From an uncultured candidate division Zixibacteria bacterium (GTDB lineage Bacteria; Zixibacteria; MSB-5A5; RBG-16-43-9), in NCBI GenBank assembly GCA_963713865.1, contig OY970208.1:2240001-2304000 (forward strand): 64,000 nt of DNA. Direction: 5' to 3'. A program made the position numbers and the translations under genes. The first letter of the stretch is position 1. The number at the start of each line of letters is the position of its first letter. The notes beneath the pieces are model-generated. The model ran no database searches, was not told the DNA's origin, and saw only the letters and a program-made list of their open reading frames with translations. Shown here piece by piece: positions 1-64,000 of this stretch.

Positions 1-2405
1 AGTGGTTTTTCTTTATTCTTTTTTGGCGATGTTCCAAAATGGTATATGAGACCGGCATATAATATCCGAGCATCGCGATTAGCCTTCACGTCACGGTTTA
101 ACCCCGGGGTGCGTAGCTCGATTTTCTGATTACGTGTTTTAAAAATATCCGAAATGGTCAGGATTAATGATAGGTTGTCGTTAAGCAGATTTTGCCGTAC
201 ACCAAAATTCGCCACAAAATTAGCCAGATATTTGCCCTGTGGGGTTAACCTGGCGGATCGATAATACGAGTTCATTTGTAATACTGTACTTGGCCTTAAT
301 TTCAGGTTTATATTAAAATTGCCACTCCAAGAAATAATTGATTTATTTTTGCTAAAGCCAATATTGGAAGCATCGATGGTGTTATAAAAGGCATTGGCGC
401 TTATATCGGCATTTAAATGATTACCCACCGAACCGTTAAAAATCAATTCCAAACCCGCAGATTGATCGCTGGAAAGGTTTCTCGTGGTAGTAAGCAAAAT
501 TGAATCCTGAACCACCTCTGTAACAGAAGTGAAACCATTATAGTTATACCGGTAATAAACAGATGGGGTCATTGAAAAATGCTCATTCTTCAATTGCCAA
601 CCAAATTCGAGGGAATGGATATATTCAGGCAAAAGATGAGGATTACCAGCTCTTATAGTCAATGGATCACTGTATTCGGGAAAAGGATTAAGGTCCTCCC
701 CTTCGGGGCGGTTTGTACGCCGGCTGTAATTGAGCTGTAATTCAGATCTCTCACTTAGCTTATAGGCCAGGTGCAAGGACGGGTAAAGATTTGAATAGTC
801 ATTTCTAAGGGTTGAATCGGTAGTTACCAAATGGGCCTTATTCTGCGCATACTCTAAACGCAGGCCTCCTAAAAGACTAAACTGCCCAAAAGAGTGCTCC
901 AAGGTCCCATATAATGCGTAGATGCTTTCGTCATAGAGAAAACGGTTTGTCTTTGCAATATCGGTTACAAATACCTTCCGGTCATTATCAAAATACTCCG
1001 CATAGAAATCAAAGTCCTGTTTTCTCACTTCACCTGTAAAGCCAGATTCAAAAGTAGAATTTTCGGAGAGGGGATTGGCATATTCTACTGATAGCTGATT
1101 TTGTTTTTCACCCTGTTTGATTAAGGTGTTATCATACGTAGGTATTTGTACCGGGACCAAATAGGTATTGGTATAATGATTATCTTCCTGTTCCGGTTGA
1201 TCGGATATATTATACTCGACATGCAGGTTGTGATCTTTTTTCGCAAATGCATGATTATAGTAAACGGTTGCTTCGTTATCACTTTCATGATCATAGTCGA
1301 GACGGTCGCGGCTGTAGTCACTCGAAATCATGGATTCATTATTTGTAGATGTTTTTCTTGAAGTCTCTGTCCGCGTAGAACCTTTATAAAAGTAATTCCC
1401 GGAAACACCAAAACGATTACTTCCGTCAAGACTGTAATCAATACCCAGTGATGCAATATGTGATAACGGACGGTCAAATGACGCGTCATTCTCATTATAA
1501 TAACTGCCCGTATCATTAGCCTGAGAGTAATACCGCCGGGTATCCATGGAATGGCGATTGCGGTTATCCTTACGCAGTCCATAACTACCGTAAAGATTAA
1601 AATGACCCGGATTGTAGTTTAGACTGATATTCCCGTTATCTCGTTTGCTGACACCGCCATTGGCAGATATGGTACCGCCTAATCCTGTTTGTTTATTCTT
1701 CTTTAAAACAAGATTGATAATTCCGGAAGTTCCGTCTGGATTATATTTGGCTGATGGGTTCGTGATAACTTCAATTCTTTCAATGGAATTTGCAGGCATC
1801 TGCTGCAAAACGTCAGCACGATTCTTGCCCATCAAGGGCGATGTCCGCCCATTGAGCAGGATTAATACATTACTGGAACCCCTTAGGCTGACATTTCCAT
1901 CGATATCTACTGACACAGAAGGAATATTTTGAAGTAACTCACTGGCCGAACCAGCTCTACTCATTATGTCCTTTTCAAGGTTATATACTTTTCGATCAAT
2001 GGAAATATCGAAAGTCGGTTTTTCGCCAGTTACCACGATTCCTTTCAGGAACACTGGGGTTTCCGTCATTGAAAATGTTCCGAGTTCCTGTTTTTTGTCT
2101 TGGGAGTTGATTGAGAAAGCGCCAGAATTGATCTCCGTATACCCGATACAGCTAAAAATTATGTAATAATTACCATCCAGAATATTATTTAGAATAAATT
2201 TGCCTTTCGCATCTGTCGTTGTTCCTGATACGATTGTGCTGTCACCTAGATTGAGTAAGACTACACTGGCATTTCCAATTGGCTGATTAGTCGATTTTAC
2301 TCTGATGGAGCCTGTGACAATGCCCCCATTGGAGCGTTGAGCAAAAACATTACCGGACAATAACACAATACTGACTAAATAAATGACATACTTAAATTTA
2401 TACAT
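1..2405 (-). CDS. TonB-dependent receptor / outer-membrane beta-barrel protein, partial (runs off the window start)
   Basis: Not in the ORF track. Manual translation from ATG 2405 (SD AAGGAG upstream) gives MYKFKYVIYLVSIVLLSGNVFAQ (signal peptide), a CarboxypepD_reg-like domain, and plug motifs DRKVYN..ELLQNIPSVSVDIDGNVSLRGS..IERIEVITNPSAKY. Confidence 0.85.
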   Translation of the reverse strand, partial: MYKFKYVIYLVSIVLLSGNVFAQRSNGGIVTGSIRVKSTNQPIGNASVVLLNLGDSTIVSGTTTDAKGKFILNNILDGNYYIIFSCIGYTEINSGAFSINSQDKKQELGTFSMTETPVFLKGIVVTGEKPTFDISIDRKVYNLEKDIMSRAGSASELLQNIPSVSVDIDGNVSLRGSSNVLILLNGRTSPLMGKNRADVLQQMPANSIERIEVITNPSAKYNPDGTSGIINLVLKKNKQTGLGGTISANGGVSKRDNGNISLNYNPGHFNLYGSYGLRKDNRNRHSMDTRRYYSQANDTGSYYNENDASFDRPLSHIASLGIDYSLDGSNRFGVSGNYFYKGSTRTETSRKTSTNNESMISSDYSRDRLDYDHESDNEATVYYNHAFAKKDHNLHVEYNISDQPEQEDNHYTNTYLVPVQIPTYDNTLIKQGEKQNQLSVEYANPLSENSTFESGFTGEVRKQDFDFYAEYFDNDRKVFVTDIAKTNRFLYDESIYALYGTLEHSFGQFSLLGGLRLEYAQNKAHLVTTDSTLRNDYSNLYPSLHLAYKLSERSELQLNYSRRTNRPEGEDLNPFPEYSDPLTIRAGNPHLLPEYIHSLEFGWQLKNEHFSMTPSVYYRYNYNGFTSVTEVVQDSILLTTTRNLSSDQSAGLELIFNGSVGNHLNADISANAFYNTIDASNIGFSKNKSIISWSGNFNINLKLRPSTVLQMNSYYRSARLTPQGKYLANFVANFGVRQNLLNDNLSLILTISDIFKTRNQKIELRTPGLNRDVKANRDARILYAGLIYHFGTSPKKNKEKP

Positions 2406-2695
2406 ATTCTTCTCCTTCTTGATCATCGGTGAAGTCTGCGTCTTACTGACTTTCGTTGTCCTTCTGTTCGGTTTGGATCTTTCAAAATACCTTCCTGTTA
2501 ACTGAATCGATTTTAAGATCCACTATCTGGATGATAGCCTTTGTTATCTCAACACCATAGACAAGGTAGCAATTTTCATTTTTGTCTTTATTCCTTCCTT
2601 TAATCACCAAATTTTCTTCATATCTTATTATACATTCTACGAGGTATTTTTGTTCTTTACTATTTTTCTTCACTGGATCATGCCCTCAATCACCA

Positions 2696-3739
2696 CTAAT
2701 ATCCAAAGTGCAATTTGATTCCATAATAATCTCGTGAGGCATCAAAACTCATATTGAAGGCTGAAATTGGGCCATCTCGTGGTCCAGGTTTGGAATTATC
2801 CCGAAGTACTTGTCGGGCACACAAATACCCTAAGGCACTTCCAACAACAATATCAGAAAGCCAGTGGGCATCTACAACCATTCTCGAATAAGCAACTGCT
2901 GTCGCTATTGAGTAACTAAGAGCGGGTACAATGTAGTACCTCGGATACTGGTGAGCCAAAACAGTTGCTATGGACCAGATAGCAGATGAATGCCCCGATG
3001 GAAACGACATAAACTGTTTGCCACGTATGTTAGTTTCCCTGGAAAAGATTCCAAATGGTCCGGTCCAATCACTCTCTGGTGCTTCTCGTTGAGAAGGTCG
3101 TTCTCTCCCAGAGCCTACCTTCAATAGGCCGGTCCAAGTTGACGAAGTCGCAAGAGCTTCTGTAACCATAAAAAAGGTTTCTTTTTCCCGCGAAGAATGG
3201 GCTAACCACCCATATGCCCCAAAGCCAACAATTATCGGCATAGCATAGACAGCTTCTCCGTAGGTAGACAACAGTTTTCCCACCTTAATAAGTCCCTTCT
3301 CTTGTAATTCCTCTTTAGGCACAAGGACTGGGAGAGTATTGCGATCAGTAGCTACCAAAGCCCCCACACCAGCAATTACCAAACTAAAACGGACTGGATG
3401 TCTATGAGCGAACTTGACTGGTGTTTTTATCTGTACATCGAAATCTCGCCATAATCTGGCAATTAGGTTATTTCTAAAATGGGGTTCAAGAACATAAGGA
3501 GGTCCTTTATAGGAAGATCTTAAAATGCGAGAGTTTTTATGAGCGACTTCCTCATCCTTTATTGATTTATTCGATAAAAAGAGACTTCCCTCTAAATCTT
3601 CATGAGAATTTATGAACTTTGGATTAAGTAAGGATTCGGTGAGATCGCGAGCATGACATCTCAGGACTCCAATAGAAAAAACAAGGGGAATTAAAAGGAT
3701 TCCGCTTGTCAGCATATGTAAAACAAAATGTCTGATCAT
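2696..3739 (-). CDS. PAP2-family phosphatase
   Basis: PAP2 motifs K-x5-RERP, SFPSGH and SRMVVDAHWLSD. Start uncertain; the ORF track extends to 3820. Confidence 0.8.
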   Translation of the reverse strand: MIRHFVLHMLTSGILLIPLVFSIGVLRCHARDLTESLLNPKFINSHEDLEGSLFLSNKSIKDEEVAHKNSRILRSSYKGPPYVLEPHFRNNLIARLWRDFDVQIKTPVKFAHRHPVRFSLVIAGVGALVATDRNTLPVLVPKEELQEKGLIKVGKLLSTYGEAVYAMPIIVGFGAYGWLAHSSREKETFFMVTEALATSSTWTGLLKVGSGRERPSQREAPESDWTGPFGIFSRETNIRGKQFMSFPSGHSSAIWSIATVLAHQYPRYYIVPALSYSIATAVAYSRMVVDAHWLSDIVVGSALGYLCARQVLRDNSKPGPRDGPISAFNMSFDASRDYYGIKLHFGY

Positions 3740-3852
3740 TGTTTTAATGGAGTCAAGAGTATGTGGAATTAAGAATAATAAAAGGCATTTTCTTATCATG
3801 ATTAGTTGAAATAATTCCAAAAACAGCCAATGTCAATAAATTTCATGCATTT

Positions 3853-4015
3853 GTAGGGGTACGGCGTGCCGTGCCCCTACTATATTTTTCTGATGGTAGA
3901 GAAGTATTGCCATACATCTCTAAACCTGAATCTTTAGAAATGCTCGATAAGAAAATCCTTTTTTTATTTTTTATGTAGGGCAAGGTTTTGTCCGCCAGAG
4001 GCGGATTAACCTTGC
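3853..4015. repeat. Cluster of GTAG-type REP-like palindromes (3853-3880, 3896-3922, 3975-4015)
   Basis: GTAGGGGTACGGCGTGCCGTGCCCCTAC and relatives. The third copy carries a 15-nt hairpin in its loop. Confidence 0.85.
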
Positions 4016-4025
4016 ATTTTTTCGA

Positions 4026-4298
4026 TTATTTCTTTTCCCAGTACTTATCCGCTTCTTTTTCCATTTTTTTAAGTCTGGTATAATAATCCGGGAATTCATT
4101 CAAGTGAGCCAGGGCGATCATCCCGGTCAGTATCGGATGATCATTGGTAACATTCGTGTGGGTATCAACTAATCCATGTTCCAATTCCACGTCCAGCCCC
4201 ATCCTGAACTGCTCCATATCAAACTTTTTCCAATCGATCCCCAGGACTTTACCAATTTTTTTTGCTTCTATGGCAGAAAATTTTTTCCTCTTCTTCAT
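4026..4298 (-). CDS. Small conserved hypothetical protein (DUF5661-like)
   Basis: Motif G-x-DVELEHG...IALAHLNEFPDYY. Start placed at the ATG behind the SD AGGGAG. Confidence 0.7.
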   Translation of the reverse strand: MKKRKKFSAIEAKKIGKVLGIDWKKFDMEQFRMGLDVELEHGLVDTHTNVTNDHPILTGMIALAHLNEFPDYYTRLKKMEKEADKYWEKK

Positions 4299-4384
4299 TT
4301 CATCTCCCTTTTTAAAAGTCTCTTTTAGAGGCAAGGTCATCCGATGTTGGCGGACCGTGCCCCTTCTTTAACAAAAATCCTTTT

Positions 4385-4930
4385 TTACTTCTTATCTTTG
4401 TTTAGCTGTTCCTTTTTCTTGAGATATTCCTCAAAACTTAATGTTTTATACCAGTTGTCCGCTAAGTAGGAAAGGACATCCGCGAAATTCTTAGCATCCC
4501 GGTATCCTATCAGGGAAGAGATTTTTTCCGCATTTGGCTCTAAAAACCAGATGGTGGGAAATCCTCTTACCCCGAACCTGGAGGTAAGCTCCCTCTCGGT
4601 GATATTAGCTTTATCCACCAGGATAGAATTCTTGGACTCTCCATTCACCGTAACCGAAATGAAGCTTTTAGCCAGGATTTTCTTTATATCTTCATCCTTA
4701 TAAGTGTAATTGTTCATTTTCTTACAGTATCCGCACCAGTCAGTATAGAAGAAAACCATTATCTTTTTCTTCTCTTTTACCGCCTGTTTTAACCCCTGGT
4801 CATATTTAAGCCAGTTGATAGCGGCAGGATTAACTTTTGGGGGCGCAGGTTTCTGTGCAGAAATATTTAAACTGAACAGGAAAAAAAGTAAAAGGGTAAA
4901 AGGGGTGAGTCTTTTTGCAATACTGGACAT
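4385..4930 (-). CDS. Exported thioredoxin-fold protein (SoxW/thioredoxin-related)
   Basis: Signal peptide, WCGYC active site, cis-Pro motif GFPT, SD GAGGAG. Confidence 0.85.
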   Translation of the reverse strand: MSSIAKRLTPFTLLLFFLFSLNISAQKPAPPKVNPAAINWLKYDQGLKQAVKEKKKIMVFFYTDWCGYCKKMNNYTYKDEDIKKILAKSFISVTVNGESKNSILVDKANITERELTSRFGVRGFPTIWFLEPNAEKISSLIGYRDAKNFADVLSYLADNWYKTLSFEEYLKKKEQLNKDKK

Positions 4931-5071
4931 AATCTCTCCTCGATAAGAAGTTCAAAGTTATAGTTTTTACGATTTGGATAAATCCTGCGTTTGCCTGAGT
5001 AGTTTTCTAATTTTCTTCCAGATCAAGAATTTTGTATACCCACGCTGTCCACAACGTGGGGAGATATTCCC

Positions 5072-5238
5072 GTAGGGGCAGACCCCCGAGTCTGCCCCTA
5101 TTATCCTGGGCGAGCACAGGGGCTCGCCCCTACAATTGTCTTCCCTCTCCTGAGAGGAGAGGGTTAGGGTGAAAATCCCGCCACAGGCGGGGGTGAAGTC
5201 TCATTTTTTATCCGTCATTCGTCATCAGTCATCCATCA
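5072..5238. repeat. REP doublet (5072-5100, 5108-5133), CCCTCTCC-type element (5143-5198) and 7-bp tandem array (5211-5238)
   Basis: Inverted GTAGGGGC...GCCCCTAC hairpins; CCCTCTCCTGAGAGGAGAGGG; TCCGTCA TTCGTCA TCAGTCA TCCATCA. Confidence 0.8.
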
Positions 5239-5253
5239 TTCTTGATCTCTTAT

Positions 5254-6066
5254 TCACATAAACCATTTTTTCGTATGATGCACCACATCCCCAAACTTCT
5301 TCATAAACTCCATATCCTCTTCGGAAAGCGGACCCAGACGAAGCGATAAAATATTTTCCTGAAGCTGTTTCAAATTGGTAGGTGAGGTCAGGCAAACATC
5401 CACGTTCGGATTTGAAAGGACAAAGCGATAGCACATTCCAGGAGTGGGAATACGCTCATCTTTGGGCCAGCCTTTAGGTTTTCTAATAAGATACCGCCAG
5501 CGTGTTGCAGTATAGCTAATTACTCCCGGATTATGTTGTTCCAGAAAAGGAAATATATCTTGCTCTGCTCCCCGGTGAGCCGCATTATATCTCATCATTA
5601 TAACGTCAATTGCACCCTCAGCACAGAGTTTGCCAGCAAACTTCCGGTTGTGAGTGGAGATACCCATTCCTCTCACTTTACCCTCCTCTCTAAGACGGTA
5701 AAGCTCCTCCCTGACCTTTTCAGGAAAATGCTTTTCCTTGGTCACACCTAAAAAAAGAAAACAATCTATATAATCCGTTCTCAACTGCCTGAGCCTTTTC
5801 TCTAAGGTGCGTTTAGGATTCGTATGCCCCCACAGCAGATTATACGCCCCGGTACAGATGACATACTTTTCCCGGTTGTTTCTCATAACATCCCGCAGAA
5901 CACTTATCATCTGATTGTCAATACCAAAGAAGAAGAAAAAATTCATCCCCTCATCTATGGCTTTATAAATAGTTTCCTTGCCCGGACGGTAAGTAGCAGA
6001 AAGCCCCAATCGGTGGACAGGAATACCGGTTTTTCCAAGTGTGGTATGGGTGAAATTTTGAGTCAT
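5254..6066 (-). CDS. Aldo/keto reductase family protein
   Basis: N-terminal LGKTG..LGL, L-x-QLRTDYID and GKVRGMGISTH motifs. Confidence 0.8.
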   Translation of the reverse strand: MTQNFTHTTLGKTGIPVHRLGLSATYRPGKETIYKAIDEGMNFFFFFGIDNQMISVLRDVMRNNREKYVICTGAYNLLWGHTNPKRTLEKRLRQLRTDYIDCFLFLGVTKEKHFPEKVREELYRLREEGKVRGMGISTHNRKFAGKLCAEGAIDVIMMRYNAAHRGAEQDIFPFLEQHNPGVISYTATRWRYLIRKPKGWPKDERIPTPGMCYRFVLSNPNVDVCLTSPTNLKQLQENILSLRLGPLSEEDMEFMKKFGDVVHHTKKWFM

Positions 6067-6084
6067 AAATTATTCTTTAAAATA

Positions 6085-6171
6085 GTGGGATAGGCTTCCA
6101 GCCTGTCCTGCACAGGTCAGGAGACCTGTGCCACCGTGCACATTCCGGAGACGCATTCGATGCGTCTCTAC
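6085..6171. repeat. REP-like palindromes; the last one overlaps the dnaE stop codon
   Basis: GTGGGATAGGCTTCCAGCCTGTC / ACAGGTCAGGAGACCTGTGCCAC doublet, and GTAGAGACGCATCGAATGCGTCTCC on the minus strand. Confidence 0.8.
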
Positions 6172-9100
6172 TTCATATTCTGCGAAAGATACAGATTCTC
6201 CTCACCCAATAAATGCGTCAGCTTTTCCAAAAGCTCTTTGGAAAGCTGGATTTTATTATTCTTCAGCCTGACTTTTATCTCCTCAAACTCATACAGACAA
6301 TGCAGGAGCACTGGCGATTCTCCCGGATGAAAGCTCAAAAGTTCTTTTAGCCGGTCAATAAAATCCTTATCCACACTGGTGGGAAAAACCTTAAGATGTA
6401 AAACCGGTTTGATCTCCTGATATATTTTGCTCAAGAGGTAAATCTCCGAGGCAATCAGCTTGGGTTTCTCCTGCTCTTTGGTAGAAGCTCTGCCGTAAAT
6501 CAAAACCATAGCATCTGCCTTTAAAACTTTTTTATTCTTCTCAAAGCAATCTGAAAATATTACCACTTCAACCGTGCCTAAGAAATCTTCTAAGGTCACA
6601 AAAGCCATCTGCTTCCCCTTTTTGTCGATATTCATCTTCAGATTGGTGATCAACCCTCCCAAACTCACCTGTTCCCCGTCTTTTACCCCTTCCAGGCTCT
6701 CCGTAGTCTGATTGGCAAAGCTCTTAAGCTCCAGCTCATATTTTGACAGGGGATGACCGGAAAAATAAAAACCCAGGATCTCTTTTTCTTTGGAAAGTAT
6801 CTCACCTATATGCCATTTGGGGACCTCAGGCAGCTTTGGCTCAATCCCGAACTCGTTATTATCCGTCTTTTGTTCTGCGGATCCATTCTCCAAGCTGAAT
6901 AAAGAAGTCTGCCCTTTAGCTTTCTCCTTTTGAAAAGTCTCCCCATAGCTTAAAGCCTTATCAACTGAAGCTATCAGCTGCGCCCTGTGTCCCTCTAAGG
7001 AATCAAAAGCTCCTGCCTGGATCAGACTTTCTAAAGCCCTCTTATTCAGCTTCCTCGCATCGACTTTCTGGGAAAAATCGAATATCGATTTGAACTCCCC
7101 AGCTCTTTCCCGTGCCTGCACAATCGCCTGAATAACCGATTCACCTACGTTCTTAACTGCTCCCAAACCAAACCTGATCTTTTTCCCCGCCACTTTGAAA
7201 TCACCGCTGCCCTGATTCACATCCGGCGGCAGAAGTGAAATCCCCATCTTTTTACATTCTTCCATCAGGACCACTATGCGGCTGGAATCCCCGATTTCTG
7301 AGGAAAGGGAGGCAGCCATAAACTCCAGGGGAAAATGAGCTTTCAGATAGGCGGTCTGGTAGGCTAAATAGGCATAACCCACGCTGTGGGCTTTGTTAAA
7401 ACCATACCGGGCAAATGTAGCCATATAATCGAAAACCCTGTCTGCGACCTTTTCATCTATCCCTTTAGATTTAGCCCCGGCCATGAACTCATTTCTCTGC
7501 TCCGCCATTACCTCTGCCTGTTTTTTACCCATTGCCTTTCTCAGTATATCTGCCTTGCCCAGGGAGTAGCCGGCCAGGTCGCTGGCAATCTTCAAGACCT
7601 GCTCCTGATAAACGATTACCCCGTAAGTCTCTTTTAAAATCGGTTCTAAAATCGGATGTTCATATACTATCTTTTTCCGTCCCCTTTTTCTATCGATATA
7701 CTCATCGATCATATAGCTGTCCAGAGGCCCGGGACGATATAAGGCATTCATCGCGGTAAGGTCTTCCAGCGATTCGGGTTTGAGCTTGCGCAGATAATCT
7801 CTCATCCCGGAGCTCTCGAACTGGAATATTCCAACGGTCTGGCCATTGGAGAAAAGCTCGAATACCTTTTCATCGTCCAGAGGGACGGAATTTATATCCA
7901 GTTGTTTTTTCTTCTCCTCCTTTAAAAGCCTGAGGGTATCATCGATAACCGTAAGGGTACGTAATCCCAAAAAATCCATCTTCAAAAGCCCGATCTCCTC
8001 AATTCCTTTCATGTCGAACTGGGTGGTAATCTCGTCTTTGTTAGTTTTATATAGAGGGACGAAATCGGTTAGCTTAGATGGGGCGATGACCACTCCTGCG
8101 GCATGGGTGGAGGCATGTCTGGTCAATCCTTCCAGGGTTTTCGAATAGGAGATCAGCTTCTCTATTCGCGGATCCTCAGTCGCTAATTTTTTAAAATCAC
8201 GTTCTAACTCTAAAGCCCTTTCTAAGGTCATATCCGGCTCCATCGGGATCATCTTGGCAATCTTATCCACTTCCGAATAAGGCAGCCCCATAACCCGGCC
8301 CACATCCCTGACCACTGCCCTGGCTGCCATCGTGCCGAAGGTGATTATCTGGGCAACATTCTGCTCCCCATATTTATTGACCACATATTTGATGATTTTA
8401 TCCCTTCCTTTATCCGAGAAATCTATATCTATATCCGGAAGGGAAATCCTCTCCGGATTCAGAAACCTCTCGAACAGGAGTCCGTATTTTATCGGGTCGA
8501 TATTGGTTATCCCCAGACAATAGGAGACTAAGCTTCCTGCGGCAGACCCTCTTCCCGGACCAACCGGGATATTATTACTCTTGGCATAATCTATGAAATC
8601 TTTGACCACTAAAAAGTAGCCCGCAAACCCCATCTGTTTGATGACTTTTAATTCATCTTCCATTCTTTTTTGCAATTCTATGGTTTTGTGAGGATACCTT
8701 TTTTCAAAACCTTTCTGAACCAAAAACTCCAGGTAAGCATCCAAATTATCGTAACCTTCAGGCAGGGGGAAATGAGGAAGATAAGTTTTATCGAACTCTA
8801 ATTCCAAGTTACACTCCTCTGCAATCTTCAAGGTATTCTGTAAGGCATCCGGGACTTCCTTAAATAGTTCTTTCATCTCCTCTGGAGATTTTAAGTAAAG
8901 CTGGTCTGTGCCAAATCTCATCCGGTCAGCATCTTCCATCTTTTTGCCGGTCTGGATGCAGAGCAGGGCATCATGCGCTAAATAATCCTCCCTTTTAAGA
9001 TAATGGCAATCATTGGTGCAGACCAGAGGGATTCCGGTTTCCGAAGAGAGTTGAATCAAAAGACCTTTTGATTTTTTCTCATCCTCTAAATCGTGGTCCT

Positions 9101-9638
9101 GCAGTTCCAGATAAAAGTTTCCCGCTCCAAAAATCTCGTTATATTCTAAGGCAACCTCTTTAGCTTTCCTGTAATTATCATTCAGTAATAGATAAGGTAT
9201 CTCCCCTTTCAAACAACTGGAAAGCCCGATGAGTCCCTCGCTGTATTTCTTTAAAACCATCTTATCTATCCTGGGTTTATGATAAAAACCATCTAAGTAT
9301 CCGGTTGTGGATAACTGGATAAGGTTTTTATATCCGACCAGATTTTTCACCAGCAGGATCAGGTGAAAACCGGTATCAGGCATCCCTCTTATTGGCTCTT
9401 TTTTGGTCCTGTCTTCTGGAGCGACATACACTTCAGAACCGATTATCGGTTTTATGCCGCAGTTTAAGGCTTTTTTATAAAACTCTATGGTCCCGAACAT
9501 ATTCCCGTGATCAGTAATAGCCAGGGCTGGAAGCCGGTATTCCTTAGCTAAGGCTAAGAGCTCGTCTATTTTACAGGCACCATCTAAGAGACTATACTGA
9601 GTATGATTATGCAGGTGAACAAAATCGGAATGTTTCAT
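6168..9638 (-). CDS. dnaE: DNA polymerase III alpha subunit
   Basis: PHP motif HLHNHTQYSLLDG, GRGSAAGS, catalytic PDIDID, clamp motif QTSLF and OB fold. No intein seen. Confidence 0.98.
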   Translation of the reverse strand: MKHSDFVHLHNHTQYSLLDGACKIDELLALAKEYRLPALAITDHGNMFGTIEFYKKALNCGIKPIIGSEVYVAPEDRTKKEPIRGMPDTGFHLILLVKNLVGYKNLIQLSTTGYLDGFYHKPRIDKMVLKKYSEGLIGLSSCLKGEIPYLLLNDNYRKAKEVALEYNEIFGAGNFYLELQDHDLEDEKKSKGLLIQLSSETGIPLVCTNDCHYLKREDYLAHDALLCIQTGKKMEDADRMRFGTDQLYLKSPEEMKELFKEVPDALQNTLKIAEECNLELEFDKTYLPHFPLPEGYDNLDAYLEFLVQKGFEKRYPHKTIELQKRMEDELKVIKQMGFAGYFLVVKDFIDYAKSNNIPVGPGRGSAAGSLVSYCLGITNIDPIKYGLLFERFLNPERISLPDIDIDFSDKGRDKIIKYVVNKYGEQNVAQIITFGTMAARAVVRDVGRVMGLPYSEVDKIAKMIPMEPDMTLERALELERDFKKLATEDPRIEKLISYSKTLEGLTRHASTHAAGVVIAPSKLTDFVPLYKTNKDEITTQFDMKGIEEIGLLKMDFLGLRTLTVIDDTLRLLKEEKKKQLDINSVPLDDEKVFELFSNGQTVGIFQFESSGMRDYLRKLKPESLEDLTAMNALYRPGPLDSYMIDEYIDRKRGRKKIVYEHPILEPILKETYGVIVYQEQVLKIASDLAGYSLGKADILRKAMGKKQAEVMAEQRNEFMAGAKSKGIDEKVADRVFDYMATFARYGFNKAHSVGYAYLAYQTAYLKAHFPLEFMAASLSSEIGDSSRIVVLMEECKKMGISLLPPDVNQGSGDFKVAGKKIRFGLGAVKNVGESVIQAIVQARERAGEFKSIFDFSQKVDARKLNKRALESLIQAGAFDSLEGHRAQLIASVDKALSYGETFQKEKAKGQTSLFSLENGSAEQKTDNNEFGIEPKLPEVPKWHIGEILSKEKEILGFYFSGHPLSKYELELKSFANQTTESLEGVKDGEQVSLGGLITNLKMNIDKKGKQMAFVTLEDFLGTVEVVIFSDCFEKNKKVLKADAMVLIYGRASTKEQEKPKLIASEIYLLSKIYQEIKPVLHLKVFPTSVDKDFIDRLKELLSFHPGESPVLLHCLYEFEEIKVRLKNNKIQLSKELLEKLTHLLGEENLYLSQNMK

Positions 9639-9656
9639 AATTTTACTCTCTCTGCT

Positions 9657-9906
9657 GGGACAGGGGTTATATCCCTATCCCTTCTCATGTAAACAGATGT
9701 ATGGGCAGGGTCACCCCGTCCTAACGTTGGGCGAGGGAACCTCGCCCCTACAAAATCTCACCCTCATTTATCTATTCTATGGAATAACAAAAAAAAAGCA
9801 ATAGAAAATTATAAGACGGTATTGAAATTATTTAGTGAATTTTGGAGTGCAAACCTTTCCTATCCTACGGAGGCTTGCTCCGGATCTGTTTCAGAATAGG
9901 TTTGCT
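9657..9906. repeat. REP-like cluster (9657-9751) and interrupted REP (9844-9906)
   Basis: GGGCGAGGGAACCTCGCCCCTAC; GCAAACCT...AGGTTTGC with an internal TCCTACGGAGGCTTGCTCC insert. Confidence 0.7.
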
Positions 9907-10038
9907 GAAAATTTTATTCATTTCACAATTTATAAAAGGTAAAGCTATACGCCTTTGATGGATACACCCCATTATCCTTCCTTAGAAATCTTTGTTTTAA
10001 ATTTGACAAACTGGACTAAAACCATTTATTAATAAATT

Positions 10039-11775
10039 ATGAAACGGAGAATCTTCTATTCATTCTTATTATTCCTATTTCTAATCTTTTCCAGATTTGC
10101 CTTTGCTCAGGAAAACTACCTTTTCCCCTTAAAAGAGAACCGGGAGCTTTCCTCCATTTTTGCAGACCACAGGGATTTCCATTTCCATTCCGGGATCGAC
10201 ATTAAGACCGGAGAAAAAACCGGTCTGGAGGTTTATGCCAGCAAATCCGGCTGGGTTTACCGCATTTTTGCCTCCTGGTGGGGTTATGGCAAAGCGGTCT
10301 ATTTGAGACACCCGGATGGGAAATTTACCGTTTATGCCCATCTGTCCGACTTTTCCGAAAAGCTAAAAAAAATTGTAACTGAAAAACAGCTCGAGAATAG
10401 AAGATATAGAGTTGATCTCTTTTTAGAGGATTCGATCCGGATCGAACAGGGAGAACTCATCGGATATTCAGGCGAGACTGGCACTGGCGATCCCCATCTT
10501 CATTTTGAAATAAGGGATGAGAATAGTAGACCCTTGAATCCGCTAACTACTGGAATCTCTGTTCAGGATACTATAGCTCCGGTAATGCAGGCTATATTAA
10601 TCAGACCTTTAGACCTGAATTCATCAGGGGACAGTTCCCTGGAAGCTAAAATCTATCCTTTATATTTTGATTCTACTGAAAGGGTTTTCATTTTAAAAGA
10701 AATTCCAATTGTGGAAGGAAAAACAGGGATTGAGCTATCCGTTTATGACCGGATGGTAGAAAAAGGGAGCAAATTCGGGATTTATAAATTAGAGCTCTAT
10801 TTAGATAGCTTACTTGTATTTTCCTCTCATTATGATACCATAGATTTCGAGAATACCTGGAAAGTAGAACTGGACCGGGATTTCGAGCTTTTACAAAAAG
10901 GTGAGGGTGAATTTTACAAACTCTTTATAGATAATGGAAACGATCTGCCTTTATATCACTCATTCAACCGGGGCATTCTTGAATTCTCGAAAGATGGTTT
11001 ACATCAGATAATCATCCAGGCTCAAGATGCTTGTGGTAATTTTTCCAGAGCTAAGCTCTATCTTAGAGTAGCTGATATTTATGCAAAAGCAGCTGTAGAT
11101 ACAAAAGATACAGGCGTCTTCTTTAATCAAAACCAGGGTAAAATCATCGGGAAAAGTGAGGATGACCTGGCAAAAGTGGAGATAGATTCAGGTTCGGTTT
11201 TCAGGAGGATTAACCTACAGGTAGAAAAATTAGAGAAACCGGGAAAGATAACTCAGAAATTGAAAAGTTCTTTATATTCTTTCATGCCACAAACTATACC
11301 CCTGGCTAAGCCAGCTAAAATATCATTAACTTACAAGTGTAAAACTTGCAAACCATGCAAAATCGGTTTATATGAATTCAGGACTTACAGCTTCAAATTC
11401 ATCGGTCAGGAAATCGATACATTAAATAATCGTGTTTCTGGTAAAGTTAGAAATTTATCCACTTACGCACTCTTGGAGGACACAAAGCCACCAGTGATAA
11501 AAAATGTTTACCCGAAATCTGGTCAGATAATAAAAGGGGAAGAGCTTATCATCTCCGCCTGGGTCAAAGATAATCTTTCCGGAATAGGAAGCGATCTGGA
11601 TATAAAAGTTTTTCTGGATGGAGAATGGATAATTCCGGAATACGATCCGGAGAAATTTGTTTTAATCTCAAAGCCTCTTAAAACTTTATCGCCGGGCTGG
11701 CATAAATTGATAATTAAAGCTAAAGACCGGATGGAGAACGAAAAAAAAGTAAAAAGCAAATTCAGGGTAATGTAG
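10039..11775 (+). CDS. M23 family metallopeptidase, exported, with C-terminal Ig-like domains
   Basis: Signal peptide; HSGID (HxxxD), YAHL and PHLHFEIR motifs. Confidence 0.9.
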   Translation: MKRRIFYSFLLFLFLIFSRFAFAQENYLFPLKENRELSSIFADHRDFHFHSGIDIKTGEKTGLEVYASKSGWVYRIFASWWGYGKAVYLRHPDGKFTVYAHLSDFSEKLKKIVTEKQLENRRYRVDLFLEDSIRIEQGELIGYSGETGTGDPHLHFEIRDENSRPLNPLTTGISVQDTIAPVMQAILIRPLDLNSSGDSSLEAKIYPLYFDSTERVFILKEIPIVEGKTGIELSVYDRMVEKGSKFGIYKLELYLDSLLVFSSHYDTIDFENTWKVELDRDFELLQKGEGEFYKLFIDNGNDLPLYHSFNRGILEFSKDGLHQIIIQAQDACGNFSRAKLYLRVADIYAKAAVDTKDTGVFFNQNQGKIIGKSEDDLAKVEIDSGSVFRRINLQVEKLEKPGKITQKLKSSLYSFMPQTIPLAKPAKISLTYKCKTCKPCKIGLYEFRTYSFKFIGQEIDTLNNRVSGKVRNLSTYALLEDTKPPVIKNVYPKSGQIIKGEELIISAWVKDNLSGIGSDLDIKVFLDGEWIIPEYDPEKFVLISKPLKTLSPGWHKLIIKAKDRMENEKKVKSKFRVM

Positions 11776-11820
11776 TCTCATCTTGCCCTCAAGATGGGTA
11801 GATTATGGAGAGAATAATCG

Positions 11821-12489
11821 ATGATACCTTTACGGGATGATATACCCTCGCAAAAAAAACCGATAGTTACTACCTCACTTATTTCAGTTAATGTTCTGGT
11901 ATTTTTCTATCAACTTTCTTTAGGCACAGGGTTTGAGCAATTTGTGTTTAAATATGGAGCTATTCCTTATCAGATTACACACGGGGAAGGGATCACCCCC
12001 TATTCCACCTTCCCTTTTCCTTTAACCCTTTTCACTGCTATGTTTTTGCACGGTGGATTTTTACATATCCTGGGTAATATGCTTTATTTATGGATTTTCG
12101 GAGATAATGTAGAAGATAGATTAGGACATTTCAAATTTTTGGTATTATATCTAATCTCAGGAATAGGAGCCAGCCTTTCTCATATTATTATTTCACCGAG
12201 TTCAACCCTGCCAATGGTAGGGGCATCTGGAGCCATTGCTGGTGTCTTAGGTGCTTATCTGATAGAATTCCCTTATGCCCGGATATCAACCCTCATTTTC
12301 TTTGGATTTTTTGTCAGGTTAATAAGAATCCCGGCATTTTTTGTCCTGGGATTCTGGTTTATACTTCAGCTAGTCTATGCTCTTCCCTCCTTAGGTGCTC
12401 CGAGCGGAGGAGGAGTAGCCTGGTTTGCCCATATCGGAGGATTTCTGATTGGCATTTTTTTGTCGATAATCTTAAAAAGATTACCTTAG
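11821..12489 (+). CDS. Rhomboid family intramembrane serine protease
   Basis: FLHGG..H..GNM, GASG (catalytic Ser) and AHIGG (catalytic His); multiple TM helices. Confidence 0.93.
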   Translation: MIPLRDDIPSQKKPIVTTSLISVNVLVFFYQLSLGTGFEQFVFKYGAIPYQITHGEGITPYSTFPFPLTLFTAMFLHGGFLHILGNMLYLWIFGDNVEDRLGHFKFLVLYLISGIGASLSHIIISPSSTLPMVGASGAIAGVLGAYLIEFPYARISTLIFFGFFVRLIRIPAFFVLGFWFILQLVYALPSLGAPSGGGVAWFAHIGGFLIGIFLSIILKRLP

Positions 12490-12551
12490 AACTGTAACAA
12501 CAGTAATGATTTTCCGAACAGACAAAAAGACTGGACTTCACTTTTAAAGAT

Positions 12552-12866
12552 ATGCGTTCAGCATCTATACAAAATCCCGAAAAACCCAGATGTGATTTCT
12601 GCGGTAAAAGGTTTAAAAAAGGAGGAACCAGATACCGGCTTAGATTAGAGCTTTTCGCAGATTTCGATGGTTATCTGGAGGATTTTTCTGAAAAGCTGGA
12701 AAACTATCTAAAAGAAAAAATTGAAAAAATACTGAAACAAACTGAAGATAAAACCGAAAAGGAATTAGAGGAAGAGATTTATTTAAGAAAAAATGCTTTA
12801 CTGTGCATAAGTTGCAGAGACGAATTCTTGAAAAGTATAGAAACCTTTGAGAAGGATCAAAAGTAA
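12552..12866 (+). CDS. Hypothetical protein with split CxxC...CxxC (putative zinc-binding)
   Basis: CDFC near the N-terminus and CISC near the C-terminus around an acidic helical core. Confidence 0.65.
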   Translation: MRSASIQNPEKPRCDFCGKRFKKGGTRYRLRLELFADFDGYLEDFSEKLENYLKEKIEKILKQTEDKTEKELEEEIYLRKNALLCISCRDEFLKSIETFEKDQK

Positions 12867-12871
12867 AATTC

Positions 12872-12989
12872 GTAGGAGCATATTGCAATATGCCCCTACT
12901 TTTTTATGTAAGGGAAGTAAGGACTCATCCACAAAGTATGCATTGCATTCTTTCTTTTTGTCATTCTGAGACCTTAGGTCGAAGAATCT
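12872..12989. repeat. GTAG REP (12872-12899) and GTCATTCTGAG...GAAGAATCT element (12960-12989)
   Basis: Palindromes resembling copies at 48821-48848, 43887-43929 and 53996-54031. Confidence 0.75.
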
Positions 12990-13057
12990 AATCAGAATGT
13001 TATTTGCTTATGAGGAGAAAAGATATGTATTTTATGCTATATATCCTTAAAAACCTC

Positions 13058-13085
13058 TTGCCAATTACAACCTACAAATTATATT
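13058..13085 (+). promoter_or_regulatory. Candidate sigma70 promoter for the ppiD-like gene
   Basis: TTGCCA-16 nt-TATATT upstream of the SD AAGGAG. Confidence 0.4.
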
Positions 13086-13142
13086 AGTTTTCGTATATGT
13101 ATGTAGTTTTTAAAGAGACTAAAAACAAGGAGAGAAATTCTT

Positions 13143-14939
13143 ATGATGAAAACAATGCGCAAGATGACCCGCTCTATCCTCTGGATAGTCATCGCCGCTT
13201 TTGTGGGGACTATCGTTTTCGCCTGGGGAATGCAGTTCACTTCCAGAGGATCAAAACAGGGGGTCATCGCCATAGTAAATGGTAAGGATATACCTGTCCA
13301 GTCCTTCCAGTACTTATATGAGAACAAGTTAAAAGAAGCAGAGAAAAAGGAAGCAGAAGTAACTGATCAGGTTGCCAAGAACTTAAGAGATCAAACCTGG
13401 ACTGAGTTGGTGGACCAGACCCTCCTTTCCCAGGAAGTAAAGAAAAGGGATATAGTCGTTACTAATAAGGAACTTTATGAGTTTATGAAAAGATTCCCTC
13501 CCAGGGAGATAATGGAAAGTGAAGTTTTTCAAACCAATGGTCAATTCGATTATAATAAATATAGACAGGCTTTAGCTGACCAGCGGATTCCCTGGGGACA
13601 GATTGAGGATTATGTCCGGAGTCAGCTTCTAACAGCCAAATTGCAGGAAACCATCATCGGTGCAGTCCGCATCAATGACCAGGAAGTTTACAGAAAGTAT
13701 GTGGATGATACTCAGAAAGCCAGGGTAAATTATATCTTCATCCCTGCAAAAGAATTTTCAACCTCGGAGATACAGATCAGCCCGGCCGAGATTGAGAGAT
13801 ATTTTAAAGAGAACTCGGATAAATTCAAAATGGAAGAAAGGACAGCCATAAGGTTTGTAGTTCTTCCTAAAAACCCTTCCAAGGATGATGAAGAGAAAAC
13901 CAGAGCTAGAATTTTGGAGATCCGGGACCTGATTACCCGGGGGGATGATTTTGCAGAGATGGCTAAGGAATATTCAGAAGATCCAACCACCAGAAAAAAT
14001 GGAGGGGATTTGGGCTGGTTGAAAAAAGGAACAACTCAAAAACCCTTTGACGAAGCTCTCTTTACCTTAAAACCGGGTGAGATTTCCGAACCGGTAAAAA
14101 CTGAGCAAGGCTGGCATCTGATAAAAGTTTTAGAAAAAAAGAAAACCAAAGGAGAAGAGGAATATCACGCCAGCCATATTCTTTTAAAAATCGAGCCCTC
14201 AGAAGAAACTCTTAACAAAATAAAAAACCAGATAGATGAATTCGTATTAAAAGCCAGAAAGATAGGTTTCGATATAGCGGCATCGGATGAAAAGCTTCCT
14301 GTTAAGGAAAGCGGACTATTTGTTAAAGGAAGTTTCATATCCCAATTAGGCTTATCCGAAGAGGTAAACCAGTTCGTTTTCGAAAATAAGCCTGGCAAGA
14401 TCAGCGATCCAATAGAATCCCAGTTCTCATACTACGTAGTTCAAATAAAGGAGAGGAAACCTGCGGGCATACCTTCGCTCTCGGAAGCAGAACCACTGGT
14501 TAAAAACGAGCTTTTAAATCAGAAACTTGAAGAATTAGCTTATCAGAAAGGTATGCGGATCTATGAGGAAATAAGAAAAGGTAAAGATTTCAAAAAGGTG
14601 GCTGAAGAGTCTAAGGAAAAAGTTATGGACAGCGGAGAGTTCACGCGAAACTCTTCTATCCCAGGAATAGGACGCGAACCGGAATTCAACGGCTCTGCTT
14701 TCGCACTAAGTCAAAATCAAGTCAGCTCGCCAGTTAAAACAACCCAGGGTGCCTATCTCCTACAACTGGTTTCTAAATCTACAGTAATTGATAGCACTTT
14801 CCAAGTCCACAGCGATTCGCTCAAACTCGAATTGCTCCGCAAAAAGCAGTCTGATTTCTATACCCAGTGGTTTGAGAACTTAAAAAAGAGCGTTAAGATA
14901 GAGGATTTTCGCAACCAGTATTATAAAGAAACCTTTTAA
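13143..14939 (+). CDS. ppiD: PpiD/SurA-like membrane-anchored peptidyl-prolyl isomerase
   Basis: N-terminal TM anchor, SurA_N domain and parvulin motifs FAEMAKEYSED..GGDLGW..GWHLIKV. Confidence 0.85.
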   Translation: MMKTMRKMTRSILWIVIAAFVGTIVFAWGMQFTSRGSKQGVIAIVNGKDIPVQSFQYLYENKLKEAEKKEAEVTDQVAKNLRDQTWTELVDQTLLSQEVKKRDIVVTNKELYEFMKRFPPREIMESEVFQTNGQFDYNKYRQALADQRIPWGQIEDYVRSQLLTAKLQETIIGAVRINDQEVYRKYVDDTQKARVNYIFIPAKEFSTSEIQISPAEIERYFKENSDKFKMEERTAIRFVVLPKNPSKDDEEKTRARILEIRDLITRGDDFAEMAKEYSEDPTTRKNGGDLGWLKKGTTQKPFDEALFTLKPGEISEPVKTEQGWHLIKVLEKKKTKGEEEYHASHILLKIEPSEETLNKIKNQIDEFVLKARKIGFDIAASDEKLPVKESGLFVKGSFISQLGLSEEVNQFVFENKPGKISDPIESQFSYYVVQIKERKPAGIPSLSEAEPLVKNELLNQKLEELAYQKGMRIYEEIRKGKDFKKVAEESKEKVMDSGEFTRNSSIPGIGREPEFNGSAFALSQNQVSSPVKTTQGAYLLQLVSKSTVIDSTFQVHSDSLKLELLRKKQSDFYTQWFENLKKSVKIEDFRNQYYKETF

Positions 14940-14945
14940 GATTTT

Positions 14946-15097
14946 GTAGGGACACGGCATGCCGTGCCCCTACCATTCCTGCTCCAATTTTAGCACAGTT
15001 GTCATTTTGATGAAGAGTAGCAACCGAAGGAGGCAGTCGCAATCTTCAGATTGCGGATGGATAGCATCTTAATACAGACATAAAGTCTGCAGCTACC
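14946..15097. repeat. GTAG REP (14946-14973) and degenerate REP doublet (15033-15097)
   Basis: GCAGTCGCAATCTTCAGATTGCG ... CAGACATAAAGTCTGCAGCTACC. Same family as 59095-59221. Confidence 0.7.
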
Positions 15098-15107
15098 AAG
15101 ATAACAG

Positions 15108-15158
15108 ATGATTGGGAAGACCATCATTAATGGAACTCACCCTGTATCCCTCTCTTAG
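15108..15158 (+). pseudogene. Orphan 5' fragment of a kinase gene (MIGKTI...), cut by a palindromic element
   Basis: ATG ATT GGG AAG ACC ATC encodes the same MIGKTI start as the kinases. The frame stops at TAG inside the 15134-15216 element. Confidence 0.55.
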
Positions 15159-15216
15159 AAAAAGAGGGACTTTTAAACCCCTTCTCTTCTTAAGAGAAGG
15201 GGATAGGGGATGAGTT
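15134..15216 (+). repeat. ~83-bp double-hairpin element (AACTCACCC...GGATGAGTT), copy 1
   Basis: Close to 19931-20014 and 62755-62861; two CCCTCTCTT/AAGAGAGGG-type stems. Confidence 0.85.
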
Positions 15217-15238
15217 CGAAAACTGAGCTTAAAACACT

Positions 15239-17452
15239 ATGATTGGCAAAACGATTTCACATTATAAAATTCTCGAAAAGCTTGGTGAAGGTGGAATGGG
15301 GGTAGTGTATAAAGCCCAGGACACCAAGTTAGACAGGATTGTAGCTTTGAAGTTTCTGCCAAAGCATCTTTTATGTGATGGTGAAGCCAAGACCAGATTT
15401 GAGCATGAAGCCAAAACCGCCTCTGCCTTAGATCATCCAAATATTGCTACCATTTATGAAATTGATGAATTCGAAGGGGAATGTTTTATCTCTATGGCTT
15501 ATGTTGAGGGGAAATCACTCAAAAAGCTTCTGGAAGAAAAAACTTTCTCTGTAAAGGAAGTCGTGGATATAGCAATTCAGATATGTGAGGGATTGGCAAT
15601 TGCGCACGAGAAGGGAATTATTCATCGGGATATAAAATCTGACAATATAATGCTTACCTCCAGAGGCCAGGTAAAGATAATGGATTTTGGTCTGGCAAAG
15701 CTCAGAGGAGTTTCAAAAGTTACTAAGACCGGCTCAACCTTAGGCACCCTTGCCTATATGACCCCGGAGCAAGTTCAAGGGATAGAAGTTGACCAGAGGT
15801 CAGATATTTTCTCATTTGGGGTGGTTTTATATGAGATGATAACCGGACAACTTCCCTTTAAAGGTGAACATGAAGTGGCTATAATCTATTCGATTTTGAA
15901 CGAGATACCTGAACCACTGGCGAGGTATAAAGCCGGTGTTCCTGAAGGATTGCAGATGGTTGTTAATAAAACATTGGAGAAGAACCGGGATGAACGTTAT
16001 CAGCATGTAGATGATTTTCAGACTGATTTGAAAAAAATTGTAAAAGAAGTGAAATCAGATTTAACAAAGCAACCACCTTCAATAGCTGTGCTCCCATTTA
16101 CCAATTTGAGTGCGGACAAGGAGCAGGAATATTTCTGTGACGGTATGGCAGAGGAGATTATAAATGTTTTAACCCAGGTTGAAGGTTTGCGCGTGGTCGC
16201 TCGAACCTCAGCTTTTGCATTCAAGGATAAACATGAGGATGTTCGCGAGATTGGTAGAAAACTGAACGTGGAAACTCTGCTCGAGGGGAGTGTCCGAAAA
16301 TCAGGGAAGCGCTTACGTATCACAGCACAGCTCGTAAATGTCTCAGACGGTTACCATCTGTGGTCTGAGAGATACGACCGTGACATTGAGGATATTTTCT
16401 CCATTCAAGATGACATCTCTCTATCCATAGTAAGTCAGCTGAAAGGTAAGCTCCTCGGGAAGGAACGAGCAGCAATCGCAGGACGGCACACAAGGGACGT
16501 CGAAGCATATAACTCCTACTTGCAGGGGCGTTACTTCTGGAACAAGAGGACAGAGGTTGGATTTCAGAAAGGTTTGGAGTACTTCCGGCAGGCGATTGAG
16601 AGGGATCCTACCTATGCTTTAGCCTACGCAGGGATAGCTGACTGCTTCAATCTACTCGGGTGGTATTGTGTTATTTCATCTAAGGAGGCTTTTCCAAGTG
16701 CAAAATCTGCAGCAGAGAGGGCGCTGGAAATCGATGAGGACCTTTCTGAGGCCCTAACCTCGCTCGCATTTGCAACAATGCTCTATGATTGGCGTTGGGA
16801 AGAGGCTGAGAGGGAGTTTAAGCGAGCCATTGAGCTCAATCCTGGGTATGCTACGGCTCACCATTGGTATGCCGAGTACCTAGCAAGTATGGGACGAATG
16901 GATGAAGCCATGATGGAAGCCAAACGAGCCCTCGAATTCGATCCGCTCTCTGTCGTCATGAGAGCTTTATCTGGATTGGCCCTCTATTTCTCGCTTCAGT
17001 ATGATGAAGCGGTGAAACAATGCAAGAGGATCCTTGATATGGACCCGAACTTCGTCCCTGCGCATTTATTCCTAGGTCTGACCTATACGAAGAAGTCCAT
17101 GTTTGACGAAGCTATCTCGGAATTTCAGAGTGCCATTGCACTATTCGGCCGCAGTAGCCTGATGCTGGGTGCACTAGGACATGCATATGCTGCATCTGGA
17201 AAGCAGGAGGAAGCACGGAAGCTTCTCAATGAGCTGAAGCAAATGTCGGAGCCGATGTGTGTCCCTTGGTACTACATAGCAGCAATGTATTCTGACCTTG
17301 GAGAGAACGACGAAGCATTTGAATGGTTGACGAGAGCTTATAAGGAGCATGATGCTTGGTTAGTTTTCCTCAAAGTAGACCCAATTTGGCAAACTCTACG
17401 CGCTGATCCGAGATACATTGCTTTGCTGAAAAAAATGGGGTTAGAGAAATGA
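15239..17452 (+). CDS. Hanks-type Ser/Thr kinase with TolB_N-like and TPR domains (soluble)
   Basis: GEGGMG, VALK, HRDIKSDN and DFG motifs; SIAVLPF..QEYFCDGMAEEII; TPR repeats. Confidence 0.93.
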   Translation: MIGKTISHYKILEKLGEGGMGVVYKAQDTKLDRIVALKFLPKHLLCDGEAKTRFEHEAKTASALDHPNIATIYEIDEFEGECFISMAYVEGKSLKKLLEEKTFSVKEVVDIAIQICEGLAIAHEKGIIHRDIKSDNIMLTSRGQVKIMDFGLAKLRGVSKVTKTGSTLGTLAYMTPEQVQGIEVDQRSDIFSFGVVLYEMITGQLPFKGEHEVAIIYSILNEIPEPLARYKAGVPEGLQMVVNKTLEKNRDERYQHVDDFQTDLKKIVKEVKSDLTKQPPSIAVLPFTNLSADKEQEYFCDGMAEEIINVLTQVEGLRVVARTSAFAFKDKHEDVREIGRKLNVETLLEGSVRKSGKRLRITAQLVNVSDGYHLWSERYDRDIEDIFSIQDDISLSIVSQLKGKLLGKERAAIAGRHTRDVEAYNSYLQGRYFWNKRTEVGFQKGLEYFRQAIERDPTYALAYAGIADCFNLLGWYCVISSKEAFPSAKSAAERALEIDEDLSEALTSLAFATMLYDWRWEEAEREFKRAIELNPGYATAHHWYAEYLASMGRMDEAMMEAKRALEFDPLSVVMRALSGLALYFSLQYDEAVKQCKRILDMDPNFVPAHLFLGLTYTKKSMFDEAISEFQSAIALFGRSSLMLGALGHAYAASGKQEEARKLLNELKQMSEPMCVPWYYIAAMYSDLGENDEAFEWLTRAYKEHDAWLVFLKVDPIWQTLRADPRYIALLKKMGLEK

Positions 17453-19932
17453 TTGGTAAGATAATCTCCCATTATAAAATACTCGAGAAACTTGGCGAGG
17501 GGGGGATGGGGGTGGTCTATAAAGCCCAGGACACCCAGCTACAACGACCCGTGGCGTTGAAGTTTTTACCTCCCCATATCGCTGACAGTTCCCAGGAAAA
17601 AGCCCGCTTTATTCAGGAGGCACAATCTGCTTCTGCCTTAAATCATCCTAATGTTACTACTATTCATGGAATAGAAGAAAGCCCTGAAGGGTTATTCATA
17701 GCTATGGAATATGTGGAGGGGAAGACTTTGAAGCAGATAGTAGAGGAAGAAACGCTTTCTGTAAAAAAGGTTTTAGATATCGGAATTCAGGTATGTGAAG
17801 GCTTAGCCATAGCTCATGAGAAGGGGATAATACACAGGGATATTAAATCTGATAATATAATGCTTACTCTAAGAGGCCAGGTGAAGATAATGGACTTTGG
17901 TCTGGCGAAACTGAGAGGAGCGACCAAGTTGACCCAGACTGGCTCAACTTTGGGGACCCTCGCCTATATGTCTCCAGAACAAGCTCAGGGCGAAGAAGTA
18001 GATCAGAGAAGCGACATTTTCTCTTTCGGAGTGGTTTTATATGAGCTTTTGACCGGGAAATTGCCTTTTGTAGGTGAGCATCAGGCTGCGATAATATACT
18101 CTATCATTAACGAAGATCCTCAGCCAATAGCTCGTTTCAATAATCAGGTTTCAGCCAAGTTAGAGGATATGGTTTTAAAGGCATTGGCAAAAGAGAGAGA
18201 GGAAAGGTATCAACATATAGACGATTTATTGGCGGATTTGAGAAGAGAAAAGAAGAGTTTAGAATATGTGAAAACATCCGTAGCAACAAAGCCTACTGAA
18301 TCTCCCAAGCCAGCCATAGCAGTGTTGTATTTACAAAATCTCTCTGAAAATAAAGATGATGCATATTTTGCCGCTGGGATGACCGAAGATATTATTACTC
18401 AACTTTCAAAAATAGGGGGATTGCTGGTCACTTCAAGAAGTGATGTGGAGCAGTTTAAAAATAAGCCAGTGAGCCTCAAAGAAGTAGCTGATAGATTAAG
18501 AGTAAGTTATGTAATGGAAGGTTCAGTGCGCAAATATGGAAATAAAATCAGAATCACCTGCCAGTTGATTAAGGCCAGTGATGGCTTTCATGTCTGGGCA
18601 GAAAGCTATGATAAGCAGATGGAGGATTTGTTTGCCATCCAGGCAGACGTGGCTAAAGAGGTTGCTCAAGCATTGAAGGTTACCCTTGCTCCACCAGAAG
18701 TAGCGATGATTGAAAAGAAGCCTACCCTGAATGTGCAGGCTTATAACTATTACCTGCAGGGTCGGGAATACTATTTAGGAGGAGGAGCTTCCACTAAAGA
18801 ATGCCTGGAACTGGCAACCAAAATGTTTGAGAAAGCTCTGGAAGCCGACTCGAATTTTGCTTTAGCTTATGCAGGGTTATCAAACTGTTATTCTTCTTAT
18901 GTGATGTTCAATGTCGACCCTAAGAAATCCTGGTTAGAAAAAGCTCGAAGCACCAGCTTGAAAGCCCTTGCCTTAGACCCCAGTTTAGTCGAGACTCATT
19001 ACTCCCTCTCCAGATTATATTGGACAGAGGGGAAAACAGACAAGGCTATACAAGAGGCAGAAGAAGCAGTCAAAGCCAATCCTAATTACGGAGAAGCTTG
19101 GAGGCTACTAGGAGCGTGGTGTAGAATTAACGGTCAATATGCCAAAGCTGAAAGCGCTTTAATGAGAGCATTGGAGATGAACCCTACTGATCCCCAATTA
19201 TTTAGCTCTATTATATTATTATATTCACTCTGTGGTAAGGAAGAGAAGGTAGAGGAATATTTTAACAAGGGATTGGAGATTCAACCTCACAATTGGCGTC
19301 TATACGATACAATGAGTACTTATTATATTGGTAGGGGTAGGTTGGAGGAAGCCAAAACAATGGCTCATAAATCTTTGAATATTAACCCGCGAAATACTGA
19401 TGCTCAATGGGCTTTAATGCAAATATCTTTGATGTTAGGAGAAGTCGACAGTGCTTTTCATTATATAAATGAATACCATCGGCAAAATCCAAATGGGGAG
19501 TTGTTTGTAGAGTTGGTTTACTTGGAGCTGATAAGAGGAAACAAAGATAAGGCGAAAACCTATCTGGACTCCTGCATCCAGTTCAATCAACCTTTAATTA
19601 AAGAATCAGATGGCCTACCCAATGAATATTACTATAGTTCAAGAATAGCCTTAGCTTATGCACTTATGGAAGAACATAAAGAAGCCTTGGAGCAAGCGGA
19701 AAGCGTGAGGAAAAGTTTAGGGGAATCGCTGCTAAGCGTGAAATGGGCTATGGGCAGGGGGATTGTTCCATACCTCAGTTTCGTTTATTCGCTCACAGGA
19801 CAAAAAGAAGAGGCAGTGCGTATGCTGGGATATTTGGTAAAAATAAATATGGTCACTCCCCCTTACATAAAATTGCACCCATGGTACAAAAATTTAGCTG
19901 GTTATCCTGCGTTTGAGGAATTGATAAAATAA
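17449..19932 (+). CDS. Hanks-type Ser/Thr kinase with TolB_N-like and TPR domains (no TM helix)
   Basis: Kinase motifs as above; AIAVLYLQN..YFAAGMTEDII; ATGA overlap with the upstream kinase. Confidence 0.93.
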   Translation: MIGKIISHYKILEKLGEGGMGVVYKAQDTQLQRPVALKFLPPHIADSSQEKARFIQEAQSASALNHPNVTTIHGIEESPEGLFIAMEYVEGKTLKQIVEEETLSVKKVLDIGIQVCEGLAIAHEKGIIHRDIKSDNIMLTLRGQVKIMDFGLAKLRGATKLTQTGSTLGTLAYMSPEQAQGEEVDQRSDIFSFGVVLYELLTGKLPFVGEHQAAIIYSIINEDPQPIARFNNQVSAKLEDMVLKALAKEREERYQHIDDLLADLRREKKSLEYVKTSVATKPTESPKPAIAVLYLQNLSENKDDAYFAAGMTEDIITQLSKIGGLLVTSRSDVEQFKNKPVSLKEVADRLRVSYVMEGSVRKYGNKIRITCQLIKASDGFHVWAESYDKQMEDLFAIQADVAKEVAQALKVTLAPPEVAMIEKKPTLNVQAYNYYLQGREYYLGGGASTKECLELATKMFEKALEADSNFALAYAGLSNCYSSYVMFNVDPKKSWLEKARSTSLKALALDPSLVETHYSLSRLYWTEGKTDKAIQEAEEAVKANPNYGEAWRLLGAWCRINGQYAKAESALMRALEMNPTDPQLFSSIILLYSLCGKEEKVEEYFNKGLEIQPHNWRLYDTMSTYYIGRGRLEEAKTMAHKSLNINPRNTDAQWALMQISLMLGEVDSAFHYINEYHRQNPNGELFVELVYLELIRGNKDKAKTYLDSCIQFNQPLIKESDGLPNEYYYSSRIALAYALMEEHKEALEQAESVRKSLGESLLSVKWAMGRGIVPYLSFVYSLTGQKEEAVRMLGYLVKINMVTPPYIKLHPWYKNLAGYPAFEELIK

Positions 19933-20089
19933 CTCACCCTAAGTCCCTCTCTTAAAAAAGAGAGGGACTTACCCACCCCTTCTCTTAGTAAGAGAAGGGG
20001 TCAGGGGATGAGTTTAATGGCGCCCGTAGGGCACGGCGACTATCAAGGATAAAGAATAATTTGTAGGGGTGGGGTAACCCCACCCCTAC
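19931..20089. repeat. Double-hairpin element copy 2 (19931-20014) and perfect GTAG palindrome (20063-20089)
   Basis: Direct repeat of 15134-15216; GTAGGGGTGGGGT-A-ACCCCACCCCTAC. Confidence 0.85.
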
Positions 20090-20091
20090 AG

Positions 20092-21747
20092 TTATTTCTT
20101 CGGCTGACAGGTTTTACCACTCTCCATCATCTCTGTTTCAGACAACTCCTTCTCAGACAAAGGAGACCATTCACCGATATTCTCTACATAAACTTTGCAT
20201 TTACCCGAAGAGGTCCAGGTCTCGTTTGAATTATAGCCCCATTCTAAATATTCCGAGCCACCACCACCTACCGTGGTAATTAAGTATCTATTAGCCAAAT
20301 TCCCAAAATAAGCTGCCTGAGCTTCAGGAGAAGGTTGGTCCCCTCCTGAAGGATCAACTGGTATCCAGCCGTAATTCGGAAGATAGACCTCGCACCAGCG
20401 GTGAAACACATCATCGGTCGAGGCATCGTCCCCCCTTATAGCCACAGACCCTGCATATCTAACTGGAAGGCCTGCGGCACGGCACAAAGCGATATAGACA
20501 AAGCTGTATTCCGAACAGGAGCCAGAGCCTCTTTTCAGAACTGTGGGAGCGATATTCCAGCCGCCGGATAATTCATAAAACATCTTCTCCTGAATATAAT
20601 CATAGCTCTTACGGGCAATCCAGTAAGGATTCGTCTCTTCTCCGACCGCTTCAGCCGCTGATTTTCGAATGAAAGGGTCAGAAATCGAGTATTTGGTATC
20701 ATCTACTAAATATTTATCTTTAATCTCTTTTGGTATATCCTTTAAACTCCCCACCTTTTCAGGAAAGATAAAATATTTCGTCTGGTACAGTTTAGCTTTA
20801 ACCTTCATAGAAACCGTAATAAAATCCGGATTTTTTACCCCTACGTAATGATAATGAGCCACCTTCTGCCCCCATCTATCTGTAAGTATATCCATTGGCT
20901 CAGGCTTAAATACTATCTTCCCTACGATCTTTTGATTGTCCAGGTCCTGAGGTATGGCTAAATATATATCCAGAGTTTCCAGGATTCCCGGACCATAATT
21001 TCTCACCTGACTGGTATATTCTAAAAATTCAAGTTTTTCATCCATACATCTTAGTTTATCTTCATCTCCGATCTTGATTTTGTAAAGCTTGTCAGTCTGA
21101 TAATCCACATTCCAGAGGTTTTTTCCATCCCAGGCTAAACCCCGGGCATGAGGACCTGGTGCATTAAAGAACAGAATCACCTCACCCTTATCCGGAGTAA
21201 TCATATATATCCGGTTTGACATCCGGTCAGAAACCCAGAGGTATTTCCCATCAAAAGTTAGACCCTGCACGTCAGATGAAGGAGCAGGAATAGTAATGAT
21301 AGTGGTACCATCTTCGGTGCTGATTTTGTAGATCTCCTTAGCTTTATTATCCGCAACCCATAGATATTTTCCATCCCAGGCTAAACCCTTAGGACTACTT
21401 GAGGGTGCAGAGATGGTCTTTAATGCTACTCCACTCTGAGGGTCTATTTTAAAGATTAAATTCTCCTCATTATCCAGGCACCAGAGATATTTACCATCCC
21501 AGGCTAATCCAACTGGTTGATAACCCGGGGCAGGTATGACTTTATTAATCGTGCCATCCTCAGGTTTAAGAGCATACAGAGAGTCAGTTTTCCGATCAGC
21601 TACCCAGAGCTGCTTACCGCAGAAAGTCAAACCGGTAGCACAGGAACCCGGAGTAGCAAAAAAAGTATCGACCTCACCGGTATAAGCAAAGACTTCGACT
21701 CCGGGAATAACCAGCAAAAGCAAAAAAACAAAAATTTTACTGCGCAT
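20092..21747 (-). CDS. Exported transglutaminase-like protein with N-terminal beta-propeller repeats
   Basis: Signal peptide, five GL[AT][WF][DC]GK.LW repeats, and catalytic triad GSCSEY / HRWCEVY / VDPS. Confidence 0.85.
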   Translation of the reverse strand: MRSKIFVFLLLLVIPGVEVFAYTGEVDTFFATPGSCATGLTFCGKQLWVADRKTDSLYALKPEDGTINKVIPAPGYQPVGLAWDGKYLWCLDNEENLIFKIDPQSGVALKTISAPSSSPKGLAWDGKYLWVADNKAKEIYKISTEDGTTIITIPAPSSDVQGLTFDGKYLWVSDRMSNRIYMITPDKGEVILFFNAPGPHARGLAWDGKNLWNVDYQTDKLYKIKIGDEDKLRCMDEKLEFLEYTSQVRNYGPGILETLDIYLAIPQDLDNQKIVGKIVFKPEPMDILTDRWGQKVAHYHYVGVKNPDFITVSMKVKAKLYQTKYFIFPEKVGSLKDIPKEIKDKYLVDDTKYSISDPFIRKSAAEAVGEETNPYWIARKSYDYIQEKMFYELSGGWNIAPTVLKRGSGSCSEYSFVYIALCRAAGLPVRYAGSVAIRGDDASTDDVFHRWCEVYLPNYGWIPVDPSGGDQPSPEAQAAYFGNLANRYLITTVGGGGSEYLEWGYNSNETWTSSGKCKVYVENIGEWSPLSEKELSETEMMESGKTCQPKK

Positions 21748-21810
21748 AACTCCTCCTTTCGAATTATTTAAACCTAAAATATTGATTAAATTTCCGGAGT
21801 CAAGGAAATT

Positions 21811-21843
21811 AAAAAAGGCATCAACCTGTTGATTGATGCCTTT
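21811..21843 (-). terminator. Intrinsic terminator of gdhA
   Basis: AAAGGCATCAA/TTGATGCCTTT stem followed by a T run on the minus strand. Confidence 0.8.
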
Positions 21844-21868
21844 ATACCATTTAAATCTCTATTACGAG

Positions 21869-23233
<1,365 letters not shown>

Positions 23234-23349
23234 TCATTATGGTTTTTTTGTTAATGATTTTCGATCCTGAAATATTTTTATCTCTCTTCCTCCTTTCTTA
23301 AATTCCTGGCCTCAGAATTCTCTTACGTTAATTTTATCAAAATGAAACT

Positions 23350-23367
23350 TTGTGAAATATTTAACAA
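23350..23367. promoter_or_regulatory. Rex-type operator candidate 1
   Basis: TTGTGAA-ATAT-TTAACAA; one mismatch to TTGTGAA-N4-TTCACAA. Confidence 0.6.
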
Positions 23368-23681
23368 GTAAAAATGAATAAAAAGTATTTTCCCCCTCCT
23401 TCTGTTAAAGCTTTCTTCAACCCGTTTATTATGTATCATCATCTCCAAACAAAGATACTACAAAGTTTTTCTATTATATATCCTTTTCGATTTTTGTCAA
23501 GAGAAAATTGGGGAATAATTTACCATATTTTTGTGATTTCCAAATAATCGGGTAAATATTCCCCACTTGGACTTTTTGTTCTTATCTAAACCTAACTTTT
23601 TGGGATTTAAATCGTTAACCAGGTTCAGGATATCTTTATCCAAATGAATTTTTAAATCGTATATTTTTTGTATAATAAACA

Positions 23682-23699
23682 AAGTGAATTAATTCACAA
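23682..23699. promoter_or_regulatory. Rex-type operator candidate 2
   Basis: AAGTGAA-TTAA-TTCACAA; two mismatches. Confidence 0.5.
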
Positions 23700-23863
23700 A
23701 GTAGATTAAACATATTTAAATTGAAAGTTATGGAATATCATGGTTAATAGCTTTATGAAATGAGGGATTAATCTCTATATCCTGAAGTGGTATTTGAGGT
23801 TGCTCTTTTGAGGAATTTATTACTTGACATCTTTACTGAATTTATTTAAGTAAATGTTACTTT

Positions 23864-25612
23864 ATGAAGAATCATAACGCAAAAAATAATAGGAACAGGA
23901 AATCTAACCACAATCTGGCTGAGGATTTTTATTTGCTATCCCACCAGATATTGCGATATGCAAGTCGCGCTCTGCCCAGACTCGATTTCATACGCGAAAT
24001 CTCAACTATGCTTATTGATTTTTCTGGATGTGATGTGGTTGAGATACGATTAAAGAGATATGAAAAGTATTACCGGTATGAAATAAGCCGGAACAATAAA
24101 AATCTGTTCCAGTGGGATTACACCCCCTGTCTGCGAACGGAAGATGCAAAACTAATACCCTGTTCCCAGGATGATGCAGGTATAGAGACGCTCTATCAGG
24201 ATATCCTTCTCGGCAAGTTTAATCCCAAACTCTCTTATTTCACAAAAAGCGGTAGTTTCTGGATAAATGATCTGAGCAATTTACACGCTCTCCACAAGCA
24301 GGATAATAAACAATCGGTTGGCTACAATCTCTTGCCACTTGGCGCTCAGGGTTCGCTGGCAATCTTCCCTCTGGTAGCAGATGAGGACAATATAGGACTT
24401 TTACAATTAAAGAGTTGCCAGTCAGACTTCTTTACAGCTGATGAAATCCGGTTTTATGAGGGACTTGCCCAAACGCTCGTGGTAGCCCTCGTACACCGAC
24501 ATGCACAGGTAGCTTTGCGGGAAAGAGTCAAAGAACTGACCTGTCTATACGGTATCGCAAAGCTGGTTGCACGACCAGACACATCGCTTGAAAATATGCT
24601 CCAGGGTCTGGTAGAACTCCTGCCGCCTGCCTGGCTATATCCTGAAATTGCTACAGCCAGGATAATCTTGGACGGGAATTCTTATACCGCACCAAATTTC
24701 CAGGAGGGGGTTTATAAACAGACCGCAGATATTGTTTATGTTGGCAGGAAACGGGGTACCATTGAAGTCATATATATGGAGGAGAGACCGGAACTGGACG
24801 AGGGTCCATTCCTTAAAGAGGAGCGGAGTTTAATAGATGCAGTAGCCAGAGAGGTAGCGCTTATGGTCGAGCGCAGACAGGCAGAGGAGGAAAAAACCAG
24901 ATTACAGAATCAGCTTATGCATGCTGACCGTTTGGCGACCATCGGACAGCTTGCTGCAGGAGTCGCGCATGAGATTAATGAACCTTTAGGGAATATTTTG
25001 GGATTTGCTCAGCTTGTTGCCAAATGCCCGGAACTTAGCACACAAACAGCTCAGGATATAGAAAAGATAAAGAATGCATCCCTTCATGCCCGGGAAATTG
25101 TAAAGAAACTATTGATTTTTGCCCGTCAGATGCCAGCCAAAAAATCCAGGATCAATCTAAATCGGATTGTCGAAGAGGGGCTTTATTTCTTTGAATCCAG
25201 GTGTGCTAAAGAAGGAATAGAGTTGGTGCGTTCACTCTCGCCTGACCAGCCGGAGATCAGCGTGGATCCGGCTCAGTTGCACCAGGTCCTGGTTAATCTG
25301 GTAGTAAATGCTATCCAGGCTATGCCCGGGGGGGGCAGGCTAACCATAAAGACTATGTCTGATGAACACTATGTATCCCTCATCGTTGAGGATACTGGTA
25401 TAGGTATGAGCGAGGAGGTTAAGAAACAGATATTTATCCCATTCTTTACCACTAAGGAAATTGGGGAGGGAACTGGTCTCGGACTCTCTGTTGTTCATGG
25501 AATTATCAGCTCGCACAAAGGGTTTATCAATGTCGAGAGTAAAGTTGGTTCAGGCTCGCGTTTTGAGATCCGTTTGCCTGTAATAACACATCCAGAAAAA
25601 AAGGAGAGCTGA
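23864..25612 (+). CDS. Cytoplasmic NtrB-class sensor histidine kinase with GAF-like input domains
   Basis: H-box AHEINEPL, N-box NLVVNA, DTGIGM and GTGLGL. No TM helix. Confidence 0.92.
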   Translation: MKNHNAKNNRNRKSNHNLAEDFYLLSHQILRYASRALPRLDFIREISTMLIDFSGCDVVEIRLKRYEKYYRYEISRNNKNLFQWDYTPCLRTEDAKLIPCSQDDAGIETLYQDILLGKFNPKLSYFTKSGSFWINDLSNLHALHKQDNKQSVGYNLLPLGAQGSLAIFPLVADEDNIGLLQLKSCQSDFFTADEIRFYEGLAQTLVVALVHRHAQVALRERVKELTCLYGIAKLVARPDTSLENMLQGLVELLPPAWLYPEIATARIILDGNSYTAPNFQEGVYKQTADIVYVGRKRGTIEVIYMEERPELDEGPFLKEERSLIDAVAREVALMVERRQAEEEKTRLQNQLMHADRLATIGQLAAGVAHEINEPLGNILGFAQLVAKCPELSTQTAQDIEKIKNASLHAREIVKKLLIFARQMPAKKSRINLNRIVEEGLYFFESRCAKEGIELVRSLSPDQPEISVDPAQLHQVLVNLVVNAIQAMPGGGRLTIKTMSDEHYVSLIVEDTGIGMSEEVKKQIFIPFFTTKEIGEGTGLGLSVVHGIISSHKGFINVESKVGSGSRFEIRLPVITHPEKKES

Positions 25613-25616
25613 TAAT

Positions 25617-26969
25617 ATGACACCTGAATCCAGGAAAGAGGGTCTCCTGGTTGTAGATGACACTCCTAATACTCTAGAGTTGCTTCAAAGAAAACTGACC
25701 TCACAAGGTTACCAGGTGTATACCGCCCCAGATGTGGCTCAGGCAATTAAAATTCTTGAGGCGACACCAGTAGACCTGGTCATTACCGACCTCAAGATGC
25801 CCAAGGTAAGCGGATTAGACCTGGTAAGGCATATTCGTGAAAACCTCAAAGATACTGAGGTGATGATCATCACCGGTTATGCTACGATTGAAGGAGCGGT
25901 AAAAGCGATTAAGGTAGGAGCCGAAGAATACCTGCCCAAGCCTTTCACGGATGAAGAACTCTTTTCTTCTGTGAGAAGGGTATTAACCAAACTGCAATCT
26001 CGCAGGGCCGAGCGGAACCAGACTCATAAGAAGCCCTCAGCCCCTCATGGTCTGGTAGCTGAATCCGAAAAGATGCTAAAGGTTTTTGACGCCATACCCA
26101 AAGCCGCATCTACTGCCGCAACCGTGTTAATCTCAGGAGAAAGTGGCACCGGTAAGGAGCTTATTGCCAGGGCAATTCACTATAGTAGCCTGCGTGCTTC
26201 AGCGCCTTTTGTCCCGGTGAATTGTGGCGGCATTCCTGAAGGGCTTCTGGAAAGCGAGCTTTTTGGACACGTCAAAGGCGCTTTCACCGGAGCCACGGAT
26301 ACCAGAGCCGGCTTTTTTCAAACCGCTGATGGTGGCACGATCTTCCTTGACGAAATCAGCGAAACCAGTCTGTCAATGCAGGTGAAGCTTCTTCGCGTTC
26401 TGCAAGACAAGGAAGTATATATGGTTGGTGCCACCCATCCAGTAAAAGTTGATGTGAGGATTCTGGCTGCCACCAACAAGGATTTACTTGGCCTGATAAA
26501 GAAAGGAGTTTTCCGTGAGGATCTTTATTTTAGACTGAATGTACTCAGTATAGCCATTCCCCCTCTAAGGGAAAGAGGTGACGATATCGTGCTTCTGACC
26601 AATCACTTTGCCATCAAATTTGCTAAGGAATATGGTAAAAAAACTCCACGCTTCTCAGAAAAGGCGTTGCAGGTTCTTAAAAACTATGATTGGCCCGGTA
26701 ATGTAAGGGAATTGGAGAATGTAATCCAGCGCCTTATAGTTATGACCGAAGGCGACATTATAGACGTTCCTGATCTGCCATCGCTTATGCGTTTCTCAGC
26801 TCAGAGGGAAGTGGGACTTAATCGAACCTTAGCTGAAGTTGAGGCTGAATATATTCGCAATGTCCTGGCAAGTGTAAACGGAAACAAAACAAAAGCTGCC
26901 CAAATTTTAGGGATTGATCGTAAAACTTTGAGAGAAAAAATTCAGAATACACCTCCAGGTAGCTCTTAA
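25617..26969 (+). CDS. NtrC-family sigma54-dependent response regulator
   Basis: Receiver DLKMP, Walker A GESGTGKE, GAFTGA loop, WPGNVREL and Fis HTH. Confidence 0.95.
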   Translation: MTPESRKEGLLVVDDTPNTLELLQRKLTSQGYQVYTAPDVAQAIKILEATPVDLVITDLKMPKVSGLDLVRHIRENLKDTEVMIITGYATIEGAVKAIKVGAEEYLPKPFTDEELFSSVRRVLTKLQSRRAERNQTHKKPSAPHGLVAESEKMLKVFDAIPKAASTAATVLISGESGTGKELIARAIHYSSLRASAPFVPVNCGGIPEGLLESELFGHVKGAFTGATDTRAGFFQTADGGTIFLDEISETSLSMQVKLLRVLQDKEVYMVGATHPVKVDVRILAATNKDLLGLIKKGVFREDLYFRLNVLSIAIPPLRERGDDIVLLTNHFAIKFAKEYGKKTPRFSEKALQVLKNYDWPGNVRELENVIQRLIVMTEGDIIDVPDLPSLMRFSAQREVGLNRTLAEVEAEYIRNVLASVNGNKTKAAQILGIDRKTLREKIQNTPPGSS

Positions 26970-27176
26970 TAATAAACACAAATGCTGGGGAAATTCTCCT
27001 CAACGATTCGAATTTCACCGAACTTCAAATAATTTTAATTAATCCTACAGTTACAATAAGACATCATCGAAATAATTGTAGTTACCTCGAAATCTTTTGA
27101 ATCACTTGACCTTATCCTCGAATATTAAACACAATAATTCTATTCAAGAAGAATCACAAGCATTAAAAGTGGCGAT

Positions 27177-27192
27177 CGGCATAATTTTTGCT
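27177..27192 (+). promoter_or_regulatory. Sigma54 (-24/-12) promoter
   Basis: CGGCATAATTTTTGCT with exact GG-N10-GC spacing, between the activator gene and a strong SD (AAAGGAGG). Confidence 0.75.
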
Positions 27193-27239
27193 ACTATATC
27201 TCTATGAAAAAAGATTGGACTTGAAAGGAGGTAAGCAAA

Positions 27240-27578
27240 ATGTCAAAACATTCAACCAAAACCGTTGAGAAGATAAGTGCGGTCTCTAAGAAACGTGAAT
27301 ATACCGGGCTTTGCATAACTTGCCAAAACGCTGCCAACTGCATATACCCGAGAAATCTTAGTCAGCCAGTTTTACAGTGCGAAGAGTTCGATTGCTACGA
27401 AACGCCGATAGAGACAATTACAGTGGATAGAATTCTGGCAATTGCTCGTTCCAAGAACATCTCTAACACTGAGGACACGGTTGCATTTAAAGGGCTTTGC
27501 GTTAATTGCGAGAACCGCACTACGTGCATCTTTCCCAAACCTGAAGCAGGTGTATGGCGATGTGAGGAGTACGCTTAA
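27240..27578 (+). CDS. Small protein with two repeats of a 4-Cys motif
   Basis: GLCITCQNAANCIYP..QCEEF and GLCVNCENRTTCIFP..RCEEY; SD AAAGGAGGT. Confidence 0.8.
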   Translation: MSKHSTKTVEKISAVSKKREYTGLCITCQNAANCIYPRNLSQPVLQCEEFDCYETPIETITVDRILAIARSKNISNTEDTVAFKGLCVNCENRTTCIFPKPEAGVWRCEEYA

Positions 27579-27633
27579 GTTCGCAGTCAAAAGCATCTCC
27601 TGCGGTTTTATATGATTACGATTAAGAAGCCAG

Positions 27634-27691
27634 TGCTTGACGAGCAAACCATGATGATATATATTCGGTGATGCTCGTCAAGCATTTGTTT
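27634..27691 (+). terminator. Long intergenic hairpin (attenuator, terminator or stabiliser)
   Basis: 13-bp perfect inverted repeat TGCTTGACGAGCA / TGCTCGTCAAGCA followed by TTTGTTT. Confidence 0.55.
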
Positions 27692-27733
27692 ATATTCGAA
27701 GATTAAAAGACACTTGATATTTAAGAGGTAAAC

Positions 27734-29014
27734 ATGACCGATTCAGAAATTGGAAAAAGAGGAAGCGTCTATGAAAACGTGGTCTGGCAATTCAATAAAG
27801 CCTCAGACCTGATGAAGCTTGATCTGGACATACGTAAGATCCTCGGGAAGACCACCAATGAGATCATTGTGAATTTCCCGGTCAAGATGGATGATGGTCG
27901 GATAGAGATGTTCACCGGTTACCGGGTCCAGCACAACAATGCGCTGGGTCCTTACAAAGGCGGACTGCGTTTCCACCCGGCCGTTGACATCGACGAGGTT
28001 AGGGCACTTGCTACCTGGATGACCTGGAAAAGCGCCCTGACTTATATCCCGTTTGGCGGCGCCAAGGGAGGGATACAGTGTGACCCCTTCAAGTATTCAT
28101 CCAGCGAAGTGGAGAGAATATCCCGCCGGTTCACTTTCGCTCTGGGAAATAATATCGGGCCGGAGTACGATATCCCCGCTCCGGACGTGAATACCAATCC
28201 CCAGATAATGGCCTGGATTCTGGATACCTATGTATCGACTATGCCTGCGCATGAAAGACAGGCTTGCATCCATGTAGTCACCGGAAAACCGATTGAGTCC
28301 GGCGGAAGCCTGGGACGTGATAAGGCGACTGGCCAGGGAGTCGTTTACACTATTGAGGAATGGGCAAGGGATAAAGGCTTCAACTTAAAAGGAGCCACTT
28401 ACACGGTTCAGGGATTTGGAAATGTCGGTTCCTGGACTGCGCTTCTCCTCAAACAGCACGGTTCCATACTACTTGCAGTTGAGGATGCCAGTGGAGCAAT
28501 TGCGAATGCAGAAGGGATTGATCCCGATGACCTCCTGGTTTTTGCCAAGAAAAATAACGGGCTGATTTCCGGTTACCCGAAGGCTAAGCCAATCGACCGC
28601 AAAACCTTATTCCAAACCAAAGCGGATATATTCGTTCCGGCTGCCCTGGAAAATCAGATAACAGCTGACACTGCACCCGTCTTAAATGTGAAACTCGTGG
28701 CTGAAGGAGCAAATGGGCCAACTAACCCGGACGGCGACCGGGTCCTCCAGCAGAAAGGGATAGATTTAATTCCCGATATACTCTGCAACGCCGGTGGCGT
28801 GATCGTCAGCTACTTCGAGTGGCTTCAGAACAAACGCAGTGAATTCTGGGAACTGGAGGAAGTGGACACCAAATTACATAGAAAAATAGTCAGTGCTTAC
28901 GAACGGGTACGCGATACGGCCAAAGCATATAAAACTGACTGGCGAACAGCCGCCTATATTGTAGCTCTTTCCCATCTGGATACTGTCTACAGAGAACGTG
29001 GGATTTTCCCGTAA
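27734..29014 (+). CDS. Glu/Leu/Phe/Val dehydrogenase, probably glutamate dehydrogenase, active site intact
   Basis: [25 protein letters not shown] and GFGNVG motifs. Confidence 0.93.
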   Translation: MTDSEIGKRGSVYENVVWQFNKASDLMKLDLDIRKILGKTTNEIIVNFPVKMDDGRIEMFTGYRVQHNNALGPYKGGLRFHPAVDIDEVRALATWMTWKSALTYIPFGGAKGGIQCDPFKYSSSEVERISRRFTFALGNNIGPEYDIPAPDVNTNPQIMAWILDTYVSTMPAHERQACIHVVTGKPIESGGSLGRDKATGQGVVYTIEEWARDKGFNLKGATYTVQGFGNVGSWTALLLKQHGSILLAVEDASGAIANAEGIDPDDLLVFAKKNNGLISGYPKAKPIDRKTLFQTKADIFVPAALENQITADTAPVLNVKLVAEGANGPTNPDGDRVLQQKGIDLIPDILCNAGGVIVSYFEWLQNKRSEFWELEEVDTKLHRKIVSAYERVRDTAKAYKTDWRTAAYIVALSHLDTVYRERGIFP

Positions 29015-29047
29015 TGAAAAATAATGAAATCAACTTAAGATAAAATT

Positions 29048-30310
29048 ATGCCGAAAGAAAAAAGTTTTTGTGATTATGTGGTCGAGCATGTTAAACAGGC
29101 AGCTGACCTGATTTCACTCGACCCGGACATCCGCAGCATTCTGGCGAAGACCATCAACGAGGTAACCATCAACTTTCCGGTGAAATTGGAAGATGGGCGG
29201 ATCGAGATGCTGATTGGTTATCGGGTTCAGCATAACAACGTTATGGGACCTTTTGAAGGGGGAATACGCTTCCACCCGGCACTTGGTATTGAAGAGGTAA
29301 GGGTTCTGGCCAACTGCATGACCTGGAAAGCAGCCATTGCCAATATACCGTTTGGAGGAGCCAGCGGTGGAATCCAGTTCAACCCAACCAAATACACCTT
29401 TAATGACCTTGAGCGGATAACCCGCCGTTTTACTTTTGCTCTGGGGAATAATATCGGGCCGGAGTACGATATCCTCGCCCCGGATATAGGCACAAACTCT
29501 CAAATTATGGCCTGGATCCTCGATACTTATTTATCAACTATACCCCCGCATAAACGCCAGGCTTGCAAGCATGTGGTCACAGGTAAACCTATAAAATCTG
29601 GTGGAAGCCTGGGTCGTGATAAAGCCACTGGTCAGGGAATCGTCTTTTTGATTCAGAAATGGGCAGAGGAAAAAAATTTCGATCTAAATGGAGCCACCTA
29701 CACAGTCCAGGGATTCGGTAACGTTGGCTCCTGGGCAGCTCGCCTCTTGAAGCAGTCTGGTGCAAGGCTGGCCGCAGTTGAAGCTTTTACTGGCGCAATT
29801 TTCAATGCAGACGGTATAGATCCCGATGACTTATTCGAGTATGTTAAAAAGAATCGAAAGCTCGTTGGTTATCCGCAGGCAAAATCGGTTGACCACAAAA
29901 CCTTTCTGCAAACCAGGGCTGATATTTTCATCCCCGCTGCCCTGGAAAACCAGATCACTTCTGAAACCGCACCTCTGTTAAACGTAAAATTGGTAGCTGA
30001 AGGAGCTAATGGTCCGACTGATCCGGAAGCAGACCGGATACTGCAGAAGAAGGGTGTTGATATTATTCCTGACATTCTGTGTAACTCTGGCGGTTTAATA
30101 GTCAGCTACTTCGAATGGCTTCAGAACAAGCGCAGTGAGTTCTGGGAACTGGAGGAAGTGGACAGCAAATTACACACCAAGATCATTAACGCCTATAATC
30201 TGGTGAGCGATAAGTCAAAGGAGTTGAAGAGCGATTTGCGAACCGCGGCTTATGTTGCTGCGCTGACTCGTCTGGAAAGGGTATACAAAAGACGCGGGAT
30301 CTTCCCGTAA
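29048..30310 (+). CDS. Glutamate dehydrogenase paralogue with substituted active-site lysines (probable pseudoenzyme or regulatory subunit)
   Basis: GPFEGG replaces GPYKGG and GGASGG replaces GGAKGG; otherwise full length and colinear with the upstream gene. Confidence 0.85.
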   Translation: MPKEKSFCDYVVEHVKQAADLISLDPDIRSILAKTINEVTINFPVKLEDGRIEMLIGYRVQHNNVMGPFEGGIRFHPALGIEEVRVLANCMTWKAAIANIPFGGASGGIQFNPTKYTFNDLERITRRFTFALGNNIGPEYDILAPDIGTNSQIMAWILDTYLSTIPPHKRQACKHVVTGKPIKSGGSLGRDKATGQGIVFLIQKWAEEKNFDLNGATYTVQGFGNVGSWAARLLKQSGARLAAVEAFTGAIFNADGIDPDDLFEYVKKNRKLVGYPQAKSVDHKTFLQTRADIFIPAALENQITSETAPLLNVKLVAEGANGPTDPEADRILQKKGVDIIPDILCNSGGLIVSYFEWLQNKRSEFWELEEVDSKLHTKIINAYNLVSDKSKELKSDLRTAAYVAALTRLERVYKRRGIFP

Positions 30311-30373
30311 TCAGAAGCACTTACACTTCCATAGAAGTATTCAGATGGGAAAAGAATTTCTAAGGAAACACTA

Positions 30374-30478
30374 ACTGGAAAAGAAGATATAGGAGAATAA
30401 GTCTCTTCTGGAATTTATTTCTATCAACTTAAAGCTGGAGATTATAAAGAAACAAAAAAGATGACTCTTTTGAGATAA
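30374..30478 (+). pseudogene. Remnant of a FlgD-Ig/T9SS-like C-terminal domain
   Basis: Translates TGKEDIGE*VSSGIYFYQLKAGDYKETKKMTLLR*, matching YGEDENGREVSSGIYFYRLEAGDFKLTRRMVLLK at the end of the 33440 ORF. Confidence 0.7.
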
Positions 30479-30614
30479 AAGAAAAATCTTTTATCCATCA
30501 TCGGTCATCTATTTTTAAACAACTTGATTTCTATGCTTGCCATCTATTAGAGGTGGACTGATCTAGTTCGCCACTAGCGAATCAGGTCAGGGGACCTAAC
30601 GGTCACGAGTAAGT

Positions 30615-32660
30615 TCATTTCAATTTGGCCATTTTAACAACCTCAGATTCATTTCCCACATCTACTTTAAGAAGATAGATCCCAGCCGCTAGATCTTCCC
30701 CCTTAGAATTTTTACCATTCCAAGATGTTTTAAAAATCTCCTGAAAACTTTCATCAGACTGCTTGTAAACCAGTTCACCTGCGACATTGAAAATAAAAAT
30801 CCTGACCGGTTTATCTGGATTTGATTTCCCCACATAAATAGTTAGAAAATCGCTGAAAGGGTTTGGATAGACCCAGATCCTGTTCGAGCCGGAAATGACT
30901 AAAGTCACCTGAGCAATCTGGATTGAATCAGGAGCTTGATTGATCTTCACGGTAACATTGGCAGGATAGACACCCTTATCTAATCCGGAAATATCAACTG
31001 CCAGAGTACAAATTGAAGTAGTAAAGCTAGAATCCGGCTTCAAAGTCAACCAGCTTACATCTGGGGTAGCAGTCCATTTTAATTGACCCTCTCCCGGATT
31101 TGAGATACTCATTGTCTGCACCGCAGGATTTGAACGATTTTTAATTGCCAAAAAACTGAATTTATCCGGATAGATAATTGGATAAACAGCTCTATATGCA
31201 TTTATAACCCCATACCCTTTTAAAGTATCCGGGTAATCTGCTTGGGTTGCTGTTTTCCATAAAGACCTTCTAAGTTGTATAGGTGACCAATCTGGATAAA
31301 CTTGCAAAATTAACGCACAGGCACCAGCCACCAGCGGTGCGGATAAAGAGGTTCCATTAACGTTACTATAACTTCCATACATATTAGCACAATAAGTTCC
31401 CACTCCGCAGGCGCACACATCTGGCTTGATCTTTCCCTTTAGGAAATCACTCTGAAAACCAGCAGAGCTGAAAGAGGCAATATTCCCTTCTAAATCTACT
31501 GCTCCAACTGCAATCACACTATCCCCATCTGCTGGAGCAATTATATAATGCCAGTTATTGCCCACGCTCCTTTCATTTCCAGCGGAATTTACTACAACCA
31601 CCCCCCTGGATACAGCAATATCCGCTGCTATAGTACATAAAGCTGTATTACCATCTAAGCTGTCCCATGTATACCAATCATTATATCCCAGTGAAGAGGA
31701 TACAATATCAGCACTTAAGCTCTCAGCCCATTCGATCCCGGCTACCCAGAAGTCCTCTTCAACTTTGATCTCCTGTGCTTCAATTTCTGTTTTAGCTAAG
31801 ACGAATTCAGAATTATAAGCCGGTCCGATTAAAGTACCAGGCATATACCCGGCTAAAGCGGATAAAGTATAAGTCCCGTGTGACCTTTGTTGGTCAGCCA
31901 CGGACAAGTCTTCTACATCCTCATCACTATTTATAAAATCATAAGTTGCTATAATCCTGCTCGAATCAGCTAAATGCTTAAGAGCCTGATGATGGAGGTA
32001 ATAACCTGTATCCAGCATACCAATCCTGATTCCCCTGCCGGTATAACCTAAATTATGTAATTCCGGGATATGTATCTGCAAAAGCTGAGCATAAGAAGGT
32101 CCATAATCTAAAAGCTCACCGAAACTTTTTTTGTAAACAGGAACGATCTCTTTGTTTAACTCCGGGAGCGATTTATGGAATGTCACCACTTTTTTAATTT
32201 TTTGAACAAAACCAAATTCTGAAATTTTATCTAAATCTTTTTTAGAAGCTAAGATACTCACCGCATTCAGCCATCTGGAAACTGCTCTTATCTTCACTCC
32301 TGCCATTTTGAGAGAATCTATGTAAATCTGGTAAACGGGCAGGTCGAAGAAATCAGCTACTGTCCCGCTTCCTCGCAGTTCCCTTCTTCTCAATGTTCTT
32401 TCAGGAAACCTATAAATATTTTCTTTCAAAGCCTTTTCAATATTCTCTTGCTTCAAAAGACCTTTATCCTTGAAAAAAATCCAGTAAGAGGAAAGAGAAT
32501 CTGAAGGAATAGATTCTATGAATTCAGCAGTTTTCTGATCCAATTTACCTTTAACTTTTAAGGGTAAATTTGAGGGGTATATTTCATTATAAAAAAGGAA
32601 AAAGGTTAGTGCTATTAGTAATAGCGCCCTAACCTTTATCCCTATATCATTGTTTCTCAT
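30615..32660 (-). CDS. S8 subtilisin-like serine peptidase with BACON-like and C-terminal sorting domains
   Basis: LDTG, HGT and GTSLSAP triad; YPNPF...GIYLL C-terminal domain. Confidence 0.92.
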   Translation of the reverse strand: MRNNDIGIKVRALLLIALTFFLFYNEIYPSNLPLKVKGKLDQKTAEFIESIPSDSLSSYWIFFKDKGLLKQENIEKALKENIYRFPERTLRRRELRGSGTVADFFDLPVYQIYIDSLKMAGVKIRAVSRWLNAVSILASKKDLDKISEFGFVQKIKKVVTFHKSLPELNKEIVPVYKKSFGELLDYGPSYAQLLQIHIPELHNLGYTGRGIRIGMLDTGYYLHHQALKHLADSSRIIATYDFINSDEDVEDLSVADQQRSHGTYTLSALAGYMPGTLIGPAYNSEFVLAKTEIEAQEIKVEEDFWVAGIEWAESLSADIVSSSLGYNDWYTWDSLDGNTALCTIAADIAVSRGVVVVNSAGNERSVGNNWHYIIAPADGDSVIAVGAVDLEGNIASFSSAGFQSDFLKGKIKPDVCACGVGTYCANMYGSYSNVNGTSLSAPLVAGACALILQVYPDWSPIQLRRSLWKTATQADYPDTLKGYGVINAYRAVYPIIYPDKFSFLAIKNRSNPAVQTMSISNPGEGQLKWTATPDVSWLTLKPDSSFTTSICTLAVDISGLDKGVYPANVTVKINQAPDSIQIAQVTLVISGSNRIWVYPNPFSDFLTIYVGKSNPDKPVRIFIFNVAGELVYKQSDESFQEIFKTSWNGKNSKGEDLAAGIYLLKVDVGNESEVVKMAKLK

Positions 32661-32680
32661 TTACCTTGCTTGTGACCCTT

Positions 32681-32718
32681 AAAGAAATGGCTGGCTCAAA
32701 TTTATTTTGGGCCAGCCC
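32681..32718 (-). terminator. Hairpin after the cytochrome c gene
   Basis: GGCTGGCCCAAA/TTTGAGCCAGCC stem followed by ATTTCTTT on the minus strand. Confidence 0.55.
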
Positions 32719-32740
32719 TTAAAAAAATCTTAAACTTTTA

Positions 32741-33313
32741 TTACTTGGTTTTTGGTGCAGAATGAGCAACTATCTTCCAGGCATCTGCGAATTTAAATTC
32801 TTTATAAGTCGGGCTTTCCGGGTTATGGCAAACTTTGCACTCCTTCTCCGTAGGCATTATGAGTCCGGCTTCCTTTGATAGCTTCGGATCCTTCATAATA
32901 TTAGCAGGCATATATTTTCCTCCAGCACCATGACACCCTTCGCAGCTTACCCCTTCATTTATATCGTACTTTAATCCCTTCTCTTCAGCTTTAGCCATAT
33001 AACCAACCGTATGACACTTTAGACATTTCTCGCTCTTCAGGGGGTTATCTATTTTCTTCTCAGCAGCGATCTTTTTGGACTGTTCATTTGCAAGCGTTTT
33101 GTAAGCAGTTGAATGTTTAGAACCCGCCCAGATATCATACTGCTTTCCCTTTTTCTCGAAATTATGGCAGGGTTTACAAACCAGAGAACCCACATATTTA
33201 GCTTTAGTTATGGCTGGAGCTTTAGGGGCTTTAGGAGCTTCCTGGGCATAAGCTAAATAGAAAGCCAAAAAGAAGAACAAGCTTATCAAAACTATCAGAC
33301 TGAATTTCTTCAT
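32741..33313 (-). CDS. Periplasmic tetraheme cytochrome c (c554-like)
   Basis: Signal peptide and four CxxCH motifs (CKPCH, CLKCH, CEGCH, CKVCH); SD AGGAGG. Confidence 0.9.
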   Translation of the reverse strand: MKKFSLIVLISLFFFLAFYLAYAQEAPKAPKAPAITKAKYVGSLVCKPCHNFEKKGKQYDIWAGSKHSTAYKTLANEQSKKIAAEKKIDNPLKSEKCLKCHTVGYMAKAEEKGLKYDINEGVSCEGCHGAGGKYMPANIMKDPKLSKEAGLIMPTEKECKVCHNPESPTYKEFKFADAWKIVAHSAPKTK

Positions 33314-33377
33314 CCTCTTTCTCACCTCCTTTATGAATAAATTAACAATGTATGAAATCCCTTGTCAAGAACATTTT

Positions 33378-33411
33378 AAAAAAAGAAGGTCAACTAATCA
33401 GCTGACCTTCT
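33378..33411 (-). terminator. Intrinsic terminator
   Basis: GAAGGTCA/TGACCTTC stem followed by T7 on the minus strand. Confidence 0.7.
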
Positions 33412-33439
33412 TTATTATATTATACGAAACAAAAAAAGA

Positions 33440-35588
33440 TTATTTTAACAAAACCATTCTCCGGGTCAATTTGAAATCCCCTGCCTCCAGCCGGTAGAAA
33501 TATATTCCGCTGGAAACTTCTCTGCCATTTTCATCCTCTCCGTACCAGATCACAGAATGTTCTCCGGGTGTCTGTCTCTCATTTACCATAGTTTTTATCC
33601 ACTGACCTAACAGATTATATATTTTCAGAGATACAGACGAAGATTTAACTCTCTCGGGAATATAATATCTCAACTCGGTTGACTGGTTAAAAGGATTAGG
33701 GTAGTTCTGCTCCAGGGTATAATTTTTTGGAAGAGCATCAGGTGCTTGATCATCTCCAACATCTAAAGGATAGGAGAAATCAATCGTTCTCAAAGTGTCA
33801 GGAATCTCTGAAATAATAAGATTCTGTGAAGATGGTGTATTATAACCAGGAATTGATGGTGGATAGAAAGTCCAGTTGCCATCGCAGAGGTATAGATCAA
33901 AAGTCCCGGTAAGTTCATCAACTTCCTCACTTGAATTATAACCATTCGGCCAGGTATCTGTTGATGCACTAACGTAATAACCCGGTGAAATAGGTAAGGA
34001 TATGTTCGACAGGCTTCCGTGGATACGGGCATGGGTGTAATTCAGGAGAAATCCCAATCCACCGCTGGTGTCAGAACTAACCGTAACATAACGGATGCTG
34101 GGGTTGGAAAGGTAGCTCGGGCAGTAAACTGAAAGATCATAGCTTCCGGAGTCAACGTAGATGGTATAAATCCCATCGCTGCCGGGATTTCCTCCATAGC
34201 TTTTGCCAGAAGCATAAAAATTCAGCCAGAACGCTATTCCAGTTCATTCCTGGATCGCCCGGGTCAACTTTAATTGTATCCCTTACCATCTTCCCGCTTA
34301 TGAAATTAAGCACTACCGTATCTCCGGGTGAGACATTCGATTCCCCTCCTCCTTCTAAGACATATCCCGCTGGAATCGGATATCTATCATCCTCCGTAAA
34401 TATATTCACATACCAGCCAGAGGAATCCAGGGAGGAGATATGCAATGTGAAATTATTATTTGAGCCAGTTCCGGAGACTGCGTCAGTATAGCTCTGTAGC
34501 GTGCTAGACTCGGCTCGAATTTTATAAGGATGAGTTGGTGATCCGCCTGATTCGGTCACTCTTCCGTAGATAACCGTATCCGTCTTCTGGCAAGTGAAGT
34601 TGTGTTCAATACTGTGCTGGGTTTGATTGTTAAATTGAAAACTATTGGGAACCAGATAATCGGGAGCCAGATCTTCTGAGCTTATCCCTACCTCCCAGCT
34701 CCCTAACTCCGAGGACCCAAAAAAGATCTTATATTTCCCGTCTGTGCTTTCGTAGTTCTTATAGCTTGGTCCGCTGAATCTCGGGCTGCACCACATCGAC
34801 AGATTCAAAACTAACAAAGAATCATCTTGGTCTTTTATCTCTCCGAATATGCTGTCTGCCGGTGACTCATAGCTGAAATTAACGCTGTCAACCACACCGA
34901 AGGCGATTTCAGTTTTCTCAGCTGGAGTAACATAACCAGTTACATCAGAAGATCTGATGTAGAAAGTGCGTCCGGTGCCGCTGCTCCCCACATTTATCTC
35001 ATAGTAGCCGCTATCGTTTGAAAGACCTGCCCAGAAAGCAGATTCTGAGACACTGTCATCAGCTTCTACCCAGATATTTTTCAAAAGCGTATCCGGAGCA
35101 GTATGACCGGGTAAGGTTATCCATCCTGTAAATTTATTAGGCGGTGAAGGAAGCGGGGTAACCCATATCCCTCTCTGAGCAGTGGTGCTGTCTGTCAGAT
35201 CTATTACTTTGAAAATATAATGAGCCGGTGCAATTCCAGCTTCAAACGGCTGACAGATAAACCAGCCATCCGGAGTGGGACTGATATCCGGAGGTGGACC
35301 CTGGCTCGAGGTATCACCATCTGCTATACCGAACTCAAAAAGCAGTTTGTCTCCGGGATTATCCAGTACTGAATCCTGATCAATATCTATCCAGATTTGC
35401 CAGTAGGTTTGGGCTCCGATGGCACAGTTTGCACCCCAGCTTAAGGTATCGCCCTGGACCATTGAACTCAAACTCGTATCCCCGTTAACCGAGAAGAATA
35501 TATAGTTGGTTAGAGCATGGCTTGTCTGGAAATTTAGAAGTAGAAATAGAAAAAGCCCCCAAAAAATAAAACATTTAAAATTCTTCAT
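33440..35588 (-). pseudogene. Secreted beta-rich protein with FlgD-Ig/T9SS-like C-terminal domain, split by a +1 frameshift near 34210-34243 (real lesion or sequence error)
   Basis: ORFs 34152-35588 and 33440-34057 join if one base is removed. The span is 2149 nt = 716 codons + 1. C-terminus QNYPNPFN...SGIYFYRL. Confidence 0.8.
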
Positions 35589-35865
35589 CTTTACCTCCCC
35601 TTAAAGTGGTTTCTCAAGTCTCTCTGAACTAAAAATCAAATAATATATCTTATCACCCCCTTTTAGTAATCTTTTTGTTAAATTTTATCACCTGATATTG
35701 TCTTCAATTATAATGGAGATGAAAGTATAAAATTTTCCCCTCATATTTTTTATCGGCAGATTTTCCCAACAGTTTAATACTTTTTGGTTAAAACCTTTTC
35801 AAAAAAGATATGTTTCCCATCAGATTCTCTTCAGACCGATGTAAATTTAAAGTATCGAAGCTACC

Positions 35866-35977
35866 TGTCCTTTGGTCTGAGCCTCAGGGTCGAAGACAGG
35901 ACGGTGACAGTTCGATTCCTCTCACTGTCCCTGAGTAAAGTCGAAGGGAGCTTGTCGGACCGGCGGGTGACCTCTAC
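35866..35977. repeat. Composite palindromic repeat with CTGAG...GTCGAAG units
   Basis: GGTCTGAGCCTCAGGGTCGAAGAC and CCCTGAGTAAAGTCGAAGGG, plus a GTAG-led unit on the minus strand. Confidence 0.6.
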
Positions 35978-35981
35978 TGGT

Positions 35982-38213
35982 TTAAAATCTCTTTTCCATT
36001 ATCTCCGAAATCGAATTATAAAATTTTTCTTTAATCTTCTGAATTGGCAGGTCTATCCAGTTATTTATTTTGAGATTTTGTCCTTCGGCTTTTCCAATTA
36101 TCGCATAGTCAATGTCAAATTCTTTATTCAGTTTTTCTAATTCGGGCAGGTCCTTCTCTTCCAGACTTAAGATGATCCTGGACTGGGTTTCACCGAAAAG
36201 AAGAGCATCTTTTCTGAGGTTATTTTGAATCTCGATTTCAGCACCCAACCGCAAATTATTTCCAGAGGTCACACAGCACTCAGCTAAAGCTACAGCCAAC
36301 CCTCCTTCTGAACAATCGTGGGCGGATTTAACTATCCCTGATTTAATCAGTTTAAGACAGGCTTGCTGAACTCTTTTTTCATAATCCAGGTCTAAGACCG
36401 GCGGTTCACCTTTAGTTAAATTATGAATTATTTTCAGAAATTCTGTTCCACCTAATTCCTCTTTATTTTTCCCTAAAAGGACAATCAGGTCCCCTTCTTT
36501 TTTAAACCACTGGGTAGTTATATATTTTATCTCCTCAACTAATCCTATCATACCGACCACCGGGGTGGGATAAACAATCCTCTCCGGATCCTCATTGTAA
36601 AAAGAAACATTCCCTCCGGTTACTGGAGTTTCTAAAATCCTACAAGCCTCAGCCATACCCTCAATACACTCTTCAAAGGTCCAGTAAACCTCCGGGTCAT
36701 AGGGGTTCCCGAAGTTCAAGCAGTTGGTTATAGCTAATGGCATTGCCCCTGAACAGATTAAATTCCTGGCTGCCTCAGCTACTGCAATTCTTCCTCCCAT
36801 CCTCGGATTAAGATAACAATACCTCCCGTTACAGTCTGTGGTCATAGCCAATGCCTTATTGGTTTTTCTCAACCTTATAACTGCCGCATCTGAGCCTGGC
36901 CCAACTGCTGTCCCGGTCCTGACCATCGTATCATACTGCTCATATACCCACCTTTTACTGGCGATATTAGAAGTGCTTATAAGTTTCAGCAGCACTTCGT
37001 TCAAATCTATGGGGATTTTTATCTTAGACAGTTCTAAGTTTGAAGTTTGTGTAAGATATTTTGGCTTCTTTTTTTCTCTTCTATATACCGGTGCTCCTCC
37101 GCCTAAGACCAGAGTATCAGCCGGTATCTCTGCCACCACTTTCCCATTATTCTTCACCCTTAACATCTTGTCTTCAGTAACGTGTCCGATTATGACTGAG
37201 TGCAGTCCCCATTTAGAGAAAATCTTCTGCACCTCTCTCTCTTTCCCTTTCTTCGCAATAACCAGCATCCTCTCCTGTGATTCAGAGATCATAATCTCGT
37301 AAGGTATCATCCCCTTCTCCCGCATAGGTACTAAAGAGAGCTCGATCTCCATTCCGCTTTTCCCTCTGGCAGAAGTTTCAGAAGTAGCACAGGTAAGTCC
37401 AGCTCCTCCTAAATCCTGAATCCCGACTATCAGACCCACTTTGATTATCTCTAAGGAAGCTTCCAAAAGAAGCTTTTCTATAAACGGGTCGCCTATCTGC
37501 ACTGAGGGTCTTTTCTTCTCTGATTTCTCACTGATCTCTTCAGAGGCAAAAGTTACACCGTGAATTCCGTCTCTGCCAGTAGAAGCACCAACCAATAAAA
37601 CCGGATTTCCTGCTCCACTAGCTGTAGCAGTTGCCATCTCCTCTGGTTTAACAATCCCCACTGCCATCGCATTCACCAGGGGATTGCCGGTATATGACTC
37701 ATCAAAATAGATTTCTCCGGCTACTGTGGGAACTCCAAAGCAATTCCCGTAATCACCAACCCCTCTTATCACCCCATCGAAAAGATAACGAACCCGCGGA
37801 TTAGAAAGTGAACCGAACCTCAGCGAATCTAAAGAAGCAATCGGTCTGGCACCCATACAGAAGATATCTCTCAATATACCACCCACTCCCGTGGCCGCTC
37901 CCTGATAGGGTTCAACTGCAGAAGGATGGTTGTGACTTTCGATTTTAAAGACCACGGCTAAACCGTCTCCGATATCTACTGCTCCCGCATTCTCCTCCCC
38001 GGCCTTAGCTAAAAGATTTTTACCTTCACGGGGAAACTTTTTTACCATAGCGATCGAATTTTTATAACTGCAGTGTTCTGACCACATAACTGAGTAGATT
38101 CCAAGTTCAGTATAGGTAGGAGTTCGACCTAAAATCTTTTTTATCCTTTCATATTCTTCTTTTAAAAGCCCATGCTCTTTTGCTAATTTAAGAGTAACTT
38201 TCAGTTCTTTCAT
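35982..38213 (-). CDS. purL: Phosphoribosylformylglycinamidine synthase subunit PurL (small form)
   Basis: [23 protein letters not shown] and GGNVSFYN motifs. Confidence 0.97.
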
Positions 38214-38238
38214 CTTTTGTCTCCTGATATTAAACTAA

Positions 38239-38272
38239 ATTTTAAATATATTTACCATTTAGTCAATGTCAA
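38239..38272 (-). promoter_or_regulatory. Candidate sigma70 promoter(s) for purL
   Basis: TTGACT-16-TAAAAT and overlapping TTGACA-16-TATATT. Confidence 0.45.
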
Positions 38273-38343
38273 ATGAAATCATCCATGAAAATATTTTAAT
38301 ATTTACTCGAACTTCTATGAGTCAGAATAAAAATAGGGTTTTT

Positions 38344-38371
38344 GTAGAGACGCATAGCGATGCGTCTCTAC
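38344..38371. repeat. GTAG REP palindrome
   Basis: GTAGAGACGCATAGCGATGCGTCTCTAC; same family as 6147-6171. Confidence 0.85.
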
Positions 38372-38731
38372 GTCAGGCTATAGAGTTCTTACTCCAGAGG
38401 TGGCTTAAATCAAAATACCTTAAATTATTGCAAGAAAACCAAATCCACAGTCTCTTCTCTTTCCAAAAACTATTGTTCCGAATCCCGCATAAACAATTTT
38501 TAATTTTTATGAATTCTGCCCTCCCACAAAGACCTAACATGTTGTAGTTAAATAGATTACACCCCCTATTTTACCCTACGAATAAAAGTAAAATTTATTA
38601 AACAAATTTTTATCTAATTCCGTATAAATATTATGTAAAGTAGTCTCTTAATGTTATCTGATAACTTGTTGATAACATGTAACTTAGAGGACTGACAGTC
38701 TGCGTCAAACTAAGAGAGAGGTGATTTTTGA

Positions 38732-39001
38732 ATGACGTTTGGGATGACACACCTTGAGTTCCCGACCAAACAGGATTTAACTAAAAGAAATTTAAAGATA
38801 CACACTCTGGTAAAAAAAGCAATCCAGGGAAATTCAAAAGCCAAAGAAAAATTACACGATGAATATGGAATAAGACTTTATTCAACCTCAGAGATTGAGA
38901 AATACGAAAGAGGAAAACAGGTTAGACGAGTAAAAAATCTTGCTCCGGGTAAAAGAACTAATGGTAGCAGGAGACAAACAGTTAAAATAAAATTAATCTA
39001 A
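38732..39001 (+). CDS. Small basic hypothetical protein
   Basis: SD GAGGTG, its own terminator at 39031 and a Lys/Arg-rich tail. Confidence 0.65.
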   Translation: MTFGMTHLEFPTKQDLTKRNLKIHTLVKKAIQGNSKAKEKLHDEYGIRLYSTSEIEKYERGKQVRRVKNLAPGKRTNGSRRQTVKIKLI

Positions 39002-39030
39002 TGTTTATTTAAAGTAATCTAACCAATCTG

Positions 39031-39065
39031 ACCTGTCTCTTTTGAAAGGGACAGGTTTTTTATTT
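39031..39065 (+). terminator. Intrinsic terminator between convergent genes
   Basis: ACCTGTCTCTTT/AAAGGGACAGGT stem followed by a T run. Confidence 0.75.
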
Positions 39066-39066
39066 C

Positions 39067-42000
39067 TTAAAACTCAGCCCCTAAAGAAAAGTAATGTCTC
39101 GGTTTGGGAGAGACCTTATCAAAATCAGTCTTCCAGCCAGCATCGTATCTCAGCACAAATATGCCTAAATTGATCCTGGCACCAAAACCAAATCCCGCTT
39201 TAATATCCTTTAACCTTGAATTACCATTTTCAGAAGTTCCGCCTTTAAATTTTTTCGTGTCATTCCAGGCGCTCCCTAAATCTAAAAACATTGCTCCAGT
39301 GATATATCTGAAACTTAAAGGAGGAAATCCCATTGATAGATACTCAATAAAAGGGTACCTGAATTCAAAATTGGTCAGAAAATATCTAGTCCCTTCTACC
39401 TCATAATATTCGTATCCCCTTAAAGGTGTAACCATACCGGAAAAATAAAGATCGTTTACACCATAGATATTTTCTGTTGCTAACCCGGGGTCAATCCAGT
39501 TGGAAATTCCACCTAAGAAGAAATGTCTGGGCTCTTCACCATCGCTTCTCCCCGCAGAAAACCTGAAAGCAAATCCAAACCTGTTTTTGCCGAAATGTAA
39601 GTACCTGCGATAGTCCAGCCATAGAGAGGTAAAGGAGATGCTCCTTTTAGAAATATCCGGTGACCACTCAAAACTGATAACGCTTCTTTTCCCATTTACC
39701 GGACCAGTTATCCCCCAGATAACGTTATCCTTCACCCAGGAGAAAGTACTTAACAGAACCTTTACGCTTCTATCTTCAAAAATACCTTCTGCATTAGGGT
39801 CATAATATCTTCGGTCAATGGAAAGATGGGTAAAATTGAACTCCACTCTGCTGAATTTGTTAAAGGGCAGGGATAGAAGACCGGTAGCTCCGTAAAGCCG
39901 GTCAGAGAAGAGCCGATCGGTTGAATCGACATAATAATATTTAGTATGGAAGATCCCGATCCCATAATCAATCCTCTTGGGCAGATATAGATAGATCAGT
40001 TGAAAGTCACTCTGGTCAATGGTATTAAAAAGGTCTGTGGCTAAATAGAAATTATGGTTTCCGAAAATATCGCTGACCGCTATAAAAGACTGCCCCTGGA
40101 ACCCAAAAAATGTATCATAGCTCAAAGCGCCAGATATTATATCAGGAGTAAATTTGAGTTTATATTTATTCTTCTTATATTCGCCGGATGGAAGTTTAGT
40201 AATCAGGGTTTCCTTCTCTGGCTCTGGTTCTTTCAGCATCTGGGAGAGAGAATCCAGCTCGTCTTCGGTGCTTTTGAAAACATAATAACTGTAATCCAGT
40301 TTCTTTCTCTCCTTTTGCGACTCTTCTTTCTTGGTAGTATCAGGAAGAATTTCTGCTTTCAGCTCTTTTTCTTGAACAAAAGCGGTTTTGGTTAAGGGGG
40401 TCTCATCCTCGTGAACTGATTTAATATCTTTAAGCAGAAATATATCCCAGCCACCTTTATAAAAAGAAGAGAAGACTACCTTTTCCCCATCCTTAGACCA
40501 GGAAGGGGTAAAACAGCCGGTCAGTATGTTAGTAAGAGGGTAACTCTTAAGACTATCTAAGGACTGGAGATAGAGATTGCTTATCCCGTTACGGGTGGAG
40601 CTGAAGCAGATCTTATTACCATCAGGAGAAAAAGCAGGAGAATAACTATTCTCCCCTCCTTGAGTAAATGTTTTGATTGCCTTAGTACTAAAATCTAAGA
40701 GGAAGATATTGTAAGAGCCATACACGTAGTTAGTATCTTGACTTTCTCCTGAAGGACGGTCTGAGGAGAAAGCAATAGTTTTTCCATCTGGACTCCAGGT
40801 AGGATCCCTATCATCATAATCATCTTCAGTTAATTTCTCCAGTTTACCGTTTGTGATGTCGGTTAAATAGAGGTCTGTTCGTCCCCTAGTCACCCCCACA
40901 AAAACTATACTCCTACCATCCGGAGACCAGGCTGGAGAGAAAAACGCATCTAAATTGAAATTAAACTTCTTATAGATTTTTTTCTTTTTCACATTTACCA
41001 GACATAAAACATCTTTTCCCTGACTCTTGGATACAAAGGTTATATCCCTGCCATCCGGAGACCAGGAAAGCCCGCTAACATAGGAATGCAAAGATTCTAA
41101 ATCGCCTGATCTTTCACCTTTGACCACTTTTTCGATAACTTTCCCATTAACTGCGGAAATAATATATATCTCAGTATATTCGCTCCGGTCAGAGAAGATG
41201 GCAATCCTGTCACCCTGAGGCGAAAAAGCTGGCTTCTCATTCATATATGAACCGTCCTTTTGATGATTGGTCAACTGTTTGGCAAAATCTTTTGGCTCCT
41301 GTCTTTGAGCTATCTCCGGCCAGTACTCTTTCCTCAAGTTTTTCATCCACTCTTCACTTAACTCCCTTTCGTCCAGTCCGATGGCTGACTTAAGACTTTT
41401 ATAAAACGAGCGCATCCCTTTACCTTTGCGAAGGATCTCAGAGATCTTCTCCTCCCCGTATTTGTCGACAATATATTTAATCACCGATTGACCTTCTTTA
41501 TAAACCAAGTATCCACCCGCTAAATCCAGAGAGTATAAGTAGCCGTTGACTGTGGCATCCCTTAAGATCATATCCGCTTCGATATCCCACCCTCCTCTGG
41601 AGAAATATTCTGCAAAACCTTCGGCAAACCATAAAGGCAACTGAAGATATTCTACACTCAACAGATTCCCGATCATGTTTCCATACAGCATATCGAAGAT
41701 AAAAGCATGGGTTAGCTCATGGGTAAGCACATGCCTGAATTCCTCGTAGGAGCCATTAAAAGGGACTACTACCCGATTCTTGAAAACTTCGGTGAACCCA
41801 CCCACATTTTCCTCGATCAGCTCGCTTATCACATTGGTTTGTTGAAAATCATTCGGTGAATCGTAGATGATTATCGGTATCCTCTTTCTCACCTCATATT
41901 TTAAGATCTTCTCTAAAGAAGGAGTTGCCTGTTCCAGGGTTTTGGCTGCAAATTCGGCTAAGTTGGATTTTAACCCGTAGTAATAGATATCATAATGGTC

Positions 42001-42141
42001 GGTTTGAATATAAAACCATTCAAAATTTTTATACTGGACCTTGTTCTTGCCGAAATACTCATCCTGACCTTTAGAAGGTGAAGTTGAGAAAGAAAAGATG
42101 ATTATCCCGGCAAAAAGAATTATAATTATTTTCTTAAGCAT
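39067..42141 (-). CDS. Omp85/BamA-type barrel protein with N-terminal gluzincin-like peptidase and PD40 beta-propeller
   Basis: HELTH...WFAEGFAE; repeated P[AT]WSPDG; LRGY barrel motif; C-terminal F. Confidence 0.85.
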   Translation of the reverse strand: MLKKIIIILFAGIIIFSFSTSPSKGQDEYFGKNKVQYKNFEWFYIQTDHYDIYYYGLKSNLAEFAAKTLEQATPSLEKILKYEVRKRIPIIIYDSPNDFQQTNVISELIEENVGGFTEVFKNRVVVPFNGSYEEFRHVLTHELTHAFIFDMLYGNMIGNLLSVEYLQLPLWFAEGFAEYFSRGGWDIEADMILRDATVNGYLYSLDLAGGYLVYKEGQSVIKYIVDKYGEEKISEILRKGKGMRSFYKSLKSAIGLDERELSEEWMKNLRKEYWPEIAQRQEPKDFAKQLTNHQKDGSYMNEKPAFSPQGDRIAIFSDRSEYTEIYIISAVNGKVIEKVVKGERSGDLESLHSYVSGLSWSPDGRDITFVSKSQGKDVLCLVNVKKKKIYKKFNFNLDAFFSPAWSPDGRSIVFVGVTRGRTDLYLTDITNGKLEKLTEDDYDDRDPTWSPDGKTIAFSSDRPSGESQDTNYVYGSYNIFLLDFSTKAIKTFTQGGENSYSPAFSPDGNKICFSSTRNGISNLYLQSLDSLKSYPLTNILTGCFTPSWSKDGEKVVFSSFYKGGWDIFLLKDIKSVHEDETPLTKTAFVQEKELKAEILPDTTKKEESQKERKKLDYSYYVFKSTEDELDSLSQMLKEPEPEKETLITKLPSGEYKKNKYKLKFTPDIISGALSYDTFFGFQGQSFIAVSDIFGNHNFYLATDLFNTIDQSDFQLIYLYLPKRIDYGIGIFHTKYYYVDSTDRLFSDRLYGATGLLSLPFNKFSRVEFNFTHLSIDRRYYDPNAEGIFEDRSVKVLLSTFSWVKDNVIWGITGPVNGKRSVISFEWSPDISKRSISFTSLWLDYRRYLHFGKNRFGFAFRFSAGRSDGEEPRHFFLGGISNWIDPGLATENIYGVNDLYFSGMVTPLRGYEYYEVEGTRYFLTNFEFRYPFIEYLSMGFPPLSFRYITGAMFLDLGSAWNDTKKFKGGTSENGNSRLKDIKAGFGFGARINLGIFVLRYDAGWKTDFDKVSPKPRHYFSLGAEF

Positions 42142-42159
42142 AACTTCTCCTTTGAATCT

Positions 42160-43422
42160 TTAAACTTTAACCCGGCTTATCTCCGCTCCCAATTTTGAGA
42201 GCTTTTCTTCAAATTTTTCATACCCCCGGTCAATATGGTAAATCCTTAACACCTCACTCTTACCTTCTGCTCCTAATCCGGCTAAGACCAGACCTGCTCC
42301 TGCTCGTATATCGGATGCCATCACTGAAGCACCTTTTAACTTGGGGACACCCTTTATTGTAGCCCTGTCTCCATTAACTATTATATCCGCTCCCAGCCGG
42401 TTTAGTTCCATCACATGCGTAAATCTATCTTCAAAAACCGTTTCTCTGATATAACTTGAGCCTGAAGCGGTGCAGGTAAGAGCCATTAATGAAGCTTGCA
42501 TATCTGTAGGAAAACCAGGAAAGGGGAAAGTGGTTACTGAGACAGGTTTAAGCCTGGAAGGACCTTTGACTGCTATCATCTTTCTATTCAAGCTAACATC
42601 TATACCCATCTCCTTGAACTTAAAGATAACTATGTTCAGATGCTCTGGGACACAGTCTTTAATCTCCACATAACCTGAGGTCACTGCAGCTGCCATCATA
42701 AAGGTGCCTGCCTCCAGACGATCTTTAATGCAGGTATGCTCAACTCCTATCAATTTTTTCACCCCGGTAATCTGCACAGTTGAAGAGCCAGCCCCTTCTA
42801 TCTTTGCACCCATCGAGTTCAGGAAATTAGCCACATCCACTACTTCAGGATCGCAGGCTGCATTTACCAGAGTGGTTTTACCTTCAGCTAAACAGGCTGA
42901 CATCATCACATTCTCAGTTCCGGTATGGCTGGGTCTATCAAAATAGATGATATTTCCCTTAAGTTTTTCAGCTTTAGCGACTACATATCCATGCTCTTCT
43001 TCAATTTTTGCACCTAAAGCCGATAAACCAGCTAAATGCAGATTAACCGGCCGAGGTCCTAAAACACACCCGCCTGGCAAGGAAACTTTTGCTTTCCCAC
43101 ACCGGGCTAAAAGAGGACCTAAAACTAAAAATGATGCTCTCATCTTTCTGACCAAATCATAAGGGGCTTCATAAGAAGAGAGGTTCTCTGCACTTATGGT
43201 TACTGTCTTTTCCTTAATCTCTTTTTTTATTTTAGCACCTAAGTGCTCTAAAACCTTGAGCATCGTATCTATGTCTGCTAAGTTAGGCACGTTGTGAATT
43301 ATCGATTCCCCTTTTTCAGCTAATAATGCCGCCGCTAAAACCGGCAGAACTGCATTTTTAGCACCTGAAATCTCCACTGAACCGGAAAGCTTTTTCCCAC
43401 CTTGAATAACGAATTTATCCAT
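42160..43422 (-). CDS. murA: UDP-N-acetylglucosamine 1-carboxyvinyltransferase
   Basis: GAKNA, MRAS, PGGC..G.RP, PGFPTDMQ, DIRAG and HIDRGY motifs. Confidence 0.97.
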   Translation of the reverse strand: MDKFVIQGGKKLSGSVEISGAKNAVLPVLAAALLAEKGESIIHNVPNLADIDTMLKVLEHLGAKIKKEIKEKTVTISAENLSSYEAPYDLVRKMRASFLVLGPLLARCGKAKVSLPGGCVLGPRPVNLHLAGLSALGAKIEEEHGYVVAKAEKLKGNIIYFDRPSHTGTENVMMSACLAEGKTTLVNAACDPEVVDVANFLNSMGAKIEGAGSSTVQITGVKKLIGVEHTCIKDRLEAGTFMMAAAVTSGYVEIKDCVPEHLNIVIFKFKEMGIDVSLNRKMIAVKGPSRLKPVSVTTFPFPGFPTDMQASLMALTCTASGSSYIRETVFEDRFTHVMELNRLGADIIVNGDRATIKGVPKLKGASVMASDIRAGAGLVLAGLGAEGKSEVLRIYHIDRGYEKFEEKLSKLGAEISRVKV

Positions 43423-43530
43423 AATTTCTCACCTTAAGTTTCATTATTAATACGTTATTTTTCATCTAAACCAAAATCTTTCTAAATGATAAATTAACTT
43501 TTTTAGATTCTTAGTCAAGGGTTCTTTTTT

Positions 43531-43929
43531 GTAGGGGCAGACCCTTGTGTCTGCCCTTTGATACGGTAGGGACAGGTTTCAAACCTGCTCCTATTACCTG
43601 TTATTGTGAGGAGTCACCTCGCCTTTAGCGGGGCGACGAAGCAATCCCTTTTGCTGGTCGTTGGTCTCCTGACCAACAATTCCTTGCAAATAGTGAAAAA
43701 TATCTCACAGCTGACTATTTTGATTAAGCCGATATTACCATTCTTATCCTAAGGATCCGTTTCTTGTATCTGCTTAATCCGTTCCATCAGCCTCAAGGTC
43801 AAATTCGACTGTGAATGAGATTTATACATCTCAAGTGACCGTCAGGTCCCCTGAACCAACGGAAAAAGACGCATAGGCTCAGCCATAGATTCTTCGGTCG
43901 TCCCCGTAGGGTACTCCCTCAGAACGACA
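43531..43929. repeat. Mosaic cluster of palindromic repeats
   Basis: GTAG REPs (43531-43557, 43566-43593), GTCATT-type elements (43600-43648, 43887-43929), a TCCTAAGGATCC..TGTGA unit (43747-43814) and a GTGACCG unit (43835) also found inverted at 30583-30606. Confidence 0.75.
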
Positions 43930-44013
43930 AACAAGAAGCGTTTTTGGCAGTTTAGAAATTTAAATGGAGATTTCAATTGATTGTTTTTTAATTTTATATT
44001 ATATAGAAAATAT

Positions 44014-44742
44014 ATGAAAGACACAGTTTATTTTATCTCCGATGCCCATTTGGGTTCAAATTCTCTTGAAAGGGAAAAGCTGAAAGAAGAGAGACTCCTT
44101 CTTTTTTTAGAACAGATTAAAAAGGACTCTCAAGCATTGTATATCTTAGGTGATCTGTTTGAATTCTGGTTCGAATATAAAAATGTCATTCCTAAAAACC
44201 ATTTTCCTATTTTAATGAAGCTGAAAGAGATTACAGACCTGGGAATCCCCATAACCTATTTAGTTGGGAACCACGACTTCTGGCTGGGCGATTCCTTGAC
44301 CGAACAGGTAGGAATGAAAATAGTCAAACACCCGCTCTCCGTAGAGCATCAGGGTAAAAAAATCTATCTCATACATGGAGATGGATTAGCCAAAGAAGAT
44401 ATTGGTTACAGGATATTGAAAAAAGTCCTGAGAAATAAAATCAATATCTTTCTTTATAAATTGATACCGCCTGATATTGGCATCCCCTTTGCAAAAAAAG
44501 TTGCTTCTTACAGTCGAGATAAGACTCAAGCCAGGGACAAGGAATTTTTAGAGGATTATCGAGAATTTGCTAAAGAAAAAATTATAGAAGGGTATGATGC
44601 GGTAATAATTGGACACACCCACCAGCCCTGTTTTGAGGAACTGGATAAAGGGGTCTATCTAAATTTAGGCGACTGGTTCGAGCATTTCACCTACGGGAAA
44701 TTAAGCGAGGGAAAATTTTATTTGATGGAATATAAAACATAG
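44014..44742 (+). CDS. lpxH: UDP-2,3-diacylglucosamine hydrolase (LpxH/LpxH2-like metallophosphoesterase)
   Basis: SDAHLG, LGDLFEFW, GNHDFW, HGD, GHTH and NLGDW motifs. Confidence 0.8.
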   Translation: MKDTVYFISDAHLGSNSLEREKLKEERLLLFLEQIKKDSQALYILGDLFEFWFEYKNVIPKNHFPILMKLKEITDLGIPITYLVGNHDFWLGDSLTEQVGMKIVKHPLSVEHQGKKIYLIHGDGLAKEDIGYRILKKVLRNKINIFLYKLIPPDIGIPFAKKVASYSRDKTQARDKEFLEDYREFAKEKIIEGYDAVIIGHTHQPCFEELDKGVYLNLGDWFEHFTYGKLSEGKFYLMEYKT

Positions 44743-44969
44743 GTAGGGGCGAGGTCTCCTCGCCCTATGACCGGTAGACCCATGTTGTTCCAATATGGGT
44801 TTTTATCCTTTTTGTGTAGGGGTGGGTTTCAAACCCACCCCTACAGCCCCTCGCAATTACAATTGGTAGGGGTACGGCGCACCGTGCCCCTACCTCCGAA
44901 AAGGTAGACACAGGGGCACACCCCGAAAAAATCGGGATTTCGCTACACTCAACAGGGATCTGCCCCTAC
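44743..44969. repeat. Cluster of GTAG REPs between convergent lpxH and leuD
   Basis: 44743-44768, 44816-44844, 44866-44893 and an interrupted copy at 44903-44969. Confidence 0.85.
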
Positions 44970-45460
44970 TTTTTCAAACTTCTCTTTAAATGTTCGATCA
45001 ATCCCCCATCTTCCAAAATCCCCATAACTATTTCCGGCAGAGGAGGGAAAGGAATTTTTCTATTTTCAGTTATAATCTCACCTGTAGCGTAATTCACAGT
45101 AATGATTTCCCCACCCTTTATCAAATCATAAGCCTCTTTGGACTGAACCAGAGCCAGCCCCTGATTGATTGCATTCCTGAAAAATATCCTGGAAAAAGAT
45201 CTAGCAATGACACAGGAAATCCCGGCAAATTTTAAAGAAGTAGCGGCTTGCTCCCTGGAAGAACCGCAGCCAAAATTGGAACCAGCCAAGATAATATCCC
45301 CTTTTTGAATTTTATTGGGAAATTCTTTATCATATCCTTCTAAGGCATGCTTAGCCATCTCCTGAGGATCCAAAATGGGAAGGCACTTACCCGGATAAAT
45401 CAAATCGGTATCAATGTTATCCCCGAATTTCCAGACTTTTCCCTTAATCTCTTTTAACAT
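44966..45460 (-). CDS. leuD: Isopropylmalate/homoaconitate dehydratase small subunit (LeuD/HacB type)
   Basis: FGDNIDTD, NFGCGSSRE and SFSRIFFRNAINQG motifs. Exact substrate uncertain. Confidence 0.85.
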   Translation of the reverse strand: MLKEIKGKVWKFGDNIDTDLIYPGKCLPILDPQEMAKHALEGYDKEFPNKIQKGDIILAGSNFGCGSSREQAATSLKFAGISCVIARSFSRIFFRNAINQGLALVQSKEAYDLIKGGEIITVNYATGEIITENRKIPFPPLPEIVMGILEDGGLIEHLKRSLKK

Positions 45461-45472
45461 ATTATTTTCACT

Positions 45473-47077
45473 TTATCTTTTTAAAAACTCCCTCGGGTCT
45501 GAAATCTCACCTTTGATAGCAGAAGCGGAAACAGTTGCCGGGCTGGCTAAATAAACTTCTGACTCAGCAGAACCCATCCTCCCTTTGAAATTACGATTAG
45601 TGGTTGCCAGACACTTTTCTCCTTTAGCCAGTATCCCCTGATGTGCACCTAAACAGGGACCACATCCTGGATTCAGCACTACACAGTTAGCCTCCAGAAA
45701 CGTTTTGATAAACCCCTTTTTCAAAGCTTCTAAATAAATCGATTTGGAGCCAGGCAGAACCAGCACCCTGGTATCTGGATGAACCTTTTTACCTTTTAGT
45801 ATCCTGGCTGCAATCTCCAGATCATCTATTCTGCCATTGGTACAGGAACCCAATAAAACCTGGTCTATTTTTATACCTTTAACCTCATCTATCGATTTCA
45901 CATTATCAACATTATGAGGACAGGCAACCTGTGGTTCCAATCTATCAATTTCAAATTCATATTCATTTTCATAGACAGCGTTCTGGTCAGCATAAATCGG
46001 ATGATAAGCTCTTTTAGCTCTGCCGTTAAGATATTTCTTGGTGACCTTATCAAAAGGAATAATTGCAAATTTTCCGCCCATCTCCATCGAAAGGTTAGCT
46101 AAGGTGAATCTCTCAGAAACGGACATATTCTCAACTGTATTACCATAAAACTCTACTGATTTATAATTTGCTCCTTCGACTGTCAATTTCCCGATTACAT
46201 AAAGGATTACATCCTTAGCATATACCCCCAGAGGAAGTCTGCCAAAAAGATTTAATTTGATACTTTCTGGGACCTTTAACCAGATTTTACCAGTAGCCCA
46301 GACTGCTGCCATCTCCGTTGCACCTACGCCAGTTGATAAAGCACCCAGACAGCCATAAGAGGTAGTATGTGAATCTGTTCCCACAGCTAATTCCCCCGGA
46401 AGTATATGTCCTTTCTCGATTACTACCTGATGACAGATCCCTTCCTTTATATCGTAAAAATTTTTTATACCCTGCTCTTTAACGAAAAGCCTGATCGAGC
46501 GGTGAGCTTCAGCCGTTTTCTCTGACTCAGCCGGAGCTCGATGGTCCAAAGGGATAACTATCTTATCAGGATTCCAGACTTTTGAGACTCCTATTGCCCT
46601 GAATTGTTTTATCACCAAGCCAGCATTGTCGTGGCTCATTGCTAAATCCGGTTCTACATAAACGATCTCCCCTACCTGAACCTCCTTTTTCCCTGCCTTC
46701 AGGCTTAACCCTTTCTGGGCGATTGTCATTCCCCTGTCTTTTATAAATCTTTTACTCATCTCTGGCAGATATAATTCAAGTTGGGCTAATTTCAAAACCC
46801 TGGGTTTCTCTAATAGATTATATTTCCTCCTCCATTTATAGAATGCCGCCTTGGAGATGGAAAGCTCCCTGCCAGCTTTAAGGTCATCTCCATGGATTTC
46901 CCAGAGCTCTTTTACCCTCTCAATACTATATTTAGGCAGAGCATACTTGAGGATTTTCTTTTTCCTTCTCCAGTAAGCCACCAGATAGGCTGGAACCCCC
47001 AGGACCTCCCCCATCTTTTTGTCTGTTTTATATTGAGCCTGAAGCTTAACCAGCTCTTCTTTCTTCGGAATTCTCAT
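45473..47077 (-). CDS. leuC: LeuC/HacA-type aconitase-family large subunit with a ~116-aa N-terminal tandem HTH-like extension
   Basis: GICHQ, DSHT, GSCTNGR, PGCGPCLG and NRNF motifs. Enzyme homology starts at GMTIAQK (Met117). Confidence 0.88.
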   Translation of the reverse strand: MRIPKKEELVKLQAQYKTDKKMGEVLGVPAYLVAYWRRKKKILKYALPKYSIERVKELWEIHGDDLKAGRELSISKAAFYKWRRKYNLLEKPRVLKLAQLELYLPEMSKRFIKDRGMTIAQKGLSLKAGKKEVQVGEIVYVEPDLAMSHDNAGLVIKQFRAIGVSKVWNPDKIVIPLDHRAPAESEKTAEAHRSIRLFVKEQGIKNFYDIKEGICHQVVIEKGHILPGELAVGTDSHTTSYGCLGALSTGVGATEMAAVWATGKIWLKVPESIKLNLFGRLPLGVYAKDVILYVIGKLTVEGANYKSVEFYGNTVENMSVSERFTLANLSMEMGGKFAIIPFDKVTKKYLNGRAKRAYHPIYADQNAVYENEYEFEIDRLEPQVACPHNVDNVKSIDEVKGIKIDQVLLGSCTNGRIDDLEIAARILKGKKVHPDTRVLVLPGSKSIYLEALKKGFIKTFLEANCVVLNPGCGPCLGAHQGILAKGEKCLATTNRNFKGRMGSAESEVYLASPATVSASAIKGEISDPREFLKR

Positions 47078-47094
47078 CTTAATATCTGATTATT

Positions 47095-47580
47095 CTAAGA
47101 GTGATTTCTTAAACTCTTTTTGAGCTTTCTGAATACCTCGCCCAGGCTGATGGAAACCACTTTTGTCTCTGCAAGGACCGGCATAAAATTAGTGTCTCCG
47201 GTCCAGCGAGGAACTATATGGATATGCAGATGATTAGCCACACCTGCACCTGAAACCTTTCCCAGGTTCATTCCTAAGTTTAAAGCTTCAGGTTTTAAAG
47301 TGGCTTTCAGGAGTTTAATGGAAAACTGTGTGGTTTTCATAAGGTCAGCCATCTCAGATTCAGTTAAATTTTCCAGTTTACCAGTATGCCGGTTCGGGCA
47401 AACCATTAAATGACCGGTGTTATAGGGGAAGCGGTTCATTATAACAAATGATTTCCCCCTCCGAAAAAGGATCAGGTTTTTCTCATCCTTTTTTTCTTTT
47501 AATCTTTTGCAGAATATACACCCCTTTTCTTTTTCCCCCAAGATAAATTTCCCTCGCCAGGGTGCCCAGAGTTTTTGCAT
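47095..47580 (-). CDS. HIT family hydrolase (Ap4A hydrolase/phosphorylase type)
   Basis: LWAPWR, CIFC, NRFPYNTGHLM and HLHIHIVPRW motifs. Confidence 0.9.
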   Translation of the reverse strand: MQKLWAPWRGKFILGEKEKGCIFCKRLKEKKDEKNLILFRRGKSFVIMNRFPYNTGHLMVCPNRHTGKLENLTESEMADLMKTTQFSIKLLKATLKPEALNLGMNLGKVSGAGVANHLHIHIVPRWTGDTNFMPVLAETKVVSISLGEVFRKLKKSLRNHS

Positions 47581-47672
47581 ATCCTAAAAGGATCCTTACT
47601 GGTCAAATTTTAAATTAATATACTAAATCGAAAAATATATTTCAATATCTTTTATAGAATATTTAAGTTCGT

Positions 47673-47765
47673 GTAGCGGAGGTTTTAAACCTCAGCGCCG
47701 AGCCCTGAAGGCTCGGCTACACGATTTTACAGCATCAGCTCGGGCAGAAGTTGTACTCCTGCCCG
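47673..47765. repeat. REP doublet
   Basis: GTAGCGGAGGTTTTAAACCTC...GCCGAGCCCTGAAGGCTCGGCTAC. Confidence 0.7.
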
Positions 47766-47775
47766 TAATAAAGGA

Positions 47776-47916
47776 TTATTTGGATTTCACCTGACCGAAC
47801 ATCCCGAAAAAAGCGAAAAGACCAAAAAGTCCAAAAAGCCCTTCCAAACCACGAATCATACCTAAAAACCCCAAAAGCCCCAAAAACCCTAAATATCCTA
47901 AATTTCTTTTGTCCAT
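47776..47916 (-). CDS. 46-aa Gly/Phe/Leu-repeat membrane microprotein (DUF3796-like)
   Basis: Below the ORF-track cutoff. MDKRNLGYLGFLGLLGFLGMIRGLEGLFGLFGLFAFFGMFGQVKSK*, SD GAGGT. Confidence 0.75.
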   Translation of the reverse strand: MDKRNLGYLGFLGLLGFLGMIRGLEGLFGLFGLFAFFGMFGQVKSK

Positions 47917-48033
47917 CGGCTACCTCATTTATGAAAATTACCTCTTGTTTCTAATCATAGTACAACCCTTTCAGGGGCGCTAAAACTGTAGGGACAGAAC
48001 AGTGTTCTGTCCCCTTTTTCATAACTATATTTT

Positions 48034-48696
48034 TTAGGTACTCAATATCATTTCTTCTAATTTCTGAAGAGCTTTTTCTCCGGACTCTAAAACCTTTTTG
48101 TCTATAAGTTCAAAACTATCGCAAAAATAATGAAATATAACATTAAAATAATATCTTGAAAGCAGTAGACTTTCTTTCACATATTTAATACTGGGCCCTA
48201 TATCAAAAAGCAACCCTTCTTGTGATTTGGAAATCTTAGGTAGAATACCTGTATAGTTAGTATGAATGATTTTCGAAAGGTCCTTATACCATTTATTATA
48301 ATGCTTCTCCATCCTTGCTGTTGTTGCCTTATCGGAAATTCTCTTGTGTTTTCTATACTGTTCAGGTTCTTCAAAAAACATTTTATGTAAAGTATGATTT
48401 TGTTTTTCCAGATATTTCAGGTCAATTACATTTTCTATTAGGGCTCTTACAAGAATACCAGCTTCAAGTCCCAATCCAAGATTACAAAGGTGATGAACTG
48501 ACACAAATAATGAGAATGATTTTGTAAAGATTGCCTGTATAATGCCTTTGAAATCGGATTCAAATCTAATTTTCTTTTGGTCAAAAATGTTTAGAACATT
48601 ATTTATGTTATTAATTAACTCCAAATTGAGGTCGAATAAATCTTTATATTTCACATATACTACATTTTCTATAACAAAGTCTTTTTTCTCTATCAT
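48034..48696 (-). CDS. Hypothetical alpha-helical protein (DUF5677-like)
   Basis: A.ILVRALIE..IDLKYL and Y..LS..IH motifs; very AT-rich; SD GAGTGAG. Confidence 0.6.
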   Translation of the reverse strand: MIEKKDFVIENVVYVKYKDLFDLNLELINNINNVLNIFDQKKIRFESDFKGIIQAIFTKSFSLFVSVHHLCNLGLGLEAGILVRALIENVIDLKYLEKQNHTLHKMFFEEPEQYRKHKRISDKATTARMEKHYNKWYKDLSKIIHTNYTGILPKISKSQEGLLFDIGPSIKYVKESLLLSRYYFNVIFHYFCDSFELIDKKVLESGEKALQKLEEMILST

Positions 48697-48724
48697 TCAA
48701 ACTCACTCTAATATCTGAACCTAA

Positions 48725-48848
48725 GCGAGGTTAAAGCCTCGCACTACGAAAAAATCTTTGGGCAGAACGATGTTCTGCCCCTACATCTCCATCGAATCAG
48801 GAAGCCCAATGGTCACATAGGTGCGGGCGTATTGCAATACGCCCCTAC
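48725..48848. repeat. Three GTAG REPs on the minus strand
   Basis: ...GCCTCGCACTAC, GGGCAGAACGATGTTCTGCCCCTAC and GGGCGTATTGCAATACGCCCCTAC. Confidence 0.8.
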
Positions 48849-48858
48849 AAAAAAATCT

Positions 48859-49455
48859 CTAAAACTCCACTCTCCCTTCAATCGCATTTGCCAGGGTAGT
48901 TATATCTGCGTATTCCAATTCCCCGCCTGCCGGAACTCCTCTGGCAATGCGGGTAACTTTTATCCCTAAAGGTTTTATCAGCTTAGCTAAATAAATCGCA
49001 GTTGCCTCACCCTCTACATTCGGATTGGTGGCAATTATCACCTCTTTGACGTTCTCTTTTAACCTGGTAATAAGCTCTCTGGTTTTCAAATCGTCCGGAC
49101 CTATTCCATCTAAGGGCGATAGTACCCCACCCAATACATGATAAAGCCCTTTATATTGATTTGTTTTCTCTAAGGCTAAAACGTCATTTGGCTCTTCAAC
49201 CACGCAGATTATGTTTTTATCTCTTTTGGTATCTTTACAGATATTACAGGGATCGTCTTCAGTGATATTAAAGCAAACCGAACAATATCTGACTCTATCC
49301 TTAACGTCTAAAATCGCTTGAGAAAGCTTCAAAGCCTCATCTCTTCTCTGCTTCAGAACATAGAAAGTCAATCTCTGGGCAGTTTTCCTGCCAATCCCCG
49401 GGAGTTTGGAAAACTCCTCAATTAATCTTTCAACTGAATCAGTTAGTTTTACCAT
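48859..49455 (-). CDS. recR: Recombination mediator RecR
   Basis: [12 protein letters not shown] HhH motif, C4 zinc finger and TOPRIM ([14 protein letters not shown]). Start set at MVKL. Confidence 0.96.
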
Positions 49456-49487
49456 AGAAATCTGTAGTCGCTCGATTTGTCGTTGGT

Positions 49488-49609
49488 TTCCCTCTCCCCT
49501 TGTGGGAGAGGGGAAAAATAATATCACCCTCCCTTTATCCCTCCTCTACGAGGAGCTAAGCCTCCGTAGGACCGTAAGGCTTTTATCGGCCTATGAGGGA
49601 GGGATAATT
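49488..49609. repeat. CCCTCTCC/CCCTCCC composite element with a nested ~47-nt insert
   Basis: Inverted copy of 54111-54200, interrupted at ~49545-49591. Confidence 0.8.
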
Positions 49610-49925
49610 AAAAAGGTAACCCTGGAAGTTTCAATCCACCAGTTAACTTTGACATCTCCTCAGTCTGAATTTCCTGAGATTTTTCTTTTGCCTGATTAAC
49701 TGCGGCTAAAACCAGATCCTCCAGCATCTCCACGTCCTCTTTATTCACCACCTCCGGATCGATTTTTATCTCCAGAATCTCCTGCTTGCCATTAGCTGTC
49801 ACTTTCACCATTCCCCCACCACTTGATCCCTCAACCCTTTTATTCTCCAGCTCCTTCTGGATCTCCTCCATCTTAGCCTGCATCTTCTGTACCTGTTTCA
49901 TCATATCCCCGAACCCTTTAGGCAT
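49608..49925 (-). CDS. ybaB: YbaB/EbfC nucleoid-associated protein
   Basis: MMKQVQKMQ, SGGGMVKV and EMLEDLVLAAVN motifs; dnaX-ybaB-recR synteny. Confidence 0.95.
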   Translation of the reverse strand: MPKGFGDMMKQVQKMQAKMEEIQKELENKRVEGSSGGGMVKVTANGKQEILEIKIDPEVVNKEDVEMLEDLVLAAVNQAKEKSQEIQTEEMSKLTGGLKLPGLPF

Positions 49926-50014
49926 CTTATCCTCCGCTTAACAAGCTGAATCCTGCCTTATGGGTCGTATCCCGCATATTTGCGGGATTATCGACCACAA
50001 AACGGGATTCACGG

Positions 50015-51661
50015 CTAAATTGGTTTCTTGTCAATTATCTCGCCACCTAAATTTTCCAGTATCTCTTTTAACCCGGGAATGTCTTGAGGTATAGATTCTT
50101 TTTTGAAAACCGGGCCTTTCTGAATAGAATTGTTTGGGCTGTCATTCAAACTGAAGCTGATCCTTAAATCGTTTTGAAATATCTGACTGGTTATTTCCTG
50201 AATCTGCTTCAGGTTGTCTCTTTTCTCCACCTGCTTTTTATGGAAATCATTCCCGTTAGGAAATCCCAAGAGCAGAACCCCGTTATCTAAGGACAGTATC
50301 TCTGCCTGACTAAGACAGCTCCAGAGTGAAGCTTTCTTTTCTTTTACCTTACTCAAGACTTCGGTCCAGCCAACTTTCAAATTTTCCAAACTCAGATTTT
50401 GATTTTTTTGATTCGTTTGGTTTGAATCTTTTTCTGGCTCAGGGTTTCCTTCTGAAATCCTATCCTTCAGTTCAGAGAGCTCTTTTTTCTCTGATAATCC
50501 ATATTCAACCCCCTCTTCTTTATTCCCTATCTGATCTAACTTTTTAAAAAGGGTCTCTAAGGAGACAGATGAATCCATCTTAATAAGCTTTAACAGTGCA
50601 ACTTCTAAATGGATCCTCGGCTCCGTAGTTCTTTTCAAAGTATAATTCAAATCCGCCACTATTTTTATCATCCTCAAAAGGTCTGTTTCTGAAAAACTCT
50701 CTGCTTCCTTTTTATATTTTTCGATATAGTGCTGGGAAAGATCAAAAAGCTTTTCAGACTCCCCGCCGGCCTTAGCCACTAACAGGTTTCTGAGATGATC
50801 TAATAACCCCAGAACAAATTCAGGCAGGTCAACACCCGAATCGATCAAGCTTTCTAAAAGCTCTAATCCTTTTTTACTATCTTTCTCTTTGATAATTTTA
50901 GTCAGTTCAAAAAAAACCTCTTGATCTACCAGACCCAGGGTCTGATCAACTATCTTCTTGGTTATCTTCTTGCCACCATAAGCTATCATCTGGTCTAAAA
51001 GGGAAAGACAGTCTCTGAGACTGCCATCCGCTTTACGGGCTAAAGTGTAAATGGCTTCCTTCTCCATCTCGAGATCTTCCTTTTTAGAGATGTCGTTGAT
51101 AGTCTCCACTACATCGTTAAAAGGGATTCTTTTGAAATCAAACCTTTGACAGCGTGATAAAATAGTTGGCGGCACATCCTGAGGTGAGGTAGTAGCAAAT
51201 ATAAAAACCACATTAGCTGGAGGCTCTTCAATGGTTTTGAGCAGAGCGTCGAAAGCAGAATCTGAAAGCATTTGAACTTCGTCGATTATATAGACCTTGT
51301 ATTTACCCCTTACCGGAGCATATTTAACCCCTTCAATTATCAGTTCCCTGATATCCTCCACCCGACTCTTAGAGGCGGCATCCATCTCGAACACGTCTAT
51401 ACTTCTGCCGGCATTTATCTCCTCACAGGCAGAGCAAAGGTTACAGGGTTCTGAGGTTGGTCCTTTATCGCAGTTCAGGGCTTTGGCTAAGATTCGGGCA
51501 ACTGTGGTCTTGCCAGTTCCTCTTGGTCCGGAGAAAAGATAAGCATGGGCAATTCTTTTTGAGTTTATGGCATTGACCAGAGTGGTAGTAACATGCTTCT
51601 GGTCCACCACCTCCTCAAACCCCATAGGCCTGTATTTCCTCGCCATTACTAAGTATGACAT
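50015..51661 (-). CDS. dnaX: DNA polymerase III subunit gamma/tau
   Basis: ARKYRP, GPRGTGKTT, IIDEV and SRCQRF motifs. Confidence 0.97.
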   Translation of the reverse strand: MSYLVMARKYRPMGFEEVVDQKHVTTTLVNAINSKRIAHAYLFSGPRGTGKTTVARILAKALNCDKGPTSEPCNLCSACEEINAGRSIDVFEMDAASKSRVEDIRELIIEGVKYAPVRGKYKVYIIDEVQMLSDSAFDALLKTIEEPPANVVFIFATTSPQDVPPTILSRCQRFDFKRIPFNDVVETINDISKKEDLEMEKEAIYTLARKADGSLRDCLSLLDQMIAYGGKKITKKIVDQTLGLVDQEVFFELTKIIKEKDSKKGLELLESLIDSGVDLPEFVLGLLDHLRNLLVAKAGGESEKLFDLSQHYIEKYKKEAESFSETDLLRMIKIVADLNYTLKRTTEPRIHLEVALLKLIKMDSSVSLETLFKKLDQIGNKEEGVEYGLSEKKELSELKDRISEGNPEPEKDSNQTNQKNQNLSLENLKVGWTEVLSKVKEKKASLWSCLSQAEILSLDNGVLLLGFPNGNDFHKKQVEKRDNLKQIQEITSQIFQNDLRISFSLNDSPNNSIQKGPVFKKESIPQDIPGLKEILENLGGEIIDKKPI

Positions 51662-51768
51662 TTCTTCTTCCTTCTATCTTCTTAGGTCTTACATCTCACA
51701 TCTTACTTTTTTTACTATGAACCATCTACCATTTACTACCCACCAGAATCAATCCTTCGGATTGATTC

Positions 51769-52039
51769 TCCCGTGCACCCACCTTCGATCCCTCCTCTGA
51801 GGAGGTTACCAGACAGTCAGGCTCCAGCCAGGCATCCCTGCGGCACACTCCAGTATTCACTTACCGCTGCTACCTTCCGGTCCTGACGGGTTTGGGTGAG
51901 CTCAAGTTGCGCAGGACCTGACCTTCATCGTCTTTTACCTTTCCCCTCTCCCGGAGTAGAAAACCTCAGGTGGGGATTCGATCCCGGTATAGCGGATTCC
52001 GGGCAACAGGGCACCGCTAACTCCCCATCTAGCACGGGA
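51769..52039 (-). ncRNA. ffs: Large (Alu-domain, Bacillus-type) SRP RNA
   Basis: Helix 8 CCGTCAGGACCGGAAGGTAGCAGCGG; 5' CCGTGCTAGATGGGGAGTTAGCGGTGCCCTG Alu-like start pairing with 3' GCACGG; ~270 nt; upstream of dnaX. Confidence 0.9.
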
Positions 52040-52139
52040 AAAGGAGACTTAATTCGCTTAAGGCGAATTAAATCTCCTGGTTTAATGGTTGATGGTTCAC
52101 GGTTCATATGAAAAAGCTCTGTCGAGATAAACACTAAAA

Positions 52140-52496
52140 TTACTTTCTTTCCCATCCTATAAATTCCCAGGATTTTTCCCTTACGGACTTCAATTCACAT
52201 TTACCAGATTGGTCAACTTTGTATGACATGACTACATTAACCTTGTATTTAGAACCTGTCTGGGAATCTATTACTATTAAGTTAACATCAAAATCTAGAT
52301 AATCATCCATCGTCTGTTGATCATTGATCTTAACCTCCAAAATATCAGATAAAGAATCAAACCTCCAGCCCATCTGAGAATCCTCAATTTTTCTTCCCAC
52401 TAAGTTCTTTCTGATTTGATTGACAGTCTGAGCAGATGAGCATTCTAACAATAACAAAAGCGAGATTACAATAAACTTGACTATTTTTACCCTCAT
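52140..52496 (-). CDS. Hypothetical exported protein or lipoprotein
   Basis: MRVKIVKFIVISLLLLLECSS signal-like N-terminus. The longer ORF-track start runs through a REP. Confidence 0.6.
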   Translation of the reverse strand: MRVKIVKFIVISLLLLLECSSAQTVNQIRKNLVGRKIEDSQMGWRFDSLSDILEVKINDQQTMDDYLDFDVNLIVIDSQTGSKYKVNVVMSYKVDQSGKCELKSVREKSWEFIGWERK

Positions 52497-52591
52497 TTTC
52501 AGAACTTCTTGGATTACTGGCGGGTGGAGACAAGCTCCACCCCTACGCGAATTTAATCTGACCACTGAACACTATTCACTGACCACTATAA

Positions 52592-52664
52592 TGGAGCAGA
52601 GCGGGATCGAACCGCCGACCTCCTCGTTGCGAACGAGACGCTCTCCCAGCTGAGCTACTGCCCC
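52592..52664 (-). tRNA. tRNA-Ala(CGC), CCA not encoded
   Basis: Cloverleaf GGGGCAG..TCTCG TT CGC AA CGAGG..GGTTCGATCCC..CTGCTCC A with the G3:U70 Ala identity pair. Confidence 0.95.
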
Positions 52665-52784
52665 AAGCAAGGCTGGTTTATAGTTCATAGTTAATAATTC
52701 ATAGAGCAAAAAAACATACGAACGAAATATCATTTAATCTGCAGAAAAAATCAAGAAGATTTTATTTTTATTTCTTTTGTTACA

Positions 52785-52813
52785 GTAGGGGCGGGTTTCA
52801 AACCCGCCCCTAC
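52785..52813. repeat. GTAG REP palindrome
   Basis: GTAGGGGCGGGTTTCAAACCCGCCCCTAC, a compensatory variant of 44816-44844. Confidence 0.88.
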
Positions 52814-52912
52814 AAAAATTCGGTTTTCAATTGTGCCCTCATCAATGAAGAAAAAGTCGTCTTAAAAATAACCAGCAGTTAAGAATTGAAGATGGAAAGC
52901 TTTCCGCTACCT

Positions 52913-53983
52913 CTAAGGAATTATCTTAACTTTACCTGGCTGGTTTTCTTTCCCTTCTACTAAAATCTTCACCTGAAGAAATTGCTGCGTCACCCAGATG
53001 TTAGTTAAAAGATGCCGGCTTATCCTGGAGACTGAAAAATTTGATTCATCTTGAGCTAAAGCTAAAAAGGGAATCAACTGGTCAGCTAAATGCTCCTCAA
53101 TTGCACCAGAAGTATTCATAAAATCCAGAAAAGCTCTACAGGCTTCATCTGAAACCTGTTCAGCTCTTTTACCTAAAGCGCCTAAGGAGCTGAAGCCAGC
53201 AAATGAATTCTCAAAAGAAGCCAGGAGAAAAAAGAAAGTCCCCTTACCGATGGAGGAAGCATCCAAGATTTCCGTCTCCAGATTAAAATTATTATCTTTT
53301 CCTAAGGATCCCCGATTTTGGGTCTTGACGACAAATTGTGATAAAATTTTCTCTGCCTCTTGTTTTTGTCTTTGAGCTATGGGAATAGGGAGATTTAAGA
53401 CCACAGATAAACCTGAAACCTTTAACAGTTTTCCTCTTTCGATTAAATTTAGCGGTTTTATCTTTTCAACTGGTCTTATCTGACAAATTACTTCCCCTCC
53501 CCCTTTTGGATACCATCCCCATCTTTTTATCTCCATACTCAGATTCAGTCCTAAACTATTGAGTATTGGAAAAAGAACTTTCTGAAAGTAGGTAACCGGG
53601 GGACTAAACGGAACATGAGTCCCGCCTTTCAATCTGAGTTCAGATGGAGCGTCGGCTAAGCTCAAAGGTATAATAATAGATTGTAAAACCAGACAGACTG
53701 AACCAGCAGTCCCCACGTCAAAAAAAAGATTCCCACCTTTGATCTTTTTGGGGCAAAATTTTAAAATCTGAGATTGAAGTTTATCTCCTTCTATCTCAGC
53801 CTCAGAAATAGCTTGGGCAGCTTTGACACAGGTTAAATGCTGAGCCTGCAGTCCTGGTACTTTTCTGCCCTTGCGGATATTATAGATTTCAATATCTTTT
53901 TGAAGAACACAGGAGAGAGCTAAAGCAGTTCTCAAAATCTGCCCACCACCCTCACCATAATTTCCATCAATCCGTATACTCAT
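52913..53983 (-). CDS. rtcA: RNA 3'-terminal phosphate cyclase
   Basis: GEGGGQILR, GL.AQH, GGTHV, GWYPKGGG, HLADQL and HLLTN motifs. Confidence 0.95.
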   Translation of the reverse strand: MSIRIDGNYGEGGGQILRTALALSCVLQKDIEIYNIRKGRKVPGLQAQHLTCVKAAQAISEAEIEGDKLQSQILKFCPKKIKGGNLFFDVGTAGSVCLVLQSIIIPLSLADAPSELRLKGGTHVPFSPPVTYFQKVLFPILNSLGLNLSMEIKRWGWYPKGGGEVICQIRPVEKIKPLNLIERGKLLKVSGLSVVLNLPIPIAQRQKQEAEKILSQFVVKTQNRGSLGKDNNFNLETEILDASSIGKGTFFFLLASFENSFAGFSSLGALGKRAEQVSDEACRAFLDFMNTSGAIEEHLADQLIPFLALAQDESNFSVSRISRHLLTNIWVTQQFLQVKILVEGKENQPGKVKIIP

Positions 53984-53995
53984 AGGATCGTAAAT

Positions 53996-54257
53996 GTCAT
54001 TCTGATCCCCGCCCTCGGCGGGGGAAGAATCTCAGTATCCGCAGGCTTTAGTTTGCGATAAGATACTTATGGAGTGCGACTGATACAGTATCCATCTGGA
54101 GATACTCCGTAATTCCCTCCCTTGATGGGAGGGATAAAGGGAGGGTGATATTTTCCCCTTGTTCCCCTCTCCCTAACCCTCTCCCGCAAGGGGAGAGGAA
54201 GTAGCGTTGCCACTACAGTGGCAACGAGGAACGTCCTCACGAGAATAAGGACGCTAC
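53996..54257. repeat. Mosaic cluster of palindromic repeats downstream of kinase pair 2
   Basis: GTCATTCTGA..GAAGAATCT, GTATCCGCAGGCTTTAGTTTGCG, a CCCTCCC/CCCTCTCC element, and GTAG hairpins at 54202-54225 and 54232-54257. Confidence 0.8.
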
Positions 54258-56851
54258 AGTTTTCCTTTTATCAATTCCTCAAACGCTGGATAACCAGCTA
54301 AATTCTTGTACCATGGGTGTAGTTTTATGTAAGCTGGAGTTAAAAAATTGTTTTTAACTAAGAAATCCAGCATACGCACTGCCTCTTCTTTTTGTCCTAT
54401 GAGGGAATAAACAAAGCTGAGGGAGGATACGTCCCCAGACCAAAGCACAGTTAAAAGGGAGGTCCCTAAACTTTTCCTTACCCTTTCTGCTTGCTCCACC
54501 GCTTTTCTGGATTCTCCCTTCAATACATAGACCAAGGCTATTCTTATACGATACCCATATTCATTGGGCATGCCTTCAAATTCTTTGATTAAAGGTCGAT
54601 TGAACTGAATGCAGGAATCAAGATATATTTCCGCCTGCTTCTTGTTTCCTTTCATAAGCTCTAAGTAACTCAATTCCACAAACCAGTCCTCACCTGGATT
54701 TTGTTTGCGGTATTCATCTAAATAATAAAATGCGCTGTCGGCCTCTCCAGACATCCAAAAAATATAACTCAAGTTGGATAGAGGAAAAGTATATTGGGGA
54801 TTAACATTCAGAGACTTATGAGCCATTCTTTTTGCTTGCTCCAACTCACCTCGTGACAAGTAGTAATAACTCATGTTATCATATATAAGCGGATTGCTAG
54901 GTTGAAGCTCTAATCCTTTGTTAAAATATTCCTCTACCTTCTCTTTTTTCCCCCAGACTCTGTAAAGTCCTATAAACTCACTAAATAAAGAGGGTTCAGT
55001 AGGCTTCACATCTAAAGCTTTCATTAAGGAACTCTCAGCTTTTGGATATTGACCAGTATAAGTGTACCACCCTCCCAAAAGCCTCCAGGCTTCTCCATAA
55101 TTGGGATTGGCTTTGACTGCTTCTTCAGCCTCTTGTATGGCTTTTTCGGTTTTCCCCTCTACCCAGTATAGCCTGGAAAGGGAACGATGAGCCTCGGCTA
55201 AGTTAGGGTCGATAGTTAATGCTTTAAGTCCAGCTTTTTCAGCTTTTTCGAGCCAGGATTTCTTGGGGTCAATATAGAACATCACATAACTGGAATAACA
55301 GTCCGATAACCCTGCATAGGCTAAAGCAAAATTGGAATCAGCTTCCAAAGCCTTCTCAAACATCCTGGTCGATAGTTCCAAGCCTTCTTTGGTCGAACTT
55401 CCTCCTCCGAAATAATATTCCCGTCCCTGTAGGTAGTAGTTGTAAGCCTGCACATTCTGCGTGGGTTTGTTTTCAATCCTTTCTACTTCAGCTGGAGCAA
55501 GGGCAACCTTCAGTGCCTGAGCCACTGCCTTGGCTACATCTGCCTGAATGGCAAATAAATCCTCCATCTGCCTATCATAACTTTCTGCCCAAACGTGGAA
55601 GCCATCACTTGCCTTAATCAACTGGCAGGCAATCCTAATTTTGTCCCCATATTTGCGGACAGATCCTTCCATTACGTAGTTAACCTTTAACTTGTCAGCT
55701 ACCTCTCTAAGCTTGACCGTCTTACCCTTGAACTCCTCAACATCACTTCTGGAAAGTACTCGCAAGCCCCTGATTTTGGATAGCTGGGTGATAATATCTT
55801 CGGTCATACCAGCGGCAAAATATTCATCCTCTTTGTTTTCAGAGAGATTTTGAAGATACAAGACTGCTATAGAAGGTTTGCCAGAAACAGTAGTCGGCTC
55901 TTTATGTTTCAAAAACGCAAAGTAAACTATTATCAGAATCAAAATCGCCAGCACCCCTACCAACAATGGAACAGTCTTCTTTTTAACTAACTTCGAAACC
56001 TCGGCTGGCTGAGTCGTCACGGCAGTTTTAACATACTCCAAACTCTTTTTCTCTCTTCTTAAATCTGCCAGAAGATCATCTATATGCTGATACCTCTCAT
56101 CTTTTTCTTTTGCCAAAGCTTTGGATACTATATCCTCTAACTTCACTGAAACCTGGTTGTTATATCTGGCTATTGGCTGTGGCTCTTCGTTGATTATCGA
56201 GTAAACAATTGCTGCTTGATGTTCTCCACTAAAGGGAAGTTTCCCGGTTAAAAGCTCATATAAGACAACTCCAAAAGAGAAAATATCACTTCTCTGGTCT
56301 ACCTCTTCGCTTTGAGCTTGTTCAGGGGACATATAGGCTAAAGTTCCTAAGGTCGAGCGCGTTTTAGTTAGTTTAGTTGCTCCTTTCAGTTTTGCCAGAC
56401 CAAAATCCATTATCTTCACTTGACTCCGGGGAGTAAGCATTATATTATCCGATTTGATATCCCGGTGCACTATCCCCTTCTCATGAGCGACGGTCAACCC
56501 CTCGCACACCTGTATCCCGATATCTAAAATCTTCTTTACAGAAAGTGTTTCTTTCTCAATAATTTGCTTCAGAGTTTTTCCCTCAACATATTCCATAGCA
56601 ATGAATAATCCCTCAGGACTTTCCTCTATCCCATAAATAGTAGTGACATTAGGATGGTTCAGAGCTGAGGCTGATTGCGCCTCGTGGATAAAGCGAGCTT
56701 TTTCTTCGGAGCTGTCAGAAATATGGGGAGGTAAAAACTTCAAAGCTACCAGACGTTGAAGTTGGATATCCTGGGCTTTATAGACCACACCCATTCCACC
56801 CTCCCCTAATTTCTCCAAAATCTTATAATGAGAGATTGTCTTACCAATCAT
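54254..56851 (-). CDS. Single-TM Ser/Thr kinase with TolB_N-like and TPR domains
   Basis: Kinase motifs and TM helix VPLLVGVLAILILIIVYFAFL; close paralogue of 17449-19932. Start at MIGKT behind the SD GAGGTG. Confidence 0.93.
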   Translation of the reverse strand: MIGKTISHYKILEKLGEGGMGVVYKAQDIQLQRLVALKFLPPHISDSSEEKARFIHEAQSASALNHPNVTTIYGIEESPEGLFIAMEYVEGKTLKQIIEKETLSVKKILDIGIQVCEGLTVAHEKGIVHRDIKSDNIMLTPRSQVKIMDFGLAKLKGATKLTKTRSTLGTLAYMSPEQAQSEEVDQRSDIFSFGVVLYELLTGKLPFSGEHQAAIVYSIINEEPQPIARYNNQVSVKLEDIVSKALAKEKDERYQHIDDLLADLRREKKSLEYVKTAVTTQPAEVSKLVKKKTVPLLVGVLAILILIIVYFAFLKHKEPTTVSGKPSIAVLYLQNLSENKEDEYFAAGMTEDIITQLSKIRGLRVLSRSDVEEFKGKTVKLREVADKLKVNYVMEGSVRKYGDKIRIACQLIKASDGFHVWAESYDRQMEDLFAIQADVAKAVAQALKVALAPAEVERIENKPTQNVQAYNYYLQGREYYFGGGSSTKEGLELSTRMFEKALEADSNFALAYAGLSDCYSSYVMFYIDPKKSWLEKAEKAGLKALTIDPNLAEAHRSLSRLYWVEGKTEKAIQEAEEAVKANPNYGEAWRLLGGWYTYTGQYPKAESSLMKALDVKPTEPSLFSEFIGLYRVWGKKEKVEEYFNKGLELQPSNPLIYDNMSYYYLSRGELEQAKRMAHKSLNVNPQYTFPLSNLSYIFWMSGEADSAFYYLDEYRKQNPGEDWFVELSYLELMKGNKKQAEIYLDSCIQFNRPLIKEFEGMPNEYGYRIRIALVYVLKGESRKAVEQAERVRKSLGTSLLTVLWSGDVSSLSFVYSLIGQKEEAVRMLDFLVKNNFLTPAYIKLHPWYKNLAGYPAFEELIKGKL

Positions 56852-56853
56852 CT

Positions 56854-59083
56854 TCACACCTCAGAATGTTCCCATTCGTATTTCACGCGTTCCATTAGCT
56901 TCTTGAAACGCTCCTCGCCACGGAGGTTATCGAGATACTGATTTCGCTCAAGCTCCGGGTAATTGATAAAGCCCTTATTGACTGCGTTCTCCAGCCAATC
57001 CAGAGATTCCTCTCTGGCATCACTTAGAGCGAGCATGATTGCAACAAAACATGACCATTGATGATCCCTTCTGCATGTTTTCTGGAAATCCGGGGTCATT
57101 TCCTGGAGGGCTTTTTCTCTATCCTTCAGCAATCCGTATTTCAATAGGAGAGCGAACTTAGTGCACACATTATCAGGAGTCGCTTTTGCACTCTGATCAA
57201 TAATCGAAAACGCTTTGTCGAACTGCTTGATGTATGCCAGATTCCAGAACATAAAAGAATTGAGCAATGGGACTCTCAGGGTCTGATTGATACCATTGGC
57301 GGGTTTGCTCAAGTGCAAGTTCGTATTGACCATCATAGAAATGGAACGTTCCCTGGAGACTACAGTTCCAACTATCCAGGGGATTAACTTGTTTGAATCT
57401 TTGCATGAGCGGAATTGCGGCATGGAGCTTCCCGACTGAGATTATATATAAGATCGGGAGATGCTTCAAAGCATCCGAATCATTCGGATTCACAGCAAGC
57501 GCCATTCTGAATTGGTGTATCCCCTCTCGCACATTTCCGTAAAAAGCCATATTGAGCATTCCGATAACAACATGGGCTTGGGGAGAGTCGGGATCGATGG
57601 CCAGAGCCTTTTGAGCAAATTCCTCTGCTTTTACAATGTAATCCTCTTGGGCAGCTCCGATATTGACATATTGCCAATAAACATAGGCCATACCCGAATA
57701 GAGAAGGGCATTATCGCCGACAATATCAAGGGCGTGCTGAAGATATCGGACGGCACGATCAAGAGCATCTTCCGTAAAACGCCAGATATCCTGGTTGGCT
57801 TTGAGATAGCACTCATAAGCCGCAACATTATCAATAGGTCTCTCGGACATTCTCTGCTGCTCTTCGGATGTGAGCCTTAGCTTAAGGGCATCTACGATTG
57901 CCCGGGAAACTTTCTCCTGAATGTCGAACACATCGTCCAGCGTTCCAGAATACTTCTCAGCCCAAAGGTGTGCATCACTTTCTGCATCAATTAACTGTGC
58001 TGTAATGCGTAGGCTATTGCCTGCTTTTCTAACACTCCCCTCCAGCACATACTGCACGTCAAGCTCTCTGGCTATTTCCGGGATTTTCCTCTTCGTCCCT
58101 TTGAACGTCATAGCAGAACTCCGGGAGATCACGCGGAGAATACGAACGTTCGAGAGATCAGAGATCACTTCCTCGGTCAGACCATCGCTAAAGTATTCCT
58201 GGTCCGGATCAGGGCTCAGGTTCTCGAATGGTAGCACAACGATCGACTTCTCCTGCCGCGGCAACTGTATGCCAGGTGCTTTCACCCTCTTCAACTCAGG
58301 AGTTATCTCCACGATACTCTGGTAACGCTTGGTTCTGTCCTTCTCCAGTGCCCTCTTAATAATTCTCTCAAGCTGCAGAGGTGTATCCGCACGCAGAGAG
58401 ATTACCGACTGCGGTTCCTCGTGCAAAATGGAATAGACCAACGCTTGCTCATACTCACTCTTGAATGGTAACCGATCGGTTATCATCTCGTACATCACAA
58501 CTCCCAAAGACCAGATGTCCGTCCTGGCATCCACTTCTTCTCCTCGGGCTTGCTCTGGAGACATATAAGCAACTGTCCCTAAGGTTGAACCGGTTTTAGT
58601 TATTTTGGACACTCCCCTAAGTTTCGCTAACCCAAAATCCATAATTTTTATCTGCCCGCGAGAAGTAAGCATTATGTTATCCGATTTGATATCCCGGTGA
58701 ACAATCCCCTTCTCATGGGCTATTGTCAAACCTTCACTAATCTGGATGGCTATCTCTAAAACTTCCTTTAAAGATAGAGTTTTTTCTTTCAGAAGCTCCT
58801 TGAGTGATTTGCCTTCAACATATTCCATTGCTATGAAACATTCACCCTCAAATTCATCAATCTCATGAATTGTAGTTATGTTCGGATGATTCAGGGAAGA
58901 GGCGGCTTTGGCTTCATGCTCGAATCGAATTTTAGCTTCATTATCGCACAGAAGATACTTTGGTAGGAACTTTAAAGCCACTGTTCTATCTAACTTAGTG
59001 TCCCGGGCTTTATAGACCACTCCCATTCCGCCTTCACCAAGTTTTTCCAAGATGTTGTAATGAGAAATGGTTCTACCAATCAT
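56854..59083 (-). pseudogene. Ser/Thr kinase-TolB_N-TPR gene with a +1 frameshift near 57240-57260 (real lesion or sequence error)
   Basis: ORFs 57197-59083 and 56854-57423 join if one base is removed. The span is 2230 nt = 743 codons + 1. The C-terminus matches the family ending (LDWLENAV..G..NLRGEERF). Confidence 0.85.
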
Positions 59084-59094
59084 TTTCTAGCTCC

Positions 59095-59221
59095 GGTAGC
59101 CGCAGACTTTAATCTGCGCTCTTTTTTTACCCTTCCCTGCAGTGAAGGAATTGGGTGAGGTCAATTTCAGCTTTACGATATTACCCATCTTACCCCTTCG
59201 CAAGCTAAAGCTTGCGGCTAC
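59095..59221. repeat. REP doublet (REPIN-like) immediately upstream of kinase pair 2
   Basis: GTAGCCGCAGACTTTAATCTGCG ... CGCAAGCTAAAGCTTGCGGCTAC in inverted orientation. Confidence 0.85.
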
Positions 59222-59271
59222 TTTGTAAGACTATGCCCTTAATAAATTGAGAAGTTATTTGATTGTCAACT

Positions 59272-59299
59272 AAAAAAGGCAGGGCAATTGCCTTGCCTT
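59272..59299 (-). terminator. Intrinsic terminator after the yhaN-like gene
   Basis: AAGGCAAGGCA/TGCCCTGCCTT stem followed by a T run on the minus strand. Confidence 0.7.
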
Positions 59300-59349
59300 A
59301 GCTTCGAGAGTTCCTGCCCCTCTTAGAAATTAACTTCACTCAGGTTAAA

Positions 59350-61458
59350 CTACTTCGGAAGCTCGATCAGTTTATCTTCATAACCATCGTAGAAATCGTG
59401 ACAGGTCAAAAGTAAAATCTGATATTTTTTGGAAAGCGATTTTAAAAGCTTTAAAGCATTTTTCCTTCTATGCTTATCGAAAGTAACAAACGGGTCATCC
59501 ATAATCACCACCGGCTTTTTATTTTCCGAGATCAGGTTCAGCAAGGCTATCCTGCAGGCAAGGTAAATCTGGTCTAATGTTCCCCGGGAAAGATACTTTT
59601 GCGGGTCAACCCAGTCATTCAGTTCATTTGAAAAGACCTCAAATTTGAAACTATTCTTATCAAACCTGACCTGATTATATTTTCCATTAGTTATATCCTT
59701 TAAGAGTTTGGAAGTTTCCTCCTCCAGAGTTCCGGTAGAAGAATCTATCACCTTTCTCCTGGCTTCCTCTAAGCTCTCTAAGGTTATTTCATATACCTCT
59801 ATTTTTTTCCTTAGTTCCTCTAAAGTCTTTTGAGTTTGCTCTAATCTTTCCTCCAGGCTTGCCTCTAACTCAGCCCCGGACTCTGCCATCTCTAACTCTT
59901 TATTGAGAGTAACAGATTTAAGCTCTAAATTCCTTTTATTCTCCTCTAATTCTTTAACCCCTTTCTGGAAAAGTATAAATTCTTCTCTTTTCAAAAAGTA
60001 TGGCTCTAAATCTTTGGTCTTCTCATCCCATAAAGCTAATTCTCTGGTTACCTCCTTCAGCTCATTTTCTAACTCCCTGGCGTTTTTTCCACCTAACCAG
60101 CCTTCATATCTGGAGAGCTCGTTTTTTATCTCACGGTCTATATCCCGGTAATGTTCATAGTTTTCCCTCAATATCTGGGAGGAGATCAGATCATATTTTT
60201 TCAAAACTCCCTTCAAGGAGTGAGTTAACTCGTAGGTATCTTTTTCCAATTCCTGGAAACGAGCTGTTTTCTGTTCCAACTGTTGAGCGTAGAAGTTTCC
60301 TTCACTCTTTTGCACGAGTAATTTGAACCCGGAGATAGAGAACAAAACAAAAGATAGTCCTGCTCCTGCCCAGAAGAACGGTTTGATAGATAATGCTAAC
60401 AGGATTAAAAGTAGAGTTAAACCTAAAGTGGAAAAAGCAAAAATTTTCAAAGTCTGGCTCGGAGTTGAAGCCACAAGCACACTCTTAAGCTCCTCCTCCT
60501 CCCTGACCAGTTCGACCTTCTTGTCTTCTAAGAATTTTAACTTTACTTCTAACTCGTCTACCTTATCTTTATCCTCCCTGTTCACCGCCACATATTTAGA
60601 AGCCTCCTCTCTCAGCTTCCGCACCACCCTTTCTGAATTCTGGGTCTGTTTGATCCGGGTGTTTAAGTCGTGAAATCTTTCTTCTAACTCCCTCTGTTTT
60701 TCCTCCAGGTTAGAAGCCTTTTCAGCTTTTTCTAATAACTCTTTTTTGACCTCTAATTCCCTTTGGACTTTCGCCAGATTAGAAGAAACTTCTGTTAGCT
60801 CACTTTTGCTTTCCCTGATCTTTTTGTTCTGATTCTTAACCTTTTCTAACTCATAAAGGAGCTCTTCTTTATCTATTTCATATTTCTGAATTATCCCCAG
60901 GTTTTTTGTTCCAACCTTTTTTAAGTCTCCTAATTTCTCCTTGAGATGCTCGATAATCGTAGAGGCCTTTACTTTCTCTTCCCCTCCGGTTACCATGCTC
61001 TCTAATTTATCCTTAACCGCCTCTACGCTTGAATCCAGGCGAGACATCTCATCCTGCTGAACGCAGGCGGTGGCTAAAAAAATCTCTTTGGAGGGGATTC
61101 CTATCCTTTGATTTATAATCTCTTCAACCCCTTTCTTGTCCTCCCAGGTCTCTCCGGTTGGCTTCTTGAAGAGCTTAAGGGAGCCACTATCGAAATTTTT
61201 CTCCAGGCTATAAGAATTTCCATCTACCTCAAAATCCAGTTCAGTCTCAAAATCTTTTTGAAAACCCCAGGAGGTTTTCTCTTTCAACTCTTTTTTCTGG
61301 GATTTGGGATCGTCATACAGGGCACAGGTCAAAGCCTCAACCAGTGTAGATTTACCAGCTTCGTTATCCCCTTTGATCAGATTGATCCCGGAGTTGAACC
61401 CCATCTCGAGTTCATCAAACTTGCCATATCTTTTGAGATTTAACTTTTCTATTTTCAT
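59350..61458 (-). CDS. Rad50/SbcC-like ATPase of the YhaN type, with two TM helices in the coiled coil
   Basis: GDNEAGKST, Q-loop, LSRGTLDQ, MDDPF and TCH motifs; central hydrophobic hairpin. Confidence 0.88.
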   Translation of the reverse strand: MKIEKLNLKRYGKFDELEMGFNSGINLIKGDNEAGKSTLVEALTCALYDDPKSQKKELKEKTSWGFQKDFETELDFEVDGNSYSLEKNFDSGSLKLFKKPTGETWEDKKGVEEIINQRIGIPSKEIFLATACVQQDEMSRLDSSVEAVKDKLESMVTGGEEKVKASTIIEHLKEKLGDLKKVGTKNLGIIQKYEIDKEELLYELEKVKNQNKKIRESKSELTEVSSNLAKVQRELEVKKELLEKAEKASNLEEKQRELEERFHDLNTRIKQTQNSERVVRKLREEASKYVAVNREDKDKVDELEVKLKFLEDKKVELVREEEELKSVLVASTPSQTLKIFAFSTLGLTLLLILLALSIKPFFWAGAGLSFVLFSISGFKLLVQKSEGNFYAQQLEQKTARFQELEKDTYELTHSLKGVLKKYDLISSQILRENYEHYRDIDREIKNELSRYEGWLGGKNARELENELKEVTRELALWDEKTKDLEPYFLKREEFILFQKGVKELEENKRNLELKSVTLNKELEMAESGAELEASLEERLEQTQKTLEELRKKIEVYEITLESLEEARRKVIDSSTGTLEEETSKLLKDITNGKYNQVRFDKNSFKFEVFSNELNDWVDPQKYLSRGTLDQIYLACRIALLNLISENKKPVVIMDDPFVTFDKHRRKNALKLLKSLSKKYQILLLTCHDFYDGYEDKLIELPK

Positions 61459-61473
61459 TTTTAAAATCCTTTT

Positions 61474-62595
61474 TCAAGCTGCATCTTGCATTTTCCCACT
61501 TAATGATAGGTATCCTAAATTCTTCGCCTCCTGATATTTTTCCTTTTTCCCTTCTTCCGCTGTCGCAATTTTTTCTTCCATGATCTGAAGAAACTGACCG
61601 GTTACGGTATGCAAAGGGAATTTTGAGCTGGAAAGCTCATCCCCAAAGACTTGAGATTCATACTCAAATTCAAGATGAAGAAATTGATCCTCTAATACTT
61701 CTTTCAATTTAGCAATATCCTGATTATTTGATAATTTTTGATTTCCTTTAAACCTGACTTTTAAGATATTTTGTTCCCCTTTATAGTTTTCTATCTCCCT
61801 TAAAATCTCAGAGTAGTTTTTAAATTTATCTAAATACAGCTCAATCTCCTCCCATTTTATTTCCCCAATTTTGACCTTATCAACCTTGATCTGGTTTTCA
61901 TTCAATTCTATCATTAAAACATTTCCAGAATCTTTTTCATCATACTTCAACTGTTCAGGAGAACCAGAATAATAAGTATGGGGATTCTTAGAGATCTCTT
62001 GAAAAGAGTGCCAGTGTCCTAAGGCGATGTAATTAAAACCGCTATTTCCAATCTCCTCTAAAGTGATGGGAAAATCATCCTCCTGGCTTTTAGAAGGAAT
62101 TTGAAACGAGCCATGAGCCAGAGCGATATTGTATTTTGAATTAAAGCCTTGATTTAATTTTGGAAGCGGACTTTCCTTGCTCCGGTTTGATCTGTTACCT
62201 TTCCCATATACCGTTACCCCTAACTCCTCGAAAAAAATAAAAGGTTTTTCCTCATTCACTAAAAAATGGAGATTAGGAGGAAAAGAGCTCGGATCTATGT
62301 TTCTGTAAATGGAGGAGTTATCATAACAGTCATGAGTCCCTGGAATCAGGCAGATTTGTGTTTTATTAAGCCTTGAAAACTCGCCTAAGACGAATCCTAA
62401 AGTAGCATTAGATACCTGATTGGAATTGAATAGGTCACCAGAGACCAATAACAGGTCCACCTTTTGCTCCAAGGCTAAGTCTATGATTTTCATAAAGGTT
62501 TTCTTGAGCTGGGCTCTCAGCCTATCTCCACTTCTACCTAAGCCTGAGAATTTGGCTCCTAAGTGAAGATCAGCCGTATGCAGGATTTTTAACAT
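61474..62595 (-). CDS. Mre11/SbcD-like DNA repair exonuclease (YhaO type)
   Basis: HTADLHLG, SGDLF, PGTHD, AHG, ALGHWH and YSGSPE motifs. Confidence 0.9.
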   Translation of the reverse strand: MLKILHTADLHLGAKFSGLGRSGDRLRAQLKKTFMKIIDLALEQKVDLLLVSGDLFNSNQVSNATLGFVLGEFSRLNKTQICLIPGTHDCYDNSSIYRNIDPSSFPPNLHFLVNEEKPFIFFEELGVTVYGKGNRSNRSKESPLPKLNQGFNSKYNIALAHGSFQIPSKSQEDDFPITLEEIGNSGFNYIALGHWHSFQEISKNPHTYYSGSPEQLKYDEKDSGNVLMIELNENQIKVDKVKIGEIKWEEIELYLDKFKNYSEILREIENYKGEQNILKVRFKGNQKLSNNQDIAKLKEVLEDQFLHLEFEYESQVFGDELSSSKFPLHTVTGQFLQIMEEKIATAEEGKKEKYQEAKNLGYLSLSGKMQDAA

Positions 62596-62681
62596 TTCCC
62601 CTCCGGAAAGCTTATTCCTTGATTATATGATTCCAATTCATTTTATCGGCTGAAATCAACAAATATTTTAGGATAAAATAT

Positions 62682-62921
62682 GGTAACCGCAAATCCTACG
62701 GTGGCTACACCAGACGCAGTCTCCGTTTCAAAGGACTTCAGCTTACGATTAAATAACTTACCCTAAATCCTTCTCTTAAAAAAGAGAGGGATTTTTACCC
62801 CCTTCTCTTTTAAAGTCGAAGATCCCGCAGGAAGCGGGGAGAAGGGGGTAGGAGATGAGTTCAGACTCGCAGACCAACATTCGTCCTGAGGGATTCAGTC
62901 CGAAGGAAGTCTGCGCCTACC
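62682..62921. repeat. Multiply nested palindromic repeat cluster
   Basis: An outer GTAACCGCA...TGCGCCTACC doublet encloses double-hairpin element copy 3 (62755-62861); each part carries inserts. Confidence 0.8.
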
Positions 62922-62963
62922 GATTGAATATTAATTTTATTCTCTCTTGAACCCTTAAACCTT

Positions 62964-64000
62964 TTATCTTCTAATCAATTTCGTTACTGCTTCAATATGA
63001 TAAGTCTGAGGAAACATATCTATCGGCTGGATTTTCTCTATTTTATAATATCTTTCACATAAAAGCTTCATGTCACGGGCTAAGGTGGCTGGATTACAGG
63101 AAACATAGATGATTTTTTCTGGTTTGAGACTCAGAATTAAGGAAACCACCTTCTCATGCATCCCGCCCCTGGGCGGGTCTGCCACGATAACTTCTGGATT
63201 ATAGTCCTCCTGCCTGAGTGAATTTAAGACCTCTCTAGCTTCGCCTAAAACAAAGCGGCAATTGTTTATGGAATTCAGCTCTGCATTTCTTTGAGCATTT
63301 TCTATGGCATCTTCAACTGCCTCTATTCCGGTAACCCTTTTGGCTTTCTCCGCCAAGAAAAAGGAAATAGCTCCTGTGCCTGAATATAAATCCAAAACCT
63401 CCTCAGAGCCATCCAGTCCTGCATATTCGCAGACAATTTCAAAAAGCTTTTCTGCCTGTTTGGTATTGGTTTGAAAAAAAGAGTTGGCAGAGATCTCAAA
63501 ATAGAATTTACCCAATTTTTCCTGAATCTTTCTTTCCCCGGCTAAAGACAGTTCTTCTTCCCCCACTGCTATATTAGCTAATTTAGTATTTATATTTTGT
63601 ACCACACTCTTGATCTGAAGAAAGCTTTTCATAAGCCCACCGGCAAATCTTTCTGAGGATTTGAATTCTCCTGAGTCGGTAACCAGATTAACCATCATCT
63701 CCGTCTTATTTTTACCTTCCCTCAAAGCCAAGTATCTCAAAAAACCATTATGCTCTCTAACGTCATAAGGGATGAGATTCTCCTTTCTGCAAAAATCTCT
63801 TACCCATTCGACGATTTGATTTGAGACCTCAGACTGAAGATAACATTTTTCCAAATCGAAAACCTGTTTGAAATTTTGATAAGGATGTAAACCCAGAATC
63901 AGTTTTTTGTCAGGATCAGCCCCAAAGGAGAATTCCATTTTGTTGCGGTAATAATAAGTATCTTCTGAACCCAGGATTTTTTCAACCTCGAAATCGGAGA
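62964..64000 (-). CDS. rlmD: 23S rRNA m5U methyltransferase (RlmD/RlmCD), partial (5' end outside the window)
   Basis: YYYRNKMEFSF continues upstream of the ORF-track start; SFFQTN, DLYSGTG, DPPR, YVSCNP and DMFPQT.H.E motifs. Confidence 0.93.
   Translation of the reverse strand, partial: SDFEVEKILGSEDTYYYRNKMEFSFGADPDKKLILGLHPYQNFKQVFDLEKCYLQSEVSNQIVEWVRDFCRKENLIPYDVREHNGFLRYLALREGKNKTEMMVNLVTDSGEFKSSERFAGGLMKSFLQIKSVVQNINTKLANIAVGEEELSLAGERKIQEKLGKFYFEISANSFFQTNTKQAEKLFEIVCEYAGLDGSEEVLDLYSGTGAISFFLAEKAKRVTGIEAVEDAIENAQRNAELNSINNCRFVLGEAREVLNSLRQEDYNPEVIVADPPRGGMHEKVVSLILSLKPEKIIYVSCNPATLARDMKLLCERYYKIEKIQPIDMFPQTYHIEAVTKLIRR

Follow-up and report, generated by a model that had tools for sequence, protein, structure and literature searches.

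The locus studied here raises the question of what an Fe-S dehydratase large subunit is doing with two helix-turn-helix (HTH) domains ahead of it, and in which part of such a protein the conserved function of the family lies. In the window, by which we mean the whole analysed stretch of 64,000 nucleotides, an open reading frame on the minus strand (45473..47077), like all the other features given with coordinates below, runs from an ATG start through 534 codons and joins a tandem HTH module and a linker to an aconitase-family large subunit of the isopropylmalate isomerase (IPMI) type. Two homologous HTH domains of three helices each (residues 1-92) are followed by a disordered linker (residues 93-116) and then by the enzyme (residues 117-534). 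An earlier note, made from the letters alone, had described a Fe-S dehydratase fused to tandem HTH repeats and had counted 116 extra N-terminal residues. Both statements were borne out: the frame is single and is translated as a single protein, the fusion recurs across the phylum, and about 116 residues are in excess because the NCBIfam large-subunit profiles NF001614, TIGR01343 and TIGR02086 begin to match only at residue 117 or 118 of the product.

In regard to the enzyme domain (45476..46729), the product is a member of the aconitase/isopropylmalate (IPM) dehydratase large-subunit family. Residues 117-530 cover the large-subunit profiles from position 1 to the end, with 591.9 bits for NF001614 (cut-off 385), 565.2 for TIGR01343 (cut-off 385.7) and 547.5 for TIGR02086 (cut-off 410.15). 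The cluster ligands C412, C472 and C475 are all intact, and so are the motifs MSHDN, LDHR, GICHQ, GTDSHT, GSCTNGR, GCGPCLG, NRNFKGRMG and ASP, as had been read before; the catalytic motifs and the cysteine ligands are invariant in a clade of 60 intact sequences. Residues 115-530 align with the IPM/citramalate isomerase (PDB 4KP1/4NQY) and the homoaconitase (4KP2) of M. jannaschii, with E-values of 1.2e-141 and 9.7e-119, respectively. With such archaeal-type isomerases the protein shares the Fe-S ligands, the catalytic motifs and the use of a separate LeuD-type small subunit, whose gene adjoins it here. It differs from them in the 116 residues of HTH module and linker, and in scores below the cut-offs of the LeuC equivalog TIGR02083 (513 bits against 610.65) and of the methanogen HacA equivalog NF040615 (501.6 bits against 550).

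The adjacent small-subunit gene of the LeuD/DmdB family (44966..45460; TIGR02087, 204.8 bits against a cut-off of 108.95) begins 12 nt downstream and likely encodes the partner of the enzyme domain. The substrate-recognition loop of this subunit has the sequence CLPI (YLPI in relatives), in contrast to YLVY in IPMI and YLRT in HACN, and we take the loop that sets substrate preference to be exactly this four-residue stretch. The small-subunit loop is described as the determinant of substrate preference in an excerpt of PMC7308503. The HMGL-like family PF00682, which covers LeuA, CimA and homocitrate synthase, gave no match in the whole genome (2.72 Mb, one contig, 94% complete), which extends to the genome the earlier remark that leuA is missing from the window; it was found in a single one of 34 genomes of the same order. 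Since the genome yielded no 2-alkylmalate synthase, a point that also sets the locus apart from the archaeal-type isomerases, the substrate should not be a leucine-biosynthesis intermediate, and the fusion protein appears to stand outside leucine biosynthesis. The genome has two copies of Iso_dh, one of which is an NADP-IDH inside a separate TCA operon in the order citrate synthase, large subunit, small subunit, IDH, and by its gene content it is this operon to which the aconitase role in the TCA cycle appears to belong.

The N-terminal module was modelled by AF2 as two three-helix bundles with a mean pLDDT of 82.6, the check that had been proposed for this extension. Domain 1 (residues 1-46, 46940..47077) has helices at residues 6-16, 19-26 and 30-39, and domain 2 (residues 47-92, 46802..46939) at residues 52-62, 65-71 and 76-85. 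BLASTP between the two halves gave no alignment; hhalign of residues 1-46 against 47-92, built from 34 family members, matched them over 39 columns with a probability of 95.3% and an E-value of 2.2e-8, in agreement with the two repeats noticed earlier. The third helix of domain 1 carries the invariant residues W36, R37, K39 and K40 (W-R-x-K-K) and that of domain 2 the invariant W82 and R83, and the module as a whole is strongly basic, with a pI of 10.0 and a net charge of +14. VIA-align placed residues 1-46 at Z 4.2-6.3 to DNA-binding HTH domains, a range common for small helical domains; all neighbours with Z of at least 5 are DNA-binding domains, and the best ones are HTH domains bound to DNA. 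By phmmer, the module is linked to tandem HTH_23 repeat proteins with three to eight repeats (E 1.3e-22 to 1e-10), and a Pfam scan of 18 repeat proteins found HTH_23 in 16 of them, as the top family in 13.

On the window protein itself the Pfam matches, which fall on domain 2, stay below threshold, with 14.2 bits for HTH_23 (PF13384; gathering 24.6) and 18.9 bits and E 0.0018 for HTH_Tnp_1 (gathering 24.1), while the relative P0057 reaches 24.2 bits against the gathering value of 24.6 for HTH_23. Foldseek with the two-domain model found no match in the PDB at E<=1e-3; its top rows, which are non-significant (E of at least 0.1), were tandem homeodomains and the bipartite domains of Mos1 and Tc3. 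In contrast to the Tc3/Mos1 transposases, the module here is joined neither to a transposase domain nor to another catalytic DNA domain. The profile of the module gave chance-level rows only against PDB sequences, and ESM Atlas returned HTH families throughout with scores of at most 0.76, which serve as leads only. Its predicted fold and its homology to arrays of HTH_23 repeats mark the extension as HTH-like, as had been supposed, and therefore an enzyme with a putative DNA-binding domain, a so-called trigger enzyme, stays the best reading. The full-length AF2 model is of moderate quality (pLDDT 72.6, 60-row alignment) and is silent on domain-domain interaction.

The same fusion was sought in related genomes of the phylum, which carry the label Zixibacteria, as the earlier note had proposed, and it was found almost everywhere. 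The module was detected in 37 of 41 relatives in a first, smaller sample and in 194 of 201 genomes in the full one, in frames of about 480-620 amino acids and with module identities of 51-93%; among the high-quality genomes it was present in 177 of 180. Each genome gave a single match except G011, whose second, weak match sits in an unrelated frame and was dropped. Judging by these counts, the proteins form a single-copy family present in nearly all genomes of the phylum. At E<=1e-3 the family comprised 329 proteins, with PF00330 in all but one of the 120 matches listed; one relative, P0103, is annotated with PF28406.

The two parts of the protein have fared differently within the family. Among 131 family proteins, the catalytic motifs are lost in 71, and these degenerate members retain both the HTH module and the linker motif. 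Mean column identity in the enzyme part falls from 0.86 among the 60 intact proteins to 0.47 among the 71 degenerate ones, whereas in the HTH part it is 0.83 in both groups. The division follows the taxonomy: all 28 complete genes from the order of the window together with the family f5 are intact, while the 25 loci from twelve other families have without exception lost the Fe-S ligands and the catalytic residues. By alignment, then, the enzyme domain is complete in the order of the window and has lost its ligands and catalytic residues in the other sampled families, and no part of the family is more constrained than the N-terminal module. It is most likely in this N-terminal part, on the evidence of the alignments, that the conserved job of the family resides.

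Between the module and the enzyme lies a linear motif, KPxxLKxxQL[ED][LF]x[LF], at residues 91-104 (46766..46807), with the core QLELYL at residues 99-104 in the window protein, followed by a variable disordered linker (residues 105-116, 46730..46765), delimited from the alignment and the AF2 models. All 131 family proteins share P92 and Q99, and the motif region has pLDDT below 50 in both AF2 models, of the N-module and of the full-length protein, which corresponds to disorder. Excerpts of PMC6511837 and PMC4564189 give QL(D/S)LF and QLxLxL as the consensus of beta-clamp-binding motifs, to which QLELYL conforms within a flexible region. The likeness to clamp-binding proteins thus consists of the pattern Q[LM][EDQ][LF]x[LFMI] in a disordered stretch, kept in every one of the 131 proteins. 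The earlier note had remarked on this resemblance and rated it as weak evidence; the resemblance stood, the rating appears too low, and given the conservation and the predicted disorder the remark deserves more weight.

Docking of the motif to DnaN of the same genome lends weak support to this candidate. The score was 0.54, against 0.00 for the best of three controls, and the pass may reflect clamp-peptide complexes that have already been solved and that the predictor may have retained. In calibration, 116 of 157 solved complexes but only 2 of 215 mismatches came up to the mark, counts which hold only roughly here since the docking used alignments of our own; at scores of 0.60 or less, as here, only 18 of the 157 solved complexes reached the mark, together with both of the passing mismatches. 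The runs share at least 72% of contacts, with partner pLDDT of at least 47. The genome's own DinB, taken as a control for the local form of the clamp motif, shows no clear motif at its C-terminus, and literature searches found neither an aconitase-family nor an HTH_23 protein as a clamp partner. Replication genes occur near only a few of 55 family loci (recR at 3, dnaX at 2, ybaB at 2 and dnaN at 1), and such a neighbourhood was discarded as general support for the clamp.

With confidence a little past the halfway mark, we favour the reading of a DNA-tethered, bifunctional protein resembling a trigger enzyme, with a partner-docking linker and a working hydro-lyase in this lineage. According to this reading, the basic double HTH would tether the protein to DNA, the linker motif would dock a partner, with the beta sliding clamp as the leading candidate, and the aconitase fold would act as an effector or a sensor scaffold. 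In the lineage of the window the protein would also remain a working Fe-S hydro-lyase, which would make it bifunctional. PutA, BirA and NadR are trigger enzymes that carry a DNA-binding domain in the same polypeptide, and the likeness is that enzyme and putative DNA-binding module share a single chain. In contrast to them, the enzyme here comes from another family, the module has another fold (a double HTH_23-like one), the linker carries a motif like those of clamp binders, and through most of the phylum the putative DNA-binding part has been kept while the enzyme decayed. A more specific form of the model, which we regard as unlikely, is that this phylum-wide, single-copy protein, tethered to the clamp and bound to DNA by its double HTH, would signal metabolic or Fe-S state to the replication or repair machinery, acting with the always adjacent HIT nucleotide hydrolase/transferase. 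The signal would come from the aconitase-fold domain, as a catalyst in this order and as a pseudoenzyme elsewhere.

The gene order brings in a different possibility. The earlier note had placed the gene tightly between a HIT hydrolase and leuD, and this holds, with gaps of 17 nt and 12 nt. The HIT gene (47095..47580), on the same strand upstream, has a Pfam HIT match and resembles ATP adenylyltransferases at 149.7 bits for NF052622, below the cut-off of 290. Of 55 loci, 54 have a HIT gene ahead of the fusion gene on the same strand, and the two often overlap by 4 nt; the fusion gene and the preceding HIT gene probably form one operon; a LeuD-like gene follows in 25 of 28 intact loci and in 4 of 25 degenerate ones. 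The invariant HIT neighbour, with stop and start codons that often overlap, suggests a physical or functional pair, so that the N-terminal module could be a protein-protein or assembly adaptor that touches no nucleic acid and docks, for example, the LeuD-like subunit, the product of the HIT gene or some other protein, and the remainder a plain metabolic enzyme, decayed in most of the phylum. Three-helix bundles are also known as protein-binding modules, and the sub-threshold Pfam matches on the window protein would fit such a role. So would the region ahead of the HIT gene: as far as 250 nt out, and for 47 of 56 loci, inspection by eye found no conserved operator or palindrome, only promoter hexamers. 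Against an adaptor stand the charge of +14 with the invariant W-R-x-K-K and W-R of the third helices, the homology to arrays of HTH_23 domains and the DNA-bound HTH domains as closest structural neighbours; a column identity of 0.83 would, moreover, be unexpected of an adaptor while the enzyme falls to 0.47. We consider the adaptor probably wrong.

Alternatively, the protein could be a transcription factor of the classical, autoregulatory kind, with the Fe-S cluster as its sensor of iron, oxygen or substrate; the sensing of one of these three is what the earlier note had proposed. In the lineage of the window the cluster ligands and the catalytic residues are intact, and a promoter-like site, TTGAAA-17-TATATT (47617..47645), lies upstream of the operon, ahead of the HIT gene; similar hexamers are found in relatives from the same order, and the closest of them have an A/T-rich stretch past the -10 element. 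The cluster-dependent switching of the aconitases IRP1 and CitB offers a parallel. However, none of the 71 degenerate members keeps all three cysteines and the HTH part is equally conserved in them, so iron or oxygen sensing through the cluster cannot be the conserved function of the family, and that part of the proposal was not borne out. Together with the lack of a conserved operator-like repeat at the family's own promoter in the loci inspected, this makes an autoregulator rather improbable. An Rfam and tRNA scan of 43000-53000 found nothing inside the operon.

The moonlighting aconitases IRP1/IRP2, AcnA/AcnB and CitB bring in RNA as another possible ligand, with post-transcriptional control in the manner of IRP1 and CitB. 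Proteins of the aconitase family are known RNA binders, the module is very basic, and the likeness extends to the shared superfamily and to a second, here putative, role related to nucleic acids; IRP1 beside IRP2 also presents an active form next to a relative without catalysis, as intact members do next to degenerate ones in this family. In those proteins, however, it is the aconitase fold that binds RNA, and there is no HTH, whereas here a separate N-terminal module is set on a small IPMI-type large subunit, and the structural neighbours at Z of at least 5 are all DNA-binding domains. We consider RNA binding by the module very unlikely.

Finally, an annotation artefact, that is, two genes, or a LeuC starting at Met117 with a chance open frame upstream, is close to negligible: AGGGGA does precede the ATG of Met117, as AGGGGA-N-ATG and as had been pointed out, and a few short proteins, among them P0155 with 136 aa and P0161 with 121 aa, look like the module by itself, but the open frame is kept with its module in those 194 genomes, which led us to reject separate genes, and the codon equivalent to Met117, which was placed in 16 relatives, is ATG in one of these, TTG in five and a non-start codon in ten, which led us to reject an internal restart at a position that is not conserved. 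Neither the split into separate genes nor the restart that the earlier note had allowed for is thus supported, and its search for stand-alone homologues is answered in part, as a few short module-like proteins exist while the short matches are mostly fragments or frame-shifted ends. By these comparisons the fusion is no start-codon artefact.

The tethered, bifunctional protein that we favour combines two already known kinds, enzymes fused to DNA-binding domains and moonlighting aconitases. Literature searches did not find an aconitase-family protein with an added double HTH, just as no described example had been known to the earlier note. The name "3-isopropylmalate dehydratase large subunit", which hundreds of database entries from the phylum bear, is probably wrong for them, and the majority are probably not enzymes at all. 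That the family occurs nearly universally and in single copy, in an uncultured phylum of which little is understood, is a sign of a core function. Its members form a natural series, with the putative bifunctional enzymes at one end and the pseudoenzymes at the other, which separates the role of the HTH module and linker from catalysis, and the reporter model, if true, would connect central metabolism to the replisome in a new way.

The fused gene is an open reading frame of 534 aa with an ATG start (window 45473-47077, minus strand), and its first ~116 residues constitute an extension, as an earlier note on this DNA had proposed, because the curated large-subunit profiles NF001614, TIGR01343 and TIGR02086 match the protein only from residue 117 or 118 up to 529-530. 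Other features described there were also recovered: the catalytic motifs are present, as are all three cysteines of the cluster (C412, C472 and C475), AGGGGA lies directly 5′ of the Met117 ATG, and the gene sits tightly between a HIT gene 17 nt upstream and a gene for a LeuD-type small subunit 12 nt downstream. The full-length model of the protein, built from shallow alignments restricted to the phylum, reached a moderate pLDDT of 72.6.

The same fusion was searched for in relatives, as had been suggested. The 116-residue query matched 37 of 41 related genomes (24 of the 25 high-quality ones), in open frames of 510-583 aa in nearly all of them. A profile made from an alignment of 34 N-terminal modules matched 194 of the 201 phylum genomes sampled, including 177 of 180 high-quality genomes and 107 of 108 genera, with a single match per genome, except for a second match in G011, and mostly in frames of 480-620 aa. 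Single frames of this length across the phylum rule out that relatives encode the two parts as separate genes. A restart of translation at Met117 is likewise effectively ruled out: the equivalent codon, located in 16 of 24 relatives' genes, is ATG in one (from the same genus), TTG in five and a non-start codon in ten (TTA, CTC twice, CAG twice, AAA, CTA, TCA, CTG and CAA). Both alternatives raised in the earlier note thus fail, since the fusion is conserved and the Met117 codon is not.

Database searches with the module led to the same phylum. At E ≤ 1e-3, 329 proteins were matched, all but one of the best 120 carrying PF00330; those named among the listed proteins are labelled Zixibacteria/Zixiibacteriota and annotated as "3-isopropylmalate dehydratase large subunit", "aconitase family" or "hypothetical". 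Named genome contigs held 212 matching stretches, mostly under Candidatus Zixiibacteriota titles, some with other submitter labels. In regard to stand-alone homologues, which the earlier note had also wished to see sought, the exhaustive representative search gave 111 matches at E ≤ 1e-3, and the short proteins among them are mostly fragments or frame-shifted ends; two or three of P0155, P0161 and P0149 may be stand-alone modules. One relative, P0103, bears the precomputed Pfam label PF28406.1 beside PF00330.

We conclude that the N-terminal module is, by sequence comparison and modelling, a double HTH of the HTH_23/homeodomain-like type. Taken alone, the window protein scored below the Pfam cut-offs for HTH_Tnp_1 (E 0.0018, 18.9 bits vs 24.1) and HTH_23 (14.2 bits vs 24.6), and BLASTP of one half against the other as single sequences gave no match. 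Profile-profile comparison bore out the proposed pair of repeats, the two halves being homologous over 39 columns (probability 95.3%, E 2.2e-8). The AlphaFold2 model of the module, the check suggested for its HTH nature, agrees with it: two three-helix bundles (H6-16/H19-26/H30-39 and H52-62/H65-71/H76-85) were obtained with a mean pLDDT of 82.6, falling below 50 at residues 106-118. Foldseek found no significant match for the two-domain model, and its top rows (E 0.1-1, non-significant) were tandem homeodomains, DUX4 double homeodomains and the bipartite DNA-binding domains of Mos1/Tc3. In VIA-align, residues 1-46 resembled DNA-binding HTH domains with Z 4.2-6.3 and an rmsd of ~2 Å over 40-45 residues, values of Z that are common for small helical domains; neighbours include a mycobacteriophage repressor, Reb1, the GcrA DNA-binding domain, NtrC4, Mos1 and Myb. 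Outside the fused family, phmmer connected the module to HTH-repeat proteins (E 1.3e-22 to ~1e-4) with 3-8 matched stretches. HTH_23 was found in 16 of 18 scanned proteins and ranked first in 13; the match to an ankyrin protein among the 18 is spurious. The module is strongly basic (26 Lys+Arg in 105 residues, net charge +14, pI 10.0), and its invariant residues include, in the third helices, W36, R37, K39 and K40 of domain 1 together with W82 and R83 of domain 2. We infer that it binds DNA.

The linker motif (residues 91-104, KPRVLKLAQLELYL) lies within a stretch disordered in both models and is highly conserved among 131 family proteins: P92 and Q99 are invariant, L95 is kept in 130 and L100 in 127. 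Over the six residues that start at Q99, 131/131 proteins fit the pattern Q[LM][EDQ][LF]x[LFMI], whose fifth position is free. At the sequence level, the loose resemblance of QLELY to a beta-clamp motif proposed earlier becomes a match of all 131 proteins to the bacterial clamp-binding consensus, which is also written QLxLF or QLxLxL (PMC4564189). Residues 86-118 were folded, using the module alignment, against the genome's own DnaN (L059:1501-2613, 29-row alignment). The docking score was 0.54 (runs 0.48, 0.54 and 0.60), the best of three controls scoring 0.00; the runs shared at least 72% of contacts, and the partner pLDDT was at least 47. Of 157 solved complexes, 116 reach the docking mark, as do 2 of 215 mismatched pairs; at scores of at most 0.60, just 18 of the 157 and both passing mismatches reach it. 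These counts are only a rough calibration here because own alignments were used. Since clamp-peptide complexes have already been solved, the pass may reflect likeness rather than binding. The model lends weak support to the predicted docking of the linker to DnaN. Gene neighbourhood does not add much to a clamp partner: upstream recR, ybaB and dnaX genes are confined to the window's own family, and of the 55 loci only L037 (G009:C8) has dnaN immediately 5′ of the pair of HIT and HTH-aconitase genes.

In the enzyme domain, the closest solved relative is the large subunit of Methanocaldococcus jannaschii isopropylmalate/citramalate isomerase (4KP1/4NQY, E 1.2e-141), followed by homoaconitase 4KP2 (E 9.7e-119). 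The scores of the window protein lie under both the LeuC and HacA equivalog cut-offs. The 146 family proteins (P0001, P0003-P0147), after removal of 15 outside 480-600 aa, gave an alignment of 131, of which 60 keep every motif and 71 are without them, none of the 71 retaining all three cysteines. The HTH part has the same mean column identity, 0.83, in the two groups; for the enzyme part, the value is 0.86 among intact and 0.47 among degenerate members. Degenerate members are still diverged IPMI-family proteins, scoring from 372 down to 49 bits on NF001614. Across 55 loci, the complete genes of the window's order (27) and of family f5 (1) are intact without exception, 28 in total, and all 25 from twelve other families are degenerate, with 0-4 of 8 motifs; two loci cut by contig ends were left unclassed. 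The degenerate state may represent either a loss of catalysis or a derived replacement.

In 54 of the 55 loci, the fused gene is preceded on its own strand by a HIT gene, often with a 4-nt overlap; none was found there in L035. In L045 (G008:C23, 3383-5482), HIT and HTH-aconitase share one 699-aa frame from which the HTH module's first ~40 residues are missing. This genome is 74% complete, and the arrangement is either natural, through an in-frame deletion/fusion, or a fault of the assembly. Of the 28 intact loci, 25 carry a LeuD-like gene after the fused one, the remaining three ending at or near the fused gene, and of the 25 degenerate loci just 4 carry one (26-44% identity). Downstream of the operon are genes for an LpxH-like metallophosphoesterase (43981-44742, plus strand), MurA (42160-43422, minus) and a PD40/peptidase-MA protein (39067-42141, minus). 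The LpxH-like gene recurs in 17/55 relatives' loci, including distant families; therefore, the whole locus is old and the LeuD-like gene dropped out in most lineages.

The fused enzyme is not one of leucine biosynthesis. The reported absence of leuA from the window extends to the whole genome (one contig, 94% complete), where no PF00682 HMGL-like synthase (LeuA, CimA, homocitrate synthase) was found, with controls at 14/14; such a synthase occurs in 1 of 34 genomes of the order. The genome encodes two large subunits besides the fused one. One of them belongs to an operon at G000:C1:2184412-2188970 (L010, L017), which comprises citrate synthase, a split aconitase-type large subunit, a small subunit and NADP-IDH; it is clearly the TCA aconitase, which appears to be a two-subunit IPMI-type enzyme. 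The third large subunit is encoded at 1607451-1608614, and ~530 nt beyond the window's end there is a third small subunit on its own. The recognition loop of the small subunit adjoining the fused gene reads CLPI (YLPI in most relatives), which we take to be exactly the four-residue substrate recognition region. In alignments, the M. jannaschii loop differs from it, reading YLVY in IPM/citramalate isomerase and YLRT in homoaconitase. According to PMC7308503, substrate preference is governed by a "substrate recognition region", a flexible loop in the small subunit.

Upstream of the operon, the 453-nt gap between the DUF5677 and HIT genes holds a 46-aa ORF (47776-47916, minus strand), read by eye and shorter than the length threshold of the ORF list. 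Its product is highly hydrophobic, with an abundance of Gly, Leu and Phe and a repeated G-L/F-x-G spacing; GAGG lies a few bases 5′ of the ATG, and two hairpin-forming stretches come after the ORF. Two related palindromic hairpins of the type GGCAGAAC-N3-GTTCTGCC (47993-48011 and 48761-48779; 2 matches in the window vs 0.00 expected) flank the DUF5677 gene (48034-48696, minus). This gene was found at the equivalent place in 0/55 relatives' loci, and in three same-family relatives HIT is directly preceded by recR; the gene with its bracketing hairpins looks like a lineage-specific insertion. Further upstream of dnaX-ybaB-recR are the bacterial large SRP RNA (51771-52037, minus, 172.8 bits) and tRNA-Ala(CGC) (52591-52665, minus). 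Inspection by eye of up to 250 nt upstream of the HIT gene in 47 of 56 loci found no operator.

Enzyme-regulator fusions and moonlighting aconitases are known already, and what appears to be new is the HTH-aconitase combination with its unusually clear evolutionary signature. In agreement with the earlier note, which knew of no described example, no description of such a fusion or of the family was found in the open-access literature; subscription papers and supplements may contain further reports.

The double HTH and the linker motif are the constant and most constrained elements of the three-part protein, the HIT gene is its constant neighbour, and the aconitase fold is catalytically complete by motifs only in the window's order and family f5 among the families sampled. 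In the mechanism we propose, the HTH pair would tether the protein to DNA, the linker motif would dock a partner, for which the beta clamp is the best candidate, and the aconitase fold could serve as an effector or sensor scaffold. The intact/degenerate split is paralleled by that between IRP1 and IRP2. Another parallel may lie in a citrate synthase that reportedly controls the cell cycle independently of its own activity (preprint 10.1101/799742). Iron or oxygen sensing through the cluster, as suggested earlier, is not the family's conserved mechanism, because the ligands are dispensable in most members, and it may be a lineage-specific layer in the window's lineage. There, the fused protein and its LeuD-like partner would still act as a hydro-lyase, which would make the fused protein bifunctional.
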